A DNA stretch of 64,000 nucleotides from an uncultured Acidobacteriota bacterium (GTDB taxonomy: Bacteria; Actinomycetota; Acidimicrobiia; Spongiisociales; ZC4RG35). The stretch covers positions 192,389-256,388 of the forward strand of contig CAWILU010000006.1 in assembly GCA_963837055.1 (NCBI GenBank), written 5' to 3'. The stretch's first letter is position 1; each line of letters starts with the position of its first letter. Under the pieces are notes generated by a model. The model worked only from the letters and a program-made list of their open reading frames with translations. It was not told the DNA's origin and did no database searches. A program made the position numbers and the translations under genes. Shown piece after piece: positions 1 to 64,000 of the stretch.

Positions 1-306
1 GACCATCACGAATGTGGAGAGGACGAGGAGGGGAAGGCTGATCCCGTCGACACCCAGGTGGTAGTTGGCGTTGATCGCCCCGATCCAGGTCTCGTTGACC
101 TCGAACTGGTAGGTGTTGTAGGGGACCCCCGAGAAATCGAACTGGAAGATCACCGCCAGGGAAAGGAGAAACGCGGCCACGCTGACCAGCAATGCCGCCC
201 CTTTCAGGGCCATCTCGTTCGTCTTCGGGATGATGCCGATCAGGAGCACACCGGCCAGCGGCAAGAACACGATGAGGGTGAGGGCCCACGTTTCGAACAA
301 TTCCAT
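1..306 (-). CDS. nuoM: NADH-quinone oxidoreductase subunit M, N-terminal fragment (gene runs off the left window edge), operon 1
   Basis: Not in the ORF track. Minus-strand ATG at 306 reads MELFETWALTLIVFLPLAGVLLIGIIP...YHLGVDGISLPLLVLSTFVMV, a typical NuoM/ND4 N-terminus. It starts 17 nt after the nuoL stop. Confidence 0.75.
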   Translation of the reverse strand, partial: MELFETWALTLIVFLPLAGVLLIGIIPKTNEMALKGAALLVSVAAFLLSLAVIFQFDFSGVPYNTYQFEVNETWIGAINANYHLGVDGISLPLLVLSTFVMV

Positions 307-322
307 CTGCTCTCTACCTCTC

Positions 323-2347
323 CTATATCACGAACACGAACAGGACGATCAGGACCAGGGCGCCCCCGACGAACGACGCCGCGTACTGCTGGATCCGGCC
401 CGTCTGCAATCGCCGCAGGGCCGATCCGGCCCCGTCCGCCCCGGCGCCCAGACCATGGATCACGCCGTCGACCCCACGCTGATCGACCACGGCGTAGACG
501 AAAGAGCCCAGACCCTTGGTGAGGAAAGCCACACCGTTGACGAACCCGTCGATCACGTAGTCGTTGACCCAGTTGATGAAGCGGGCCATCGGGCCCATCG
601 TCCCGGCGGTGATCCCATCGGCCAGGTCGTCGACGTAGTACTTGTTGCGCAACAGCGGATAGAGCGCGGGGACCTCGAAGCGGTCCCGCTCCGCCTGAGT
701 CGCCCGGTCCTTGCCCCAGACCATCCACCCCAGGGCGATGCCGAGGAGCGCGGCGAACAGCCCGCTCCCGGCCAGCACCAGATCGATCGCCTCGGCGTGC
801 TCGTCGCCCATTGGGACCACCCGCACCGCCAGCCATTGGCTGAAGTTCCCGATGCCGGGGATCTCCCAGCCGGGGACATTGAAGAACCCGAAGAGGATCG
901 AGGGGATGGCCAGGGCGACCAAGGGCACGGTCATGATGGCGGGGGCCTCGTGGGGGTGGCCGTGTCCCTTGTACTCCCCGTGGAAGGTGAGGGCCACTGC
1001 CCGGGTCATGTAGAAAGCCGTGACGAAGGCGCCGGCGATCGCGATCCACATCACCGCGACATAGCCCTCATGACCGAGGGCAACGAGGATCTCGTCCTTG
1101 GACCAGAACCCGGCCAGGGGCATGATCCCGGCCAGTGAGAGGGAACCGACGACGAAGGTCCAGTAGGTCCGAGGCATCGCCTTGCGCAGACCCCCCATGT
1201 CGCTCATGTTGTTGGAGTGCACGGCGTGGATCACCGCGCCGGCCCCGAGGAAGAGAAGCGCCTTGAAGAATGCGTGGGTGAACAGGTGGAAGAGACCGGC
1301 TGTGTAGCCGCCCGCGGCCACCGCCGTCATCATGTACCCGAGCTGGGAGACGGTTGAATAGGCGAGCACCTTCTTGATGTCGTCGGCTACCAGGGCGAGG
1401 AGACCGACGCCGAAGAGCGTGATCGCCCCGATCGCCACCATCCAGGGCCGGATGTCGAAGGCGAGGTACTCGAAGAGGGGGAACACCCGACCCATCAGAT
1501 AGACCCCGGCAGTGACCATGGTCGCCGCGTGCATCAGCGCCGAGACCGGGGTGGGGCCGGCCATCGCGTCGGGGAGCCAGATGTGGAGGGGGAATTGGGC
1601 GCTCTTGCCCATCGCCCCGAAGAAGAGCAGCGCCCCACCGACGACGGCAACTGCCCCAAGCGGCTCAGAATGCTCGAAGGCAGCCGTGCTCAGGTCGAAG
1701 AAGTCGAACGTGCCGATGGCGAGCCCGAGGATGATCGCCCCCAGGATCAGCCCGACGTCGGCCACCTTGTTGACCATGAACGCCTTGTTGCCTGCGTTCA
1801 CGTTGGCCATGTCCTCCCAGTAGAAACCGATCAGGAAGTAGGAGGCGAGACCGACCCCTTCCCACCCGATGATCAGCTGAATCAGATTGGGGGCGCCCAC
1901 CAGGATCAGCATGGAGCCGGCAAAGAGGGAGAAAGCAGCAAAGAACCAATCGACCCTGATGTCGCCCTTCATATAGCCGACCGCGTAGATGAACACGATC
2001 AGACCGACCACGTTGACCAGGAAGTACATCATGATCGACAGCCCGTCGACGACCCATCCGAGCTCGAAGACGAGATTGCTCCCGATCGAGGCGATCTCGA
2101 AGGTCTTCTGTGCGAGGACACCCTCGGTCATATTCATTACGAACAGGACCGTGGCCCAGACGCTGTTGATGGCGAGAGCCCCGATGGCGATCTCGGCTCC
2201 GTGGTTCTTCATCCTCTTCCCCACGGCGAGGATGAGCAGGAAGGCGACGACGGGAAGGATCAACATGATCCCGGCGGTGTCCACCCAGAACCCGCCGGTC
2301 ACACCGGCCTCGACCACGTGTTCAGCCTCGGTCGCGATCACAATCAC
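323..2347 (-). CDS. nuoL: NADH-quinone oxidoreductase subunit L (operon 1)
   Basis: ORF 323..2470. The body is NuoL/ND5-like ([62 protein letters not shown]). Start trimmed to GTG 2347, which follows GGAGG. The 41 upstream codons are Arg-rich and overlap a repeat element. Confidence 0.85.
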   Translation of the reverse strand: MIVIATEAEHVVEAGVTGGFWVDTAGIMLILPVVAFLLILAVGKRMKNHGAEIAIGALAINSVWATVLFVMNMTEGVLAQKTFEIASIGSNLVFELGWVVDGLSIMMYFLVNVVGLIVFIYAVGYMKGDIRVDWFFAAFSLFAGSMLILVGAPNLIQLIIGWEGVGLASYFLIGFYWEDMANVNAGNKAFMVNKVADVGLILGAIILGLAIGTFDFFDLSTAAFEHSEPLGAVAVVGGALLFFGAMGKSAQFPLHIWLPDAMAGPTPVSALMHAATMVTAGVYLMGRVFPLFEYLAFDIRPWMVAIGAITLFGVGLLALVADDIKKVLAYSTVSQLGYMMTAVAAGGYTAGLFHLFTHAFFKALLFLGAGAVIHAVHSNNMSDMGGLRKAMPRTYWTFVVGSLSLAGIMPLAGFWSKDEILVALGHEGYVAVMWIAIAGAFVTAFYMTRAVALTFHGEYKGHGHPHEAPAIMTVPLVALAIPSILFGFFNVPGWEIPGIGNFSQWLAVRVVPMGDEHAEAIDLVLAGSGLFAALLGIALGWMVWGKDRATQAERDRFEVPALYPLLRNKYYVDDLADGITAGTMGPMARFINWVNDYVIDGFVNGVAFLTKGLGSFVYAVVDQRGVDGVIHGLGAGADGAGSALRRLQTGRIQQYAASFVGGALVLIVLFVFVI

Positions 2348-2373
2348 GATCCGCCTCCGACGAGGCCGAAGCA

Positions 2374-2472
2374 CCGGCCGACCGGCGTCTGTTCGCCCTG
2401 AGGTGTGGTGACGCGATAGGAGGCCCACCTCGCGACATGAGGGTTGCCGAAGGGCGAAGTCGGCCGGCAATC
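2374..2472 (-). repeat. ~100-nt structured intergenic repeat, copy 2 (nuoK-nuoL spacer, inverted relative to copy 1)
   Basis: The reverse complement reads gattgccggccgacttcgcccttcggc...agggcgaacagacgccggtcggccgg. Both ~27-nt termini nearly match copy 1 at 4859..4958, and the ~45-nt centre differs. Confidence 0.7.
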
Positions 2473-2486
2473 AAACACAGCCATCT

Positions 2487-2792
2487 CTACCACCGCATCA
2501 GATTGAGCTCGTCGACGTTTGCAGACTTCCGATTGCGGAAGATCATCAGGACGATGGCCAGCCCGATTCCCACCTCGGCCGCGGCCACCGTGATGATGAA
2601 AACCGTGAAGACCTGGCCGATGGCATCGGGAGTTCTGAGGACCGCCTCGAAGGCGATCAAATTGATATTGACCGCGGCCAGCATCAGTTCCACCGAGAGC
2701 AGGATCAGCACGATGTTGCGCCGGACGAGCAGGCCGTAGATGCCGAGGGAGAACATCGCCGCCGCCAGGATCAGGAACTGGTTGAGCAGCAT
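2487..2792 (-). CDS. nuoK: NADH-quinone oxidoreductase subunit K (operon 1)
   Basis: 101 aa with 3 TM segments, NuoK/ND4L-like (LSVELMLAAVNINLIAF, AAAEVGIGLAIVL). Its ATG overlaps the nuoJ stop by 1 nt. Confidence 0.9.
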   Translation of the reverse strand: MLLNQFLILAAAMFSLGIYGLLVRRNIVLILLSVELMLAAVNINLIAFEAVLRTPDAIGQVFTVFIITVAAAEVGIGLAIVLMIFRNRKSANVDELNLMRW

Positions 2793-3343
2793 CAGACCGC
2801 CCCCCGCTCTTCTTCCTCGAGGGGGCTCAGGTCACGGCGGGCGATGGTGATCCCGCCGACGAGCGCAGCGAGGAGGACGAAGGACACCACCTCGAAGGGG
2901 ATCACGAACCGCCCCAAGAGTGAAAGCCCGAGCACCTCGGTCGAGGTTGCCTCACCGAGCCCCACGATCTCTGTTGATCCGAAAGCATCGATCGAAGCCC
3001 AGGAGAGGAGCACGAAGGTTGTTGCGGAGAGGATCGCTGGCCACACGTTGTTCGGCGTGTCCAGCCCGACGTCCTTCCCGGTTGGAGCCCGGGTGATCAT
3101 GATCCCGAAGAGGAAGAGAACCAAGACTGCGCCGATGTAGACCAATACGAGGACCCATGCGACGAACTCGGCGGAGAGCATCAGAAACAAGATGGCGGTG
3201 CCACCGAGGGCGCCGATCAGGAAAAGGGCGGCGTGGACCACGTTCTTGGCGGTCACCACCTTGATCGAGGAGAACAGGGTCAGGCCCCCTACCACGACGA
3301 AAACCCAGTTGATGGGTGCCGCGATCCAGTCACCCAAACTCAC
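2792..3343 (-). CDS. nuoJ: NADH-quinone oxidoreductase subunit J (operon 1)
   Basis: 183-aa hydrophobic NuoJ/ND6-like protein in the conserved position. GTGA overlap with the nuoI stop. Confidence 0.8.
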
Positions 3344-3840
3344 TTCTCAAGCTCCGGATCCGCCGGCACCGTCTCCAGCCAGTCCTGAAGCCGGTCCATA
3401 TCGTGGAGCATCTCACCCATCCGGGTCTCCGAGTACTCGTACTCGGGCGACCAGAACAGTGCGTCGAAGGGGCAGACCTCGACACAGATACCGCAGTACA
3501 TGCATAGGGCGTAGTCGATGTCGAACCGGTCGAGGGTGTTGCGAACCTTGATCCGGCCGCCGGGCTTGTCCGGCGCCTTCTCCTCCTTGTGCCCCTCGAT
3601 GTAGATGCACCAGTCGGGGCAGTTGCGAGCGCAGAGCATGCACACCGTGCACGCCTCCTGGTCGAGGGCGATCACCCCACGGGCCCGGGGCACCGGGGTC
3701 TCCTTGACCTTGGGGTAATTGACCGTGGCCAGGTACTTCCCAGGGCGGAAGATGGTCCGAAACATCGTGTAGATGGTCACCCAAAGCCCTTTGGCCATTC
3801 CCATGCCCGGCAACACGCGACGGTTGTTGGTCGTGGTCAC
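3340..3840 (-). CDS. nuoI: NADH-quinone oxidoreductase subunit I (operon 1)
   Basis: Two CxxCxxCxxxCP motifs ([24 protein letters not shown]). Start set at GTG 3840, which forms GTGA with the nuoH stop. ATG 3804 is an alternative start. Confidence 0.85.
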
Positions 3841-4844
3841 AGGTACACCTTGAAGGCCCCGGTGAGGATGATGTTGGCCAGGGCCAGGGGGATGAGCCAT
3901 TTCCAGGCCAGATTCTGCAATTGGTCCTCACGGAACCGGGGGAAGGTCCAGCGAAACCAGATCATCGCAAAGACGAGTAGGAAGGTCTTGCCGAGGACGA
4001 TGACCGGGCCGGCATAGGCGAGGGCGTCCTCGGGGATGCCTGGCAGCCAGTACCCGCCGAGGAAGAGGGTGACTGCGATCGCCGAGAGGGAGAACATGTT
4101 GGCGAATTCGGCCAGGAAGAAGAAGAGGAAGCGGAAGCCCGAGTACTCCGTCAAATACCCCATGACCAGTTCCGACTCGGCGATTGGCATGTCGAAGGGA
4201 ATCCGGCTCAGCTCGGCGAGGGCGGCGATCATGAACACCCCGAAGCCGATGAATTGGAGGATCACGTATGGGTACCCGGCCGAGATCTGGGCCTCCACGA
4301 TCCCGCTCATGCTCATCGTCCCGGCGAGGATGACCGACCCGATTACGGCCAGCACGAGCGGCAACTCATACGCGATCAGCTGCCCGGCCGCGCGCAGCCC
4401 GCCCATCAAGGAGTACTTGTTCCCAGAAGACCACCCAGCCATGAGGATGCCGACGGTGCTCAACGACGAGATGGCGAGGGCGAAGAAGATTCCGACCGAC
4501 AGATCCCGAAAGATCAGGTCCGGGCCGAATGGGATGACCACGAGCAGGGCGACCGTGCTCACCAGAACCAACACCGGTGCGAGCTTGAATACCGGGCGGT
4601 CGGCTTCGTCCGGGACCAGGTCCTCCTTCTGGAAGAACTTGACCCCATCGGCGATGAGCTGCGCCCATCCCCATCGCCCACCGGCGAAATAGGGGCCGAC
4701 CCGGGCCTGCATCTTTGCGGAGAGCTTCATCTCGGCGAAACCGATGACCATCCCGACCAGCGGGATCATCAGAGCGACCAAGAGCAGCTTCCCGGCCAGC
4801 GAGACCCAGAAGTTGGAGAAGAGCTCGGTGACAAACTCGACCAT
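3837..4844 (-). CDS. nuoH: NADH-quinone oxidoreductase subunit H (operon 1)
   Basis: NuoH/ND1 motifs ([46 protein letters not shown]). Start trimmed to ATG 4844 (MVEFVTELF), preceded by AAAGAGG. Confidence 0.85.
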
Positions 4845-4858
4845 CACGGAACCTCTTT

Positions 4859-4958
4859 GATTGCCGGCCGACTTTGCCCTCGGCCCACTCCTGTGCTGAC
4901 CGATTGCAACCGAACTCTCGTCAGACCAGCCGAGGGCAAACAGACGCCGGTCGGCCGG
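4859..4958 (+). repeat. ~100-nt structured intergenic repeat, copy 1 (nuoD-nuoH spacer)
   Basis: gattgccggccgactttgccctcggc...gccgagggcaaacagacgccggtcggccgg. The termini pair with each other: tttgccctcggc/gccgagggcaaa (12 bp) and ccggccgac/gtcggccgg (9 bp). Confidence 0.7.
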
Positions 4959-4995
4959 GGCTGCCGCTCCAAGGAGAGGTTGAGAGTCTGGCAAA

Positions 4996-6186
4996 TCATC
5001 GATCAACATCTCCGAGTACGAAGTCCAGACTTCCCATGATGGCGATGATGTCGGGGACCAGCACGCCCTCCAGGATCCAGGGGAGGATGGAGATGTTGGA
5101 GAAGCTGGCGGAGCGGATCTTGAGCCGGTACGGCCCTTGGTTCCCGTTGGACACGAGGTAATACCCCATCTCCCCCTTTGGGTTCTCCGCTCTGACGTAG
5201 GTCTCTCCCTGCGGGACTTTGATCACCTTGGGCACCTTGGCCTGAAGCGGCCCCGACGGAATGCCGTCGACGGCTTGCTGCACGATCCGGACCGATTGGC
5301 GGATCTCGAGGAGGCGCACATGCCATCGATCCCAGCAATCCCCGTTCTCCCCGACCGGGATCTCGAAATCGAACAAGTGGTACGGCAGGTAGTTCTCGAC
5401 CTTGCGAAGGTCGAAACCGACCCCTGAGGCGCGGAGATTCGGACCCGATACGCCGTAGGCAGCGGCCACCTCGGCGGGCAGGACCCCGACGCCCTTCGTG
5501 CGGGCCAGGATGATCTCGTTGTCGGCGACCAGCTGCTCGAGCTCATCGACCGCCTCCAGCACCTTGTCCATCGCCTCCCGGGTCTGGGCGAGGAAGCCGG
5601 CCGGCAAGTCCTGGATGACTTTCCGGGTACTCGAGCCAGACCCGTACGCGGGCTTGACTCCACCGATCCGGTTGAAGTTGGGGTGGAACCGGCCCCCGGT
5701 CACACCTTCGAGCAGGTCGAGCACTCGCTCCCTCTCCCTGAGGGCGAAGAAGAGAGGGGTAGCCGCACCCAATTCGAGCGGATAGGAGGCCATGAAGATG
5801 AGATGCGAGGAGATGCGGGCCATCTCGGTGAGGATCAGCCTGATGTACTGCGCCCTCTCCGGCACCTCGAGGCCGAGCAGCTTCTCCGCAGCGACGACGA
5901 ATGGGATCTCGTTCGCATAACCCGACACCCAGTCGATCCGGTTGACCAGGGTCGTGATCTGGGGGTAGGTCCGCACCTCGGAGAGCTTCTCGTACCCGCG
6001 ATGCATGTACCCGATCACAGGCTGGATGTCGAAGGCCCGCTCACCGTCGACCCGGGCCACGAGCCGGAGGACACCATGGGTGGACGGATGCTGGGGGCCG
6101 ATGTTGAGCGTCATGTCCTCGGTCTCGAGCTCCACCGAGACCGAGGACTCGGAGAGATGGCGAACCAGGTCCTGATCTAAGACCAC
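4996..6186 (-). CDS. nuoD: NADH-quinone oxidoreductase subunit D (operon 1)
   Basis: NIGPQHPSTHGVLRL and a C-terminal ...IMGSLDFVLGDVDR, typical of NuoD/49-kDa subunits. Start set at GTG 6186, just after the nuoC stop. Confidence 0.9.
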   Translation of the reverse strand: MVLDQDLVRHLSESSVSVELETEDMTLNIGPQHPSTHGVLRLVARVDGERAFDIQPVIGYMHRGYEKLSEVRTYPQITTLVNRIDWVSGYANEIPFVVAAEKLLGLEVPERAQYIRLILTEMARISSHLIFMASYPLELGAATPLFFALRERERVLDLLEGVTGGRFHPNFNRIGGVKPAYGSGSSTRKVIQDLPAGFLAQTREAMDKVLEAVDELEQLVADNEIILARTKGVGVLPAEVAAAYGVSGPNLRASGVGFDLRKVENYLPYHLFDFEIPVGENGDCWDRWHVRLLEIRQSVRIVQQAVDGIPSGPLQAKVPKVIKVPQGETYVRAENPKGEMGYYLVSNGNQGPYRLKIRSASFSNISILPWILEGVLVPDIIAIMGSLDFVLGDVDR

Positions 6187-6187
6187 G

Positions 6188-6829
6188 TCACGCCTCCGGG
6201 TTCTCTTCCGAAGGTCCGTCCGCCGCGTCATCATCCTCGTCGCCGTCGCCTGGCATCTTCTCCACATCGACCGTGCCTGGCCAGGGCTTCACCTCTCGGC
6301 TGAGCAAGGGGAAACTCTTACGAAGGGGGTTCCCCTGAAAGGAGTCGGGCAGATAGAGATGGGCGAGGTTCGGATGGCCCTCGAACTCGATCCCGAACAT
6401 CTCATGGGCTTCTCTTTCGTGCCAGTTGGCCCCCGCGTAGACCTCGACGAGGCTGGCAACTGAGGGCGACTCCTTGGGCAGGGCGGCGGAGAAGGTCACC
6501 CGGCGCCCTTCTGAGATGTCCCCAACCGTCGCCAGGAGCTCGACACGATCCTCGACCTCCCCGGGGAAAGGGTCGCCTACCTCGACTTCGGTCGACCAGT
6601 CGACGGCGGAGAGCCAGGAGAAGAAGATCAGTCCCAGGTCATCTCGCGCCGCCGTCAGCGCCGATACCCAATCGTCCGCGGTCACCTCCACCTTGACCGT
6701 GTCGAAGGTGATCGTTGCCGACCCGCCGACGGTCTCCGCCACGTGATCGGCGAATTCCTGGAGCGGATGCGGGGCCGCGGCCCCAACCTCCGACTCCGCA
6801 GCCTCGGTCTCAGACGGGCTCGAGGTCAC
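6188..6829 (-). CDS. nuoC: NADH-quinone oxidoreductase subunit C (operon 1), acidic C-terminal tail
   Basis: NuoC/30-kDa motifs ([27 protein letters not shown]). Start set at GTG 6829, preceded by GGAG; it overlaps the nuoB end by 20 nt. Confidence 0.8.
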
Positions 6830-7307
6830 GCCTGCTCCACTTCTCTTTGATGTCCTCGCCCTGGATCTTCTGCTGGAGCAAGACGATCCCGTCCATGAGA
6901 GCCTCGGGGCGGGGCGGGCATCCGGGCACGTAGACATCGACCGGAATCACCTGGTCGACCCCCTTTGTTACCGAGTACGAGTCCCAATAAGGCCCGCCGC
7001 AGTTGGCGCACGATCCCATCGAGATCACGTATTTCGGATCGGGCATCTGGTCGTAGAGACGGCGAATCGCGGGCGCCATCTTGTCGGTCACGGTGCCCGC
7101 CACCACCATGAGGTCCGCCTGGCGGGGAGAGGCCGGCAACGGGATGATCCCGAATCGCATGAAGTCGTAGCGTGGACCGGAGGCGGCCATCAGCTCGATG
7201 GCGCAGCAGGCGAGGCCGAACTGGAACAGCCACAAGGAGTATTTCCGGGACCAATTGAGAAGCCAGCTCACCGGCTTCGGGGCCCCGAACTTCTGGACTA
7301 CTCCCAC
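6810..7307 (-). CDS. nuoB: NADH-quinone oxidoreductase subunit B (operon 1)
   Basis: N2-cluster cysteines ([27 protein letters not shown]). Start set at GTG 7307, overlapping the nuoA end. Confidence 0.9.
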
Positions 7308-7663
7308 CGGAGAACTCCCTTGCGGACGGCGTAGACCAGGCCCAGGATCAGGACGTCGATGAAAATGAACATCTCGACGAGGCCGAATGTGCCCAACTGC
7401 TCGATCACGATGGCCCACGGGAAGATGAACACTGCCTCCACGTCGAAGATGACGAAGAGAAGCCCGTAGACGTAATAGCGGACGTAACTCTGGCTCCATC
7501 CTGAGCCGACCGGGTCGACGCCGCACTCATAGGTGAGGCGTTTGGTCGTAGTGGGATTGGTGGGCCGAAGCACAGCGGCGACCCCGAGCATCACCATCAC
7601 CAGGATGGCGCCCAGTACGGCGAAAGCGCCGACCGTCAGATAGCTCTCAAAGTAAGGGCTCAT
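7298..7663 (-). CDS. nuoA: NADH-quinone oxidoreductase subunit A (operon 1)
   Basis: NuoA/ND3 motifs ([22 protein letters not shown]). Start trimmed to ATG 7663 (MSPYFESYL). Confidence 0.85.
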
Positions 7664-7696
7664 GCCTCTGCGGGTCGATGGACACCACCGCGGGCG

Positions 7697-7725
7697 AGTA
7701 TACGCACGGGTCCTTTTCCGTCGAA
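7697..7725 (-). promoter_or_regulatory. Candidate sigma70-type promoter for nuo operon 1
   Basis: The minus strand reads TTCGAC-17 nt-TATACT, about 30 nt upstream of the nuoA ATG. Pattern match only. Confidence 0.25.
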
Positions 7726-7783
7726 GTTTGGAAACTCCAACTGCCATCGGCAAAAACCGTGGAGCCGGCCCTAGCCTGGATCG

Positions 7784-8866
7784 ATGGCGGACGCCCCCTC
7801 ACCAGACTCCACAGGTCTGGTCAACCTCGTCGCGGAGCTCGAGACAAGGCTGATCGGCACCTCGCCATCACCCCCGCTCGACCCCTCGATCGGCAGTTCG
7901 ATCCCCGACGGGCGGTCATACGTCCTCGTCCTGTTCGATGGTCTCGGCGTGGCACAACTGGCCCACGAATCCGCCCGATCCTTACGCGAATCGCATCGAA
8001 GGACGTTGCGAGCGCCCTTTCCAACCACCACGAGTGTCGCTCTGGCCACCGTGGCCACCGGGCTCGCGCCCGGGCAGCACGGTCTCATCTCCCATCTCTG
8101 CTGGTTGGAGGAGGCGGGACGCGTGGTGAACACCTTGAAATGGGTGGATCTGTCCGGCCAGCCAGTCCATTACGACTACGGGTCGTTCCTGGCCCGACCC
8201 AATCTCTGGGAACGGCTTCGCCAGGCTGGCATCGAGCCGATCACGGTTCAACCGGAGTCTTTCGCGGGCAGCCCTCTCTCCCGCGTGCTCTATCGCGGCG
8301 CTCGTTTCGAACGGACCTGGGATGACCACGATCTCGCGGAGGCCACAGTGCAACTCGCGGCGGAGCCGAACCGGCTCATCTTCACCTACTTCTGGCCGGT
8401 CGACTTCGCCGGCCACGTCCACGGGCTCGCCTCTGCGGAGTTCGCCGAGGCAATTCGCCTCGCCGCCAACCTCTGGGAGGAGATCGTCTCGAGGATGCCG
8501 CCCGACGTCACCGTGCTGGGAACTGCCGACCACGGGCTGATCGACTACAGCGATGAGGACAAGGTCCTCATCCGCCACGAGCCATTCAATTCTCTCCGCT
8601 ATGCGGGAGATCCAAGGGGGGTTCATGCCTGGGGAGAGCCTGATTTGCTCGATGCCCTGGCCCGGCAGGTCGGGGCAGAGCTGACGGATGCTCTCACCCA
8701 ATTCGGCGCCGAGCCAGGTCTCGAAACGCGCGCCAGGTCAGGCGACGCCCTGCTCATGGCCCCGCCAGGGAAGGTGCTCCTTCCCTCCGGCTTCGACAAG
8801 CGGCTTCAGGCCTACCACGGTGGCCTCGCCCAGGACGAGGTCGAGATCCCGCTCCTGGTTGGTTGA
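7784..8866 (+). CDS. Alkaline phosphatase superfamily protein (nucleotide pyrophosphatase/phosphodiesterase-like)
   Basis: FDGLG...FPTTTSVALATVATGLAPGQHG (Thr nucleophile region), FAGHVHG and GTADHG metal-site-like motifs. Confidence 0.6.
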   Translation: MADAPSPDSTGLVNLVAELETRLIGTSPSPPLDPSIGSSIPDGRSYVLVLFDGLGVAQLAHESARSLRESHRRTLRAPFPTTTSVALATVATGLAPGQHGLISHLCWLEEAGRVVNTLKWVDLSGQPVHYDYGSFLARPNLWERLRQAGIEPITVQPESFAGSPLSRVLYRGARFERTWDDHDLAEATVQLAAEPNRLIFTYFWPVDFAGHVHGLASAEFAEAIRLAANLWEEIVSRMPPDVTVLGTADHGLIDYSDEDKVLIRHEPFNSLRYAGDPRGVHAWGEPDLLDALARQVGAELTDALTQFGAEPGLETRARSGDALLMAPPGKVLLPSGFDKRLQAYHGGLAQDEVEIPLLVG

Positions 8867-8920
8867 TCGGAGATTGCTCCTGCGGTTTGGCCCCATGTGG
8901 CAGGGGGTAGGTGCCTGCCC

Positions 8921-9304
8921 GTGCATGACCTGACCGGGACTGTGGTGGCCATCATCGACCACGCCGAACAAGGCCGGCAGGCCGTGGCCGCCCTTGCCCA
9001 GGAGCAGTTCCCCGCCGAGCTCCTCCATGGCGAGGAGGGGAGGGCGCACCTCACTGCAAAGGACGAGGAAGGATTGTCGGCGATGGTCAAGAAAGTCGCC
9101 CAGGCCTTCGGTGACGAGGTCCGGATCCTCGACCGCCTCGAGCGCGCCCTGGAAGGGGGACGCTCGGTGGTGTCTGTAAATGTGGACGACGAGCAAGCGG
9201 CCCGAGCCGCAATCATCCTGGAGGAGCACGGCGGCCACGACATGTGGCGTCTGGGCGAATGGAGTTTCAACAGGATCGGCACCGAGGGATCCGGGGAAGG
9301 CTGA
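8921..9304 (+). CDS. Hypothetical protein (small acidic, stress-protein-like)
   Basis: ORF 8897..9304 with GC-rich third positions. Start uncertain: TTG 8897 (the track's M) or GTG 8921. No motif recognised with confidence. Confidence 0.45.
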   Translation: MHDLTGTVVAIIDHAEQGRQAVAALAQEQFPAELLHGEEGRAHLTAKDEEGLSAMVKKVAQAFGDEVRILDRLERALEGGRSVVSVNVDDEQAARAAIILEEHGGHDMWRLGEWSFNRIGTEGSGEG

Positions 9305-9311
9305 GCCGCTC

Positions 9312-10259
9312 ATGGGTGGAGACCGGCACAGGATCACCGTTTTCGCCCCTCATCTCAGCCTCACCGTGACCATCGAGAGAGGACGTGAAGACGGTCCACC
9401 CGATGTGCACATCCACCCCGGCGGCCAGGGCTTCTGGGTGGCGCGAATGCTCCGCCATTTGAAAGAGAATCCGTTGCTCTGCGGCCCGGTGGGGGGTGAG
9501 ACGGGCGGGGTGCTTCGCAGTCTGATCAGTCAGTGGGGAATCGACTTGAGCCCGGTGGAGGTGCAGGAGAGCTCTCCGGCCATCGTTCAGGACCGGCGGT
9601 CGGGCGACAGGAGCGCGGTGGCGGAAGCGCCCATGCCCAGCCTCGCCCGTCACGAGCTGGACGACGCCTACGGGAGGATCCTCGACCATGCCCTCAGCTC
9701 AGAGGTGGTGGTCATCACAGGTCAGAGCGCTGAGATCGTCCCGGTCGCCACCTACCGTCGTCTCGGTCACGATCTGGCCGCGGCAGACGCCCGGGTGGTG
9801 GGCGACCTGCACGGCCGCGAGCTCGACGCCTTCTTGGAAGGCGGCGACTTCGACCTGCTCAAGGTCAGCGACGAGGACCTGATCGAAGACGGCCTCCTCG
9901 CGGACGAGGAGGAGGCCAGCGCGTTGGCCGAGCTACACCGACTCGTCCGGGCCGGAGCGAGGAATGTGGTCATCTCGCGCGGCACTCGCCCGACTCTGGC
10001 GCTGATGGATGACGTGACCTACCGGGTGACCGGGCCCGAACTTGAGCCCGCCGACTACCGGGGCGCCGGCGACTCGATGACCGCGGCCCTGGCCGCTGGG
10101 ATGAGGCGTCGCCTCGGGGCCGAGGATTCACTCCGGCTGGCCTCGGGAGCGGGCGCTGCAAATGTGACCCGGCACGGGCTGGGAAGCGCGTCGGACGACC
10201 TGATCCCCCGACTGGCCGAACGGGTAGAGATCGAGATCCTGACCGGGACGCCACAATGA
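9312..10259 (+). CDS. PfkB-family carbohydrate/phosphofructo-type kinase
   Basis: PfkB signature DYRGAGDSMTAALAAG near the C-terminus. Start trimmed to ATG 9312, preceded by GGAAGG. Confidence 0.7.
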   Translation: MGGDRHRITVFAPHLSLTVTIERGREDGPPDVHIHPGGQGFWVARMLRHLKENPLLCGPVGGETGGVLRSLISQWGIDLSPVEVQESSPAIVQDRRSGDRSAVAEAPMPSLARHELDDAYGRILDHALSSEVVVITGQSAEIVPVATYRRLGHDLAAADARVVGDLHGRELDAFLEGGDFDLLKVSDEDLIEDGLLADEEEASALAELHRLVRAGARNVVISRGTRPTLALMDDVTYRVTGPELEPADYRGAGDSMTAALAAGMRRRLGAEDSLRLASGAGAANVTRHGLGSASDDLIPRLAERVEIEILTGTPQ

Positions 10260-11017
10260 AGGACCTTCCCCGGGTCATCGTCACCAACGACGATGGCATC
10301 GATTCCCCGGGGCTGCGGAAGCTCGCAGCGAGGCTGGCAGACGAATTCGATGTCGTGGTAGCTGCCCCGGCAAGCGACATGTCCGGAAGTGGCACCGGAA
10401 TCGGTGGCTTCGACCCGGTCAGGGGGGTCGATCTCACCACAGTGGATCTGGGCGGGATCACGGCGTACACCATCGCCGGGCCTCCGGGCCTGGCCGTGAT
10501 GGCGGCAGCACTCGGGGCGTTCGGCCGCTTCCCCGACCTGGTGGTCTCCGGCGTGAACGCAGGGATGAACGTCGGGCATTCGATCATCCATTCGGGCACG
10601 GTCGGCGCCGCGCTCACCGCGCGGACCTTTCGCAGCCGCGGTCTCGCGGTGAGCCTCGCCCAGTCCGAGCCGTGGCAGTGGGACACCGCAGTCGAGGTAG
10701 GTGTTTCGGCGACTCGGTGGCTCCTCGGTCGCACCGGGAGCCCCCATGTGCTCAATGTGAATGTGCCCGGTGTCCCTATCTCTGAGGTCAACGGGATCCA
10801 CTGGGCGGATCTGGACGATTTCGGGTATTTCCGGGTGGCCAACGCCGATGTCGAGGACAGAAAGCTCCAATTCGTCGTCGGATCGTCGTCTGCGGGAACC
10901 GATCCAGGAAGTGACACCGCCCTCTGCGCCAAGAACTTCGTCACCGTCACCCCACTGGCGAGCATCGAGCCGGCCCGTTTCCCCGATATCGAAGCCAGCG
11001 CGGTGTGGGAGCCCTGA
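10256..11017 (+). CDS. surE: 5'/3'-nucleotidase SurE
   Basis: N-terminal RVIVTNDDGIDSPGL, and GVNAGMNVGHSIIHSGTVGAA. ATGA overlap with the PfkB stop. Confidence 0.9.
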   Translation: MKDLPRVIVTNDDGIDSPGLRKLAARLADEFDVVVAAPASDMSGSGTGIGGFDPVRGVDLTTVDLGGITAYTIAGPPGLAVMAAALGAFGRFPDLVVSGVNAGMNVGHSIIHSGTVGAALTARTFRSRGLAVSLAQSEPWQWDTAVEVGVSATRWLLGRTGSPHVLNVNVPGVPISEVNGIHWADLDDFGYFRVANADVEDRKLQFVVGSSSAGTDPGSDTALCAKNFVTVTPLASIEPARFPDIEASAVWEP

Positions 11018-11087
11018 CCGTGCCCCGCTTCGGTTTTGCCGGCGTTCCTGACGGGTATGACATTTCCACCTGACAACGGGAGATCCG

Positions 11088-11243
11088 ATGGAATGCGCTC
11101 ATGAGTCCTGCACCTGCTTGGTGATGGAGGAAGGCGAGTTCTGTAGCGAGAGCTGCGAGGTGGGCACGATGTCCGGCGGCTTCTGTGGCTGCGATCACGC
11201 CACTTGCCGTGCGAGCCGGGTTCCCGTATCCGAGCCGTCGTGA
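11088..11243 (+). CDS. Small Cys/His-rich protein, bacterial metallothionein (SmtA/BmtA)-like
   Basis: 51 aa, below the ORF-track cutoff: MECAHESCTCLVMEEGEFCSESCEVGTMSGGFCGCDHATCRASRVPVSEPS. It has 8 Cys and 2 His in the pattern C.H..C.C ... FCSESC ... CGC.H..C. GGGAG lies 7 nt upstream. Confidence 0.55.
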   Translation: MECAHESCTCLVMEEGEFCSESCEVGTMSGGFCGCDHATCRASRVPVSEPS

Positions 11244-11593
11244 ATCGTGTCAGCCTGATCGGTGGAGCGGCAATCGGAGCTTCAGCAGCCTATCTCTTCG
11301 ACCCCTCCCAGGGAAAGAGACGTCGGAGGCAGCTGGCCCGTCGATTCGCAAACGCTGTCGACCGCCTGCGGTCGGGCTCAGGTAGTCCGTCTCATCGGTC
11401 ATTGAAATCCGATGAATGGGAGGCGCCGATGGCTACCGTGAATATCGACATCGACCAGGGGACGGTCACGCTGCGCGGTGCGTTTCCCCCGTCCGATGTG
11501 CCACCGAGTCAGAATTGGGCCCATCGTGGTCTGATTCGGGCACGGGGTCTTGCGGCGACCCGTCGAGGTTTCGACGGGTCGGATCAGGGGTAG
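11240..11593 (+). CDS. Hypothetical protein with YtxH/BON-like features
   Basis: ORF 11204..11593. GTG 11240 forms GTGA with the upstream stop. Contains GGAAIGASAAYLFDPSQGKRRRRQ and VNIDIDQGTVTLRG (BON-like). Confidence 0.45.
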   Translation: MNRVSLIGGAAIGASAAYLFDPSQGKRRRRQLARRFANAVDRLRSGSGSPSHRSLKSDEWEAPMATVNIDIDQGTVTLRGAFPPSDVPPSQNWAHRGLIRARGLAATRRGFDGSDQG

Positions 11594-11620
11594 TCACAAC
11601 CTCTATCCAGGAACGATCCA

Positions 11621-12301
11621 ATGTCGTCACACCTGCCGTTCTCCGAGCGCCCGACCCAGGAACCGCCTGAGGAAGAGCAGCTCAGCACCTTCAGTGCGGC
11701 CTATCCCGACCCCTCAGTCGCCAACGCCGTGGTGGAGGACCTCGAGAAAGCAGGGCTACGTCCAACGGTGATAGCTCCGCTCGGCCCATGGACTCTCTCC
11801 TCTCTCCCCGACCCGCGCAGCCGTCTGTTCGAACATCCACTGATCACCGCCGCAACCGGAGCATTGGCCCTGGGGACGATCACGGCTCTCGCCTCGATCG
11901 TCTGGCTCGATGGGAGACACTGGTTGCTGTACGCCGGGCTGGGTGCCGTGGTGGGCGCACTCACCGGTTGGATTGGAAGTGCCATGGCCGCGACCGCCCA
12001 TCCCCCTCGTCGTGAAGATCTCCTGGCCCATCCGGTCGGAGGCCTCACCATCGAGGTGGAGGCAGGCGAAATCCGAAAGGCGGAATTGGCCGAGCAAGTG
12101 ATGGGACGTCACGGACCGACGTTGTTCACCGCTCGAACCAGACCCGGCCCCCGCTCGCCCACCGAGCGGGTGATGTGGCAACACGAAAACGGTCTCTCGC
12201 CCCTGGAGGCGCTCTCCTCGTGGTTAGACGGCAGGGAAGGATCTCGCCGCTCGGTCACTCCCCGGGGCAGACATCTGGAGACAAATCGGCTCCGACCTTG
12301 A
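11621..12301 (+). CDS. Hypothetical membrane protein
   Basis: 226 aa with two clear hydrophobic helices (ITAATGALALGTITALASIVW, LLYAGLGAVVGALTGWIGSAMAA). No family recognised. Confidence 0.5.
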   Translation: MSSHLPFSERPTQEPPEEEQLSTFSAAYPDPSVANAVVEDLEKAGLRPTVIAPLGPWTLSSLPDPRSRLFEHPLITAATGALALGTITALASIVWLDGRHWLLYAGLGAVVGALTGWIGSAMAATAHPPRREDLLAHPVGGLTIEVEAGEIRKAELAEQVMGRHGPTLFTARTRPGPRSPTERVMWQHENGLSPLEALSSWLDGREGSRRSVTPRGRHLETNRLRP

Positions 12302-12355
12302 CGGTGGCCGCCTAGAGGGAGCGCCGCCGGTCAAGTCGCTATTCGTACTCCGGAG

Positions 12356-12411
12356 TCGGCCATGCGACGCCCGGGAAGGGGGACTCTGGGAACCCGGCGT
12401 CGCATGGCCGA
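12356..12411 (+). other. Long near-perfect hairpin (19-bp stem, 1-nt bulge, 17-nt loop)
   Basis: tcggccatgcgacgcccggg / cccggcgtcgcatggccga. Flanked by the 10-bp palindromes ACTCCGGAGT and CGAGTACTCG. Confidence 0.6.
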
Positions 12412-12474
12412 CGAGTACTCGACCTTGCTCTCGGCCGATACCCCTGTCGGGCAGACTTCAAACGTCGACCTTTT

Positions 12475-12503
12475 GCACTACGGCGGTAGTGCTTTTAGAT
12501 TTT
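12475..12503 (+). terminator. Rho-independent terminator-like hairpin upstream of the ABC importer
   Basis: gcactac-ggcg-gtagtgc followed by ttttagatttt. Confidence 0.55.
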
Positions 12504-12545
12504 CCTTGATTTGTTTGGTAGCTAACGATCTGGAGGATCGCTGCC

Positions 12546-13541
12546 TTGAAGAGGTTGATCGTCGGTGCGCTCGTGGCCGCGGCAATCATGGCGGCCTGCG
12601 GAGGCTCGAGCGGGGGGGAGTCCCGAGACGCTCTGGTCATCTACTCCGGGCGCAGTGAGGAGCTGGTGGCTCCGCTGATCGAAGACTTCGAATCGTCTTC
12701 GGGCATCGATGTCGAAGTCCGATATGCCGACTCAGGAGAGCTCGCCGCCACCCTCCTCGCCGAAGGTGCGACAACCGAGGCCGACATCTTCTTCGCCCAA
12801 GACCCCGCCTCGCTCGGAGCGGCTTCAGGGCTCATGTCGGAGTTGCCAGCACAGACCCTCGGCCTGGTCGAGCCCCGTTTCCAGGATGGTCAGGGAAGAT
12901 GGATCGGGACCTCGGGGCGGGTCCGGGTCGTGGCGCACAACATCGACTCGGACATCCCGCTCCCCCAGACCATCGATGACACGGTCGATCCGGTGTGGGC
13001 GGGCCAACTGGGCGTGGCTCCGACCAATGGCTCGTTCCTTGCCTTCATCTCGGCGATGATCCTCGAACGGGGCGAAGAGGGGACCCGTCGGTGGTTGGAA
13101 GCGCTGGCCGCCAACGATCCGGTCGAGTTCGACGGAAACGCTCCGATCGTCGACGCTACCGACACCGGCGAGCTGTCCGGAGGTCTGGTGAATCACTACT
13201 ACCTGCTGCGTCTTCGAGCAGAAGGCCAGGGCGAGAACACCGAGAACTACTTCATCCCGGGAGGCGATGTCGGCTCATTGGTGATGACGGCCGGAGTCGG
13301 GATGATGTCGGGGACACAAGACCCCGAAATGGCGGAGGAATTCGTCGATTTTCTGCTGGGCGAGGACGCCCAGGCCTACTTCGCAACCGAGACGTTCGAA
13401 TATCCCTTGGTCGAGGGAATAGCCCAACCAGAGGGAGTGCCGCCCTTGTCGGAGATCGCTTCGCCTGATATCGATCTCAGCGAGCTGGCAGGCGTTCTCG
13501 ACCTCGCCACCCGCCTTGTGGCCGAGGCGGGCCTGGTGTGA
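12546..13541 (+). CDS. Fe3+-type ABC transporter substrate-binding lipoprotein (FbpA/AfuA-like)
   Basis: TTG start. Lipobox LVAAAIMAACGG. The body resembles iron(III)/thiamine-type SBPs (VIYSGRSEELVAPLIEDFE, VAPTNGSFLAF). Confidence 0.75.
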   Translation: MKRLIVGALVAAAIMAACGGSSGGESRDALVIYSGRSEELVAPLIEDFESSSGIDVEVRYADSGELAATLLAEGATTEADIFFAQDPASLGAASGLMSELPAQTLGLVEPRFQDGQGRWIGTSGRVRVVAHNIDSDIPLPQTIDDTVDPVWAGQLGVAPTNGSFLAFISAMILERGEEGTRRWLEALAANDPVEFDGNAPIVDATDTGELSGGLVNHYYLLRLRAEGQGENTENYFIPGGDVGSLVMTAGVGMMSGTQDPEMAEEFVDFLLGEDAQAYFATETFEYPLVEGIAQPEGVPPLSEIASPDIDLSELAGVLDLATRLVAEAGLV

Positions 13542-15117
13542 GTTGACTGTTCCGCTGATCGCACCGCCGCGCCCTTTGGCCCGGCCCGTTCGGCAACCCG
13601 GGGGTCGAGGATGGTGGCTGGCTGCAGGGATCGCTCTGCTCCCCTCGCTGATACCCCCCATCAGCCTGTTGTTCCAGGTGATCGGGAGCGGGACCTCCCT
13701 CGCAATTCCCCCAGCGCGGTTGGCCGAGTTGTTGCTGAACACGGCCATGCTGTCCATCGCTGTCACGGTCACAGCGGTCACGATCGGATTGGCTACCGCC
13801 TGGGTCACCAACAGGGTGAGGCTCCCCTTCCGTAGAGGCTGGTTGACCCTCGCCGCGCTCCCCCTGGTCGTCCCCTCCTACGTCGCAGCGCTCACGCTCA
13901 TCGCCGCCACCGGGCCTTCCGGCGTGTTGGTCGAGGTGCCCACCCCCTACGGCTTCGTGGGGTCGTGGCTCGTCCTCTCGTTGTTCACCGCACCCCTGGC
14001 CCATCTCACCCTCATTCCCGGGTTGCGGTCGATCGACCCGGCCACCGAGGAGGCCGCCACAGGTCTCGGGGCGAGTCGTTGGAAGGTGTTCGGCACTGTC
14101 ACCGTGCCGCAGTTGAAGCCCGCCCTCGTCTCTTCCGCCCTCCTTGTTGGCCTCTACACGATCTCGGACTTCGGGGCAGTCTCGTTGCTTCGATATGACA
14201 CCTTCACCCGGGCCATCTACACCCTTTATCGGGGCCAGATCGATCGCAGGCCGTCGGCGACGCTGTCCCTCATCCTGATGATCCTCGCCATCCTGATCCT
14301 CGTGGTCGAACGCCGGTATCGCGGCCGGATCTCTCTCCACTCGCGGCGACCCCGGAGGTCGCGCCCCCTGATAACCCTCAGCGGCTGGCCCCGGGCTCTC
14401 TCGATCTCGGGCCTGTCCGTCTATCTCCTGATCACCCTCGGGATCCCACTCATGGTGCTGGTGGCTTCAGTCAGGCGCGGGGTCGCGTCGGAGCAGACCA
14501 TTGGGTCGCTGGGTGCCGAGACAGGAAGATCGCTGGGGGTGGCGGTGATCGCCGCTCTCCTCACCGTGATCCTCGCCTTCCCGGTCGCCATGGTGACCAC
14601 TCGCAGACCGGGACGGCTTTCCGGATGGGTGGAGTCCGCCATGTGGGGCGCATACTCGCTGCCCCATATCACCGTCGGAGTGGCTGCCGTCGGTTTCGCC
14701 CTCTCCTGGGCTCGGCCTCTCTATCAAACCCTGCTCTATCTGGTGATCATCTACGGGGCGATCTTCCTTCCGCAGGCCGTAGGGGCGGCCCAGGACGCCA
14801 TGGTCAGAGCGAGCCCGGATCTCGAGAATGCATCGCGGGGACTGGGCAAAGGAGCGGTGGCAACACTGATGAGGGTGACGCTCCCGTTGGCCGTGCCCGG
14901 GCTGGTGGCCGGGGCTGCCCTTGTCTTCCTCAGCGTGATGAAAGAGCTCCCTGCCACCCTCCTGCTCCGCCCCAATGGCTTTGAGACGCTGGCAATCCGA
15001 ATCTGGAGCTCGACCGCCGAGGGTTTCGTGACCAGGGCGTCTGCGGCCGGCCTCGTGCTCCTCGTGGTCTCGATCGTGCCACTCTTCCTCCTGATGTCAC
15101 GTGAGCTCAGCGACTGA
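13516..15117 (+). CDS. Iron ABC transporter permease (fused two-domain FbpB-like)
   Basis: 533 aa with about 12 TM segments and two EAA-like loops (EEAATGLGASRW.., LENASRGLGKGAV). Start uncertain (TTG 13516 or TTG 13543). Confidence 0.8.
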   Translation: MWPRRAWCELTVPLIAPPRPLARPVRQPGGRGWWLAAGIALLPSLIPPISLLFQVIGSGTSLAIPPARLAELLLNTAMLSIAVTVTAVTIGLATAWVTNRVRLPFRRGWLTLAALPLVVPSYVAALTLIAATGPSGVLVEVPTPYGFVGSWLVLSLFTAPLAHLTLIPGLRSIDPATEEAATGLGASRWKVFGTVTVPQLKPALVSSALLVGLYTISDFGAVSLLRYDTFTRAIYTLYRGQIDRRPSATLSLILMILAILILVVERRYRGRISLHSRRPRRSRPLITLSGWPRALSISGLSVYLLITLGIPLMVLVASVRRGVASEQTIGSLGAETGRSLGVAVIAALLTVILAFPVAMVTTRRPGRLSGWVESAMWGAYSLPHITVGVAAVGFALSWARPLYQTLLYLVIIYGAIFLPQAVGAAQDAMVRASPDLENASRGLGKGAVATLMRVTLPLAVPGLVAGAALVFLSVMKELPATLLLRPNGFETLAIRIWSSTAEGFVTRASAAGLVLLVVSIVPLFLLMSRELSD

Positions 15118-16123
15118 CCGGCTCGCCATCCGCGCCCGGGACCTGACCAGGTCCTTTGGCGACGCCGTCGCCCTCGACCATTTCAGCCTGGACGTCTGGG
15201 AGGGCGGTGTTGTCACCATCCTCGGGCCTTCGGGATGTGGCAAGACCACCGCGTTACGGGTCATCGCCGGCTTCGAGACCGCAGGAGGATCGGTCGAGAT
15301 CCATGGCAGGACCGTGCTCGGGCCGGGAGCCTTCATCCCTCCGGACCGGCGTCGGGTGGGAATGGTGTTCCAGGACTACGCCCTTTTCCCCCACATGACC
15401 GTCGCCGGGAATGTCGCCTATGGGCTGCCCCGGGGCGACCGAGGGCCACGTGTGGCCGAGGTTCTGGAGTTGGTCGGATTGACCGGATTGGAGGGCCGGA
15501 TGCCAAACGAGCTATCCGGCGGGCAACAACAGCGAGTCGCCCTCGCCCGCGCCCTCGCCCCCAAGCCGGAGGTGATCCTGCTCGACGAGCCGTTCTCCAA
15601 CCTCGACGCCAGTTTGCGTGACCGGGTCCGCCGTGAGCTGCGAACCATCCTCACCGAGGCACGCACCACGGCCGTTTTTGTGACTCACGACCAGGAAGAG
15701 GCCCTGGCAACATCCGACATCGTCGCCGTCATGAGGGATGGACGCGTGCTGCAGGCCGACACTCCGGGCCATCTCTACTCGAATCCGGCCGACCAATGGG
15801 TGGCCGAGTTCCTGGGTGATGCCGATGTCCTGGAGTCGATAGCGCGCAATGGGAGAGTCGACACCCCGGTCGGCGCCTTCGACACAGATCTCCACGGCAC
15901 CGTGTCGGTGATCGTCAGGCCGGAGAACGTCCAGATCTCTCTCGGCGAGACGCCGAATGCGGTGGTGGCCGGGTCCGAGTTCTTCGGCCATGACCAGTTG
16001 GTGACGCTCGCCCTCCACGAGGGCACCCGGGTCCGGGCCAGAATCGGCCCTCGTCCCATATACCGGGTGGGTCAGCCGGCCCGGGTCCGCGCAACCGACG
16101 CCCGCATCTTCCTGCGGTCCTGA
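15101..16123 (+). CDS. ABC transporter ATP-binding protein (FbpC/PotA-like)
   Basis: Walker A GPSGCGKTT, signature LSGGQQQRVALARAL, Walker B ILLDEPFS. Confidence 0.9.
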   Translation: MSSATDRLAIRARDLTRSFGDAVALDHFSLDVWEGGVVTILGPSGCGKTTALRVIAGFETAGGSVEIHGRTVLGPGAFIPPDRRRVGMVFQDYALFPHMTVAGNVAYGLPRGDRGPRVAEVLELVGLTGLEGRMPNELSGGQQQRVALARALAPKPEVILLDEPFSNLDASLRDRVRRELRTILTEARTTAVFVTHDQEEALATSDIVAVMRDGRVLQADTPGHLYSNPADQWVAEFLGDADVLESIARNGRVDTPVGAFDTDLHGTVSVIVRPENVQISLGETPNAVVAGSEFFGHDQLVTLALHEGTRVRARIGPRPIYRVGQPARVRATDARIFLRS

Positions 16124-16130
16124 TCGTCGG

Positions 16131-16886
16131 TTGGGCCGGATTCTGGCCCGTCCTAGCCTGACGGGAGTGGATGCGGCTCTGGCCCTCATCGCGGCGCTGG
16201 CAGCGTCGTTTTTCGCCGTCGATCTCTGGCTCGACTACCGAAGACGGCCCCGTCCCCACATCGCCGCATACGGGACGGGCATGGCCATGTTCGCCATCGC
16301 CACCTGGGCGTTCTTCCTGGGAGTCACCGTGGGCTGGACCGGGCCGATGTACCGGATCTTCTATCTATTCGGTGCCATTCTCAACATACCGTTTCTGGCC
16401 CTGGGCTCGATGTTCCTGGTCGTCGGGAAGCGCTCGGGACATGTCATGGCCATCGCGCTCGGTGCCTTCACCGCCATCTCCACGACCCTGACCGCCACCG
16501 TGCCATTCGCCAATCCCCTGCCTGAGACCGGGGTGCCCCATGATATTTTCGCCTCGGGATTCGGTCCGAGGTTGTTCGCCATCATTGGCGGGGCGATGGG
16601 CGCGACCATCCTCGCCGTCCTGTCGCTCGTGTCGATCTTCCGATTCTGGAAAAGGAACCGCCGGATCGTCTGGGGAAACCTGCTCATCGTCGCCGGCACG
16701 TTCGCGGCAGCGTCGGGCGGCACCGGTCTCGCCCTCGGCGAGTCGAGTGCCTTCGCCTTGTCGCTACTCGCAGCGGTGACCTTGATCTGGGCGGGCTATC
16801 GGGTCGCGTCGGGTGGTGGTGGAGCACCAGCGCCGACCGAGGCCGCCGGCCGCCACACATCCGAAGTAGCCCATCCCGACACGTAG
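16131..16886 (+). CDS. Hypothetical integral membrane protein
   Basis: 251 aa with 6-7 hydrophobic segments. No family recognised. Confidence 0.5.
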   Translation: MGRILARPSLTGVDAALALIAALAASFFAVDLWLDYRRRPRPHIAAYGTGMAMFAIATWAFFLGVTVGWTGPMYRIFYLFGAILNIPFLALGSMFLVVGKRSGHVMAIALGAFTAISTTLTATVPFANPLPETGVPHDIFASGFGPRLFAIIGGAMGATILAVLSLVSIFRFWKRNRRIVWGNLLIVAGTFAAASGGTGLALGESSAFALSLLAAVTLIWAGYRVASGGGGAPAPTEAAGRHTSEVAHPDT

Positions 16887-17284
16887 ACCATGCCTAGCTC
16901 AGCGGAGGGTTGCTCGTCCCAGCGAATCGGGGTGATAAAGGTGATCTGGGACATGCCGAACTCCGGGTACCTGCCCCTTGTGGCCATGAGGCCTTTCGAT
17001 GCGTTCCCGCAGTCTCTTGAGAAGACGAGAGTTCTCGCGCTCAGTTGTTTCTTCGTTGCTCATAAGTGTGTCGGCTCTATCTGTTCGTAGGTCGTCTAAC
17101 TGGCCTTCTCGAGGCCCAGATCGGCATCCCAGAGGGCGCGCTTGGTGGCGGAACCGTGAGATGGTTGTGAGCGATGTTTCGCTCAGCACCAATGATATGA
17201 GGGACTCGCACCCAATCGAAAGCCGTGACCGTGGGTCTGCGGGACTATTCGCCTGACCATCGCCATGAGTCCGGCGGCGGCGCC

Positions 17285-18289
17285 CTAGCCCCCGATGTAG
17301 CTCATCTCGACCCGGGAGCCGATGCTCACCGTCTGGGCCGACCTGATCTCGGAATAACGGTCGTCCCGAGTCGACCACACCCGGTCGATGATCGCCCCGA
17401 CGTTCTCTCCGGCCCTGATCGCGTCACGAAGATTGGAGCCGGCGGAGGCGAAGAGACAGGTGTAGAGGACACCTTCGGCGGAAAGACGTGCCCTGGTGCA
17501 GGACCCGCAGAAGGGCCTGGTCACCGAGGCGATCACACCCACCTCGCCCTCGCCGTCGAGATAGCGGAACCGGCTGGCCACCTCACCGGGGTAGTTGGGC
17601 GGGATCGGCTCCAGCGGGTACACCTGGTTGATCGCAGAGATCATCTCCTCGGCCGGGACGACGTCGTCCAACCGCCAGCCGTTGGTGGTCCCCACGTCCA
17701 TGAACTCGATGAAGCGGACGATGTGACCGGTGCCCTTGAAATGCCCCGCCATGCCGACCACGGCGTGCTCGTTCACTCCCCGTTTGACGACGGCATTCAC
17801 CTTGATCGGGCCCAGCCCCGCCTCGGCAGCAGCTTCGATGCCCTCGAGCACCGCCGCCACCGGAAAGCCGACATCGTTCATGCTCTGGAAAGTCGGGTCG
17901 TCGAGGGCGTCGAGACTCACCGTCACCCGACCGAGCCCGGCCGCGGCCAGGGACCGGGCCTTCCGGGTCAACAGGGAGGCATTGGTGGTCAAGGTCAGAT
18001 CTTCCACCCCTTCGATGGAAGCGAGCCGGCCGATCAGCTTCTCCAGATCCTTGCGGAGAAGCGGCTCCCCTCCGGTGATCCGCACCTTCTCCACGCCCCG
18101 AGCGACGAACAACTGGGTGAGAGTGGCGATCTCCTCGAAGGTCAAGAGCTGATCACGGGGCAAGAACTCGTGGTCCTTGCCGAACAGCTCCTTCGGCATG
18201 CAGTAGGTGCATCGGAAGTTGCATCGGTCGGTGACCGAGATACGCAGGTCGCGCACCGGGCGCCGGTACTCGTCTTTCAAGAGGGTCAT
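17285..18289 (-). CDS. moaA: GTP 3',8-cyclase MoaA (radical SAM)
   Basis: RISVTDRCNFRCTYCMP radical-SAM motif, C-terminal cluster CGSCTRARLSAEG, ends in GG. Confidence 0.9.
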   Translation of the reverse strand: MTLLKDEYRRPVRDLRISVTDRCNFRCTYCMPKELFGKDHEFLPRDQLLTFEEIATLTQLFVARGVEKVRITGGEPLLRKDLEKLIGRLASIEGVEDLTLTTNASLLTRKARSLAAAGLGRVTVSLDALDDPTFQSMNDVGFPVAAVLEGIEAAAEAGLGPIKVNAVVKRGVNEHAVVGMAGHFKGTGHIVRFIEFMDVGTTNGWRLDDVVPAEEMISAINQVYPLEPIPPNYPGEVASRFRYLDGEGEVGVIASVTRPFCGSCTRARLSAEGVLYTCLFASAGSNLRDAIRAGENVGAIIDRVWSTRDDRYSEIRSAQTVSIGSRVEMSYIGG

Positions 18290-18365
18290 CTCCGCTCAAC
18301 GTTATTTGCCGTCGAGCCAAATGTCTCGTGACGCCCGCCGCCGTGAGCCGTTAGCGTGACTCGCG

Positions 18366-19856
18366 ATGCCGGAAGGGCCGCTGCGGGTGTCGATGACCAT
18401 CGACCCGGACGCCGTCATGGCCCCGGTCAACCGTCGGGTGTTCGGCTCGTTCGTGGAGCACATGGGCCGGGGCGTGTACGGGGGTTTGTACGAGCCGGAT
18501 CACCCCCATGCAGACGAAGACGGCTACCGCACCGATGTCCTGGCCCTCGTGAGAGAGTTGGGGGTGAGCATCGTCCGCTACCCGGGTGGGAACTTCGTTT
18601 CCGGCTACCGCTGGGAGGACGGCGTGGGGCCGGTTGGCGGGCGCCCGGCTCGATTCGACCGGGCGTGGCGGAGCATCGAGCCCAACGTGTTCGGCCTCGA
18701 CGAGTTCGCCCGCTGGGCGACCAAGGCGGGGACCGACGTCATGCTGGCCGTCAATCTCGGGACACGAGGCGCCCAGCAGGCGGCAGAGCTGGTGGAATAT
18801 GCCAACGTCAGTCGTGGGAGCAGGCTCTCGGACCTGCGCCGGCGCCACGGTCGAGAACAGCCCTATGGGGTCAGGACCTGGTGCCTCGGAAACGAGATGG
18901 ACGGCCCGTGGCAGATCGGCCAGAAGTCTGCCGAGGAGTACGGGCGGCTTGCCTTAAAGACCGCCAATGCGATGCGGGCGATCGACCCCACCCTGGAGCT
19001 CGTGGCATGTGGCAGCTCCGCGAGATCGATGCCCAGCTTCGGCACCTGGGATGATACGGTGCTGGAGCATTGCTACGAGGCCGTCGATCTGATCTCGGCC
19101 CACGGCTACTACGACCCCGAGGCCTCCGACCTACCCAGCTTCGTCGCTTCATCGGCAGCGATGGACGAGCACATCCGACAGGTCGTGACGATCGCCGATC
19201 GAGTCGGGCGGAGAAAGGGGATGGCCAAGCGGCTTGGGATCTCATTCGACGAGTGGAACGTCTGGTACATGGGGCGCCATGAGTCGCAGGAGTCCACCCC
19301 CGAGTGGAGGCGAGCGCCACGACTGTGTGAGGACGACTACACGAGCACCGACGCCGTGGTGGTGGGATCCCTCCTGATCACACTGCTCCGTCACGGGGAC
19401 CGGGTGGCCCTCGCCTGCCAGGCTCAACTGGTCAACACCATCGCACCGATCCACACCGAGCCGAACGAGCCGGCGCGGCGCCAGGCCATCTTCCACCCGT
19501 TCGCTCTCACTTCACGTCATGCAGTCGGTGATGTCGTCCACTCCGTTGCCCTCGGCCCGACTGTGCAGACCCGAGTTCACGGCGAGGTCCCGGTCTTCGA
19601 CGGGGTGGTGACCCGCGACAACGCCACCGGGGCTTTCACCTCGTTCTCCGTGAACCGCTCGACCACGGATCCGATTCAGCTCGCTGTCAATCTGAGCTCT
19701 CTCCCCGAGGTTCGAGTCGTCGAGCATGTTCTCCTCGATGGCGGCAAGACGGGGGCCAGGGAGCCTCACCCGGCCCCGTGGGAGCATGCCGGCGGAGAGG
19801 TGGCCCTGCTCCTCCCACCCGTCTCCTGGTCGATGATCCGACTCGCCACGACCTGA
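18366..19856 (+). CDS. abfA: Alpha-L-arabinofuranosidase, GH51
   Basis: FGSFVEHMGRGVYGGLYEP, RYPGGNFVSGYRWEDG, and CLGNEMDGPWQIG (acid/base Glu region). Confidence 0.85.
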   Translation: MPEGPLRVSMTIDPDAVMAPVNRRVFGSFVEHMGRGVYGGLYEPDHPHADEDGYRTDVLALVRELGVSIVRYPGGNFVSGYRWEDGVGPVGGRPARFDRAWRSIEPNVFGLDEFARWATKAGTDVMLAVNLGTRGAQQAAELVEYANVSRGSRLSDLRRRHGREQPYGVRTWCLGNEMDGPWQIGQKSAEEYGRLALKTANAMRAIDPTLELVACGSSARSMPSFGTWDDTVLEHCYEAVDLISAHGYYDPEASDLPSFVASSAAMDEHIRQVVTIADRVGRRKGMAKRLGISFDEWNVWYMGRHESQESTPEWRRAPRLCEDDYTSTDAVVVGSLLITLLRHGDRVALACQAQLVNTIAPIHTEPNEPARRQAIFHPFALTSRHAVGDVVHSVALGPTVQTRVHGEVPVFDGVVTRDNATGAFTSFSVNRSTTDPIQLAVNLSSLPEVRVVEHVLLDGGKTGAREPHPAPWEHAGGEVALLLPPVSWSMIRLATT

Positions 19857-19911
19857 AAGGCTGCAGAATTTCACCGGAATCAGCTGCATCGCCGCGGAGC
19901 GGCTGGCTATG

Positions 19912-19952
19912 TTGAAATCGTTATCGACATCGTTTTCTGACAACGATTTCAA
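19912..19952. promoter_or_regulatory. Candidate LacI-family operator pair / 11-bp inverted repeat upstream of the lacI-type gene
   Basis: TTGAAATCGTT (19912..19922) and AACGATTTCAA (19942..19952). Each arm sits in a CG-centred pseudo-palindrome such as TGTTGAAATCGTTATCGACA. Confidence 0.45.
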
Positions 19953-19969
19953 CTCGGCGAGGCGGCGGG

Positions 19970-20983
19970 ATGAGGCCATCGACCAACAGAGTGACCATCG
20001 GTGATGTGGCTGCCACCGCCGGGGTCTCGATCGCCACCGTTTCCCGCGTGGTCAACCGTCGTTACGGAGTGGCCCCCGACACGTCGTCCCGGGTACAGGC
20101 GGTGATCGACGATCTGGGATACGAGTCGAGCCTGGTGGCGAGGAGCCTGCGCATCCACCGTACCAGCGTCATCGGGATCATCGTCCCCGACCTCGAGCCG
20201 TTCAGCACCGAGCTGCTCAAGGGGGCGGCCCGGGCCATTCACTCGACAGGCTACGAGCTCATCGTGTGCGCCGGGGACGGCCATGTCGGGGCACAGGTGG
20301 GTTGGGAGCGTCGCTATCTCTCGCGGCTCAACGGCACACTGGCCGATGGGACGCTGCTGGTCACTCCCACTGTCGTCGACGTCGCCCACGCCGCTCCGGT
20401 CGTCGTCATCGACCCCCACGCCGGCGCCTCGCCCCTGCCGACAGTCGCTTCCCAGAACCTCGAGGGGGCGATCACGGCGACCGACTACTTGATCGGTCTG
20501 GGTCACCGCCGGATCGGATTCATCGGCGGCCGTCCCGACCTGGAATCGGCCCGGCTCCGTGAGCAGGGCTACCTCAAGGCGCTCGAGCAGGCCGGGATCG
20601 AGGTAGACCCCGGACTGGTCCGCGTCGGCGAGTACACCCGGGAGGCAACGGAGGGCCCGGCCCATGAGCTGCTCGAGATGAGCCATCCCCCGACCGCGAT
20701 CTTCGCCGCCAACGACGTGTCCGCAATCGCCACGATGGATGTCGCGCATTCGCTCGGGCTCTCGGTGCCGGATGACCTGTCGGTGATCGGCTTCGACAAC
20801 ATCCTCGAGTCGGCGCTGTCGTCGCCGTCATTGACCACGATCGACCAGTCCATCCAGGAGATGGGCTACGAGGCGACGCGCCTTCTCGTCGAGCTCATCG
20901 ATGATCCCGACCAGGATCCGGCGCACCTGACCCTTCCCACCGAGTTGGTGGTCCGGCAGTCATGTCGGGCCGTGACCGTCTAG
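19970..20983 (+). CDS. LacI-family transcriptional regulator
   Basis: HTH region VTIGDVAATAGVSIATVSRVVN...ARSLR, followed by a periplasmic-binding-like sugar domain. Confidence 0.9.
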   Translation: MRPSTNRVTIGDVAATAGVSIATVSRVVNRRYGVAPDTSSRVQAVIDDLGYESSLVARSLRIHRTSVIGIIVPDLEPFSTELLKGAARAIHSTGYELIVCAGDGHVGAQVGWERRYLSRLNGTLADGTLLVTPTVVDVAHAAPVVVIDPHAGASPLPTVASQNLEGAITATDYLIGLGHRRIGFIGGRPDLESARLREQGYLKALEQAGIEVDPGLVRVGEYTREATEGPAHELLEMSHPPTAIFAANDVSAIATMDVAHSLGLSVPDDLSVIGFDNILESALSSPSLTTIDQSIQEMGYEATRLLVELIDDPDQDPAHLTLPTELVVRQSCRAVTV

Positions 20984-21018
20984 ACCGAAATCGAGGAGGA
21001 GAACCACCAGACCCTGAC

Positions 21019-21035
21019 TGAAAACGATTACAACG
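21019..21035. promoter_or_regulatory. Candidate LacI-family operator upstream of the sugar ABC operon
   Basis: TGAAAACGATTACAACG resembles TGAAATCGTTATCGAC at 19913..19928 (shared pattern TGAAAnCGnTnnCnAC). Confidence 0.35.
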
Positions 21036-21060
21036 ACGGAGGCAAGCGAAGGAGGAACAT

Positions 21061-22436
21061 GTGGAACCGGTGAGACGATCCATGGCGATCATCGCCATCC
21101 TGGCCCTGGTCCTGGCCGCCTGTGGCGGTGGAGGGACCACCGAGGACGCGACCACCACTACCGAGCGGCGCGGTGACCGAGACGACGGCGGTCGAGGCGG
21201 CGACCACAACCGCCGCAGCCGAGGAGCCGGCGGAGGAGGTCACGATCGAGTGGTGGCACATCCAGAACACAGACCCGATGATGACGTTGTGGCAGGACAT
21301 GGCCAACGAGTTCATGGAGGCCAATCCCAACGTCCAGATCAACATCACAGTGATGGAGAACGAGGCGTTCAAGGCGGCGCTTCAGACCAATCTCCAGGCC
21401 GGTGACGTGCCGGACCTCTTCCAATCCTGGGGTGGCGGTGGCCTCCGTGAGCAGGTGGACGCCGGATTGGTTCAGGACATCACCGACGCTTCCTCCGGGT
21501 TCATCGGCAACTTGAACGAAGGCGCTGTCGGGCTCTACAACGTGGATGGTGTCCAATACGGCATTCCATTCAACCTGGGAATGGTCGGGTTCTGGTACAA
21601 CAAGGACCTGTTCGCCCAGGCAGGGCATCGATGCACCTCCGGCTACCTGGGACGAGTTCCTCGAGGATGTCCAGGCACTGAAGGACGCCGGGATCACGCC
21701 GATCGCGGTCGGCGCCGGAGACAAGTGGCCGGCTCACTTCTACTACTCGTATCTGATGATCCGAGAGGGTGGCGAGGCGGCGATGGAAACCGTGACGGAG
21801 ACGCTTGACTTCAACACGCCCGAGTTCATCGAGGCCGGAAATCAATTGCAGCGTCTCATCGACATGGAGCCCTTCCAGCCGGGCTTCCTGGCCGCGCCGT
21901 GGGATGCTCCCGACGGTGAGTCGGGGACGATCGGCACTGGAGCAGCCGCGATCAGCCTGATGGGTCAATGGGGACCGGGCGCCTATGCCAACCAGTCGGG
22001 CATCGGGACCCCTGAGGACCCGATCGAGGAGCGGCTCCCCGCTGAGTTCGGCTGGTTCCCGTTCCCGGCGGTCGAAGGTGGTGCCGGCGCTGCGACCGAC
22101 GGTTTCGGTGGCGGCGACGGGTTTGCTGTCGGCAAAGATGCGCCACCAGAGGCAGTTCAGTTCCTGGAATACATCAGTGCCGTCGAGCAGGCGATTCGGA
22201 CCGGCGAGACAGGGACCACCCTTCCGGTCACCGCTGGCGCCGAGGTGTCCGTGACCGATCCGTTGCAGCAGGAGGTGCTGGCGGGACTGGGACAGGCGGG
22301 CTTCGTCCAGCTCTACCTGGACCAATACTTCTCGCCTGAGCTCGGGGCTGCGGTCAATGACGCGGTGGCGACCCTGTTCGCCGGTGAGGCGACGCCGGAG
22401 GACGTCACTCAGGCCATCACGGACGCAGCTGGTTAG
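21061..22436 (+). pseudogene. Sugar ABC transporter substrate-binding lipoprotein, disrupted by two +1 frameshifts
   Basis: Signal/lipobox VEPVRRSMAIIAILALVLAACGG is in frame 1, after AAGGAGGA. The N-domain is in frame 2 (VTIEWWHIQNT...GFWYNKDLFAQAG) and the C-domain in frame 3 (IDAPPATWDEFLEDVQALKDAGITPIAVG...). The junctions lie near 21160-21175 and 21621-21630. Confidence 0.75.
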
Positions 22437-22509
22437 ACCATCAGCCGTAATCGTGAGCAAGACAGTGGAGGGCCGCCGCATCGGCGGCCCTCCACCCGCC
22501 GACCCGATC

Positions 22510-23453
22510 GTGACCAGGCATGCAAAAACCGACGGCCCGCGCCCCGGGCGCCATCAGGTCACTCGCCGGGCACAGCGCCGTGGCCTGTGATTGCAGGATT
22601 TCTGCTGCCTGCCCTGGCCCTCTACGCCCTCTTCGTCCTTTACCCGATCACTCAGAGCATCCGCTACAGCGGGTACGACTGGAACGGTCTGGAGCCGCTG
22701 ACCGATTGGGTGGGCTTGCAGAACTTCAAAGACGCTTTCGCCGACCCGTTGTTCATCGAGGCGGTCACTCACAACGCGATAATCATCGGCCTCTCCCTCC
22801 TCCTTCAGATCCCTTTCGCAGTCGCCCTCGCCGTGCTCCTCAGTCGAAACCTGAAGGGCCGCGGAGTGTTCCGGACCATGTACTTCGCCCCTTTCATTCT
22901 CTCCGAGGTGGTGACCGGGGTGGTGTGGCGCCAGATCTATCGGCCCGAGGGCCTTTTTGACCAGATCTGGGCCGGTTGGCGCCAACGATCGTGACCAGAG
23001 AGTGGCTGGCCGACCCTCAGATAGCCCTATACAGCCTCTTCTTTGTCATCTCCTGGAAATACTTCGGGTTTCCACATGGTGCTGATCCTGGCCGGTCTGC
23101 AGCTGATCCCCACCGAGCTCGAGGAGGCGGCGTCCATCGACGGGGCCTCGTGGTGGCAGGGCTTCCGTCACGTCACCCTTCCCCTGCTCGGGCCAACCAT
23201 CCGGGTTTCGATGTTCCTATCCATCATCGGCGCTCTGCAGCTCTTCGATCTGGTATGGGTCACCACCAAAGGCGGGCCGGTCAACGCCACCGCCACCATG
23301 GCCACCTACCTGGTCGACTGGGGCTTCCGCAGAACTCAATTCGGCTATGCCAGCGCCATCTCGGTGATCGTCTTCGGGCTTTCCCTCATCGTGGCGATCC
23401 TCTATCAACGATTCGTGTTGAGGCGTGACCTGGAGGGGGCGCTCAGCACATGA
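22510..23453 (+). pseudogene. Sugar ABC transporter permease (MalF/UgpA-like), disrupted by at least two frameshifts
   Basis: Frame 3 reads ...VVWRQIYRPEGLFDQIW then a stop. Frame 2 carries REWLADPQIALYSLFFVISWKYFGF. Frame 3 resumes with HMVLILAGLQLIPTELEEAASIDGASWWQGF (EAA loop). A basic N-terminus in frame 1 (VTRHAKTDG..RRAQRRGL) suggests a third shift near 22585. Confidence 0.7.
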
Positions 23454-23519
23454 CGGCGGTCACAGCTCCGACCAGCAATTCGACCGCGGAAATACGACTT
23501 CGGCCGTGGGCTTCTCTAC

Positions 23520-24311
23520 GTGATCGCTGCCCTGGTCTTACTGGTGATCGTGGTTCCGCTGAGTTTCTCGATCATCGGCGGATTTCGGAGCAACGCCCAA
23601 CTGGCCGCCGACCCGGTGGCACTCCCGAATCCCTGGATCTTCACGAACTACCAGACCGCTCTCACCGACCCGGACTTCTACCAGTGGGTGAAGAACAGCG
23701 TGCTGATCGCGCTGATCACCACGGCCCTGGTCCTCCCCGCCTCGTCCCTGGCCGCGTTCGTGATCGCCCGCTACCGGTTCCGGGGCCGGGAGTTCTTCTT
23801 CGCTCTGTTCACTCTGGGGCTGTTGTTCCCCGTCGCAGTGGCCATCCTTCCTCTGTTCATCACCCTGCGCCAGACCGGCCTGCTCAACAGCCCTCTCGGT
23901 ATCGCCCTCCCCCAGGCGGCGTTCGGGCTGCCCCTCTCGATCGTCATCCTTCGCCCGTTCTTCCGCAGCATCCCCCGTGACCTCGAAGACGCAGCCGCCA
24001 TCGACGGCTGCGGCCCACTGCGCTTCTACTGGTCGGTGATGCTTCCCCTCTCCCGTCCGATTCTGAGCACGATCGCGGTGCTCACCGTGGTTGGAAGCTG
24101 GAATGCCTTCCTGCTCCCGCTCCTGGTCCTGATCCAACCCGATCAGTGGACGCTCCCGCTCGGCATCAACAACATCTCGGCTCAATACGTGACGGACACC
24201 GCAATGATCCTGGCCTACACGACTCTCGCCATGATCCCGGCCTTGATCTTCTACTTCATCGCACAGCGTCAAATAGTGAGCGGGCTCACAGCAGGAGGTG
24301 TCAAGGGATGA
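23520..24311 (+). CDS. Sugar ABC transporter permease (MalG/UgpE-like)
   Basis: EAA loop DLEDAAAIDGCGPLRFYWSVMLPLSRP. Intact from GTG 23520. However, ATG 23450 forms ATGA with the upstream stop in another frame, and frame B reads KYDFGRGLLYVIAAL, so an N-terminal frameshift near 23480-23495 is possible. Confidence 0.7.
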   Translation: MIAALVLLVIVVPLSFSIIGGFRSNAQLAADPVALPNPWIFTNYQTALTDPDFYQWVKNSVLIALITTALVLPASSLAAFVIARYRFRGREFFFALFTLGLLFPVAVAILPLFITLRQTGLLNSPLGIALPQAAFGLPLSIVILRPFFRSIPRDLEDAAAIDGCGPLRFYWSVMLPLSRPILSTIAVLTVVGSWNAFLLPLLVLIQPDQWTLPLGINNISAQYVTDTAMILAYTTLAMIPALIFYFIAQRQIVSGLTAGGVKG

Positions 24312-26686
24312 CCGCGGTCACCGTCGACGGGCAGCAGCCCGCTTACCGCGATCCCGGCCTCTCCTTGGGCGAGCGAGTCGAGAGTCTGCTGGAGATGATG
24401 ACCCTCGAGGAGAAGGTCGCACAATTGGGGAGCGCCTGGGTGTTCCAACTGATCGAGGATGGACGGCTCTCCGAGAACAAGGCCCGCGACCTGCTCGGTG
24501 ACGGTCTCGGCCATGTGACCCGGATCTCCGGGGCGAGCGATCTCGGGGCGGAGGACGTGGCCCAACTTGCCAACGAGATCCAGCGCTTCCTTCTCGAGGA
24601 GACTCGACTCGGCATCCCGGCAATAGTCCACGAGGAGATCTGCTCGGGACTCATGTCGCGCCAGGCCGTCGTCTATCCGCAGGCGATCGGTGTGGCCGCC
24701 ACCTGGGACCCCGACCTCGCTCGGGAGATGGCCGCCGCGGTACGTCGTCAGATGCGAGCCATGGGCGCGCACCACGGTCTGTCCCCGGTCCTCGATGTCG
24801 CAAGGGACCCGCGCTGGGGCCGGACCGAGGAGACCTTCGGGGAGGACCCCTACCTCGTCGCCCGGATGGGAATCGCCTTTGTCGAAGGCCTGCAAGGCGC
24901 GGATCTGACTGAGGGCGTGGTGGCGACCGCCAAGCACTTCGTCGGGTACAGCGCCTCCGAGGGAGGGTTGAACTGGGCCCCGCCCCATCTACCCCCCCGT
25001 GAGCTGAGGGAGGTCTACCTCCATCCATTCGAAGCGGTCGTGGCCGCCGGGGCATGGTCGGTGATGAACGCCTATCACGAGCTCGATGGGATACCTTGCG
25101 GCGCCGACCGCGACCTGCTCACGGTGCTCCTCAGGGAGCATTGGGGATTCGAAGGGACGGTGGTGTCCGACTACTTCGCCGTCAGACAATTGGCCAGTTA
25201 CCACCACGTGGCGCAAGACGCCACGGACGCGGCGGGGACCGCCCTCACCGCCGGGATCGACGTCGAGCTCCCCGGGACCGACTGCTACGGGGCGCCGCTG
25301 ATCGAGGGTGTGAAGAGCGGGACGATCGATCCGGGTGTCGTCGATACCGCGGTGAGGAGGGTCCTGCTGTCGAAATTCGAACTGGGCCTCTTCGAACAGC
25401 CCTTCGTTGATCCTGACGCCGTTTCGACCGTGATCGAGGGACTGTCTGAAGGCGAGCTGGCCCGGCGGATCGCAGTCAACAGCCTGGTTCTTCTGGCCAA
25501 CGACGGCACGCTCCCCATCACCTCTGGAGGCGGGTCGATCGCCGTGATCGGGCCTAACGCGCACGACCCCCGGAATCTCTTCGGTGACTACACCTACCCG
25601 GCCCACATCGAAGCGCTGGTCGACATGCAATCGGGCGACAACGTCTTCGGGGTGCCTTTCTCTGGAGACGTCAGCCTCGAAGGCTCCATGAAACAAGCCC
25701 TCTCCGTCTTCGATGCCCTCCATGACCGTATGGGAGATCGCGTCGGGTACGCCCGGGGTTGTGACGTCGACAGTCAGTCTCGCGATGGGTTCGCCGAGGC
25801 GGTCTCCCTGGCGCAGGATGCAGACCTGGCAGTGCTGGTCATGGGAGACAAGGCGGGCCTGACCAGCGAGTGCACCTCCGGCGAGGGGCGGGACCGTCTC
25901 TCGCTCGATCTTCCCGGCGTGCAGGAGGATCTGGTCCGAGCCGTCATCGAGACCGGGACCCCGGTCATTCTCGTGCTGGTCACCGGCAGGCCATGTGGGA
26001 CCCAGTGGGCCCATGAGCACAGCGCCGCCGTCATTCAGGCCTGGCTACCGGGCGAAGAGGGAGCCGGGGCAATCGCCGACGTGCTCACCGGCGCGGTGAG
26101 CCCGGGCGGGAAACTGCCGATCTCGCACCCGCGGTCGGCAGGGCAGATCCCCGTCTACTACGGGCACAAGGTCTCCGGGGGACGATCGCACTGGAAGGGT
26201 GACTACGTCGACGGCGAGGCCACCCCGCTCTACCCGTTCGGGCACGGTCTGGGGTACACCACATTCGAGGTGTCCGACCTCGAGATGAGCACCGAAGAGG
26301 TCTGGTGGAATGGGGCTATTGCCGCCGCGGCGACCGTGACCAATACCGGCAGCCGGGAAGGCGACGAAGTCGTCCAGCTCTACGTCAGCGACCCGTCAGC
26401 CAGCGTGACCCGTCCTGTCCTGGAGTTGAAGAGCTTCGCCCGGGTGCATCTGCCGGCCGGAGCATCGTGCCGGGTGAACTTCCAGGTCCCGGTCGGCCAG
26501 CTCGGGTTCTACGACCGTGACCTCGAATACGTGGTCGAGCCCGGGTCGGTCGACGTGCTGATCGGGACGTCGTCGACGGACCTCGCGCCGGCAGGATCCG
26601 TCAGTGTCGTGCCGGACCCGACGGGCCGTCCCGTGGTCAAGCGGTTCGATGGGACGACGGAGGTAGTTCCTCTTCGCTCGAGCTGA
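24308..26686 (+). CDS. bglX: Glycoside hydrolase family 3 (beta-glucosidase/beta-xylosidase, BglX-like)
   Basis: MTLEEKVAQLG, DPRWGRTEETFGEDP, GTVVSDYFA (nucleophile region), and a C-terminal fibronectin-like domain. ATGA overlap with the permease stop. Confidence 0.85.
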   Translation: MTAVTVDGQQPAYRDPGLSLGERVESLLEMMTLEEKVAQLGSAWVFQLIEDGRLSENKARDLLGDGLGHVTRISGASDLGAEDVAQLANEIQRFLLEETRLGIPAIVHEEICSGLMSRQAVVYPQAIGVAATWDPDLAREMAAAVRRQMRAMGAHHGLSPVLDVARDPRWGRTEETFGEDPYLVARMGIAFVEGLQGADLTEGVVATAKHFVGYSASEGGLNWAPPHLPPRELREVYLHPFEAVVAAGAWSVMNAYHELDGIPCGADRDLLTVLLREHWGFEGTVVSDYFAVRQLASYHHVAQDATDAAGTALTAGIDVELPGTDCYGAPLIEGVKSGTIDPGVVDTAVRRVLLSKFELGLFEQPFVDPDAVSTVIEGLSEGELARRIAVNSLVLLANDGTLPITSGGGSIAVIGPNAHDPRNLFGDYTYPAHIEALVDMQSGDNVFGVPFSGDVSLEGSMKQALSVFDALHDRMGDRVGYARGCDVDSQSRDGFAEAVSLAQDADLAVLVMGDKAGLTSECTSGEGRDRLSLDLPGVQEDLVRAVIETGTPVILVLVTGRPCGTQWAHEHSAAVIQAWLPGEEGAGAIADVLTGAVSPGGKLPISHPRSAGQIPVYYGHKVSGGRSHWKGDYVDGEATPLYPFGHGLGYTTFEVSDLEMSTEEVWWNGAIAAAATVTNTGSREGDEVVQLYVSDPSASVTRPVLELKSFARVHLPAGASCRVNFQVPVGQLGFYDRDLEYVVEPGSVDVLIGTSSTDLAPAGSVSVVPDPTGRPVVKRFDGTTEVVPLRSS

Positions 26687-27812
26687 GGAGCCACGCCCCC
26701 AGGCCGATAGGCAGCATCAGAGCCGGAACCAGCCACCCGACATAGGGAATGAGCCATATGGCACCGGCAAGCAGAGACCCGACCAGGATCGACCCGTACA
26801 TCCCCCGCCCGCGCGGGAACGCCCGGCCCAGGGCGAGGGCGGCCGGGGCACCGGCTACCAGGGCCAGCACGAACACGACGCCCAGCAGTGCGACGATGAG
26901 GGGGCCGAAGATCGCCAACAGGGGCAAGCTCGCCGACGGTGGGGCAAGTCTGGCGGCCAGCGCGGCGATGCCGGCCACGATCACCGGCGAGAGCATGACC
27001 AGAGCGCCGGACCCAAGGGCACGCCAGGGTCTGGTTCTGACCATCTGAGCGGCGCGGTCGGTACGCCCCGACCATCCCCACCCCACCAACAGAGCAGCGG
27101 CGGTGAGTCCCAAGACGACCAGGAATCGGGTCACGATGCCAAGCGCCCTGATCCTGAGGTTCGCCGGCAACGGCGTCTTGTGCGCCACCACGCCTCCCAC
27201 CGTCGCCTGGTCCAGACCTTCGGCCTCGGATTGGGATCGATAGCCAAGATCGCCCGTCACATCGAGCGGCCCGGTCACGACGAGCCTGTTGACGCTCACG
27301 TCGACGTCTCCACCCACACTGCCGGCCAGCTCGAGGGTCCTTTGCGAGCCTTCGAGGTCCGCTCCGACGGTGCCCGTCGCGCTCATTCGCACTGCCCAGA
27401 TCAGGACGTCACCGTCGATTCGGGACTCGGGGCCCAATTCGACCGTCACCGCGGCGCCAACCACGTCGCCGGACACGGACCCCGACACGGTGAGACGATT
27501 GGCGGAAAACCGCACCGAGCCACCTACATCCCCGCTGATCGTCACGGTGGGTGCCAGCGCCAGCACGCTCCCGGTCACCTCGCCGGTGATGACGACCTCC
27601 TCAGTGGCGAAAGCGGTCAGATCACCTTCGATCCGACCCTCGACCAGTACCCGTGACCCGACGGCATACAGGTCATCGGTGACGACGTCGTTCTCAGGGA
27701 TGACCACGATGTCCGAGGCGGCGGTCTCCGCGGCGTGGGCCGGGCTCGCCATGAGGAGAAGAAAGAGACCCGATGCGGCGGCGCACAGCCCTGCCCTAGA
27801 TGGGAAGCGCAT
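26637..27812 (-). CDS. Secreted beta-helix (bactofilin/DUF583-like repeats) protein with C-terminal multi-TM domain
   Basis: Signal peptide MRFPSRAGLCAAASGLFLLLMASPAHA. Repeats include VEGRIEGDLTAFA..VITGEVTGSV..ISGDVGGSV..VSGSVSGDVV. Four to five C-terminal TM helices. Start ATG 27812 overlaps the nuoN end by 17 nt. Confidence 0.6.
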   Translation of the reverse strand: MRFPSRAGLCAAASGLFLLLMASPAHAAETAASDIVVIPENDVVTDDLYAVGSRVLVEGRIEGDLTAFATEEVVITGEVTGSVLALAPTVTISGDVGGSVRFSANRLTVSGSVSGDVVGAAVTVELGPESRIDGDVLIWAVRMSATGTVGADLEGSQRTLELAGSVGGDVDVSVNRLVVTGPLDVTGDLGYRSQSEAEGLDQATVGGVVAHKTPLPANLRIRALGIVTRFLVVLGLTAAALLVGWGWSGRTDRAAQMVRTRPWRALGSGALVMLSPVIVAGIAALAARLAPPSASLPLLAIFGPLIVALLGVVFVLALVAGAPAALALGRAFPRGRGMYGSILVGSLLAGAIWLIPYVGWLVPALMLPIGLGAWLLSSSEEELPPSSHRTA

Positions 27813-29256
27813 CAGCGGCCAGATCGAGGAGTGACGACGGGAAGATCCCCCACAGAATCGTCGCCCCGACTGCCAGTGCCACCACCCAACGTTCCGGGCC
27901 CACTCGCAGCGCCTCCTCGTCCTGGGCGTCATCCATGTACATGACGACGATGACCCTGATGTAGAAGGCGAAGGCGATCACCGAGGCCAGGACAGCCACC
28001 AGCACCAGCCACTCGTAGCCCTCGGCCCAGGCGCCGGTGAACACACCGAATTTGGCCACGAACCCGGAGGTGAGGGGCAGACCACCCATCCCGAGAAGGA
28101 GGATCGTGAACGCACCGGCGAGGAGTGGGCTCCGCCGGCCGAGGCCTCGGTACTCGTCGATCTTCGACCCTGCCCCATCGGGCCCGCTCACCACCGACAC
28201 GACGGCGAACGCGCCGATCAGCTGGATCGTGTAGATGGCCAGATAGAAGAGAATCCCCTCCGTGGAGCCGCCGACAACGCCGGTCAGGATGAATCCGGCA
28301 TGGGCCACCCCCGAATAGGCAAGAAGGCGCCGGACGTCACTCTGGACCAGTGCCAGCACGGACCCGAGCAGCATCGACAACACCGAGATCGCCGCGACCA
28401 CCGGGAGCCAGGCCGAGTCGAGATCCGGGAGCGCGGTGAGGAGGATGCGGGCAATGGCGGCGAACCCGGCGACCTTGGCCACCGCCGCCATATACCCGAC
28501 CAGCCCCGCCGGCGCCCCCTGGTAGACGTCAGGGGCCCAGGTGTGAAATGGGGCCGCGGAGACCTTGAACCCGAGACCGGCAACCACGAGACCGAGCCCG
28601 ATGTAGATGATCGCCGGGCTGGAGACGATGAAATCCGCGAGAAGGGCTCGGATGGCAGTGATCTCGAACTCACCGGTCCCGGCGTAGATGAGGGCGACGC
28701 CATACACAAACACCGCCGAGGCGAAAGAGCCGAGCAGGAAGTACTTGATGGCCGCCTCTTCCGATTCACGCCGTTCCCGCGCCAGACCGGCCAGCACATA
28801 CAAGGAGATCGAGCCCACCTCGAGACCGAGGAACAACATGACGAGGTTATTGGAGGCGACCATCACCGAGAACCCGGCGGTGGCCAACATGACCAGGGCG
28901 ATGGCCTCGGCCCCGCGGCGCCCCAGACCGACGATAAATCGCCACCCCGCGGTCAGACCCAGAGCGGTGGCGACGATCAGGGCAAGCCGGGCGAACACTG
29001 CGAATCCGTCCATGGTGATCAGACCGGAGAAGGCGACCAGACTCGCTGTGTCCCCGGCGACGATTGCGTCGGAACCTTGCACCCACTGCAACACGGTCAG
29101 CCCGCCGGCGACGGCGAGGGTCGCGGCCGTCACCCAGCCGAGGACCCGCGCTGCCGGCTTCCATTGCACATCGACCAGCAGCACGAGGGCGGCGCCGATG
29201 GCTAAAGCGAGATCGGGGGCGATGGCGATCCAGGAGATCTCCGGCGGTGTGATCAT
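27796..29256 (-). CDS. nuoN: NADH-quinone oxidoreductase subunit N (operon 2)
   Basis: 486-aa antiporter-like protein (FKVSAAPFHTWAPDVYQGAP, LLAYSGVAHAGF). ATGA overlap with nuoM. Confidence 0.9.
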   Translation of the reverse strand: MITPPEISWIAIAPDLALAIGAALVLLVDVQWKPAARVLGWVTAATLAVAGGLTVLQWVQGSDAIVAGDTASLVAFSGLITMDGFAVFARLALIVATALGLTAGWRFIVGLGRRGAEAIALVMLATAGFSVMVASNNLVMLFLGLEVGSISLYVLAGLARERRESEEAAIKYFLLGSFASAVFVYGVALIYAGTGEFEITAIRALLADFIVSSPAIIYIGLGLVVAGLGFKVSAAPFHTWAPDVYQGAPAGLVGYMAAVAKVAGFAAIARILLTALPDLDSAWLPVVAAISVLSMLLGSVLALVQSDVRRLLAYSGVAHAGFILTGVVGGSTEGILFYLAIYTIQLIGAFAVVSVVSGPDGAGSKIDEYRGLGRRSPLLAGAFTILLLGMGGLPLTSGFVAKFGVFTGAWAEGYEWLVLVAVLASVIAFAFYIRVIVVMYMDDAQDEEALRVGPERWVVALAVGATILWGIFPSSLLDLAADALPI

Positions 29257-30782
29257 TCGCCGGCCTCCGCCACGTACACGTCGGCGAGGCGCCCCGGCTC
29301 AGGGACGACATGACCAGTCTCGGCGACGATGTTGTCGAGCACGGCCTCGGTCGAGGGCGTGATCTTGTCCAGGAGCAGGTTCGGATAGAGCCCGATGACC
29401 AGGATCAGAACCGCGATTGGGACGAGCAGAGCGATCTCACGGCCGGACAGATCGGACAACGTCGTGTTCTCCTCCTTGTCGGGGACACCGGTGAACACCC
29501 GCTGGTAGGCCCAGAGGAGGTAGATGGCGGCGAGCACGACACCAGATGCGGCGATGATCGTCAGGCTGGGCAGAGCCGGGAAGCTGCCGATGAGCACGAG
29601 GAACTCGCCGACAAAGCCGTTGAGCCCGGGCAAGCCAATGGAGGCAAACGTCATGAAGAGGAAGAAACCGGCGAGAAGCGGCACCGTCTTCTGAAGCCCG
29701 CCGAAGTCGGCGATCTTCTTGGTGTGCCTTCGGTCGTAGACCATCCCGACCAGGAGGAAGAGGGCGCCGGTGGTGAGACCGTGGTTGACATTCTGGATCA
29801 CCGCCCCTTGCAGCCCACCCGAGGTCAGGGCGAAGGTGCCGAGGACGATGAAGCCGAGGTGGCTCACCGACGAGTAGGCCACCAGTTTCTTCAGGTCGGG
29901 CTGGACGATGGCCACCACCGCCCCGTAGACGATCCCGATCACTGCCAGGATCGCCATGATCGGGATGGCGTCAACCGATGCATCGGGGAAGAGGGTGAGA
30001 TTGAACCGGAGCAGCCCGTAGGTCCCCAACTTCAGGAGGACGGCGGCGAGAAGGACCGACCCGGCCGTCGGCGCCTCGACATGGGCGTCGGGGAGCCAGG
30101 TGTGGAAGGGAAAGAGTGGGACCTTGATTGCGAACGCGATGGCGAAAGCGGCGAAGAACAGCCTCTCGCTGCCTACCGACAGGTCGAGATTGGCCAGGTC
30201 GGACAGTGCGAAAGACGGAGACCCCTCCTGGGTGGAGTAGGCGAGGGCGAGCCCGATGATCGCCGCCAGCATCAGCGCCGACCCGAAGGCGGTGTAGATG
30301 AAGAACTTGACAGCGGCGTAGATCCGGCGCTCGGCACCCCAGATCCCGATGATGAAGTACATGGGGATCAACATCGCCTCGAAGAAGACAAAGAAGAGGA
30401 ACAGATCCAGAGCGAGAAACGCCCCGATCAGACCGGCTTCGAGGAAGAGTGTGTAGACCACGAACTCCTTGGTCCGGGTGGTGATCGTGGTGGATGCGCC
30501 GAGGGCGATCGGCACGAGGAGCGTGGTGAGCGCCACCATCGGGAGTGAGATCCCGTCGACGCCGAGATTCCAGGCGATCCCCCAAGGCTCGTACCAGGGC
30601 ACATCGACGACGTATTGGAACCCGGCCGAAGGCTCGAAGACCCAGAAGAGATAGCCCGCCAGCGCCAGCGGCATCACCGAGAGAGCGATCCCGAGGGGGA
30701 GATGGATCTCTCTCCGTCGGGCCGGGATCAGCATCACGATGATCGCCGCGGCCACCGGAAGGAGCACGAGAGCGGTCAGCAT
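29253..30782 (-). CDS. nuoM: NADH-quinone oxidoreductase subunit M (operon 2)
   Basis: 509 aa (LGVDGISLPMVALTTLL, KVPLFPFHTWLPDAHVEAPTAGSVLLA, LVAYSSVSHLGF). Confidence 0.9.
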   Translation of the reverse strand: MLTALVLLPVAAAIIVMLIPARRREIHLPLGIALSVMPLALAGYLFWVFEPSAGFQYVVDVPWYEPWGIAWNLGVDGISLPMVALTTLLVPIALGASTTITTRTKEFVVYTLFLEAGLIGAFLALDLFLFFVFFEAMLIPMYFIIGIWGAERRIYAAVKFFIYTAFGSALMLAAIIGLALAYSTQEGSPSFALSDLANLDLSVGSERLFFAAFAIAFAIKVPLFPFHTWLPDAHVEAPTAGSVLLAAVLLKLGTYGLLRFNLTLFPDASVDAIPIMAILAVIGIVYGAVVAIVQPDLKKLVAYSSVSHLGFIVLGTFALTSGGLQGAVIQNVNHGLTTGALFLLVGMVYDRRHTKKIADFGGLQKTVPLLAGFFLFMTFASIGLPGLNGFVGEFLVLIGSFPALPSLTIIAASGVVLAAIYLLWAYQRVFTGVPDKEENTTLSDLSGREIALLVPIAVLILVIGLYPNLLLDKITPSTEAVLDNIVAETGHVVPEPGRLADVYVAEAGE

Positions 30783-30807
30783 GTGGCCCCCCTCGGAGGC
30801 CGGTTGC

Positions 30808-30862
30808 GAGTTCTGAGTTCTGAGTTCTGAGACTCAAAACCCAAGACCCACCACCCAAGACC
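30808..30862. repeat. Short-repeat block in the nuoL-nuoM spacer
   Basis: The 7-bp tandem GAGTTCT occurs 3 times plus a degenerate GAGACTC (30808..30835). The direct repeat CCCAAGACC follows twice (30840.., 30854..). The block shares CGAGTTCTG and CACCACCCAAGAC with 62059..62119. Confidence 0.7.
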
Positions 30863-30892
30863 GGAGTTGATGATGCGAGCCTCATCAACTCC
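30863..30892 (-). other. Perfect 11-bp hairpin spanning the nuoL stop codon
   Basis: ggagttgatga-tgcgagcc-tcatcaactcc. The stop TGA lies at 30887..30885, inside the 3' arm. Confidence 0.6.
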
Positions 30893-32768
30893 CAGCCACC
30901 AGCCACACCACTACGACCAGGGCGCCGGCCAGGAAGAGCACGCCGTAATTGCGGACGAACCCGGTCTGGAGAGGCCGGGCCCAGTCGCCGGCCCCACGCA
31001 CCACCCGGCCCACCCCATTGACCGCCCCGTCGACCACCCCGGCGTCGACCGCGAAGGCGGTCGCCTCGGCCAGGCGACGCCCCGGGGCTACCAGAGCCCG
31101 GCCATATAGATCGTCCACCCCGTACGCCTGCTCCCAGGTCCCCCACAGCGGCTCGAAAGACTCCTCGAATTGACGCCACCGCACCGGAGGGCGTCGGTAG
31201 GCGAGATACCCGAAAGCGGCTCCGGCCCCCGCGGCCAGGATGGACAGCCCGGCTAGCACGCCGAGGGTCAACCAGTCGGTTGGTGCCTCCTGAATGTGAA
31301 CCCCTTCGAAGCTGGGCTCGAGAAAATGCTCGAGGGAGAGTCGGAACGGGGTGTTGACCAAACCCCCGACGATGGACAGAACCGCCAGTGCGATGAGGGG
31401 CAAGGTCATCACCCGAGGCGACTCGTGGGGATGGGCGTCCTCCTCCCAGCGAGGCTCCCCGAGGAAGACCAGCACCCACAGCCTGGCGATGTAGAAAGCG
31501 GTGAGCAGAGCGGTGACCAGCCCGATCACCCAGAGGACGTAGAACCAGCCTCCCCTGGCGAATTCGGCGCCCAAGATCTCGTCCTTGGACCAGAACCCGG
31601 CGAGAGGCGGGATCCCGGCCAGGGCCAGCGCCCCGACTGCCATGGTGATCGCGGTCACCGGCATCTTGCGGAACAGCCCCCCCATCCGGTGCATGTCCTG
31701 CTCGTCGCTCATGGCATGGATGACCGAGCCGGCGCCGAGGAAGAGAAGAGCCTTGAAGAAAGCGTGGGTCATGAGATGGAACACCCCGGCGACGTAGGCG
31801 GTGGCGCCGACGGCCATGAACATGAACCCGAGCTGGGAGATGGTCGAGTAGGCGAGCACCTTCTTGATATCACGCTGGGCGAGGGCGATCGAGGCCGCCC
31901 AGATCGCGGTGAGAGCCCCGACCGATGCGACCACGGTCGAGGCGAACGGAGTGAACTCGTAGATGGGAGCGGAGCGGGCGATGACGTACACCCCGGCGGT
32001 CACCATCGTGGCGGCATGGATCAGGGCAGAGACCGGGGTGGGGCCTTCCATGGCGTCGGGCAGCCACACGTAGAGCGGGATCTGTGCCGATTTCCCCGCC
32101 GCTCCCACCAGGAAGAGCAGCCCGATGGCGGTCGCCAGCCCACTGGTCAGCTCTTCGCCGGCACGCTCGAAGATCCCGCTGAACGAGAGGGTCCCGAAGG
32201 TGGCGAACACCAGCATCAAGCCGATCATGAACCCGAGATCCCCGATCCGGTTCACCACGAACGCCTTCTTGGCGGCTCCGGCCGCGCTCGGCCGGGTGTA
32301 CCAGAACCCGATCAACAGATACGAGCAGAGCCCGACCAGCTCCCAGCCAAGGAACAACATTGCGTAGTTGCCCGCAAGGACCAGGGTGAGCATCGATGCG
32401 GCAAAGAGGTTGAGATTGGTGAAGAAGCGGTGAAACCGCTCGTCGCCGTGCATGTAGCCGATTGCAAACACGTGGATGAGGGCTCCGACACCGGTCACCA
32501 CCAGCACCATCAGGGCGGCAAGAGGGTCCCAGAGCAATTCGAAGCTCGCCCCGATCGCCGGCATCCACTCCCAGAGGGCGATGGTGATTGGCTCGGCCCC
32601 TCCCTGGAAGAAGGGGAGCGCCGCGATGGCCGCGATGACGAACGCCCCGCCGATGGCAGCCGCAGCCAGCCAGCCGCTGAACGGCTCTTTGATGTACCGG
32701 CCGAAGAAGTGAAGGAACACCGCCCCGGCCAGAGGCAGCGCGATCACCAACCAGATCAACTCACTCAC
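30885..32768 (-). CDS. nuoL: NADH-quinone oxidoreductase subunit L (operon 2)
   Basis: Start GTG 32768 forms GTGA with the nuoK stop ([15 protein letters not shown]). Motifs [46 protein letters not shown]. Confidence 0.9.
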
Positions 32769-33067
32769 CCGCGCAGCTCCGAGAGCTCGTCCACCGAGGC
32801 GGTGGCCCGTCGTCGGAAGATGGCGACGATGATGGCGAGACCCACCACCACCTCGGCAGCAGCCACCACCAGGATGAAGAACACCGCCACCTGCCCGTTG
32901 AGATCGTTCATGGCCCGACCCGCCGAGATCAGGGTGAGATTGACCGCGTTGAGCATCAGCTCGATGCACATGAACATGACGAGGGCGTTGCGACGGAGGA
33001 GGATGCCGAGAGCGCCGATCAGGAACAGTGCCGCAGCCAGGGCCATGTACCAACCAACTGGGACCAT
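32765..33067 (-). CDS. nuoK: NADH-quinone oxidoreductase subunit K (operon 2)
   Basis: 100 aa: [18 protein letters not shown]...[14 protein letters not shown]...[13 protein letters not shown]. Confidence 0.9.
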
Positions 33068-33597
33068 CACGCCCGCTTTCGCTTGAACTGGGCGAGGACG
33101 ATGGCGCCGGCGGCGGCAATGGTGAGGAGCAGGGCGGTGGCCTCGAAGGCGAGCACCCAGTCGGTGAACAGCGGTTCGGCGATCGCCTGGATGGTTCCGT
33201 TGGTGGCTTCCTGATCCACTGTGCTCGCCGCGGCCGGGACCCAGGTGAAGTCCCCGAACAGGGCGACTCCGGCCGCGAACAGGATCACCACACCGGCGAT
33301 GGCGCCGACCCACACCCGTTGCATCGGCAGCGGCTCTTCCCGGGTCTCTTCCTTGTCCACCCCGATCAGCATGATCACGAACAGGAACAGCGTCATCACG
33401 GCGCCTGCGTATACGATCACCTGAACCGCGGCGACCAGATGGGCGAGCTGGACGACATAGAGGATTGCGACGGAGAAGAGAGTCCCGAGAAGGCCCACGG
33501 CCGAGTAGATCGGGTTCCTCGCCACCACCACCGTCACCGCCCCGGCCAGGGCGGCGATGGCCGCGATCGCGAAGAGGATCGTCTCAATCATCGGCAT
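33067..33597 (-). CDS. nuoJ: NADH-quinone oxidoreductase subunit J (operon 2)
   Basis: [34 protein letters not shown]... is NuoJ-like. Start is ATG 33597 or 33591. Confidence 0.85.
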
Positions 33598-34240
33598 CCC
33601 CGTCGCCGGCCCTTCGGTCTCGCTCCTCCTGGGATGGCTCCGGGGACCAGTCGCCTGGACCTGGAGTCCCCTGCCACATCTTGACGCCTTCGTAGGCGGC
33701 GACACCTGCGGGGGCCGTCGCCCGCATCCAGCCGTCGGCCGTGTCGAGCTCGTCGAGGTCGGCTAGCTCGTCGTCAGGGAACATGTGAGGGACCGACCCC
33801 CGCGAGTCCATCAGGAGAGTCTCTTTGGTGTAGATCGCGTCGTCACGGTTAGTCGTGGAGAATTCGAAGAGGCTCGTCATCGTGATTGCTTCGGTGGGGC
33901 AGGCCTCGACGCAGAGCCCACAGAAGATGCAGCGGAGCATGTTGATCTCGTAGACGTATCCGAATCTCTCCCCGGGGGAAGTCGGGTTCTCCGGGTCGTT
34001 GTCCTTCCCTCTCACGTAGATGCATTGGGCGGGGCAGGCTCCGGCGCAGAGCTGGCAACCGATGCACTTCTCCATCCCGTCTGGGTATCGGTTGAGGACA
34101 TGGCGGCCGTGGAACCGCTGGGGCTTGACCCTCATCTCGTGCGGGTATTCGGTGGTGACCAGCTCGTCTCCGGCGATGGTTCGGACCATCGTCCCCCCGG
34201 TGACGCGGAGACCCTTGATCAGCTCCTTGATGAGACCCAT
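33584..34240 (-). CDS. nuoI: NADH-quinone oxidoreductase subunit I (operon 2), with acidic C-terminal extension
   Basis: CIGCQLCAGACP and CIFCGLCVEACP. Start ATG 34240 overlaps the nuoH stop. The rest of the 559-aa track ORF is an out-of-frame reading of nuoH. Confidence 0.9.
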   Translation of the reverse strand: MGLIKELIKGLRVTGGTMVRTIAGDELVTTEYPHEMRVKPQRFHGRHVLNRYPDGMEKCIGCQLCAGACPAQCIYVRGKDNDPENPTSPGERFGYVYEINMLRCIFCGLCVEACPTEAITMTSLFEFSTTNRDDAIYTKETLLMDSRGSVPHMFPDDELADLDELDTADGWMRATAPAGVAAYEGVKMWQGTPGPGDWSPEPSQEERDRRAGDGDADD

Positions 34241-35346
34241 CACTGACTCCAGGGCGCGCCGAATTGGCGGAACGATATGACGAAAGCGGAGAGGACCAGC
34301 CAGGCCAGGGCGCCCGGGATCAGCCGCTTCCAGCCGAGCTGCATGAGCTGGTCGTAGCGGAGCCGGGGCAGGGTGGCCCTGATCCAGAAGAAGAGGAAGA
34401 TCAGGAAATAGGTCTTGGCCAGGAACCACACGGTGGGCAGGATCCCCGAGACGATCGCGGGGACCGATCCCTCGAACGTTGGCCCGTTCCAGCCGCCCAG
34501 GAACAAGGAGGCGGCGATGGCGCACATCGAGAAGATGTTCACGTATTCGGCGAGGAAGAACATGGCGAACCTCATCCCCGAGTACTCGGTGTGAAAGCCA
34601 ACGATCTCCTGCTCTGCCTCGACCAGGTCGAAGGGGGCGCGATTGGTCTCGGCGACGATGGCGATGAAGAAGATGATGAAGGCCACGATCTGGGGGAACA
34701 CGTTCCAGCGCGGGATGAATCGCAACACCGGCTCGAGGGCCGGGATGATGTCGCCCCAGGTCCCGGACTGACGTTCGACGATCTCGGCCAACGACAAGGT
34801 GCCCCCGTCTCCCTGGGTGGCGGTGAACATGACCACTGCCACCATGGCCAGCCCCATGGCCGCCTCGTAGGAGATCGCCTGGGCCGTCGCCCGCACCCCG
34901 CCGAGGAGTGGGTACTTGGACCCCGATGCCCATCCCGCCAGCACCACCGAATACACAGCCAGCGACGACATGGCGAGGATGAAGAGCAGCCCGATGTTGA
35001 GGTCGGCGCCCTGCAAGGTCACCTCGTTGCCCCCGATGGTGAACGGCTTGCCCCAGGGGACCATCATGAAGATGAGGAAGGCTGGGACCACTGCCAGGAA
35101 CGGCGCCAGCAAGTACATCCCCAGCTCCACCTTGCGTGGGGTGACTGCCTCTTTGAAGAACAGCTTTAGGCCATCTGCGACGGTCTGCAGGATGCCCCAC
35201 GGCCCGGCCCGCTTGGGGCCGATCCGGTTCTGCATGTCGGCCAGAATCTTTCGCTCTGCCCACACGTTGATCAATGTGGCCACCAACAAGAGAGCGAAGG
35301 TGACGATCACCCGAAGGACGACGATCCAGAACTCGGGCCAGGTCAT
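34240..35346 (-). CDS. nuoH: NADH-quinone oxidoreductase subunit H (operon 2)
   Basis: AERKILADMQNRIGP, GWASGSKYPLLGGVRATAQ, EAEQEIVGFHTEYSG. Confidence 0.9.
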   Translation of the reverse strand: MTWPEFWIVVLRVIVTFALLLVATLINVWAERKILADMQNRIGPKRAGPWGILQTVADGLKLFFKEAVTPRKVELGMYLLAPFLAVVPAFLIFMMVPWGKPFTIGGNEVTLQGADLNIGLLFILAMSSLAVYSVVLAGWASGSKYPLLGGVRATAQAISYEAAMGLAMVAVVMFTATQGDGGTLSLAEIVERQSGTWGDIIPALEPVLRFIPRWNVFPQIVAFIIFFIAIVAETNRAPFDLVEAEQEIVGFHTEYSGMRFAMFFLAEYVNIFSMCAIAASLFLGGWNGPTFEGSVPAIVSGILPTVWFLAKTYFLIFLFFWIRATLPRLRYDQLMQLGWKRLIPGALAWLVLSAFVISFRQFGAPWSQ

Positions 35347-37781
35347 TTGCCCACCGCGGTCACCCGAACCACGGCCTCGGTGCCCAATGAGCTCGCGCCG
35401 GGTTGGTTGAACGGCACGAATACGACCCCTGGGGGTGTCCCCGCGTCGAGGACTGCGGCGAACTTCCCCTCACCGTGTTTGGTCACCACCTTTACCGCAT
35501 ATCCCTCCTGGGCACCGGCCTTTTTGGCATCCTCCGGATTGAGATGGGCCACCGCCGTTGAGGCAAGTTGGTGCAGGAACGGGCTGTGCCGCATCATGAC
35601 GCCATCGTCATACAGGGTCCTGGCGACGTGCAGGATCAGCGGGGCGGATGGCGCCTTGTCCCCCTTCAGGGCCACGGGGATGTGGCGGAGTGGCTGCGTG
35701 CCCGACATCGGCACGACTGCGCCGTCACGTGCCTCCCAGTCGAGCAGATCCCAGGTGACGCCGACGTAGGCGGGGGCAACCTCGGAGATCTCCTTGGCGA
35801 TCGACTCCGCCGACGCCAAGCCAATCGGGCGACCTGCGCGCTCGGCCAGGTCGGTGAGTATCTCCCAATCGGAACGGGCCTGTCCCGGTGCCGGTGCGAT
35901 CACGTTCACCTTCTGGACACGGCCTTCGAGGTTGGTGACCGTGCCCTCTTTCTCGGCGAACCCGGCGGCAGGGAGGATCATGTCGGCGTCACGGTTGGAG
36001 TCGTTGACGAACAAGTCGATGGAGACCGTGTACTCCGCCGATTCCAGGCCGAGCACCGCCTGTCTCGGGTCGGGCAAATCCCGGATCGGATCGGCGCCCA
36101 CCAAGAGGAGGAATCGGACCTCACCCGAGTCGAGCCCTTCGAGCATGGTCCTGGTGTCCTTGCCCCTCATGGTCGGGATCTCACCCCACGATTCGGCCAG
36201 TGTGGTTCGCGCCCCATCGTCATCAGCGACCCGGCCAGGCAGGAGGTCCGGTGCGAGCCCCATGTCGAGAGCGCCGAAGATGTTGCCCCGCCGGCCGAGG
36301 GGCAGGATCCTCGCCGAGCCCGACTTGTTGCGAACGTGGGCTGCCACCGACTCGGCCAGCTTGGGGCCATCGGCGAAAGATGCCTGTCCGACCAGGGCAA
36401 CCACCCTGTCCGCGCTCAGCGCCTGCTTCACCTCGGGGTGCTTGCCATCGGCGATCTCGTCGAGGAGAGCGAAGCCACCGCCGGGCCGATAGTCGAGTTT
36501 GATCGTCGCCCGATCGTCGAGCCCGGTCGCACGCGGGTGGACCACGACCAGCTTGACCCCGAGCTCCTGTGCCGCCCGACGCACGCGGAGATAGAGGGTG
36601 GGATGCTCTTCTTTGAGATCGGGCCCCCAGATCAGGATCGTGTCGGCGGTGTCGAGATCGGAGATCAGGGCTCGGTCAGCCGTGGCCGCGAGAAAGTGCG
36701 AGGCGAGGGCGTCGTCGAGACGGGCGTCGACGTTGTTGGTGCCGAGCACCACCCGGGCGAACTTGGACAAGGCGTACGCATCCTCGTTGGTCCCATGGGC
36801 CCCGCCGATGACAGCGAAGGCACCACCGCCGTCCTCGTCCCGGATCAACCCGATCCTCTCCGCCACCCGGTCGAGTGCCTCCGCCCACGACGTCTCCACC
36901 AGCTCGCCATCCTTGCGGACGAGTGGCATGGAGAGCCGTTCCTCTGACGTCAGGTATTGGAACCCGAACCGGTCCTTGTCGGAGAGCCAGCCGTGATTGG
37001 TGGCGTCGTTGTCCACCCCAACCAGACGGAGGATCTCGTTTTGGCTGACATGCACCGAGAGGCGAGGGTGTGCGGTGTCGTGGAGACCGGAGCTCTCCAC
37101 CATCCGCAGGTCCCAAGGACGAGCCCGGAACCGGTATTGGGCCGAAGTGAGGGCGCCGACTGGGCAGAGCTGGATGGTGTTCCCCGAGAAATAGGAGGAA
37201 AAGGGAAGGTCGGGGAAGGTGTTGACCTCGGTGACGTTTGCCCGCGACTTGAACTCGATCAGAGGGTCACCGCTGATCTCGTCGGAGAACCGGGTGCATC
37301 GGGCGCAGAGGATGCAGCGCTCCCGGTCGAGGAGGACCAGGCTGGAGATGGCGATCGGCTTCTCGTAATTGCGCTTGATCTCGACGAACCGGCTCTCCCC
37401 CGGGCCATGGGAAAAAGCCTGGTCCTGGAGCGGGCACTCCCCGCCCTTGTCGCACACCGGGCAGTCGAGCGGGTGGTTGGCGAGGAGGAATTCGAGCACG
37501 CCCTCCTGGGCCTTCTTCACGGTGTCGTTCCGGGTGTCGACCACCATCCCTTCGGCGACGTTGTTGGTGCAGGCCGTGACCAGCATCGGTCCCCGCGGCC
37601 CCTGCACCTCGACAAGGCACATCCGGCACATGCCCACCGGGCTCATCCGCTCGTGCCAGCAGAACCTCGGTATGTAGGTGCCGTTGTCCTGGGCGGCCTC
37701 GATCAACAACGATCCCGCCGCGACCTGATGGGAGACACCATCGATGGTGACGTTGACGCGCTCGGGCGGAGTTTCACTCAT
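35343..37781 (-). CDS. nuoG: NADH-quinone oxidoreductase subunit G (operon 2)
   Basis: 812 aa. N-terminal 2Fe-2S and 4Fe-4S motifs (CWHERMSPVGMCRMCLVEV, HPLDCPVCDKGGECPLQD, CILCARCTRF), then a molybdopterin-like domain. Confidence 0.9.
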   Translation of the reverse strand: MSETPPERVNVTIDGVSHQVAAGSLLIEAAQDNGTYIPRFCWHERMSPVGMCRMCLVEVQGPRGPMLVTACTNNVAEGMVVDTRNDTVKKAQEGVLEFLLANHPLDCPVCDKGGECPLQDQAFSHGPGESRFVEIKRNYEKPIAISSLVLLDRERCILCARCTRFSDEISGDPLIEFKSRANVTEVNTFPDLPFSSYFSGNTIQLCPVGALTSAQYRFRARPWDLRMVESSGLHDTAHPRLSVHVSQNEILRLVGVDNDATNHGWLSDKDRFGFQYLTSEERLSMPLVRKDGELVETSWAEALDRVAERIGLIRDEDGGGAFAVIGGAHGTNEDAYALSKFARVVLGTNNVDARLDDALASHFLAATADRALISDLDTADTILIWGPDLKEEHPTLYLRVRRAAQELGVKLVVVHPRATGLDDRATIKLDYRPGGGFALLDEIADGKHPEVKQALSADRVVALVGQASFADGPKLAESVAAHVRNKSGSARILPLGRRGNIFGALDMGLAPDLLPGRVADDDGARTTLAESWGEIPTMRGKDTRTMLEGLDSGEVRFLLLVGADPIRDLPDPRQAVLGLESAEYTVSIDLFVNDSNRDADMILPAAGFAEKEGTVTNLEGRVQKVNVIAPAPGQARSDWEILTDLAERAGRPIGLASAESIAKEISEVAPAYVGVTWDLLDWEARDGAVVPMSGTQPLRHIPVALKGDKAPSAPLILHVARTLYDDGVMMRHSPFLHQLASTAVAHLNPEDAKKAGAQEGYAVKVVTKHGEGKFAAVLDAGTPPGVVFVPFNQPGASSLGTEAVVRVTAVGK

Positions 37782-37799
37782 TCGCGATTTCCAATCACC

Positions 37800-37819
37800 T
37801 CTGGGGGGCGACCCCCAGA
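37800..37819 (-). other. 8-bp GC hairpin in the 121-nt nuoF-nuoG spacer
   Basis: tctggggg-gcga-cccccaga. Confidence 0.4.
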
Positions 37820-37902
37820 CCCCCGCTCGCCTTGCAGGCAGCCTGCCAAATCATCTCGGCGATCTCTTGCACAGGTCACCTCGACAGATATTCGCGTCGG
37901 GC

Positions 37903-39219
37903 TCACTGAGAGAGCACCTCGACTGGTTTCAGAGGGCAGCCACCCATCTCCACATGGGCATTGACCTCGTCCCGGAAGTAGTCACGCAGGGCAAGGACCG
38001 GTGACACCGCCGAGGGGCCGAGCGGGCAGATGGTGGTCATCTTGGGGGGCCAGCCGAGACCGACGCTGATGTTGTCCGAGACGTCGAGCAAAAGGTCGAG
38101 GTCGACCGCCCTGCCCTGGCCTTCCTCGATCCGGCGCAGGATCATCTCCATCCAGGTGGTTCCCTCCCGGCAGGGCGTGCACTGGCCACAGGACTCGTGG
38201 GCGAAGAAACGCACGATCCGCTCGGCCGCGCGCACCATGCAGGTGGTGTCGTCCATGACGATGACCGCCCCTGACCCGAGCATCGAGCCTGCCTCGGCGC
38301 ATATGTCCTTCGTGATCTGGTCGTCGAGGTGGATCTGGGGGACGAACCAAGGCGATGACGCTCCGCCGGGGATGAGAGCCTTGAGCGCCCGGTCGTTGGG
38401 GATGCCCCCTGCGATGTCATAGACGAGATGACGCCAGGTGATCCCATGGGGAAGCTCGTAGTTGCCCGGTTTGTTGACATGGCCTGAGACCGAGAGCATG
38501 AACGTCCCGGTGTCCAGAGGGTGGCCGATCTCTTGGTACTTCTCCGCCCCCATCGCCAGGATGTGAGGCAGGTTCGACACCGTCTCCACGTTGTTGACGA
38601 TGGTGGGCTGCATGTAGAGCCCCTTGGCGGCGGGAAAGTAGGGAGGCTTGAGCCGGGGCTCGCCGCGGAGACCCTCGAGACTGTTGATGAGGGCTGTCTC
38701 CTCACCGCAGATGTAGGCCCCCGCCCCCAGGTGAACCGTCAGCTCGAGGTCGTATTCGGATCCGAGGATCCCCTTGCCCAGATAGCCCTTGGCGTACGCC
38801 TCGTCGACGGCGGTCTGGACCCGTCGCGCCGGCTTGGGGTACTCGCCTCGTATATAGATGAAAGCCTCATGGACCTCGTTGGCGATCGCGGTGATGAGGA
38901 TCCCTTCGATCATCTGGTGGGGGTCCCGCTCGAGCAACTGACGGTCCTTGAATGTGCCGGGCTCGGACTCGTCGCCGTTGATGACGAGGTAGGCAGGTCG
39001 GGCCGGGGCAAGGAAGCTCCACTTGAGACCGGCGGAGAAAGCCGCCCCGCCGCGGCCGAGAAGACCCGAGGTCTTGATCTCTTCGACCAGCTCGTCACGG
39101 GTCATGGTGGTGGCCCGCCGTGCCTGCTCATAGCCACCGGTCGACTCGTACCGGTCGATGGTGTGCGAGTCGCCGGGGAACTCGGTCATCCGCTTGGTGA
39201 CAACGAGTGGTGTCGTCAA
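37903..39219 (-). CDS. nuoF: NADH-quinone oxidoreductase subunit F (operon 2)
   Basis: GRGGAAFSAGLKWSF (FMN site), GDESEPGTFKDR, ESCGQCTPCREG (N3 cluster). Start is TTG 39219 (TTGA with the nuoE stop) or ATG 39189. Confidence 0.9.
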   Translation of the reverse strand: MTTPLVVTKRMTEFPGDSHTIDRYESTGGYEQARRATTMTRDELVEEIKTSGLLGRGGAAFSAGLKWSFLAPARPAYLVINGDESEPGTFKDRQLLERDPHQMIEGILITAIANEVHEAFIYIRGEYPKPARRVQTAVDEAYAKGYLGKGILGSEYDLELTVHLGAGAYICGEETALINSLEGLRGEPRLKPPYFPAAKGLYMQPTIVNNVETVSNLPHILAMGAEKYQEIGHPLDTGTFMLSVSGHVNKPGNYELPHGITWRHLVYDIAGGIPNDRALKALIPGGASSPWFVPQIHLDDQITKDICAEAGSMLGSGAVIVMDDTTCMVRAAERIVRFFAHESCGQCTPCREGTTWMEMILRRIEEGQGRAVDLDLLLDVSDNISVGLGWPPKMTTICPLGPSAVSPVLALRDYFRDEVNAHVEMGGCPLKPVEVLSQ

Positions 39220-39839
39220 GTGTTGCCCTCGCTGCCAACCGTTCCCAGCGGCTGGAACGCCGGATAGGGCCCGATCGCCCCGTCTTCCTCTCTGATCGCC
39301 CAATCGAAGCTTCGCACCCCACCGAACAGCTCTTGCATCTCGTCGGTGTTGACGATCGCTGGCTGAGCGCTCCCCAACCATCTCACCAGATCACGGGCCT
39401 TTTCCGGGGTGACCCCTTCGATCAGCTCGTAGTTGACCTGGACCGCCGGGGCCCCGCCGCAGGCGCCGATGCACTCGACGTGCTCCACGGAGAGAAGTCC
39501 ATCTTCGCCGGTCTCGCCGTGGGGGACCCCCGATTCGTCTTCCACCGCGTGAAGCACGTCGTCGCCGCCCAGGAGCATGCAAGAGATCGAGGTGCAGCAC
39601 GAGATGAGGTATCGCCCGGTCGGGCGCCGTTTGTACATCGTGTAGAAGGAGGCGACCGCCTGGACCTGGGCCGGGGTGATCCCCACCCAGCGGGCCACTT
39701 CTTCCATGCCCTCGTTGGTGAGATGACCTTCTTCAGCCATCGCCAGATAGAGCAATGGCATCACGGCCGACCGCTTCTGGGGATACCTGGAGATGATCTC
39801 CCGGGCCCGCTCCTGGGTGGCCTCCGACCAGTGGCTCAT
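39216..39839 (-). CDS. nuoE: NADH-quinone oxidoreductase subunit E (operon 2)
   Basis: 2Fe-2S cysteines in CCTSISCMLLG and ECIGACGGAP. Confidence 0.9.
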   Translation of the reverse strand: MSHWSEATQERAREIISRYPQKRSAVMPLLYLAMAEEGHLTNEGMEEVARWVGITPAQVQAVASFYTMYKRRPTGRYLISCCTSISCMLLGGDDVLHAVEDESGVPHGETGEDGLLSVEHVECIGACGGAPAVQVNYELIEGVTPEKARDLVRWLGSAQPAIVNTDEMQELFGGVRSFDWAIREEDGAIGPYPAFQPLGTVGSEGNT

Positions 39840-39888
39840 CGACGGCGCAGAATAGGTAGCACCGTTATCAGGGGCGAAACCCGGCTGT

Positions 39889-41229
39889 CTACCGGTCGAC
39901 GTCGCCCATCACCGGGTCGAGGGACGCGATCGTGGCGACGGTGTCGGCCATCAGGGAGTCGGCCATGGCGATGGGAAGGGCCTGGAGGTTGGCGAAGGAC
40001 GGGGCCCGGGTGTGCATCCGGTAGGGACAGGCCCCGCCATCGGAAACCAGATAACACCCAAGCTCGCCCCGGGGTGACTCGACCGCCACGTAGGTCTCCC
40101 CGGCCGGGACCTTGTAACCCTCGGTGAACAACTTGAAGTGATGGATCAGCGCCTCCATCGATTCGTCGATCCGGGCCCGGGGCGGCGGGGTCACCTTGCG
40201 ATCGTCGACCCGATAATCGCCTTTGGGCATGGTGTCCATGACCTGCTCGACGATCCCCAGGGACTGCTTGATCTCCTCGACCCTGATCCGGTAACGGTCA
40301 TAGACATCGCCGTGCTCACCGAGCGGGACCTCGAACTCGTACTGCTCGATGCCGCTATAGGGGAATGCCTTGCGGATGTCCCAGTCGACACCGGTCGAGC
40401 GCAGCGGCGGCCCGGTGATCCCGTAGGCGATGGCCTCCTCCGCCGTCAGCACCCCGACGTCCTTCGTGCGGGCCAACCAGATCGGGTTGTTCTCGAGGAG
40501 GTCATCGTATTGACCCAGCCGCCTGGGGAGCTCCTCGATGATGGCGGCAACGTCGTCCTTCCAACCCGGTGGCAGATCGGCGGCCACCCCTCCCGGTCGG
40601 ATGAAGTTGTGGTTCATCCGCAGCCCGGTCGTCTTCTCGAAGAAGGCGAGGATCTGCTCCCGCTCTCGGAAGCCGTACATCATCATGGAGATGGCCCCGA
40701 TATCCATCCCGTTGGTGGCCAGCGCGACGAGATGCGACGAGCATCGGTTGAGCTCAGTGAGGAGCACCCGGATTGCAGCGGCCCTCGGTGGGACCTCGAT
40801 CCCGAGCAGCCGCTCCACCGCCAGCGCGTAGGCCAGCTCGTTGTGAAGCGGGGCCAGGTAGTCCATGCGGGTCACATTGGTCCCGCCCTGGGAGAAGTTG
40901 AGCTGCTCCCCGGTCTTCTCCATCCCGGTATGGAGATATCCGATGATCGGCTTGGTCCGCCGGATGATCTCCCCCTCCAGCTCGATCTGGAGCCTGAGCA
41001 CACCATGTGTGGACGGATGCTGGGGGCCCATGTTGAGGATCATCCGCTCGTCCTCTTCGGCCTCGTCGTCGAAGACGTAGTCGTCGTCGATCACCCGCCC
41101 GAACTCTTCGGCGAGACGGCCCTCCGGTTCGTCGAGGGTCATCTCCTGGGCGCCCTCGTCGGTCGGCGTCAATTCCGGCTCCTCGGTGCCGGCCACCCAG
41201 ACGTCGAGATTCTTGGCGTCGTCGCTCAT
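39889..41229 (-). CDS. nuoD: NADH-quinone oxidoreductase subunit D (operon 2), acidic N-terminal extension
   Basis: LNMGPQHPSTHGVLRL, and it ends in SLDPVMGDVDR. Confidence 0.9.
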   Translation of the reverse strand: MSDDAKNLDVWVAGTEEPELTPTDEGAQEMTLDEPEGRLAEEFGRVIDDDYVFDDEAEEDERMILNMGPQHPSTHGVLRLQIELEGEIIRRTKPIIGYLHTGMEKTGEQLNFSQGGTNVTRMDYLAPLHNELAYALAVERLLGIEVPPRAAAIRVLLTELNRCSSHLVALATNGMDIGAISMMMYGFREREQILAFFEKTTGLRMNHNFIRPGGVAADLPPGWKDDVAAIIEELPRRLGQYDDLLENNPIWLARTKDVGVLTAEEAIAYGITGPPLRSTGVDWDIRKAFPYSGIEQYEFEVPLGEHGDVYDRYRIRVEEIKQSLGIVEQVMDTMPKGDYRVDDRKVTPPPRARIDESMEALIHHFKLFTEGYKVPAGETYVAVESPRGELGCYLVSDGGACPYRMHTRAPSFANLQALPIAMADSLMADTVATIASLDPVMGDVDR

Positions 41230-41230
41230 C

Positions 41231-41770
41231 TCAACTCGCCTTGTGGCTTTCCTTGAACTGGACCGGCACCGCGCCGACGCCGAAGTCCTTGCGCAACGGA
41301 TGGCCCTCCCATTCGTCGGGCATGAGGATGCGGGTCAGATCGGGGTGCCCTTCGAAGACGATCCCGAACATGTCATACGCCTCGCGCTCGGCGAAGTTGG
41401 CTCCGGGCCAGACCGGCACGAGTGAGGCGACAGTCGGCTCGAGGCGAGGGGCCGTGGTGCTCATGCGAAGCCGAAGGCGATGCTGCATCGACAAGAGGTT
41501 GGCAACGACCTCGAATCGGTCGGGCCGCGCGCGCATCCAGTCGACGGCGGTGACATCGACACACACTTCGAACCCGGCCTCTTTCGCCGCGGTGGCGAAC
41601 TCGAGCCAGCCCTCGTTTGGCACCCGAGCCACGTCCTGACCCAACGACGACTCCCACGTGACGTCCTCGAATCTCTCGAACAGAGTCTTGAGGACTTCGT
41701 TCTCGGGAAGGATCCGCGCCGGGACCTCGATGGCCTCCTCGATCTCGATCGGTTGAGAATCGTCGGTCAA
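41231..41770 (-). CDS. nuoC: NADH-quinone oxidoreductase subunit C (operon 2)
   Basis: [28 protein letters not shown]. Start TTG 41770 forms TTGA with the nuoB stop. Confidence 0.85.
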
Positions 41771-42234
41771 CTGGCGATCTCGCCCTTCATGATCTTGTCG
41801 TGCAGGGTGAGGATCCCGTGCATCAGGCTCTGCGGCCCCGGTGGGCAACCCGGCACGTAGATATCGACCGGTACCACCTGATCGACGCCCTGGACCAGGG
41901 CGTAGTTGTTGAACATGCCCCCGGTGGAGGCGCAGGCCCCCATCGAGATCACCCATTTCGGGTCGGGCATCTGGTCGTACACCTGTCGGAGCACCGGGGC
42001 CATCTTCTGGCTGACCCGCCCGGCCACCACCATGAGATCAGACTGCCGGGGTGAGGCGCGGAACACCTCCATCCCGAACCGGCTCAGGTCGTAGTGGGCC
42101 GTCCCGGTGGCCATCATCTCGATGGCGCAACAGGCGAGGCCGAACGAGGCGGGAAACATCGACCGGGTGCGGGCCCAGCGAGCGGCCTTGTCGATCGTGG
42201 TCATGAGCAGATTGCCCGGAGCGGTGGTGGCCAT
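41767..42234 (-). CDS. nuoB: NADH-quinone oxidoreductase subunit B (operon 2)
   Basis: [29 protein letters not shown] 42234 overlaps the nuoA stop. Confidence 0.9.
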
Positions 42235-42644
42235 CAGGCAGCCTCGTCGCTGGCGTCGGCGGGGATGTAACGGGCCCGACGATGGACGTTCCAGTCGAGA
42301 GCGCCCCGCTTCCACACATAGGCGAGGGTCTCGGCCACGAAGAAGGTGAAGATGAAGATCGCCGCCACCCCGTACCAACCCAGACGGTCGTAGATCGAGG
42401 CCCAGGCGAAGAGGAAGATGATCTCGACGTCGAAGATGACGAACAGCATCGCCACCAGATAGAACTTGACCGGGAAGCGCTGCACCGGCTCGGTCTCGGG
42501 GACGATCCCGCTCTCGTAGGGGTCGAGCTTGGCCGCGGTGGGATTATCGGGCCGGACCAGACGGGAGGCGATCAGGGACACGGCCACGAAGACTGTCGCC
42601 AGGATGAGCATGATCCCGATCGGCAGATAGTCGGCCAGAGTCAC
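42234..42644 (-). CDS. nuoA: NADH-quinone oxidoreductase subunit A (operon 2)
   Basis: [25 protein letters not shown] start at 42644 (uncertain). Confidence 0.85.
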
Positions 42645-42680
42645 CTTCTGAGCTTAGGACAGGCTGATTGATGGGGTAAA

Positions 42681-43271
42681 TCAGTCCCGGTCAGGTCGGT
42701 AGGTGGCCAGGATGACCCCAGTGGTGGAGGTTTTCGTGTCCACCAGTGGGAGGGGCGTCATCATCGACGATCCGTCGAAGAGGCGCTTGCCGGAACCGAG
42801 CAGCAAAGGGTGGATAGAGAGAGTCCACTCGTCGACGAGGTCGTTCTCGAGTAGATAGCGAGCTAGCTGTCCACTGCCGAGGACCACGATGTTCCCACCT
42901 GGCTCCTCCTTGAGCGCAGCCACCGTCTCGGCGACGTCACCCTTCAAGAGACTGGAGCCTGCCCAGGCCAAGGGCTCGTCGAGGGTGGTCGACGCCACGT
43001 GCTTGGGCGAGCCGTTGAGCACATCCGCGAACATGTTCCCCTTGGGCTGATTGGGCCAATAGGCGGCCATGATCTCGTAGGTCTTGCGGCCAAAGAGGAA
43101 TGCGCCGGTCTCCGCCATCGACTTGCCGGCCTCCTCGCCTGCCACCTCGTCGAAGTAGGACATCGCCCATCCACCATGCTCGAACCCGCCGCTGCGATCC
43201 TCATCCGGGCCGCCTGGGGCCTGCATGACCCCGTCCAGTGACAGTTGTTCGACCACGACCAGCTTCGCCAT
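42681..43271 (-). CDS. Dihydrofolate reductase family protein (RibD C-terminal domain type)
   Basis: MAKLVVVEQLSLDGVMQAPGGPDED...FLFGRKTYE...VVLGSGQLA, typical of this family. Confidence 0.7.
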   Translation of the reverse strand: MAKLVVVEQLSLDGVMQAPGGPDEDRSGGFEHGGWAMSYFDEVAGEEAGKSMAETGAFLFGRKTYEIMAAYWPNQPKGNMFADVLNGSPKHVASTTLDEPLAWAGSSLLKGDVAETVAALKEEPGGNIVVLGSGQLARYLLENDLVDEWTLSIHPLLLGSGKRLFDGSSMMTPLPLVDTKTSTTGVILATYRPDRD

Positions 43272-43346
43272 GATCCGTTTCCCTTCCCCGGTGTCTACTT
43301 CGCCGAAACGACGTCTGGTCCGGCCTCCGTCTACAAGCCGGTCTTG

Positions 43347-44045
43347 TTACACAGCTTGAGATACGGCCTTGGGAGCCTGAAGGATTGGAGAGTCGCGCCG
43401 GAAGCCCCAGATCGCGCAGTAGATGCCGAGGAAGGCCTCCCAGATGAATTCGGGAGCTACCAGGAGCGCTGGAAACGCGCTGCCTGCTCCCCACCCGTCG
43501 ACGAGCGTGACGAGGTTCCCAATCAGAAGGATGGGTCCCCCAATCAGTCCGAACCACGTCATGGGCCGCGGTACGAGACCGGACTTGTACATCAGGTAGC
43601 CGAGTATCAGCCCATTCCCAAACGGGACGACCAATCCGGGACCGAACAGGGCTGTCCATTCCTTGAGCGACCCAAGCGACAAGGCGAGGTCGGCTGCGTC
43701 CGGTGAGTCTCGACGAAGGCTCACTATCCCGAGCACAAATATGATCCCGGCGGCAATGAAGACGCATTCCATGATGCGAGCGGAGACGTAGCCGAGTGCA
43801 AGGACCTTGCTCTGTCGCCGAGCGATCGGGTAGAGGACGACGGCGGTTCCGACGTTCGCCAGTATGAGAAGAAACTCCAAGATGACTGCCAGGTAGATCT
43901 GGTTGTCATTCCCGCTACCAGCGATGTAGCCGGCCGGGTCGTCGGTAACCGACTGGAAGAGGAGGGCGGCCGGGATCGAGGTGAGGAACGTGAGGATGAA
44001 CAGCACCCCGAAGATCCGGGCATCCCTCTGATCGGCCTCCATCAA
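43347..44045 (-). CDS. DUF4386-like membrane protein
   Basis: ARIFGVLFILTFLTSIPAALLF and six hydrophobic segments. Family assignment is from memory. Confidence 0.5.
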   Translation of the reverse strand: MMEADQRDARIFGVLFILTFLTSIPAALLFQSVTDDPAGYIAGSGNDNQIYLAVILEFLLILANVGTAVVLYPIARRQSKVLALGYVSARIMECVFIAAGIIFVLGIVSLRRDSPDAADLALSLGSLKEWTALFGPGLVVPFGNGLILGYLMYKSGLVPRPMTWFGLIGGPILLIGNLVTLVDGWGAGSAFPALLVAPEFIWEAFLGIYCAIWGFRRDSPILQAPKAVSQAV

Positions 44046-44167
44046 GCCTCCTTGGCCGATACCGTTACTACCCGGTAGCTGCGGCCTCTAACCAAGATTT
44101 AGCCAGACGACCAACTGGTAAGAGTGGTTCAGTCAAAGACAATCTCCCAAACAGATAAGGAGTTGGA

Positions 44168-44566
44168 GTGCCTCAGACGTCACTGCTTCGTCCAGAAGGA
44201 CTTGTGCAATCCCCCGCTTTCACGCACGTCGCGGTCGTACCTCCGGACGCGACGACCGTCTACATCGGCGGCCAGAACGCCGTCGACGGTGAGGGGACGC
44301 TCGTCGGCGGTGACGATGTCGTCGCTCAGACGCAACAGGTTATGAAGAACCTGCACGTCGCGCTGGCGGCGGCAGGCGCAACCGTCCAGGACCTGGTGAT
44401 GATGACCGTTCTGTTCGTTGATGGCGTCGATCTCTCCGCGGCCTATCCGGTCGCAGCCGCCGAGTTGGCGGGAGCGACGCCGCCGGTCGTGGGCGCACAG
44501 GTGGCCGGACTGGCCGTGCCAGGTGCGCTGATCGAGGTCAGCGCGGTTGCGGCGGTTTTCACGTAG
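44168..44566 (+). CDS. ridA: RidA/YjgF family protein
   Basis: 132 aa. GQNAVDGEG..., QTQQVMKNLHVALAAAG, LIEVSAVA, typical of the RidA fold. Confidence 0.75.
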   Translation: MPQTSLLRPEGLVQSPAFTHVAVVPPDATTVYIGGQNAVDGEGTLVGGDDVVAQTQQVMKNLHVALAAAGATVQDLVMMTVLFVDGVDLSAAYPVAAAELAGATPPVVGAQVAGLAVPGALIEVSAVAAVFT

Positions 44567-44622
44567 AAGCACGTTCTAGACCCAATCGACCCTCTGGAAT
44601 CTGTCAGAGGATCGTTGGAGGG

Positions 44623-44638
44623 TCGAACATATGTTCGG
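44623..44638. promoter_or_regulatory. LexA SOS box (Cheo-box type)
   Basis: TCGAACATATGTTCGG contains the perfect 14-bp palindrome CGAACATATGTTCG. It lies 95 nt upstream of GTG 44733 and 10 nt upstream of ATG 44648. Confidence 0.7.
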
Positions 44639-44732
44639 GGAGAGAACATGAGTGGTTTGAGATCCGGTTTGGAAGAGTGGGGCCTCGCAGGATCTGAGCG
44701 AGGTTGGGGTTGATGAGCTGGCCGAGGATCTC

Positions 44733-45768
44733 GTGGAGTTGGAAGTGGTCAGCGGACTGCTCGAGTCCCAGAGGGCCAGGCGTCTGAGTCGCTTCGACGA
44801 GATCGGCGGGCCTCAGAAGCACGGCTACCCGTCACTGACTGCATTTCTGATCCATCGATGCCGAATCGCCGCGGGGAGGTCGAGAAGACTCGTCGGGCTC
44901 GCCCGCACCGCGGCCACCTGTCGCCGCGTCCACGACACTTGGGCCGGACAGCGCATTTCAACGGACCAAGCCCATCGCTTGTTGGAGGCCGCGGATGTGG
45001 CGCCAGGGCCCTTTCACGATTCAGAGCAAGTGTTGGTGGACTTGGTCGAACCACTGAGCCCGAGCGACACCAGGCGAGCCCTCCGTTATTGGAGGCATGC
45101 CGGTCGATCAGGACGGAACTGAGCTCGAACAGGAGGCGGCACGCGGGATCTCTCTCTCCAGAACGATCGATGGGCTAGGCCGGATCGACGGCTGGCTCAC
45201 CCCTCCCGCGTATGAGACTCTTCGCGCAGCCCTCGATGCGCTGCTTCCGCCCCCGGTGGGATCGGACCATCGCACGGCCCGACAACGTCGCCACGACGCG
45301 CTGGAGGACCTGGCTCGCAATTTCCTGGATCATGGCGAGACACCCACCGTCGGAGGCGAGAGGCCGCACGTCAACGTGCTCGTCGACTGGGCTGCGTTGA
45401 CCGGGATCGCAGGAGGGCGTCACGAAATCGAGGACGCCGAGGTGGTCGATCTCGACACCGTCCGGAAGATTCCCTGCGATTCGTCCGTCTGCCGGATCGT
45501 GTTCGGCCCGCCATCGGAGATCCTCGACGTGGGCCGGAGGACGCGGGTCATCCCGCCGGCCCTGAGACGGGCGATGATCGCACGCGACCGCCATTGCACC
45601 TGGTCTGGCTGCGGCCGGAACCCGCGCTGGTGTGATGTTCATCACATCAGACACTGGGCCGATGGTGGGCTCACAGTGCCCGACAATCTGCGGCTGCTAT
45701 GTCGCTACCACCACACGCTCGCCCACCGCGAGGAGGACCAGGGCCGAGGCCCACCCGCCTCTACGTAG
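44733..45768 (+). pseudogene. DUF222 / HNH endonuclease (REP13E12-like), frameshifted
   Basis: The DUF222-like N-part (ORF 44733..45122) ends ...ALRYWRHAGRSGRN*. The next frame continues VDQDGTELEQ... through the HNH motif CTWSGCGRNPRWCDVHHIRHWADGGLTVPDNLRLLCRYHH. Junction near 45090-45105. The N-terminus may extend to ATG 44648 through a second shift. Confidence 0.7.
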
Positions 45769-45777
45769 TCTGGCTGC

Positions 45778-46794
45778 ATGAGTCTCGGATTCGGCCTTCT
45801 CAGCGCACAGCTCCGACCCGGTGAGACCGATTGGTCCCGGGTCTATCAGGAGACGATCTCGCTCGCCATCGAGGCAGAACGGCTCGGTCTCTCCTCGGTC
45901 TGGACCACCGAGCACCATTTCGTCGACGACGGTTACATGCCCTCGCTCGCCGTGGTCAGCGCCGCGATCGCCACCGCCACTTCGACCATCGAGGTCGGCA
46001 CCGGCGTCATCCTCGCCCCACTCCATCATCCGCTCCGCCTCGCCGAAGACACGGCCACGGTCAGTCTGCTCAGCGGTGGACGTTTCACCCTGGGGCTGGG
46101 TCTCGGGTGGAGTGGGGTCGAGTTCGACCGCCTCGGTGCCCGCATCGATCAACGAGGGAGGGCAATGGAGGAGATCCTCGAGATCCTCCCCCAAGCCTGG
46201 ACCGGTCAGCCCTTCACCCATCAGGGCAGCATCTATGAATTCGAGGAGATGGCAGTCCGTCCCTCCCCATCGGCCCGAATTCCGATCCTGATCGGCGGCG
46301 GCGCCGAGCCGGCGATCAGACGGGCAGCCCGTCTCGCTGACGGCATCTTCTCCAATGCGTCGGCCAATAGTTTTCTCCGCCAACTGGAGTGGATCCGGGA
46401 CGAATGTGATCGGATCGGCCGCGATCCTGGCGAGCTCCGCGTCGTCCACTACTCGGTGATCCTCCCCGGATCCTCGGCGGAAGACGCCTGGTCTCGATAC
46501 ACGGACCATCTGTGGCACATGACGTGGAAATACTCGGACATGGAGGCCTCCGCCATCAGACCCGGACCTCCATCCGCCGCACCCGACCTGACGGAGGCCG
46601 ATCGAGGAGCACTTCTTCGTCGGGCCACCATCGCGGGGTCCAGCGCCGAGATCGTCGAAGAGCTGCTCGGATTGCGGGAGCGGGCCGGTGTCCCAGTCGA
46701 GTTCGTGGCCCGGAGCTACTTCGCCACCCTGGATTACGAGGCGCAGCTGGAGTTGATGCAGCAGCTCGCCGAGGAGGTCGCTCCCCGGCTGTGA
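45778..46794 (+). CDS. LLM-class (luciferase-like) flavin/F420-dependent oxidoreductase
   Basis: GLSSVWTTEHHF, GRFTLGLGLGW, and the typical ~340-aa length. Confidence 0.75.
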   Translation: MSLGFGLLSAQLRPGETDWSRVYQETISLAIEAERLGLSSVWTTEHHFVDDGYMPSLAVVSAAIATATSTIEVGTGVILAPLHHPLRLAEDTATVSLLSGGRFTLGLGLGWSGVEFDRLGARIDQRGRAMEEILEILPQAWTGQPFTHQGSIYEFEEMAVRPSPSARIPILIGGGAEPAIRRAARLADGIFSNASANSFLRQLEWIRDECDRIGRDPGELRVVHYSVILPGSSAEDAWSRYTDHLWHMTWKYSDMEASAIRPGPPSAAPDLTEADRGALLRRATIAGSSAEIVEELLGLRERAGVPVEFVARSYFATLDYEAQLELMQQLAEEVAPRL

Positions 46795-47460
46795 TCAGCC
46801 GATCAGCTGGTCGGCGATCGCCTTCAGGTCGGTGCCAAAGACCTCGGGCATCGCCCCGGGCAGGCTCCAGAAGCATCCCGGCCTCTGGACGAAGGCTGCG
46901 GATGCGCCGGCATTCATCGCCCCTGCCACATCCCAATCGTGGGCCGAGATCAACATCGATTGAGCGACGTCCACATCCATCACATGGGCCGCATGGCGAT
47001 AAGTGGCCGGGTCCGGCTTGAACCGGCCCAACTCCTCGACCGAGATCACGCGCTGGATGAACGTGTGCAACCCTGCGTTCTCGATCTGCACGTTCGCCGC
47101 CTTGGTGCTCCCGTTGGTCAGGGCGGCGGTACGGAACCCCGTATCGAGCAGACCCTCGAGAGCCGGGATCACATCGAGGTGGGCAGGGAGGATGGCGAGC
47201 CGGGTGACCAGCTCGGTAGCGGTCGCCTCATCGAGGTCCACCCCGCGACGCTCAGCCACCAAGAGAAGCGCTTCGACCCCGATCACCCCGAAGGCCCGGT
47301 AGTCATCGAGGTGATTGGAGACGAGTGACCCATGCAACAGACGAGCGAACCACTCCCCCATTGCATCAGCGCTGCCAAAGACATCCTCGAAGTCGATCCG
47401 CAGGGGCGACATGTCGAGCAACGTCTCGTTCACGTCGAAAACGAGTAGCTCGGGCCTCAC
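46795..47460 (-). CDS. HAD-superfamily hydrolase (haloacid dehalogenase type II-like)
   Basis: LLVFDVNETLLDM (DxxxT/motif I variant), ALTNGS, ISAHDWDVAGA. GTG 47460 forms GTGA with the upstream stop. Confidence 0.65.
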   Translation of the reverse strand: MRPELLVFDVNETLLDMSPLRIDFEDVFGSADAMGEWFARLLHGSLVSNHLDDYRAFGVIGVEALLLVAERRGVDLDEATATELVTRLAILPAHLDVIPALEGLLDTGFRTAALTNGSTKAANVQIENAGLHTFIQRVISVEELGRFKPDPATYRHAAHVMDVDVAQSMLISAHDWDVAGAMNAGASAAFVQRPGCFWSLPGAMPEVFGTDLKAIADQLIG

Positions 47461-48692
47461 GATGTCGGAAGGGTCCGGACGATCGCAGCCAGGGCGTCGT
47501 AGGTCCGCTCTCCCATCTGCTTCTCGTCTTCGTCGAGCAAGTTCGCCATGACCTTCAAAGTCCATTCCATCAACGACCGGCTCCGCAGCCCGGTGTGGGC
47601 CAGTGTCCGCATCACAGACGGGTGACCGATCAACTTCACGAAGATGCGGGCCATCTTGTAATAGAGCCCGTATTCATCTTCGAGTTGTTGTGGATATCGG
47701 CGTAACAGCCCGAAATCTGCAGTTCCCAATGCCCGACCGACGTGCTCGGCGGCGATGCGGCCGGTCTCGTAGGCGTAGGAGATCCCCTCGCCGTTCCAGG
47801 GATTGATCGCCCCGGCGGCGTCACCGATCGTGATCCAATTGGCGCCCACCAGGGGGCCCTTGGAGAATGACATGGTCAGCTTCCCGCCAACCGGGTTGGT
47901 CAGCTTCGACTCCTCGCTCAACTCCCAGTACTTCGGCGCCGTTGCCACGTAGTCGGCCATCATGTGGGTGGTGTTGACGTGCTTCCAGCGGGTGAAAGTG
48001 GAGAGCAGGCCGACCCCGACGTTGACCGTCCCATCACCGAGGGGAAAAACCCAGCCGTAACCGGGCATGGTCGCCCCGGTCGAGTCCCTCAGGTCGAGCT
48101 GGCTCTCCAGGAAGGGATCCTTCGAAAGTGGCGACGAGTAGTACCCCCGAGCGGCCATGCCCATCGGGTAGTCCCGGCGCCGCTCATTGCCCAGTTCCCG
48201 CCCGAACCGATTCATGGAGCCATCCGCGATCATGGTGATCCGGGGGGTGACCACCTCTTCAGTTCCACCATGGGCGAGCACGACACCGGTCAGCAGCCCC
48301 GCTTCGATCATCGGCGTCGCCGTGGTCTTCTCGAGGATCCTGACTCCCTGCTTCTCGGCGAGGGTGGCCACCTGACCGTCGAGGTCGCGTCGTCGCATCA
48401 CGCCACCCCAGTTGGGGAAGCGCGAATGATCGGGCCAGGTGAGCTCGACGTATCCCTCGCCTGCGTAAGAGCGGAGACCGGTGATCCGGTGGAACTCGGG
48501 GACGTCGAATTCGAAGCCCATGTCCTGGAGCTGGAGAACGGCCCGTGGCGTGAGACCGTCGCCACAGGTCTTGTCCCTGGGGTATTCCTTCGCTTCGACC
48601 AGAGTCACCTCGTGGCCGTCCCGGGCCAGCCAGTAGGCGGCGGCCGATCCGGCCGGGCCGCCACCGACTACGAGGACGGAGGGCGAGGACAT
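47457..48692 (-). CDS. Geranylgeranyl reductase family FAD-dependent oxidoreductase (possible menaquinone/isoprenoid reductase)
   Basis: VLVVGGGPAGSAAAYWLA, KTCGDGLTPR, GDAAGAINPWNGEGI. Confidence 0.8.
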   Translation of the reverse strand: MSSPSVLVVGGGPAGSAAAYWLARDGHEVTLVEAKEYPRDKTCGDGLTPRAVLQLQDMGFEFDVPEFHRITGLRSYAGEGYVELTWPDHSRFPNWGGVMRRRDLDGQVATLAEKQGVRILEKTTATPMIEAGLLTGVVLAHGGTEEVVTPRITMIADGSMNRFGRELGNERRRDYPMGMAARGYYSSPLSKDPFLESQLDLRDSTGATMPGYGWVFPLGDGTVNVGVGLLSTFTRWKHVNTTHMMADYVATAPKYWELSEESKLTNPVGGKLTMSFSKGPLVGANWITIGDAAGAINPWNGEGISYAYETGRIAAEHVGRALGTADFGLLRRYPQQLEDEYGLYYKMARIFVKLIGHPSVMRTLAHTGLRSRSLMEWTLKVMANLLDEDEKQMGERTYDALAAIVRTLPTS

Positions 48693-48764
48693 CGTGCCGA
48701 GAGGTTAGATACCGGGGCCTGGTAGCCGGGATTCTGATAATCCGAAGCGGGTTTAACGTGAGCT

Positions 48765-48780
48765 TGTGAATGAAATCCCA
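48765..48780. promoter_or_regulatory. Rex-operator-like site overlapping the rex start codon
   Basis: TGTGAATGAAATCCCA versus the Streptomyces ROP consensus TGTGAAnnnnTTCACA: 10 of 12 defined positions match. Confidence 0.3.
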
Positions 48781-49383
48781 AAGGCCACGGTGGTCCGTCT
48801 CCCCCGCTATCTCAGATTGTTGGAGGACCTCGACTCATCCCGCGACGTCGTCAGCTCGGAAGAGCTAGCCACCGCAGCCGGGGCAAACGCCGCCAACGTG
48901 CGCAGGGATCTCTCCCACCTCGACTTTCACGGTGTGCGCGGGATCGGCTACTCGGTCGGTGAGCTCAAGGCGCGCATCCGCCAGGAGCTGGGGATCGCCG
49001 AACGCCGGAAGGTCGCCATCGTCGGGGCCGGGAACCTGGGCCGAGCCCTGGCCAACTACGGGGGGCTGAGCCGACGCGGGTTCGATGTGATCGCGCTCTA
49101 CGACACCGATGTGAAGAAGATCGGCTCGACTGTGGGGAGCGTGACCATCCAGGATCTCGAGGTCCTCGACGGTGATTGCCAGTCGAAGAACTTCGAGATC
49201 GCCATCCTCGCCGTGCCCGCCGTGGCGGCACAACAGGTGGCCGATCGTCTGGTGGGGCACGGGATCCGCTCCATCCTCAATTTCGCCCCGGTCCGGGTGA
49301 ATGTTCCCGAGACGGTCTCGGTCCGTCAGGTGGATCTGTCGATGGAGCTACAGGTGCTGAGTTATTACGGGAGCCGGCTGTAG
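48766..49383 (+). CDS. rex: Redox-sensing transcriptional repressor Rex
   Basis: IPKATVVRLPRYLRLL, and the Rossmann motif VAIVGAGNLGRALANY. Confidence 0.9.
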   Translation: MNEIPKATVVRLPRYLRLLEDLDSSRDVVSSEELATAAGANAANVRRDLSHLDFHGVRGIGYSVGELKARIRQELGIAERRKVAIVGAGNLGRALANYGGLSRRGFDVIALYDTDVKKIGSTVGSVTIQDLEVLDGDCQSKNFEIAILAVPAVAAQQVADRLVGHGIRSILNFAPVRVNVPETVSVRQVDLSMELQVLSYYGSRL

Positions 49384-49387
49384 ACCC

Positions 49388-49771
49388 CTAGGCCCTGGCC
49401 TTCTCCTGCACTTCCTCGTACTGGTGCAGCGCCACCAGAAAGGCGAGAAAGAGCACCAGCGACACCAACAGATAGGTGATCGGGATGATCCGGATCTCGA
49501 ACGCGTTGAGGCCTTCGATGTCGGCCGGCTTGGGGCCACGCGGTGCATAGACCACGAACAACATCGAGGTGATCGTCAGCCAGCCGAACACCGCCGCCCC
49601 CGTCACCAGGAACCCGAGCCGTTTGCCCAGGTTGGTGTAATTGAACAGGTAGATCGAGCCGTAGAACAACGCAATCGCGGCCAGGGTGAGGATGATCCCG
49701 GTCACGAAGAGATTGGCCGAGAACAACGACCGGAAGAGCTCACGGAAGAACAACGGTGGCCTCCTTCCCAT
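49388..49771 (-). CDS. Small 4-TM membrane protein, last gene of the Rieske/cyt b operon
   Basis: 127 aa with four hydrophobic helices. It overlaps the cytochrome c gene end by 32 nt. No family recognised. Confidence 0.55.
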   Translation of the reverse strand: MGRRPPLFFRELFRSLFSANLFVTGIILTLAAIALFYGSIYLFNYTNLGKRLGFLVTGAAVFGWLTITSMLFVVYAPRGPKPADIEGLNAFEIRIIPITYLLVSLVLFLAFLVALHQYEEVQEKARA

Positions 49772-51662
49772 CCATGTTCCCGCCCCTCAGATAGCGGGCG
49801 AGCAACTCGATGTCATCCAGGCTCAGACTGGCGCCAAAAGCGGGCATTCGTCCCGAGCCGAAGCCATTGATCCCATACGGTGTCTCTGGTTGTGAACCTC
49901 TGATCAGGAACTGGATCAAGAGATCCTCTTCCGGGCTCTCCGTCGCTTCACCGAACTGGACGGTCGGCCGGCCGTCCCACAGCGCGGGGCCGAAACCGCC
50001 CGAGCCTGCCTCCTGCGTGTAGGGCACACCGGCGCTGTACCCGGCGGTGTGACACCGGGCGCAATTGGAGTTGAACAGACCTACCGCACGCTCCGCCTCG
50101 TCGGGCGACGAGCCCATGGCCTCTGCCACGCCGGCGAAATCGATCGAGTACAGCTGGGCTTCCAACGACTCCTCCAGATACCGGAGGCCTCCCTCTTCCT
50201 GCTCCAGGAGGGCATCCTGATTCTCCGACGTGATCGTGATCGTCGTCGACAGCGATTCCAGATTGCCGACCAGGGCGATGGCGGTGGCAGCATCGGGCTC
50301 GCCGCCGACTGAAGCCGGATTGGTCGGATCGAGAGTGACGAGTGTGATTTGGCTCGGGGTGGTCGCGGTGATGGCGGCGTCGACCTGGCTGGTGATGGCG
50401 GCCTCCGCTCCGGTGGACAACCCGTCGCCGTCGGGGTCCGAGCCTTCCTCGATGGCCGCGGTCGCAGCCGCGGCGAGGTCCGCCGCCCCCTCCACCGGCT
50501 CCTCGGCACCCGCCGCCTCGGTCAGCGCCGCCACCAGCTCGTCGGCGGCCCCGACGTCTTCAATCGCGCCCGGGACTTCGATCCCTGCCTCCTCGGCCGC
50601 AGCCCTGGTCTCCTCCAGAGTGGTCAATGCAGCGGTGCTCAGACCAACGGCTGGGTCGACCGCGCCGTCCTCCATCGCCGTCTCGATCGCCGCCACGTTG
50701 CCCAGGACAATCGGGTCTGTTTCAGACGCGTCTTGCAACGAGGCCAAGGCCTCATCAGCCAGCTCGGCGTCGGCTACCTCGGGATCGAGGGCGATCGGCT
50801 CCATGATCTGGAACCCGGCCACAGCCTCTGCAGAGATGTCGCTCAACTCGGTCTCGGCTGCGTCCGACACCCCATCGGCGTCGGTGTCGATCCCGGTCCC
50901 CGCCCCGGCCAGGACCTCACGAGCCCGGGTTGCGAGGGGCACCACGAGGTCGGCGTCCTCTGAAGCAGACTCGATGTTGGCTACCACCTGTCTCTGCTCG
51001 AGGATGGCCGCCTCGACAGCGGCGTCGGCGGTTTCGAGACGATCCAAAGCAGTGTCGATGCCCGGCTGGATATCCCCCAGGTTCTCATCCTGCGTCACCT
51101 GGATGGTCGCCAGATAGTTGACCACGTCCTCGACCTGCTGCTCGTTGAGTGGCCCACCGCCCGGGACGCCCCAGGCCGGCATCGGGGTGTTGCCCCGGCC
51201 GTACGTGACCCAGAAATTGACCTCGTCCTCCTGATATCGGAAGAAGACGTCGTTGAGAGAGGGCACCGCCCAATCCACCGTGACGCCGGACCGTTTCTCC
51301 ACGTATGGGGCAACTCCGCCCGATCCTTCCGGGCCGTGACAGTTGAAACAGCCGAACTCCTCGACCAGGTGCGCGCCACGCTCCACCGATCCCACGGCGA
51401 ACTCTTCGACGAATCCTGCCTGGCGATCCGGTTCGGTGAGGAAATAGAGAGGCAAGGAAATGGCGAGAAAGGCCGAGAAGGCGATAGCGGCTTTTTGCCC
51501 GCCCTCCAGACGTCGGGTCTCGATTTGCTCGTCGTCGATGCCTGGGCGGAGGTTGGGAGCGACTTCCTCACTGCCGCGGTTGCGGATCGCCGACACGAAA
51601 AGAAATCCGAGCCATGCGATCCCTGCGACCAGGGCGATGACCGTGATGATGTTGGCTGTCAT
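49740..51662 (-). CDS. Membrane-anchored dihaem cytochrome c with a ~340-aa acidic low-complexity insert
   Basis: N-terminal TM segment. CFNCH...TPMPAW and CARCH...GRMPAF haem-c motifs lie about 435 aa apart. ATG 51662 forms ATGA with the Rieske stop. Confidence 0.8.
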   Translation of the reverse strand: MTANIITVIALVAGIAWLGFLFVSAIRNRGSEEVAPNLRPGIDDEQIETRRLEGGQKAAIAFSAFLAISLPLYFLTEPDRQAGFVEEFAVGSVERGAHLVEEFGCFNCHGPEGSGGVAPYVEKRSGVTVDWAVPSLNDVFFRYQEDEVNFWVTYGRGNTPMPAWGVPGGGPLNEQQVEDVVNYLATIQVTQDENLGDIQPGIDTALDRLETADAAVEAAILEQRQVVANIESASEDADLVVPLATRAREVLAGAGTGIDTDADGVSDAAETELSDISAEAVAGFQIMEPIALDPEVADAELADEALASLQDASETDPIVLGNVAAIETAMEDGAVDPAVGLSTAALTTLEETRAAAEEAGIEVPGAIEDVGAADELVAALTEAAGAEEPVEGAADLAAAATAAIEEGSDPDGDGLSTGAEAAITSQVDAAITATTPSQITLVTLDPTNPASVGGEPDAATAIALVGNLESLSTTITITSENQDALLEQEEGGLRYLEESLEAQLYSIDFAGVAEAMGSSPDEAERAVGLFNSNCARCHTAGYSAGVPYTQEAGSGGFGPALWDGRPTVQFGEATESPEEDLLIQFLIRGSQPETPYGINGFGSGRMPAFGASLSLDDIELLARYLRGGNMDGKEATVVLP

Positions 51663-52552
51663 GCCCCGGCGGCCGGTGCCACGGCGCTGATGCAACTAGG
51701 ACCCTGCGGATAGGCGACGCTCAGCTCGGGCGCTCGAGGTGTCTCGATCCTGGTACCGGTCTTGATGATGAGGATCCCACCCTGGTTCTCGACGACGAAC
51801 CGGTCGAGGTTCCGCGGAGCCGGGCCTCCGAAATACTGGCCGATGGCGTTGTACCTCGACCCATGACAGGGGCACTCGAAACCCTGCGACGGCGCGCACC
51901 AAGGAACCCGGCATCCGAGATGGACACATCGCATGTAAAGCGCCATCAGACCGTCGGTTTCGACGCTCTTGCCTTCGAATTGGGCTGACGGCTCCTCTGG
52001 GGCGGGAACGATATAGGCCCGTGCCTCGGGTATGAACAGCGGTAGCACGGCTCCGCCCGGGGTGAACACCTGGGTGCGGAGATCCGAGATGGGGCCGGCC
52101 GTGATGTCGGCCCCGAAGCCGCCGGTGAGTTTGGGCCAGAAAAACACGAGGTAGTAGAGGCCCTGGCCGGCGAGAAAAGTGCCGAAGGTGGCGACGATGG
52201 CGCGGTTGAAGAACTGGCGCCTGTTGACGCCACCTTCTTCGGGAGATACCTCCACGATGCGCTGGGTCTCGAGGATGTCGACGACTGCATCGGCTTCCTC
52301 CACCTGCTCCTCGGTTTGCTCCGCCTCGGGCTCCGCCGGCTCGTCGACGTCCGGCTCCTCCTCGACCAGAGGAGGGACGACGACCGCGGTAGCGGCCGAT
52401 CGATCCGCGGCCAAGGTTTCCGCCGAGACACCGGCCAAGGGATCGGGTTTCTCGGCAGTCTGCGATCGGCGGTAGGCGACGGCGAACGCACCGGCCGCCC
52501 CGAGGATCGCCACGACGGCGACCGCAATGAGGGCGGCGTTGGTCCAGGTCAT
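51659..52552 (-). CDS. Rieske [2Fe-2S] subunit of a quinol-cytochrome c reductase-type complex
   Basis: CVHLGCRV and CPCHGSRY boxes, an internal RRQFF Tat-like motif, and an N-terminal TM segment plus acidic linker. Confidence 0.85.
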   Translation of the reverse strand: MTWTNAALIAVAVVAILGAAGAFAVAYRRSQTAEKPDPLAGVSAETLAADRSAATAVVVPPLVEEEPDVDEPAEPEAEQTEEQVEEADAVVDILETQRIVEVSPEEGGVNRRQFFNRAIVATFGTFLAGQGLYYLVFFWPKLTGGFGADITAGPISDLRTQVFTPGGAVLPLFIPEARAYIVPAPEEPSAQFEGKSVETDGLMALYMRCVHLGCRVPWCAPSQGFECPCHGSRYNAIGQYFGGPAPRNLDRFVVENQGGILIIKTGTRIETPRAPELSVAYPQGPSCISAVAPAAGA

Positions 52553-53652
52553 TCGAATTGCACCCAGTCCTTCAGGTCATCGAAATAGACCCCGTCCTTC
52601 CACGGGTAGGAGAAGTTGAAGCCAAGACCGCGGAATAGGACCCCGAAAATGGTCAACGTCGCGGCGCCGGCCAGGAACACCGAGTAGAGGGCGATGGCGA
52701 ACTTGCGGTCACTCGGCCGGGTAGACGGGTTCTTGTCGACGTAGGGCACCATCATGAAACCGATGATCCCCGTGATCGTGGGCACCGTGACGCCGGCGAT
52801 CTGGGGGTCGAAGTAGGACAGCAGCTCCTGGAGGCCGAGGAAGTACCACGGCGCCTTCGACGGGTTCGGGGTGGCGTTGAAATTGGCCGGGTCGAGCAGC
52901 GGGGAGTGGATGATCACCGACATGATCACCACCAGACCAGTGATGGCCAGCAGCGCACCGAATTCCATCAACATCAGATGGGGCCAGGTGTTGACCTTGT
53001 CGGTTGGCTCCGCCTTGACCGTCTGGATCGCCCTCGCCTTGACCACGGTGAGCAGACGCTGGGTGCGCACCCCTTCGGGCGTCCCCTTCGGGGGCACGGT
53101 GGGACGGGCGCTGACCACGGCCGCCACTTTTCCCGCGCCGTTTCCGGAGCCACTCCCTGCGCCGTTGCCCGCGCCGTCGCCCGCGCCGTCACCGGCTTCC
53201 GGGGCGGGACGGTCCTCGACCGCGGTAGCGACCGATGCGGCGACGGGCTCGACCTCGGTGTCGGGCTGGGCCTCGGTGTCAGGCTGGGCCTCGGTGTCAG
53301 GCTGGGCCTCGGGAGCCTCATCAGTCTCGGCTTCGGTAGGCGGCGCCGGTGGCACCTCTGCCTCGGCCGCGGCCTCGACCTCCGGCGTCTCCGTCGCCGC
53401 CGCCTCGGCAGGGACCTCCTCGGCCGGGGCAGGCTCCTCTTCGACCGCTTCCACTGCCTCTTCGATCTCCTCGGAACGCTCGGCCGAAGCCTCCATTTCC
53501 TTGGCCGGCTCCGGCTCGGGCTCGGCCGAAGGGGGTGGTGTCGGCGGCGCCTCGCCCTTCATCTCGGCCAGGACCTGTTCGACGGGGAGCCCCAATGCTT
53601 TGGCCTTGGCCTCTGCCGACCTTCTGAGGAGACTCTCTGGTATCTCGGTCAT
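52549..53652 (-). CDS. Cytochrome b C-terminal part / b6f subunit-IV-like protein with long N-terminal extension
   Basis: The C-terminal ~170 aa carries PNPSKAPWYFLGLQELL (PEWY-type motif) and 3 TM segments. The N-terminal ~190 aa holds a conserved module plus PDTEAQ and GAGDGAG repeats. Confidence 0.75.
   Translation of the reverse strand: MTEIPESLLRRSAEAKAKALGLPVEQVLAEMKGEAPPTPPPSAEPEPEPAKEMEASAERSEEIEEAVEAVEEEPAPAEEVPAEAAATETPEVEAAAEAEVPPAPPTEAETDEAPEAQPDTEAQPDTEAQPDTEVEPVAASVATAVEDRPAPEAGDGAGDGAGNGAGSGSGNGAGKVAAVVSARPTVPPKGTPEGVRTQRLLTVVKARAIQTVKAEPTDKVNTWPHLMLMEFGALLAITGLVVIMSVIIHSPLLDPANFNATPNPSKAPWYFLGLQELLSYFDPQIAGVTVPTITGIIGFMMVPYVDKNPSTRPSDRKFAIALYSVFLAGAATLTIFGVLFRGLGFNFSYPWKDGVYFDDLKDWVQFE
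53253..53312. repeat. 18-bp tandem repeat (3.3 copies) inside the subunit-IV-like gene
   Basis: cctcggtgtc[g/a]ggctggg repeated head to tail, encoding (PDTEAQ)n on the minus strand. A 12-bp GC-rich repeat lies nearby at about 53150..53195. Confidence 0.8.
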
Positions 53653-53661
53653 GACGACTCC

Positions 53662-54438
53662 TTAAAGCGGCCCTGAGATGCCGCCGTCCTTGCGCACTCG
53701 CCAGAAATGGACGGCGAGGAAAATCACGAGGACGAACGGAAACGCGAGCACATGCAGCACATAGAAGCGAAGCAGGGTGGAGGCCGACACCTCCACGCCG
53801 GCAAGCAAGGCGAATTTGACCTGATTTCCCACCACGGGGACGAAGCCGGCCATGTTGGTCCCAACCGTCACCGCCCACAGCGCCAGCTGGTCCCAGGGAA
53901 GGAGATAGCCGGAGAAAGAGAGGAGCAGGGTGAGGAAGAGGAGTACGACACCCACCACCCAGTTGAACTCACGAGGGGGTTTGTAGGCGCCGTGATAGAA
54001 GACCCGGCTCATGTGGAGGAAGACGGAGAGGACCATCAGATGGGCGCCCCAGCGGTGCATGTTCCGGACCAGGGAGCCGAAGGCGACGTTGGTGGAGAGG
54101 GCCTCGATATCGGCATAGGCGGTCTCGGCCGACGGCGTGTAATAGAACATCAGGAAGATGCCGGTGATGGTCAGGAGGATGAAGAGGAAGAAGCTGAGAC
54201 CGCCGAGACAGAGTGTGTAGGACAGCTTGACCCCGTGCCGCTTCACCTTCACCGGGTGGAGGTGATAGAGCACGTTGTTCATCACGACGTACGACCGGTT
54301 CCTCGGGCTGTCCGAGTATCCCTTTTTGAACGGCGAGCCAGGGCGGAGGATCGACTCGGCGACCTGGGAGCCCCAGACCTTGTCGTTCACCTCTTTGATT
54401 CTCGCCCCGATGCCGGGCTTACCGTTGCCGTTGGCCAC
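53662..54438 (-). CDS. Cytochrome b6-type (N-terminal four-helix) cytochrome b
   Basis: [46 protein letters not shown], and the second His pair in [23 protein letters not shown]. Start GTG 54438 follows AGGAGG. Confidence 0.85.
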
Positions 54439-54446
54439 GTCGCCTC

Positions 54447-54896
54447 CTACCAGCGCATCCCGTAGGCATAACCATTCTTGAAGTCCCTCTGCCCGGTGTC
54501 GAAATCCCAGGGCCGGCGGTCGAGACCGAGCTCCACGGCCTGCTCGGCGAGCGACCCCTCGAATTTGCCCAAGGTGATGACGTTGGTCGGGCAGCGATCG
54601 ACGCACAGAGCGCACCGGGTGCACTCGTCTTCGTCGACCACGAAAAAGCCGAGATTCTGCGGATCCTCACCGGGGTGGTCGACATTGACTCCCTCGGTGA
54701 TCGCATCGAGCGACAGGTAGTGGATGCACTTCCAGGGGCAGATGTCGACGCAGCCCTCGCAAATGATGCATTCGGCCTGATCGATGTGGAGGAACTGCTT
54801 GGGGCGGAGCTTGTCGGTGAAATAGTCGCCCTCGACCACTGCCAACTGATAGTCGTCGCGATATGGAGGCGTCTCGTCGACGACACCCTTGGGCAT
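54447..54896 (-). CDS. 2x[4Fe-4S] ferredoxin-type protein
   Basis: [12 protein letters not shown] and [15 protein letters not shown] 54896 overlaps the upstream stop by 1 nt. Confidence 0.8.
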
Positions 54897-55502
54897 CAGC
54901 CTTCGCCTCTGACGAGCGGCCGCCCATAAGGCGAGCGTGGCGGTTCCTTGTCGGCGGACACAGGTGGGCCCTTCTTGATCTTCTGGAGCTGAAGGACGAA
55001 CACGGCGGCCGCTCCGAGCATGACCAGGTGATAACCCATCGAGATCGAGTCTTTGATCGCGGCGTAGCTGAGCTGGACGTCGTTGCCCAGGACGAGCACC
55101 GGCGGGATGGTCAGGGCAACGCGTTGCGACGACCAGTCGAGATCGGTTTGTGCGAAGTTGAGCCATTCCGAGGGGACCATGCCGAAGATGATGACCAGCT
55201 CGATCCAAGAGATGAAGGCGGCGAACAGGGCGCGGGCCCAGGTCAACCGCTGATTGAGAACCCAGAGGAACAAGGCGCCGACAACCAGCATCTGGGATGC
55301 GCCGAAGACGACCAGATACCCGAGTCCCTTCCAAATCGCGCCGCGTGGGGATCCAATCGAAGATGCCTCCATCCTCCCCGGGCGCCAGGCTGGAATAGTG
55401 GATCCAGATCACCCCGACGACGAGAGCGACGAAGCCGAGACCGAGCAGTCCCCACCCGATGCTCTTGCGTCTGCTGTCGCTGAGTTCTGCCAGCCGGTAC
55501 AT
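54896..55502 (-). pseudogene. Membrane protein, first gene of the Rieske/cyt b operon, apparent frameshift
   Basis: Frame A reads MYRLAELSDSRRKSIGWGLLGLGFVALVVGVIWIHYSSLAPGEDGGIFDWIP, then turns Arg-rich. Frame B (ORF 54896..55372) continues RGAIWKGLGYLVVFG... with 3-4 TM segments. Junction near 55337-55352. Alternatively an intact 158-aa gene starts at ATG 55372. Confidence 0.5.
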
Positions 55503-55603
55503 CTCACGTTCTTCGGGCGCGCCGGTACAACCTGTTCACGTCGTTTCTACCACAACCCGGGTCTCGTTAGAGAACCTGCCGGGGACCCGGCAGCGGCGAC
55601 GCA

Positions 55604-57124
55604 GTGGCTGCGGTGGGAATCGATGAAGTAGTTATGCTCCCGCCGTCCCGTTCCGCGACGAGGGAACCCTTGGCCGCAACCCAAACTGCAGACATCAGGG
55701 CCCTGCTCGGGGCCGGTGACGAAGACCGCGTCGCCGTAGCCCATTTCCTCGTCGGCGCCTTGTTCCTCGTCGTGGCCGGTGTCTTCGAGCTTCTCTCTCT
55801 CTTCGCCCTGAGATTCGGCGGGCTCGCCCCGATCAGCTACGGCCGGGCCGAGTCGCTGGCCAACGTCACCGTCATGCTCGGGTTCCTCGTCCTCACTTTG
55901 GCCGGCGGCATCTACTACGTCCTCCCCAGACTGACCGGGGCTCGGCTGTGGAGGAAAGAGCTGGCCTATCTCGGTCTGCTCGGGGTGTCCGGTCTGGTGG
56001 TCCTCGACCTTCTCGCCATCGTCTTCGGCTTTGGCGAAGGCCGCCAGCCGTTCGGCGTTCCCTGGTGGCTCCATCTCCCGATGCTGGCCGTTCTCCTCAT
56101 CCCCCTGGCTGTCACCGTGATGACTATCCGGCGGCGCGAGGAACAACGGAGCTTCGTCACGCTCTGGTTCGTAATGGGTGGAGTCGTCTGGCTCCCATTG
56201 CTCTACCTCGTCTACACCGTTGGACAGCTCCCGTTCTTCTCCGCTCTCGGCGAGGAATACTCAGATCTCTTCTTCTCCGCCGGGTTCGTCACCCTCTGGG
56301 TGTTCACGGTGGGCAGCGGGCTCTTCTATTACACCCTCGTCAAGGAGCTGGACATCCCGCTCGCCTCCCGCCAGCTGGCCTCGGTTGGCTTCTGGTCGTT
56401 GGGATTCGCAGCAGCATGGTGGGGCTCAGCCCAGCTCGTGTTCGGCCCTGGGCCGGGCTGGATCGACGGAGTGTCAGCCGCGTTGGGCCTCGCCTTTCCG
56501 ATTGGGGCACTGGCCAACGCATCGAATGCCTCGGTCACCCTCCAGGGCCACTGGGAGGAGCTGGGCGACAAGCCGGGGGTGGTGTCGGGGGTCTTGGGTC
56601 TCTACCTGGGAGTGGCAGTGGCAATCCTCGCCAGCTTCGCCTCCTTCCCGTCCGTGGGATCGGTGACCGCGCTCACGGCTTATTGGGAGGCGATCGAATA
56701 TGCCGCTCTCTACGGGGTGGGAGTGCTCCTTGCCGCCGGGATCGTGTTCGAGGCCCTGCCCCGTGTCGCCGGTCGTGAGCTGGCCTCTCTGGACCGCCCC
56801 CGGTCGTTCAATCGCTGGACTGTGATCGGCGTCGGCGGCGTCGCGGTCAGCCTTGTGGCATCCGGGCTGGTCAGCGGCTACTCGTGGGTGGCCGGGTCCA
56901 ATAGCGCGGCCTATGTCGACGTTGGTGAAGGTTGGGCTGCGGGAGCCGGGACGGCCGAGGTCCTGCTGCTCGTTGCATTCGGGTTCGGCATCATCGCCTT
57001 CCTCGGCCAGCTGGCTTACGCCGCCACAGTCCTCGGGACCGTCACCATCGGGAAGGCGGTCCCCCAGGAGGTGCTGGTCTACGGGTTGGAGCCGCCGGGC
57101 GGCGAGGAAGTCGCTGATGAGTGA
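55604..57124 (+). CDS. cbb3-type oxidase subunit I (CcoN)-like 12-TM protein lacking the canonical His ligands
   Basis: Blocks resemble CcoN (ISYGRAESLANVTVMLGF, GGIYYVLPRLTGARLW, TLWFVMGGVVW, ALANASNASVTLQGHWEEL). Only 3 His in 506 aa, none at expected ligand positions. Start uncertain (GTG 55604 or ATG 55634). Confidence 0.6.
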   Translation: MAAVGIDEVVMLPPSRSATREPLAATQTADIRALLGAGDEDRVAVAHFLVGALFLVVAGVFELLSLFALRFGGLAPISYGRAESLANVTVMLGFLVLTLAGGIYYVLPRLTGARLWRKELAYLGLLGVSGLVVLDLLAIVFGFGEGRQPFGVPWWLHLPMLAVLLIPLAVTVMTIRRREEQRSFVTLWFVMGGVVWLPLLYLVYTVGQLPFFSALGEEYSDLFFSAGFVTLWVFTVGSGLFYYTLVKELDIPLASRQLASVGFWSLGFAAAWWGSAQLVFGPGPGWIDGVSAALGLAFPIGALANASNASVTLQGHWEELGDKPGVVSGVLGLYLGVAVAILASFASFPSVGSVTALTAYWEAIEYAALYGVGVLLAAGIVFEALPRVAGRELASLDRPRSFNRWTVIGVGGVAVSLVASGLVSGYSWVAGSNSAAYVDVGEGWAAGAGTAEVLLLVAFGFGIIAFLGQLAYAATVLGTVTIGKAVPQEVLVYGLEPPGGEEVADE

Positions 57125-57941
57125 GCTGAGCGCCGCCGCTGCCGAGGCCTTGGGCATCCCCGAGGCGATCGTCTCGCGGTCGGCTGCCGCCCGCGCTGAG
57201 GAAACCGGGATGACCGTTGACGAGGTTCTCGCCGCATGGGCCGGTGGCGGGGACATCCCGGCTCCTGTTTCCTCCCCCGGGAGCGAAGCGACTTTGGGTG
57301 AGGTGGATCGGCCGGAGGCCGAGACGGAGGGGGCTCCGGAACCCGTAAGAGACGACACTCCCCCCTCCCCGCCTCCGGCGGTACTCCCCCCTGCGGGGAG
57401 AGAAATGCCGCCGCCGGCCGTTCCCGGAAAGCCACCGGTCCTGATCGGAGAGACCGACAACCCGATCGCGGTGCTGGTGGGCGCGGTCGGTCTGTTCGTC
57501 GCTCTCTTCCTGGTCGGCGTTGTCGGCCCTTCCCTACCCACAGAGAACCCGGGGGCACGCACCAGTGAGCTGCCCTACAGCGCTGCGGGCCTCCATGGGC
57601 AGGACATCTACCAGTCTGTGGGCTGCGCTTCGTGCCATACCCAGATGGTCCGTCCCGTGATAGCGGACGTCGGCCTCGGTGCGGTCTCTCTCAATGACAG
57701 CAACCAGGTGCTCGGCTCACGCCGCTTCGGGCCGGATCTCTCCGATATCGGTGGACGTACCTCTGCCAGCCAGATCGAAGCAGTGATAACCGGTTTCGAT
57801 GGTCATCCGTCGCTGTCGCTGTCTACGGAGGATCTCGACGCGCTGGTCACCTATCTGGTCGAGTCGGCGACTCTCGAGGAGGCTCCGGCAGAAGAGCCCG
57901 TCGAGGAAGAGGCGGCTGAGGAAGAGGCAGCGGCTCCATGA
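57117..57941 (+). CDS. CcoO-like monohaem cytochrome c subunit with N-terminal conserved module
   Basis: GQDIYQSVGCASCHTQMVRP and GSRRFGPDLSDIGGR match CcoO. N-terminal module MSELSAAAAEALGIPEAIVSRSAAARAEETGMTVDEVLAAWAGGG, then a Pro-rich linker and a TM segment. It overlaps the upstream gene by 8 nt. Confidence 0.7.
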   Translation: MSELSAAAAEALGIPEAIVSRSAAARAEETGMTVDEVLAAWAGGGDIPAPVSSPGSEATLGEVDRPEAETEGAPEPVRDDTPPSPPPAVLPPAGREMPPPAVPGKPPVLIGETDNPIAVLVGAVGLFVALFLVGVVGPSLPTENPGARTSELPYSAAGLHGQDIYQSVGCASCHTQMVRPVIADVGLGAVSLNDSNQVLGSRRFGPDLSDIGGRTSASQIEAVITGFDGHPSLSLSTEDLDALVTYLVESATLEEAPAEEPVEEEAAEEEAAAP

Positions 57942-59005
57942 GCGATCTGAGCGCTGCCGCGGCCGCTCTCGGCGTCCCTGAGGCCATCGTGCAACGGTCG
58001 GCTGCGGCGCGCGCCACCGAGACCGGGATGACCGTCGACGAGGTGCTGGCCGCCTGGGCCGGTGGCGGATCGGTAGCAGGAGCTCCCGCTCCGTCTGCGG
58101 AGGACGCGCCACCCGCTGAGGTCGAAGAGGCAGTCGAGGAAAAGGCCGCCCCCTCCCCGCCTCCGGCGGTCGTTCCCCCTTCGGGTGGAGAGACGCCGGT
58201 CGAGCCGGCTGCGGCCCCCGCAGGTCCGGTGACTCGTTCGCCTGTCCCGGCCGAAGTCACCGCTGCCGAGGCAGCAGGTTTGCCCGAGGTGGTCACGGTG
58301 CCTACTGCAGGGATCAGGGAGCGCCCCAACTTCGCCATCCCTCGGTGGCTGGCCGCGGTGATGCTGATCATTCCCGCTTTCGCTCTGTTCGCCCTGGGCG
58401 GGTCCGCCACCGGCGAATGCGGCGAGTCGACCGAGCTCGACACCGACGTGATCACCGGTGAGGTGGTGAATTGCGACGGGACCGAGTTCACCGGATCCGG
58501 CACCGGGGGCGGTGGCGCCGACTTCATCGCCATGGGCGAGGACGTCTACATGAACGTCGCCAACTGCGACGGCTGTCATGGCGCCCAGGGAGAGGGTGGG
58601 GTGGGACCAGGTTTCGCCGGGGTGGTCAACACCTTCGGCTCCTGCGCCGATCACATCGAGTGGGTCACCCTCGGCTCGGCCGGTTTCCAGGCCGACGGGC
58701 GGGGAACCTACGGGGACACAGGCAAGGCGATAAACGGAGGCATGCCCGCATTTGGGGATAGTTTGAGTCCCGAGCAACTCGCCTCGGCAGTCGCCTACGA
58801 GCGGGTCCGTTTCGGTGGCGCCGACCCGGCCGAGGTCCTGACCGACTGTGGTCTCGCACCGGCGGAGGGTGAGGAAGGCGAAGAGGGCGGTGCCCCCGGT
58901 GAGACGACTCCGGGCTCGACCACCCCCGGTGAAGAGGCCCCGGCAGACGGCGAGACAACGACCACCGTGAGCGGCGCCGAGGCTGCGATCGCCCGCGTGC
59001 CCTGA
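57938..59005 (+). CDS. Membrane-anchored class-I cytochrome c (CcoP-like role) with the same N-terminal module
   Basis: CDGCHG ... GGMPAF. The N-terminal MSDLSAAAAALGVPEAIVQRSAAARATETGMTVDEVLAAWAGGG is paralogous to that of the preceding gene. ATGA overlap. Confidence 0.7.
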   Translation: MSDLSAAAAALGVPEAIVQRSAAARATETGMTVDEVLAAWAGGGSVAGAPAPSAEDAPPAEVEEAVEEKAAPSPPPAVVPPSGGETPVEPAAAPAGPVTRSPVPAEVTAAEAAGLPEVVTVPTAGIRERPNFAIPRWLAAVMLIIPAFALFALGGSATGECGESTELDTDVITGEVVNCDGTEFTGSGTGGGGADFIAMGEDVYMNVANCDGCHGAQGEGGVGPGFAGVVNTFGSCADHIEWVTLGSAGFQADGRGTYGDTGKAINGGMPAFGDSLSPEQLASAVAYERVRFGGADPAEVLTDCGLAPAEGEEGEEGGAPGETTPGSTTPGEEAPADGETTTTVSGAEAAIARVP

Positions 59006-59024
59006 CCCCTTTCCGATTTTTTTC

Positions 59025-59318
59025 TCAGTCGCCAAGTTTTCGCAACGCGCGGCGCAAGGGCTTCGCCTCGATCCGGCCCTCAGCCAACACCACGTCGTCG
59101 GGACCGAGGAGCACCGGAACTCGCAGGCCGTAATCCCTGGTCAGTGCATCGTCACCATCGATATCGATCTCCGAGAGGGTCCCACCCCTCTCTCGAACCG
59201 CCTGTTCCACCAGAGGGCGGGCCTCGTCACAGAGATGGCATCCGGGCCGGATCAAGAATTTGCAGATCAAATATTTCAAGTAACCACTCTCGGTGACCGA
59301 TAATGGACGGGCATGCAA
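59025..59318 (-). CDS. Glutaredoxin-like (DUF836/thioredoxin-fold) protein
   Basis: RPGCHLCDEA CxxC motif with ..VPVL.. downstream. The true start is probably an internal TTG near 59270-59280. Confidence 0.6.
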   Translation of the reverse strand: MHARPLSVTESGYLKYLICKFLIRPGCHLCDEARPLVEQAVRERGGTLSEIDIDGDDALTRDYGLRVPVLLGPDDVVLAEGRIEAKPLRRALRKLGD

Positions 59319-59423
59319 GAAGGAGGGTCAACCGTTCCCCTCATACCTAGGGCACGTTCGTCCAAGGTGTGAACGGATAGCCTCCCAGCCCGCCCCACGG
59401 TACGGCACTCTCCTTCGTGTGTA

Positions 59424-59460
59424 GATGAGGCCCCCGCCTAGCGGGGGCCTCATCTTTTTC
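59424..59460 (+). terminator. Strong rho-independent terminator (plus-strand polarity) with no annotated plus-strand gene upstream
   Basis: Perfect 14-bp stem gatgaggcccccgc-cta-gcgggggcctcatc followed by TTTTT. Confidence 0.75.
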
Positions 59461-59555
59461 CGCCCGGGCGATCGGGTCTGCCATCGTGGGGGAGTTGAGA
59501 CCCGCCACTGCCATCGTCCTGATCATCCTGTTGGTGCTCATCGCCGTGGCCGGGG

Positions 59556-60389
59556 TCATCCAGCTGATGTCGATCCTGTCCCAGCCAGGGTGACCGCAAC
59601 TCCAGCCGACAGATTCATCTCCTCGTCGGCGGCACCATCACGAACCGCAATGGCGATCAACCCGGACGAGTCGACGTGCAGCAAAGCCTCGCCGGGCTCC
59701 ACATCCGAATATGCCCCGGCCCAAGGGATGGTGTGGAGAGAAGCGCCGACTTTCATCGTGAGGACCGATCCGGGCGCCAACCCCACGGCAACCAGATCAT
59801 CGGGACCGATGTTGGTCTGAACGTTCCCGAACCGATCGACCCACCACGCCTCTCCGATGACAAGGCTGCCTTCGATCTCAGGAAGCGGCAGCAACAAGGG
59901 CTGGACCGAGTCGGGGCCGAGCTCGGTGCCGAGATCGCGGATCGCCGCTTCCCCCGAGGCGAGGAGCGCTGCAGCAGGCGCGAACACGTCACGGCCGTGG
60001 AAGGTCTCCCCGGGTGAGGGGATCCTGGCCTCGGGATTGTCGATCGAAACCATCACCCGGGCCCCTCCCACCATCGCCACCGCCGGGGAAAGGACGCCAT
60101 TGTCCGGGCCGACGAAGAACCCCCACTCGGTCTCGACCGCCAGCGCATGGCGCTCCGAGCCCACCCCGGGGTCGACCACCACCAAGGCCACACCTTCAGG
60201 GAGGTACTGGATGGCTCGGGTGAGGCTCAGAGCAGCCGCCTTCACGTCTCCCCTCGGCGTGCCATGTCCGACATCGATCACCCGTGAGTCGGGGGCGAGC
60301 TTGGCCAGCACCCCGTGCACCACGCCGACGAACTCGTCAGCGAGGCCGAAGTCGGAGAGGAAGCTGATGGGGAGTGCGTTGAGTGTCAT
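59556..60389 (-). CDS. SAM hydrolase / SAM-dependent halogenase family protein (DUF62)
   Basis: ISFLSDFGLADEFVGVVHGV, VVVDPGVGSER, FHGRDVFAPAAA. Start ATG 60389. Confidence 0.8.
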   Translation of the reverse strand: MTLNALPISFLSDFGLADEFVGVVHGVLAKLAPDSRVIDVGHGTPRGDVKAAALSLTRAIQYLPEGVALVVVDPGVGSERHALAVETEWGFFVGPDNGVLSPAVAMVGGARVMVSIDNPEARIPSPGETFHGRDVFAPAAALLASGEAAIRDLGTELGPDSVQPLLLPLPEIEGSLVIGEAWWVDRFGNVQTNIGPDDLVAVGLAPGSVLTMKVGASLHTIPWAGAYSDVEPGEALLHVDSSGLIAIAVRDGAADEEMNLSAGVAVTLAGTGSTSAG

Positions 60390-60410
60390 GCGTGGCCCTA
60401 TATTGCCGCG

Positions 60411-61292
60411 ATGTCCGAGCCCACCCACGACGGTGTCGCGCGCGAGGTGTCGCGGGCGCGGGTAGCCATGTTGATGGGGAGCGTCGACACAGGAAAGACG
60501 ACGCTCGCCCTCCAAGCCGCCCGCCTCGCCTTGGCCGCGGGCCGCACCGTCGCGATCGTCGACGCCGATGTCGGCAATTCCACGATCGGTCCCCCGGCGT
60601 GCGTCGGGCTGAAGGTGCTCCGCGTTCCCGAGGACATCGATGACGTGCACACGCCCGACCGGCTCCACTTCGTCGGGACGATCACCCCGGCCCGACTCGT
60701 CCTCCAACAGGTCGTCGCCACGGCGGCAATGGTCGACCAGGCCCGGGAGATGGCCGACCTGGTGATCCTGGACACCACCGCAGTGGTCTCGGGAGTCGCC
60801 GGCGAGACCCTGAAGTACCACAAGGCAGAGCTGTGCCGGCCCGACAAGGTGGTCGCGCTGCAACGGGGTGGGGAGATGGAGCCGGTAGTGGGGATGCTCA
60901 GGCGGTTCCTCGGAATGGAGGTGACGGTGACCCCGGCCGACCCAAATGTCATGCCTATCTCCCCAGACGAACGGGCGCAAAGGAGGACCGAGGCCTTCGC
61001 CCGGGCGCTTGCGCCCCCACTCGAGCGCTGGAAGGTCCGTCCCACCGTGTTCGCTCCCACTCTTCCCATGGGTCTCAACCTGGGGCGGCTCGACGACGTC
61101 CTGGTCGGGGTACAGGACGAAGGTGGGGGCTGTCTCGGCCTGGGAATCCTGAGCAACGAGGACGACGGTCTCCGAGTGATGACCAATACCGGCGAAGGGA
61201 TGAAAGGGCTCAGGCTCGGGTCGATGCGGCTCGATCCGGGCACCCTCGAATCGAGCGTGATCAGCCTGCGCGAGGTCATGTTCGGGATCTGA
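60411..61292 (+). CDS. Clp1/Grc3-like P-loop polynucleotide kinase family protein
   Basis: P-loop MLMGSVDTGKTTLA followed by VAIVDADVGNSTIGPPACVGL, typical of CLP1_P-type proteins. Start ATG 60411. Confidence 0.65.
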   Translation: MSEPTHDGVAREVSRARVAMLMGSVDTGKTTLALQAARLALAAGRTVAIVDADVGNSTIGPPACVGLKVLRVPEDIDDVHTPDRLHFVGTITPARLVLQQVVATAAMVDQAREMADLVILDTTAVVSGVAGETLKYHKAELCRPDKVVALQRGGEMEPVVGMLRRFLGMEVTVTPADPNVMPISPDERAQRRTEAFARALAPPLERWKVRPTVFAPTLPMGLNLGRLDDVLVGVQDEGGGCLGLGILSNEDDGLRVMTNTGEGMKGLRLGSMRLDPGTLESSVISLREVMFGI

Positions 61293-61325
61293 GTGGTGGG
61301 ATTCTGGTTTTGGGTATTGGGTGAT
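61288..61325. repeat. Short G/T-rich intergenic repeat, inverted copy of the 30831..30862 motif
   Basis: The reverse complement cccaaaaccagaatcccaccactcaga resembles ctcaaaacccaagacccaccacccaaga in the nuoL-nuoM spacer. Confidence 0.45.
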
Positions 61326-61351
61326 CGGCCCGTACGTCCGATATACACTCG

Positions 61352-62056
61352 ATGCCCGGGAAGAAGCACTGGCTGTCTCTGCTGCTCGTCGCCTTCGCCT
61401 CGACGGCCATTGGCCTGGCCGCGGCAGCTGACTCGGGGACGGAGAGCGCCTTCGTATCCCTGATCAACTCCACGCGTGCCAACAATGGAATGGCCCCCCT
61501 TCAGGTGGACGGTGGGCTCCAGGGACATGCCCGCAACCACACCCAGGACATGATCGCCTCTGGTGGGATCTACCACTCCAGCTCGGCTGAGCTCTCAGCG
61601 GCCGCGGGGAGTGGCTGGTCGAGGGTCGGGGAGAACGTCGGCAACGGCCAAACCCCAGAGACACTGCACAGCGCTTTCATGAATTCCTCGGGGCACGCCG
61701 CCAACATCCTCGGCGACTACAACTACGTAGGCGTCGGCACCGGAAACAGCGCCGACGGGTCGCTCTGGGTAACGGTCGTCTTCATGAAGAAGGGCGAGAC
61801 GGCGCCGCCCACGACAGCGGCGCCGCCGCCGACTGAGGCGCCCGCTCCGCCCCCACCGTCGGACTCACCCGCTCCCACCAACCCACCCTCCGGTGAAGCG
61901 GTCCCCTCCGCTCCGGCGTCGACCACGACTTCGACAACGACCACGACGCTGGCTCCCACCACGACCACGACCATGATCGTGCCGCCGGACAAGGCGGTGG
62001 CCCCGGGCCAGTCGTGCATCGAGGCAACCCGGTTCGCCCAGCTCTGCCACGACTGA
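61352..62056 (+). CDS. Secreted CAP/SCP/PR1-like domain protein with Pro/Thr-rich C-terminal region
   Basis: Signal peptide. FVSLINSTRANNGMAPL, GENVGNG, SSGHAANILGDYNYVGVG, then a PT-rich linker and a Cys pair. Confidence 0.75.
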   Translation: MPGKKHWLSLLLVAFASTAIGLAAAADSGTESAFVSLINSTRANNGMAPLQVDGGLQGHARNHTQDMIASGGIYHSSSAELSAAAGSGWSRVGENVGNGQTPETLHSAFMNSSGHAANILGDYNYVGVGTGNSADGSLWVTVVFMKKGETAPPTTAAPPPTEAPAPPPPSDSPAPTNPPSGEAVPSAPASTTTSTTTTTLAPTTTTTMIVPPDKAVAPGQSCIEATRFAQLCHD

Positions 62057-62058
62057 GT

Positions 62059-62119
62059 TTCGAGTTCTGGGTGGTGAGTGTTGGGTTTGGACTCACCATT
62101 CACCACTCACCACCCAAGA
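62059..62119 (+). repeat. Intergenic repeat/hairpin after the CAP-domain gene
   Basis: CGAGTTCTGGG ... a perfect 13-bp inverted repeat tgggtggtgagtg (62067..62079) / cactcaccaccca (62103..62115) ... CACCACCCAAGAC. Both end motifs are shared with 30807..30862. Confidence 0.6.
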
Positions 62120-62384
62120 CTCATACACAAACGCCCGAGTGACCTACCTGAGCCTCCTCCGCACTTCCCCGAACGGACGGTGCTCTGATCTGCCTCTCGG
62201 GCGTTCGCAATACCGAATGTAGGACCCGGCTGAGCGCGAGGCAACGACCTTGACCTGATCGTCGTCTATCGCTACCGAACGTAAGCTTGTGACAAATGGG
62301 CGGCCAGTCCGGTCCGGAGAGGGGTTACCAACAGGAATCCCGGGTTTCCACAGGGTTTGTCCACACGGCTTTGTTCACAAGTTT

Positions 62385-62810
62385 CTAACCCGAATTTTCG
62401 CGACCTGAGACGAGAGCGTGGAGCAAGGGCCTGAAACTGACCTCGATGGTGTCGTACACCTCACCTAGCGCCAGGTCGAGCTCGAGGTCGGTCACCTGGG
62501 GCTCGGCGAGCCGGCCACGGAGCACGAGACCATCCTCGTGGTCGAGGGCGAAGTGCGCCCGCCAGCCTCTCATGTTGCGTCGTAGGACCTGACCGAACAA
62601 CTCCGCTCCTGCCTCGGACGCGGGCAGCACGTAGGCCTCGTACTCCAGGCTGCGCTCCCCGACCGTGAACCAAACGGTGGTGGCATCGCGGGTCTCCTGG
62701 CGCATCCTCACCGCCCAGCGCCCTTCGACCTCCTCGGAATACTCGACACTCGAATCGGGGTCGGCCACCCAATCCTCGATCCGCCGCTCCAACACCTCCC
62801 TCATCCCCAT
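62385..62810 (-). CDS. YbjN-like domain protein (hypothetical)
   Basis: 141-aa acidic protein. WAVRMRQETRDATTVWFTVGERSLEYEAYV resembles actinobacterial YbjN-domain proteins (from memory). Confidence 0.45.
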   Translation of the reverse strand: MGMREVLERRIEDWVADPDSSVEYSEEVEGRWAVRMRQETRDATTVWFTVGERSLEYEAYVLPASEAGAELFGQVLRRNMRGWRAHFALDHEDGLVLRGRLAEPQVTDLELDLALGEVYDTIEVSFRPLLHALVSGRENSG

Positions 62811-63748
62811 CGCAGCTCCACCCTCGGCTCGAGCTCACCAACCACCCGTCCGCCGCCCAGCACCTTGGGGCGGGCGTGGTCGGCAAGACGGTCGGCGGCA
62901 ACGGCTGAGAGCTCATCCAATGCCGCCAACGTGGCGACGACGGCCACATCGGCAACCTCTTGAATCCCGTCCCAGGACTTGACCGCAACACCGAGCCGTC
63001 CCTCGATGGCCACCCCGATACAGCCGGCCGCCCCTCGCTTGGCGGCACCGTTGATCGCAACCGCCACTGCGGCGTCACCATTGGCCGTTCCAGACGCCAG
63101 CGCCGGGTATCGATGCATCGCCCCGAACACGGCTCCGAGACGGGGCGAGCTGGCGAGACGGGCATACAGAAGAGCCATCGCACGGGTGGTGGTGCGGTGG
63201 ACAGGAGCCCCGCACCCATCGACACCTACCGGCGAGCCCGAGAATCCGCTCAGGTCGGTGATCGCGTCGGTGATCGTCGCCTGGATCGGGTGATCGGGCG
63301 CCAGATATCCGTCGATCGGCCAGCCTTGCGCCCGGCACGCCCTCAACCACGCAGCATGCTTTCCCGAGCAGTTGTGCCACACGCGCCTCATCTGCTCATT
63401 CCCCCCTCTCCTCAGCCGCGTGGTCGCCGTGTCGGACAAGGGCCAATCCGGCGGGCATTGGAGAGCGGACTCGTCGAGACCGACCCCGGCGAGCATCGCC
63501 TCGACCAGTGCGACGTGAACCGGCTCACCATCATGAGACCCGGAGGCGACCGCCAACTCGAGCGGGCTGAGCGAGGCACCGCTCTCCTGGGAAACGAGGG
63601 CCTGAAATGGCTTGGACGCCGATCTGAGGAAGAAGGGCTGGTCGATGTCGCCGGAGGAGGCCACCAGCGCCCCTTCAGGGGTGAGGACCGCGACGGCTCC
63701 ATCGTGCATCGTCTCGACCAGGCCCGAGCGGGTTCGCGCCGCGAGCAA
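62801..63748 (-). CDS. Asparaginase, Asparaginase_II (Rhizobium-type) family
   Basis: FLRSASKPFQA, ASGSHDGEP, HNCSGKHAAWL, VDGCGAP. Confidence 0.75.
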   Translation of the reverse strand: MLAARTRSGLVETMHDGAVAVLTPEGALVASSGDIDQPFFLRSASKPFQALVSQESGASLSPLELAVASGSHDGEPVHVALVEAMLAGVGLDESALQCPPDWPLSDTATTRLRRGGNEQMRRVWHNCSGKHAAWLRACRAQGWPIDGYLAPDHPIQATITDAITDLSGFSGSPVGVDGCGAPVHRTTTRAMALLYARLASSPRLGAVFGAMHRYPALASGTANGDAAVAVAINGAAKRGAAGCIGVAIEGRLGVAVKSWDGIQEVADVAVVATLAALDELSAVAADRLADHARPKVLGGGRVVGELEPRVELRWG

Positions 63749-63752
63749 ACTT

Positions 63753-63995
63753 TCAGCCTGCCGGCTGCGCTTCGCCCTGCTGGCTCCGATACCGGGCGAT
63801 GATCTCGTCCTGAAGGGCGTCGATCACGGTGTGGAGCTGACGACGCTGGGCAGAGAGCTCAGACTCCACCTCCTGGAGACGCTCGATTGCCTCGCTGAGC
63901 TCCTCGCTGCTCAGCTCGGGGAGCTGGGTGAGGATGCCGTCGTCCATGATCTTGTCGATGAGACGACGACCCGTGGTCGCGGGAAGGGGGGGCAT
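63753..63995 (-). CDS. Small coiled-coil protein, RsiG-like
   Basis: 80 aa. ELSSEELSEAIERLQEVESELSAQRRQLHTVIDALQDE matches E-x3-S-x2-R-x3-(Q/H)-x3-D. Confidence 0.4.
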   Translation of the reverse strand: MPPLPATTGRRLIDKIMDDGILTQLPELSSEELSEAIERLQEVESELSAQRRQLHTVIDALQDEIIARYRSQQGEAQPAG

Positions 63996-64000
63996 TGTGT

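Follow-up and report, generated by a model that had tools for sequence, protein, structure and literature searches.

A previously unannotated 45-residue domain at the cytoplasmic N-termini of membrane-anchored electron-transport proteins in Acidimicrobiia

Membrane-anchored cytochromes c and bc1-cbb3 supercomplexes have been described in Rhodobacter capsulatus (PMC7876108) and Pseudomonas aeruginosa (PMC10556555), and an obligate bcc-aa3 supercomplex in Corynebacterium and Mycobacterium (PMC5040959). The locus analysed here lies in a window (the whole stretch of DNA under study) of 64,000 nucleotides. It resembles the proteobacterial systems, as their abstracts present them, in that the genes for a bc-type complex adjoin those for a CcoN/CcoO/cytochrome c assembly and the carriers are fixed in the membrane by an N-terminal helix. 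In the proteobacteria, however, the flexible tether faces outwards, the abstracts report no common cytoplasmic domain, and CcoN is a functional oxidase, whereas the CcoN-like protein here has no metal ligands. With the bcc-aa3 system the locus shares the phylum, the lack of soluble cytochrome c and a di-haem cytochrome c encoded with the bc-type complex, but here cytochrome b comes in two parts, b6 and subunit IV, and the partner is CcoN-like rather than aa3.

To our knowledge, no repeated cytoplasmic module occurs on mycobacterial or corynebacterial subunits. The n-side (stromal) N-terminal region of b6f subunit IV belongs to the same subunit, lies on the same side of the membrane and provides a surface for a non-redox partner; it is, however, a short segment of that subunit, with no separate folded domain, long tether or repeats, and is not shared with other proteins.

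Two divergent operons

The genes considered here form a divergent pair of operons.

55604-57124, + strand: CcoN-like 12-helix protein, first gene of the CcoN-CcoO-cytochrome c operon (Pfam COX1, E 7e-20; PDB 9g83_t, E 6.5e-14)
57465-57941, + strand: CcoO-like membrane anchor (aa 117-135) and FixO/CcoO-type haem c domain with CASCH at aa 170 (Pfam FixO, E 3e-12, aa 138-217)
58070-59005, + strand: remainder of the next cytochrome c, with acidic tether, juxtamembrane VTRSPVPAEVTAAEAAGLPEVVTVPTAGIRERP (58229-58327), anchor (aa 138-156, 58349-58405) and CDGCH at aa 210
54896-55502, - strand: conserved gene for a membrane protein of ~200 aa and no known family, head of the Rieske/cytochrome b operon
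54447-54902, - strand: conserved gene for a soluble 2x[4Fe-4S] ferredoxin-like protein, head of the same operon (the two head genes together span 54447-55502)
53662-54441, - strand: cytochrome b6-type N-terminal half of cytochrome b, directly upstream of the subunit-IV-like gene (Pfam Cytochrome_B, E 5e-47)
52549-53550, - strand: remainder of the subunit-IV-like protein, with a Glu/Ala/Pro-rich tether of ~195 aa, three membrane helices and PWYF in an outer loop (Pfam Cytochrom_B_C, E 5e-06, aa 255-338)
51659-52552, - strand: Rieske protein
49740-51695, - strand: di-haem cytochrome c
49388-49771, - strand: membrane protein of 127 aa (the operon after the subunit-IV-like gene spans 49388-52552)

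The CcoN-like protein is a homologue of haem-copper-oxidase subunit I in which the six ligand columns read A/A/A/Q/I/Y, and none of the 114 homologues checked (0/114) had a His in any of these six canonical columns. With all haem and CuB His ligands missing, a normal cbb3 oxidase was rejected for the second of the two complexes in the preliminary description; the ‘two redox complexes’ may be one Rieske/cytochrome b system and a cofactor-less scaffold carrying cytochromes c. The CcoO-like gene begins with an ATG that overlaps the stop codon of the CcoN-like gene before it, and the cytochrome c start overlaps the CcoO-like stop (ATGA). The CcoO-like protein matched NCBIfam ccoO with E 7e-12, below the family cut-off, and the cytochrome c matched Pfam Cytochrome_CBB3 (E 4.7e-07, aa 199-287).

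In the opposite operon, the cytochrome b6-type half had a mean identity of 94 % in orthologous loci, and its gene probably starts with GTG at 54441, as judged from the translation. The gene for the ~200-aa membrane protein is frameshifted near 55347 in the window; this protein adjoins module-bearing genes in every context examined, including loci L079 and L080. The redox-sensing repressor gene rex adjoins the operon.

The module, its tethers and its membrane topology

An N-terminal module common to the CcoO-like protein, the next cytochrome c and the subunit-IV-like protein was detected by BLASTP, bearing out the preliminary description, which had quoted the starts of the three proteins. The first two N-termini were identical at 43/53 positions (81 %, E 5e-17), and the CcoO-like and subunit-IV-like proteins at 14/30 (E 5e-05). 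When a profile of the three copies was run against the six-frame translation of the whole window, these three alone were recovered (E 5e-28, 8e-28 and 6e-18) and there was no fourth copy, the next best match having E 0.42.

57117-57251, + strand: module copy 1, long form, aa 1-45, N-terminus of the CcoO-like mono-haem cytochrome c (profile E 8e-28)
57252-57464, + strand: acidic Pro/Ala/Glu-rich tether of the CcoO-like protein, ending in the conserved juxtamembrane motif GKPPVLIGETDNP (57426-57464)
57938-58069, + strand: module copy 2, long form, aa 1-44, N-terminus of the mono-haem cytochrome c (profile E 5e-28; 81 % identical to copy 1)
53551-53652, - strand: module copy 3, short form without the first helix, aa 1-34, N-terminus of the subunit-IV-like cytochrome b C-terminal protein (profile E 6e-18)

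The similarity of the two long copies that had been reported at the DNA level was also found, at ~79 % identity over the module-coding columns, and the many third-position differences argue against very recent copying. A Pro/Ala/Glu-rich stretch and then a hydrophobic helix follow each of the three modules, as originally described. The similarity had further been said to continue into PSPPPAV(L/V)PP.G; this holds in the window, but P[ST]PPP was found in the linkers of only 4/67 CcoO-like and 4/66 cytochrome c orthologues, and the stretch was rejected as part of the module, being a local low-complexity similarity.

The linkers of CcoO-like orthologues are 45-65 aa long (26 % Pro, 24 % Ala and 14 % Glu), carry a net charge of -15 per 100 residues and are 45 % identical between species; those of subunit IV orthologues have 98-174 aa and a net charge of -21 per 100 residues. 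Net charges of -14 to -21 per 100 residues mark the tails as strongly acidic across the carriers. The juxtamembrane stretches GKPPVLIGETDNP and VTRSPVPAEVTAAEAAGLPEVVTVPTAGIRERP are conserved. The module is held off the membrane by this long, acidic and poorly conserved Pro/Ala/Glu spacer.

AlphaFold2 predicted three helices for copy 1 as a single chain (residues 2-12, 16-30 and 34-41; pLDDT 83) and two for the short copy 3 (6-20 and 24-32; pLDDT 79). The module signature is L-x2-A-A-x3-G-h-P-E-x-L-h-x-R-S-A-x-A-[RK]-A-K-A-x-G-x2-h-[DE]-x-[VI]-L-A-x-[WM]-x-G-G, where h is hydrophobic. It matched no family in curated Pfam or NCBIfam, had no significant Foldseek match among solved structures, and was described in no paper found by a literature search, in line with the earlier judgement that it could not be assigned to a named domain. 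The module is a previously unannotated domain of 45 residues with three predicted helices.

Hydropathy placed the hydrophobic helix at aa 117-135 of the CcoO-like protein, 138-156 of the cytochrome c and 231-249 of the subunit-IV-like protein, where it is the first membrane helix (52906-52962). In the former two, CxxCH follows the anchor, at aa 170 and aa 210. From the site of cytochrome c maturation, CxxCH haem domains must lie outside, and a single anchor helix separates the module from this domain, which places the module in the cytoplasm. In b6f structures the N-terminus of subunit IV is on the n-side, and the subunit-IV-like protein has its PWYF loop after the first helix. In a cupredoxin-like partner, a crude hydropathy scan gave seven membrane helices ahead of the outward copper-type domain, and where CcoO is fused behind a CcoN-like protein its module is absent. 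These independent arguments agree with the cytoplasmic orientation first suggested, and place the module at the free cytoplasmic N-terminus of membrane-anchored electron-transport components; it is neither a signal anchor nor extracellular.

Occurrence, conservation and exchange of module copies

The module profile matched 442 representative proteins, and orthologues in many Acidimicrobiia genomes have the module. Of 78 fetched Acidimicrobiia loci, 67 had a module-bearing CcoO-like gene, 66 a module-bearing cytochrome c gene and 53 a module-bearing subunit IV gene; in 43/78 the whole trio was present in the divergent operon arrangement of the window, with all three comparable. The trio thus recurs in different genomes and is more than a local duplication. 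Proteins with the module are of at least five architectures, among them two further membrane proteins beyond the trio of the window: the CcoO-like protein, cytochrome c with one or two haems, subunit IV, a protein of ~7 helices that in some cases has a cupredoxin-like end, and the P0038 type.

Tandem arrays of 2-7 copies with Pro/Ala-rich spacers between them were found elsewhere. P0038 and P0044, from other organisms, have a homologue of the 127-aa membrane protein of the window fused behind 3-7 copies (E 8e-27 and 2e-29, respectively, for their C-terminal parts against the window; tblastn). In all seven loci with a CcoN-CcoO fusion, CcoO lacked the module and the adjoining module-bearing reading frame had 2-5 copies; this frame was confirmed as cytochrome c in five of the seven, the other two being cut by a contig end. 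Every confirmed cytochrome c in loci with a separate CcoO-like gene had one copy. A single lineage may underlie this link between fusion and copy number.

Between species, module identity was 70, 77 and 94 % in the CcoO-like protein, cytochrome c and subunit IV, compared with 62, 67 and 88 % for the attached redox domains and 45-56 % for the spacers; the module was therefore more conserved than its redox domain in all three. The subunit IV module was 94-95 % identical across 43-52 species, and its 29 codons had 12.8 synonymous vs 1.1 non-synonymous differences per pair. Selection on the module is strongly purifying, and the module is a discrete, conserved protein domain of ~45 residues, under selection and predicted to fold on its own. 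Chance similarity, a low-complexity artefact or a functionless strain-specific duplication, which the Ala-rich region and low-complexity linkers might suggest, was in effect ruled out by the pairwise E-values (5e-17 and 5e-05), the 442 matches, the 43 loci, this selection and the confident fold prediction.

CcoO-like and cytochrome c modules were 80 % identical within a genome and 72 % between genomes. On contig L091, the second subunit IV copy did not resemble the first copy on that protein and was identical at 38/49 positions (counted by eye) to one of the cytochrome c copies on this contig. Module copies have thus moved between genes; the higher identity within genomes could be due to gene conversion of neighbouring genes and not to a shared binding constraint.

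Possible roles of the module

We tentatively favour, at a little under an even chance, a multivalent cytoplasmic docking element, a ‘sticker on a spacer’, in the Rieske/cytochrome b to cytochrome c chain of Acidimicrobiia. The tandem arrays, the two additional carrier-type partners, the conservation above that of the catalytic domains and the exchange of copies all agree with a docking or tethering handle. The occurrence on at least five carrier architectures counts for a generic, partner-independent role, and the conserved genomic pairing of both operons for docking. Helix 2 is positive and helix 3 negative (mean net charge +1.3 and -1.8), a dipolar surface that would suit electrostatic pairing. 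The disordered spacers of 50-170 residues are odd for a rigid supercomplex glue and better fit loose clustering or the capture of a soluble partner. Since the subunit IV copy is near-invariant, it may bind another partner than the more variable long form does.

A device for biogenesis or topology is unlikely. A fast-folding N-terminal cap, single or arrayed, would keep the acidic tail cytoplasmic and enforce an N-in anchor, or would be recognized by a targeting or insertion factor. By the positive-inside rule acidic tails are not by themselves favoured on the cytoplasmic side, and the module always stands at a free N-terminus ahead of the first membrane helix and is lost where that of CcoO is fused to another membrane protein. 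This reading, however, explains neither the retention of 2-7 copies, nor the existence of the tail, nor 94 % identity with almost only synonymous change, since a mere folding cap tolerates substitutions; many bacteria, moreover, manage the insertion of CcoO, membrane-anchored cytochromes c and subunit IV with no domain of this kind.

The peripheral subunit-binding domain (PSBD, PF02817) of 2-oxo-acid dehydrogenase E2 is a helical mini-domain of 35-45 residues between flexible Pro/Ala-rich linkers that docks proteins. The module shares this design, its basic helix probably being the interaction surface, and could act on a swinging arm recruiting a cytoplasmic enzyme, for instance the ferredoxin-like protein of the operon or a dehydrogenase, to the n-side of the complexes; the operon does encode the soluble 2x[4Fe-4S] protein, which is 90 % conserved. 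The resemblance is one of working principle only: a profile-profile comparison (hhalign) to four PSBD sequences showed no sequence relationship, at a probability of 0.35 %, and the module lacks the G-T-G loop, sits N-terminally on membrane proteins and is sometimes arrayed. In L091, L092 and L095, loci that keep modules and even have more of them, no ferredoxin-like gene was detected, and the module also occurs on carriers with no obvious need of a cytoplasmic redox partner; such recruitment seems quite unlikely.

Tri-helical HTH domains (PF20432 Xre-like-HTH, PF13560 HTH_31) likewise have ~45 residues in three short helices, and the module stretch ‘...S-h-E-x-A-A-x-x-L-G-h-P-x-x-L-h-x-R’ resembles their core. 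A membrane-tethered HTH might bind DNA or RNA and so connect the respiratory complexes with the nucleoid or with the mRNAs that encode them, or it might sequester a regulatory activity at the membrane. The sub-threshold Pfam matches of single modules were mostly to HTH families (HTH_31, Xre-like-HTH, Sigma70_r3/r4, HTH_3, Myb and MerR), four multi-copy subunit IV proteins, with repeats summed, exceeded the PF20432 whole-protein gathering score (27-32 vs 25.8 bits), the middle helix bears an invariant R and [RK]-A-K, and rex is a neighbour. The signature is faint, however: no single module reached the cut-off of any HTH family in Pfam, Foldseek found no HTH structure at E <= 0.001, and the module is at most a candidate member of these families. 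The core is slightly acidic (mean net charge -0.7, about -2 in the last helix; about -5 in each long window copy by our own count), the highly acidic spacers would repel nucleic acid, helix 1 of the putative HTH is missing from the most conserved form, that of subunit IV, and the carriers are membrane-anchored respiratory proteins, not regulators. Nucleic-acid binding is accordingly improbable.

Nor do we think it probable that the module is a regulatory or turnover handle, that is, a site for a Ser/Thr kinase on R-S, for lysine pupylation or for an AAA+ protease adaptor that tunes the subunits jointly. R-S is retained in 95-97 % of 273 module copies, the [RK]-A-K lysines are conserved, the tether is long and accessible, the stoichiometry of the carriers should be co-ordinated, and there is a precedent in the n-side region of b6f subunit IV, which is involved in Stt7 kinase activation in Chlamydomonas. 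A short linear motif would nevertheless suffice for modification, with no need of a folded 45-residue domain conserved over its full length; tandem arrays are not expected of a degron; and no kinase, Pup ligase or protease gene was conserved beside the operons in the loci inspected non-systematically.

As a docking element, the module would bind its own copies on neighbouring subunits, or one common partner in the cytoplasm or at the membrane surface, with the copy number (1-7) setting the valency. By such docking, the bc-type complex, the CcoN-like scaffold and its cytochromes c, and further anchored carriers would be brought together in a single assembly or patch of membrane, which would help a cell that has no soluble cytochrome c pool.

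The two divergent operons and the CcoN-like protein

The module-bearing genes lie in two divergent operons, whose products are listed here by their positions in the window.

Genes of the two divergent operons (window positions, strand, product)
54896–55502, minus: ~200-aa membrane protein, head of the Rieske/cytochrome b operon; frameshifted in the window
54447–54902, minus: 2x[4Fe-4S] ferredoxin-like protein, soluble; inside the Rieske/cytochrome b operon
53662–54441, minus: cytochrome b6-like protein (Pfam Cytochrome_B, E 5e-47, above cut-off)
52549–53652, minus: subunit-IV-like protein (Pfam Cytochrom_B_C, E 5e-06, above cut-off)
51659–52552, minus: Rieske protein (Pfam Rieske, E 4e-07, above cut-off)
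49740–51695, minus: di-haem cytochrome c; Rieske/cytochrome b operon
49388–49771, minus: 127-aa membrane protein, last of the Rieske/cytochrome b operon
55604–57124, plus: CcoN-like protein, first gene of the plus-strand operon
57117–57941, plus: CcoO-like protein (Pfam FixO, E 3e-12, above cut-off)
57938–59005, plus: mono-haem cytochrome c, third gene of the plus-strand operon

The minus-strand operon encodes a b6-type (split) Rieske/cytochrome b complex, with separate and adjacent genes for the cytochrome b6-like, subunit-IV-like and Rieske proteins in a conserved order; subunit IV has a PWYF motif after its first helix. The cytochrome b6-like protein has a Y-T-L-C-L-G-G motif at the start of its first membrane helix (aa 139; 54208–54210, minus strand), which we take to resemble the haem ci/cn-binding cysteine of b6f and Firmicute b6c complexes, and this likeness suggests that the protein may carry an extra haem on the n-side (cytoplasmic side). 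The ferredoxin-like protein, an unusual component of a bc-type operon, was ~90% identical across species. The ~200-aa membrane protein belongs to no known family and is split over two frames near 55347, where orthologues (for example at loci L010 and L048) are continuous; the break may reflect an indel from sequencing or assembly, or else a genuine frameshift. The two haem domains of the di-haem cytochrome c (CFNCH at aa 116 and CARCH at aa 545) are separated by an acidic insert of >300 residues, of which aa 200–530 hold D-x-D-x-D-G-like motifs (DTDADGVSD, 50862–50888, and DPDGDGLS, 50415–50438, minus strand) that, as we read them, recall calcium-binding repeats. Just past the end of this operon, on the opposite strand, is a gene for a Rex-type redox-sensing repressor (Put_DNA-bind_N and CoA_binding; 48766–49383, plus), adjoined by one for a geranylgeranyl-reductase-like flavoprotein (47457–48692, minus).

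In the plus-strand operon, the CcoO-like protein corresponds to the mono-haem subunit of cbb3 oxidases, with CASCH at aa 170 after one membrane helix and a gene located downstream of subunit I in a conserved order. The CcoN-like protein is genuinely homologous to cbb3 subunit I (PDB 9g83_t, E 6.5e-14), and its homologues are publicly annotated (NCBI, JGI) as ‘cbb3-type cytochrome c oxidase subunit I’. The view of this second complex as a normal cbb3 oxidase nevertheless failed at subunit I: in alignment with 9g83_t, the window protein has A, A, A, Q, I and Y in the six histidine-ligand columns (two for haem b, one for haem b3 and three for CuB). All 114 homologues likewise lacked histidine in each of the six columns, only one having a histidine within 3 columns, and the median was 3 histidines per protein. 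Because all six canonical ligands are missing, the second complex is, on sequence grounds, more likely to be a cofactor-less scaffold for two cytochromes c than an oxygen reductase. The CcoN-like proteins of Acidimicrobiia, predicted to be incapable of binding the canonical haems and copper, would then be mislabelled as oxidase subunit I, and any metabolic reconstruction that relies on this label to give these Acidimicrobiia a high-affinity oxidase is probably in error.

A conserved cytoplasmic module on respiratory membrane proteins

The preliminary description had noted that the CcoO-like protein and the mono-haem cytochrome c share an N-terminal module, with a shorter and more divergent version on the subunit-IV-like protein, and both likenesses were confirmed. 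The first ~45 residues of the CcoO-like protein and cytochrome c are nearly the same (43/53 identical, E 5e-17), and the subunit IV form matched at 14/30 identical residues (E 5e-05). A profile of the three copies searched against all six reading frames revealed exactly three copies in the 64 kb, the next match having an E of 0.42. At the DNA level the two long copies share ~79% identity and differ at many third positions. The likeness described as continuing into a PSPPPAV linker is present in the window, but the motif was carried by only 4/67 and 4/66 of the respective orthologues and was therefore rejected as a second shared element.

The module is more than a local duplication, since the trio and its divergent gene order recur in other genomes and a profile searched exhaustively against 1.84 billion representative proteins matched 442 of them at E ≤ 1e-3 (307 at E ≤ 1e-10). 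This search replaced a word-indexed protein search with a 46-residue profile, which yielded nothing longer than 80-aa fragments and so could not show domain partners. One genome per species was scanned with a degenerate pattern, which confirmed at least 257 places; 78 loci were kept, nearly all of them from MAGs that bear the name Acidimicrobiia or Actinomycetota. Among the close relatives of the window (L001–L009 and others), several MAGs have the title ‘uncultured Acidobacteriota bacterium’ (MFD isolates) and one has that of ‘uncultured Boseongicola sp.’; these titles look like mislabels, as the genes are 80–100% identical to those of MAGs titled Acidimicrobiia. All three carriers could be compared in 43 loci, in which the whole divergent gene order was kept, and in each carrier the module was better conserved than the redox domain.

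Occurrence and conservation of the module in the 78 kept loci
CcoO-like protein: with module in 67 loci; identity 70% in the module, 62% in the redox domain
Cytochrome c: with module in 66 loci; identity 77% in the module, 67% in the redox domain
Subunit IV: with module in 53 loci; identity 94% in the module, 88% in the redox domain

Over 29 core codons, pairs of subunit IV orthologues differed on average by 12.8 synonymous and 1.1 non-synonymous codons, and pairs of cytochrome c orthologues by 11.9 and 5.4. Change was thus mostly synonymous, which indicates selection on the protein rather than on RNA; an RNA-level cause of the conserved 5′ coding regions was rejected on this ground, and also because the module occurs as internal repeats and the window has no Rfam match.

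A signature was derived from 273 copies, L-x2-A-A-x3-G-h-P-E-x-L-h-x-R-S-A-x-A-[RK]-A-K-A-x-G-x2-h-[DE]-x-[VI]-L-A-x-[WM]-x-G-G, in which 93–99% of copies keep P, R, S and, within the stretch RS-A-x-A-[RK]-A, three of the four Ala. An AlphaFold2 prediction made with 71 diverse copies gave three helices (residues 2–12, 16–30 and 34–41; pLDDT 83), and only the last two were predicted for the short subunit IV form (pLDDT 79). The middle helix has a charge of +1.3 and the last helix of −1.8, the mean net charge of the core being −0.7. The spacers that follow the module are 45–174 residues long, with 18–26% Pro, rich in Ala and Glu, poorly conserved and strongly acidic (net −14 to −21 per 100 residues). 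Unlike the rest of these tethers, two juxtamembrane stretches on the cytoplasmic side are kept in orthologues: VTRSPVPAEVTAAEAAGLPEVVTVPTAGIRERP (58229–58327, plus strand), before the cytochrome c anchor, and GKPPVLIGETDNP (57426–57464, plus strand), before the CcoO-like anchor. The AAEAAGLPEVV part of the former gave a very weak module-like match.

As the preliminary description had found, the module could not be assigned to a named domain: no Pfam-A or NCBIfam family was matched at its curated score. Searches with the full proteins gave matches to these collections only in the C-terminal redox domains, the isolated modules gave nothing better than E 0.06 against curated families, and among the 71 diverse copies no more than 3 matched any one family (best E 0.0035). 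No PDB sequence matched the module better than E 0.28, and Foldseek searches of PDB and BFVD returned nothing at E ≤ 0.001, the top matches being designed helical repeats, in a comparison in which very small domains score poorly. The fold is probably a variant of small three-helix bundles. Its design recalls that of tethered docking domains such as the peripheral-subunit-binding domain (PSBD, PF02817), to which it is unrelated in sequence, the G-T-G-x2-G-R loop included; homology to PSBD was rejected on an hhalign probability of 0.35% over 6 aligned columns (in comparison with four PSBD sequences) and the absence of a Pfam E3_binding match. Neither the module nor a ligand-less CcoN in Acidimicrobiia is described in the full-text literature searched, a body that excludes most subscription journals, and the module is new as a family and in its context.

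Several lines of evidence agree with the original placement of the module in the cytoplasm. Haem is attached to cytochrome c outside the membrane, and in both cytochromes one hydrophobic helix separates the module from the CxxCH haem domain. The N-terminus of subunit IV is on the n-side in b6f-type complexes. A crude hydropathy scan of a cupredoxin-like partner placed seven membrane helices ahead of its outward copper-type domain, and in a marine-sediment lineage the CcoO fused behind a 12-helix CcoN-like protein is without the module. The module is not a signal peptide or anchor: the first hydrophobic segments begin at aa 117, 138 and 231, and the module, which is charged, amphipathic and helical by prediction, contains no signal-peptide-like segment.

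Carriers and copy number

Where possible, the 182 retrieved proteins were grouped by type; most of the others were metagenomic fragments. The classified carriers are all anchored in the membrane, and either belong to one and the same electron-transfer chain or serve it as carriers.

Classified carriers of the module
CcoO-like protein: 21 proteins, one copy
Mono- or di-haem cytochrome c: 21 proteins, 1–5 copies
Subunit IV: 13 proteins, 2–5 copies in this sample, 1–2 in the fetched genome loci
~7-helix membrane protein of no known family: about a dozen (grouped without a reference for them), one copy
P0038/P0044 type: 2 proteins, 3–7 copies

The lone CcoO-like protein with two copies (P0053) resembles a CcoO whose reading frame continues into the gene that follows. 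Proteins of the P0038/P0044 type continue after their modules with a helix like that of subunit IV and a region homologous to the 127-aa membrane protein of the window, and homologues of the ~200-aa membrane protein lie directly upstream of such multi-module genes (L079, L080). The ~7-helix proteins (P0109, P0116, P0141, P0145 and P0162; loci L041, L060 and L069) had no Pfam match and one N-terminal module each, and some (P0141, P0162) end in a cupredoxin-like domain with a borderline Pfam score and the typical C-x-I-x-G-H-x3-M end. At L060 the neighbours of the ~7-helix gene were non-respiratory as judged by eye (an F420-type luciferase-like oxidoreductase, a membrane protein, a D-2-hydroxyacid (phosphoglycerate)-type dehydrogenase and an aminotransferase). 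With short contigs or unrelated neighbours, L060, L079 and L080 are informative only for the adjacent homologue of the ~200-aa membrane protein.

Seven loci (L081, L084, L089, L091, L092, L094 and L095) encode the CcoN-like and CcoO-like proteins as a fusion of about 660–715 aa, of which the CcoO part has no module. All seven have an adjoining module-bearing frame with 2–5 copies; in five it is the next gene, confirmed as a cytochrome c and carrying 3–5 copies, and in the other two the frame is ended by the contig edge after 2 copies. Subunit IV of this lineage has 2 copies where the gene is complete (L091, L094). In L091 the second of these is identical at 38/49 positions to a cytochrome c copy on the same contig, and the modules of CcoO-like proteins and cytochromes c are 80% identical within a genome compared with 72% between genomes; module copies move between genes.

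Possible roles of the module

The module is a cytoplasmic protein domain under selection; its fold is predicted with confidence, its tether is flexible, its valency varies, and it is common to a defined set of respiratory membrane proteins. We infer, tentatively, that it may dock to its own copies or to one common partner and so gather these components. The reading of the CcoN-like protein as a cofactor-less scaffold adds to the plausibility of a physical link with the neighbouring bc-type complex, for which the shared modules may be the means. A putative docking partner is the ~200-aa membrane protein, a candidate because it was found alongside module-bearing genes in every context seen, which is co-occurrence only. 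The ferredoxin-like protein is a poorer candidate; a specific partnership with it is weakened by the failure to detect it in three marine-sediment loci (L091, L092 and L095) where the modules are kept and multiplied.

It is unlikely that the module acts instead as a cap for topology or biogenesis, and quite unlikely that it is a swinging-arm dock for a soluble redox enzyme. Nucleic-acid binding as a helix-turn-helix (HTH) domain is very improbable. Weak single-copy matches fell mostly on HTH families, none of them, the three window copies included, reaching a gathering score; four multi-copy subunit IV proteins scored 27–32 bits against the cut-off of 25.8 for the Xre-like-HTH family PF20432, but only as whole proteins with repeats summed. 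On this basis the module can be described as HTH-like, not as a member of an HTH family. Against binding, the core, last helix and tethers are all acidic by computed charge, and the first helix is missing from the best-conserved form, that of subunit IV. A regulatory or turnover handle is equally improbable, and an artefact can practically be dismissed.

A more extended model can be considered, albeit a somewhat doubtful one, in which Acidimicrobiia arrange their anchored electron-transfer chain by cytoplasmic ‘stickers-and-spacers’, condensing its components into one supramolecular patch. The stickers would be three-helix modules that associate weakly with one another, each on a disordered acidic tether and with a valency tunable from 1 to 7, and the condensed parts would be the Rieske/cytochrome b complex, the cofactor-less oxidase-derived scaffold with its cytochromes c, and anchored cupredoxin-like or cytochrome carriers. 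Such a respiratory supercomplex would be built from the inside of the cell, and we know of no counterpart in studied organisms.

The module is in addition a practical membership tag, as a search with it picks out unannotated membrane proteins of this chain: the ~7-helix protein, in some cases with a cupredoxin-like end, and the P0038-type protein. If it is a common docking handle, it would provide a sequence-defined and testable mechanism of respiratory-chain organization, and could show how bacteria without soluble cytochrome c hold their anchored carriers beside the bc-type complex.
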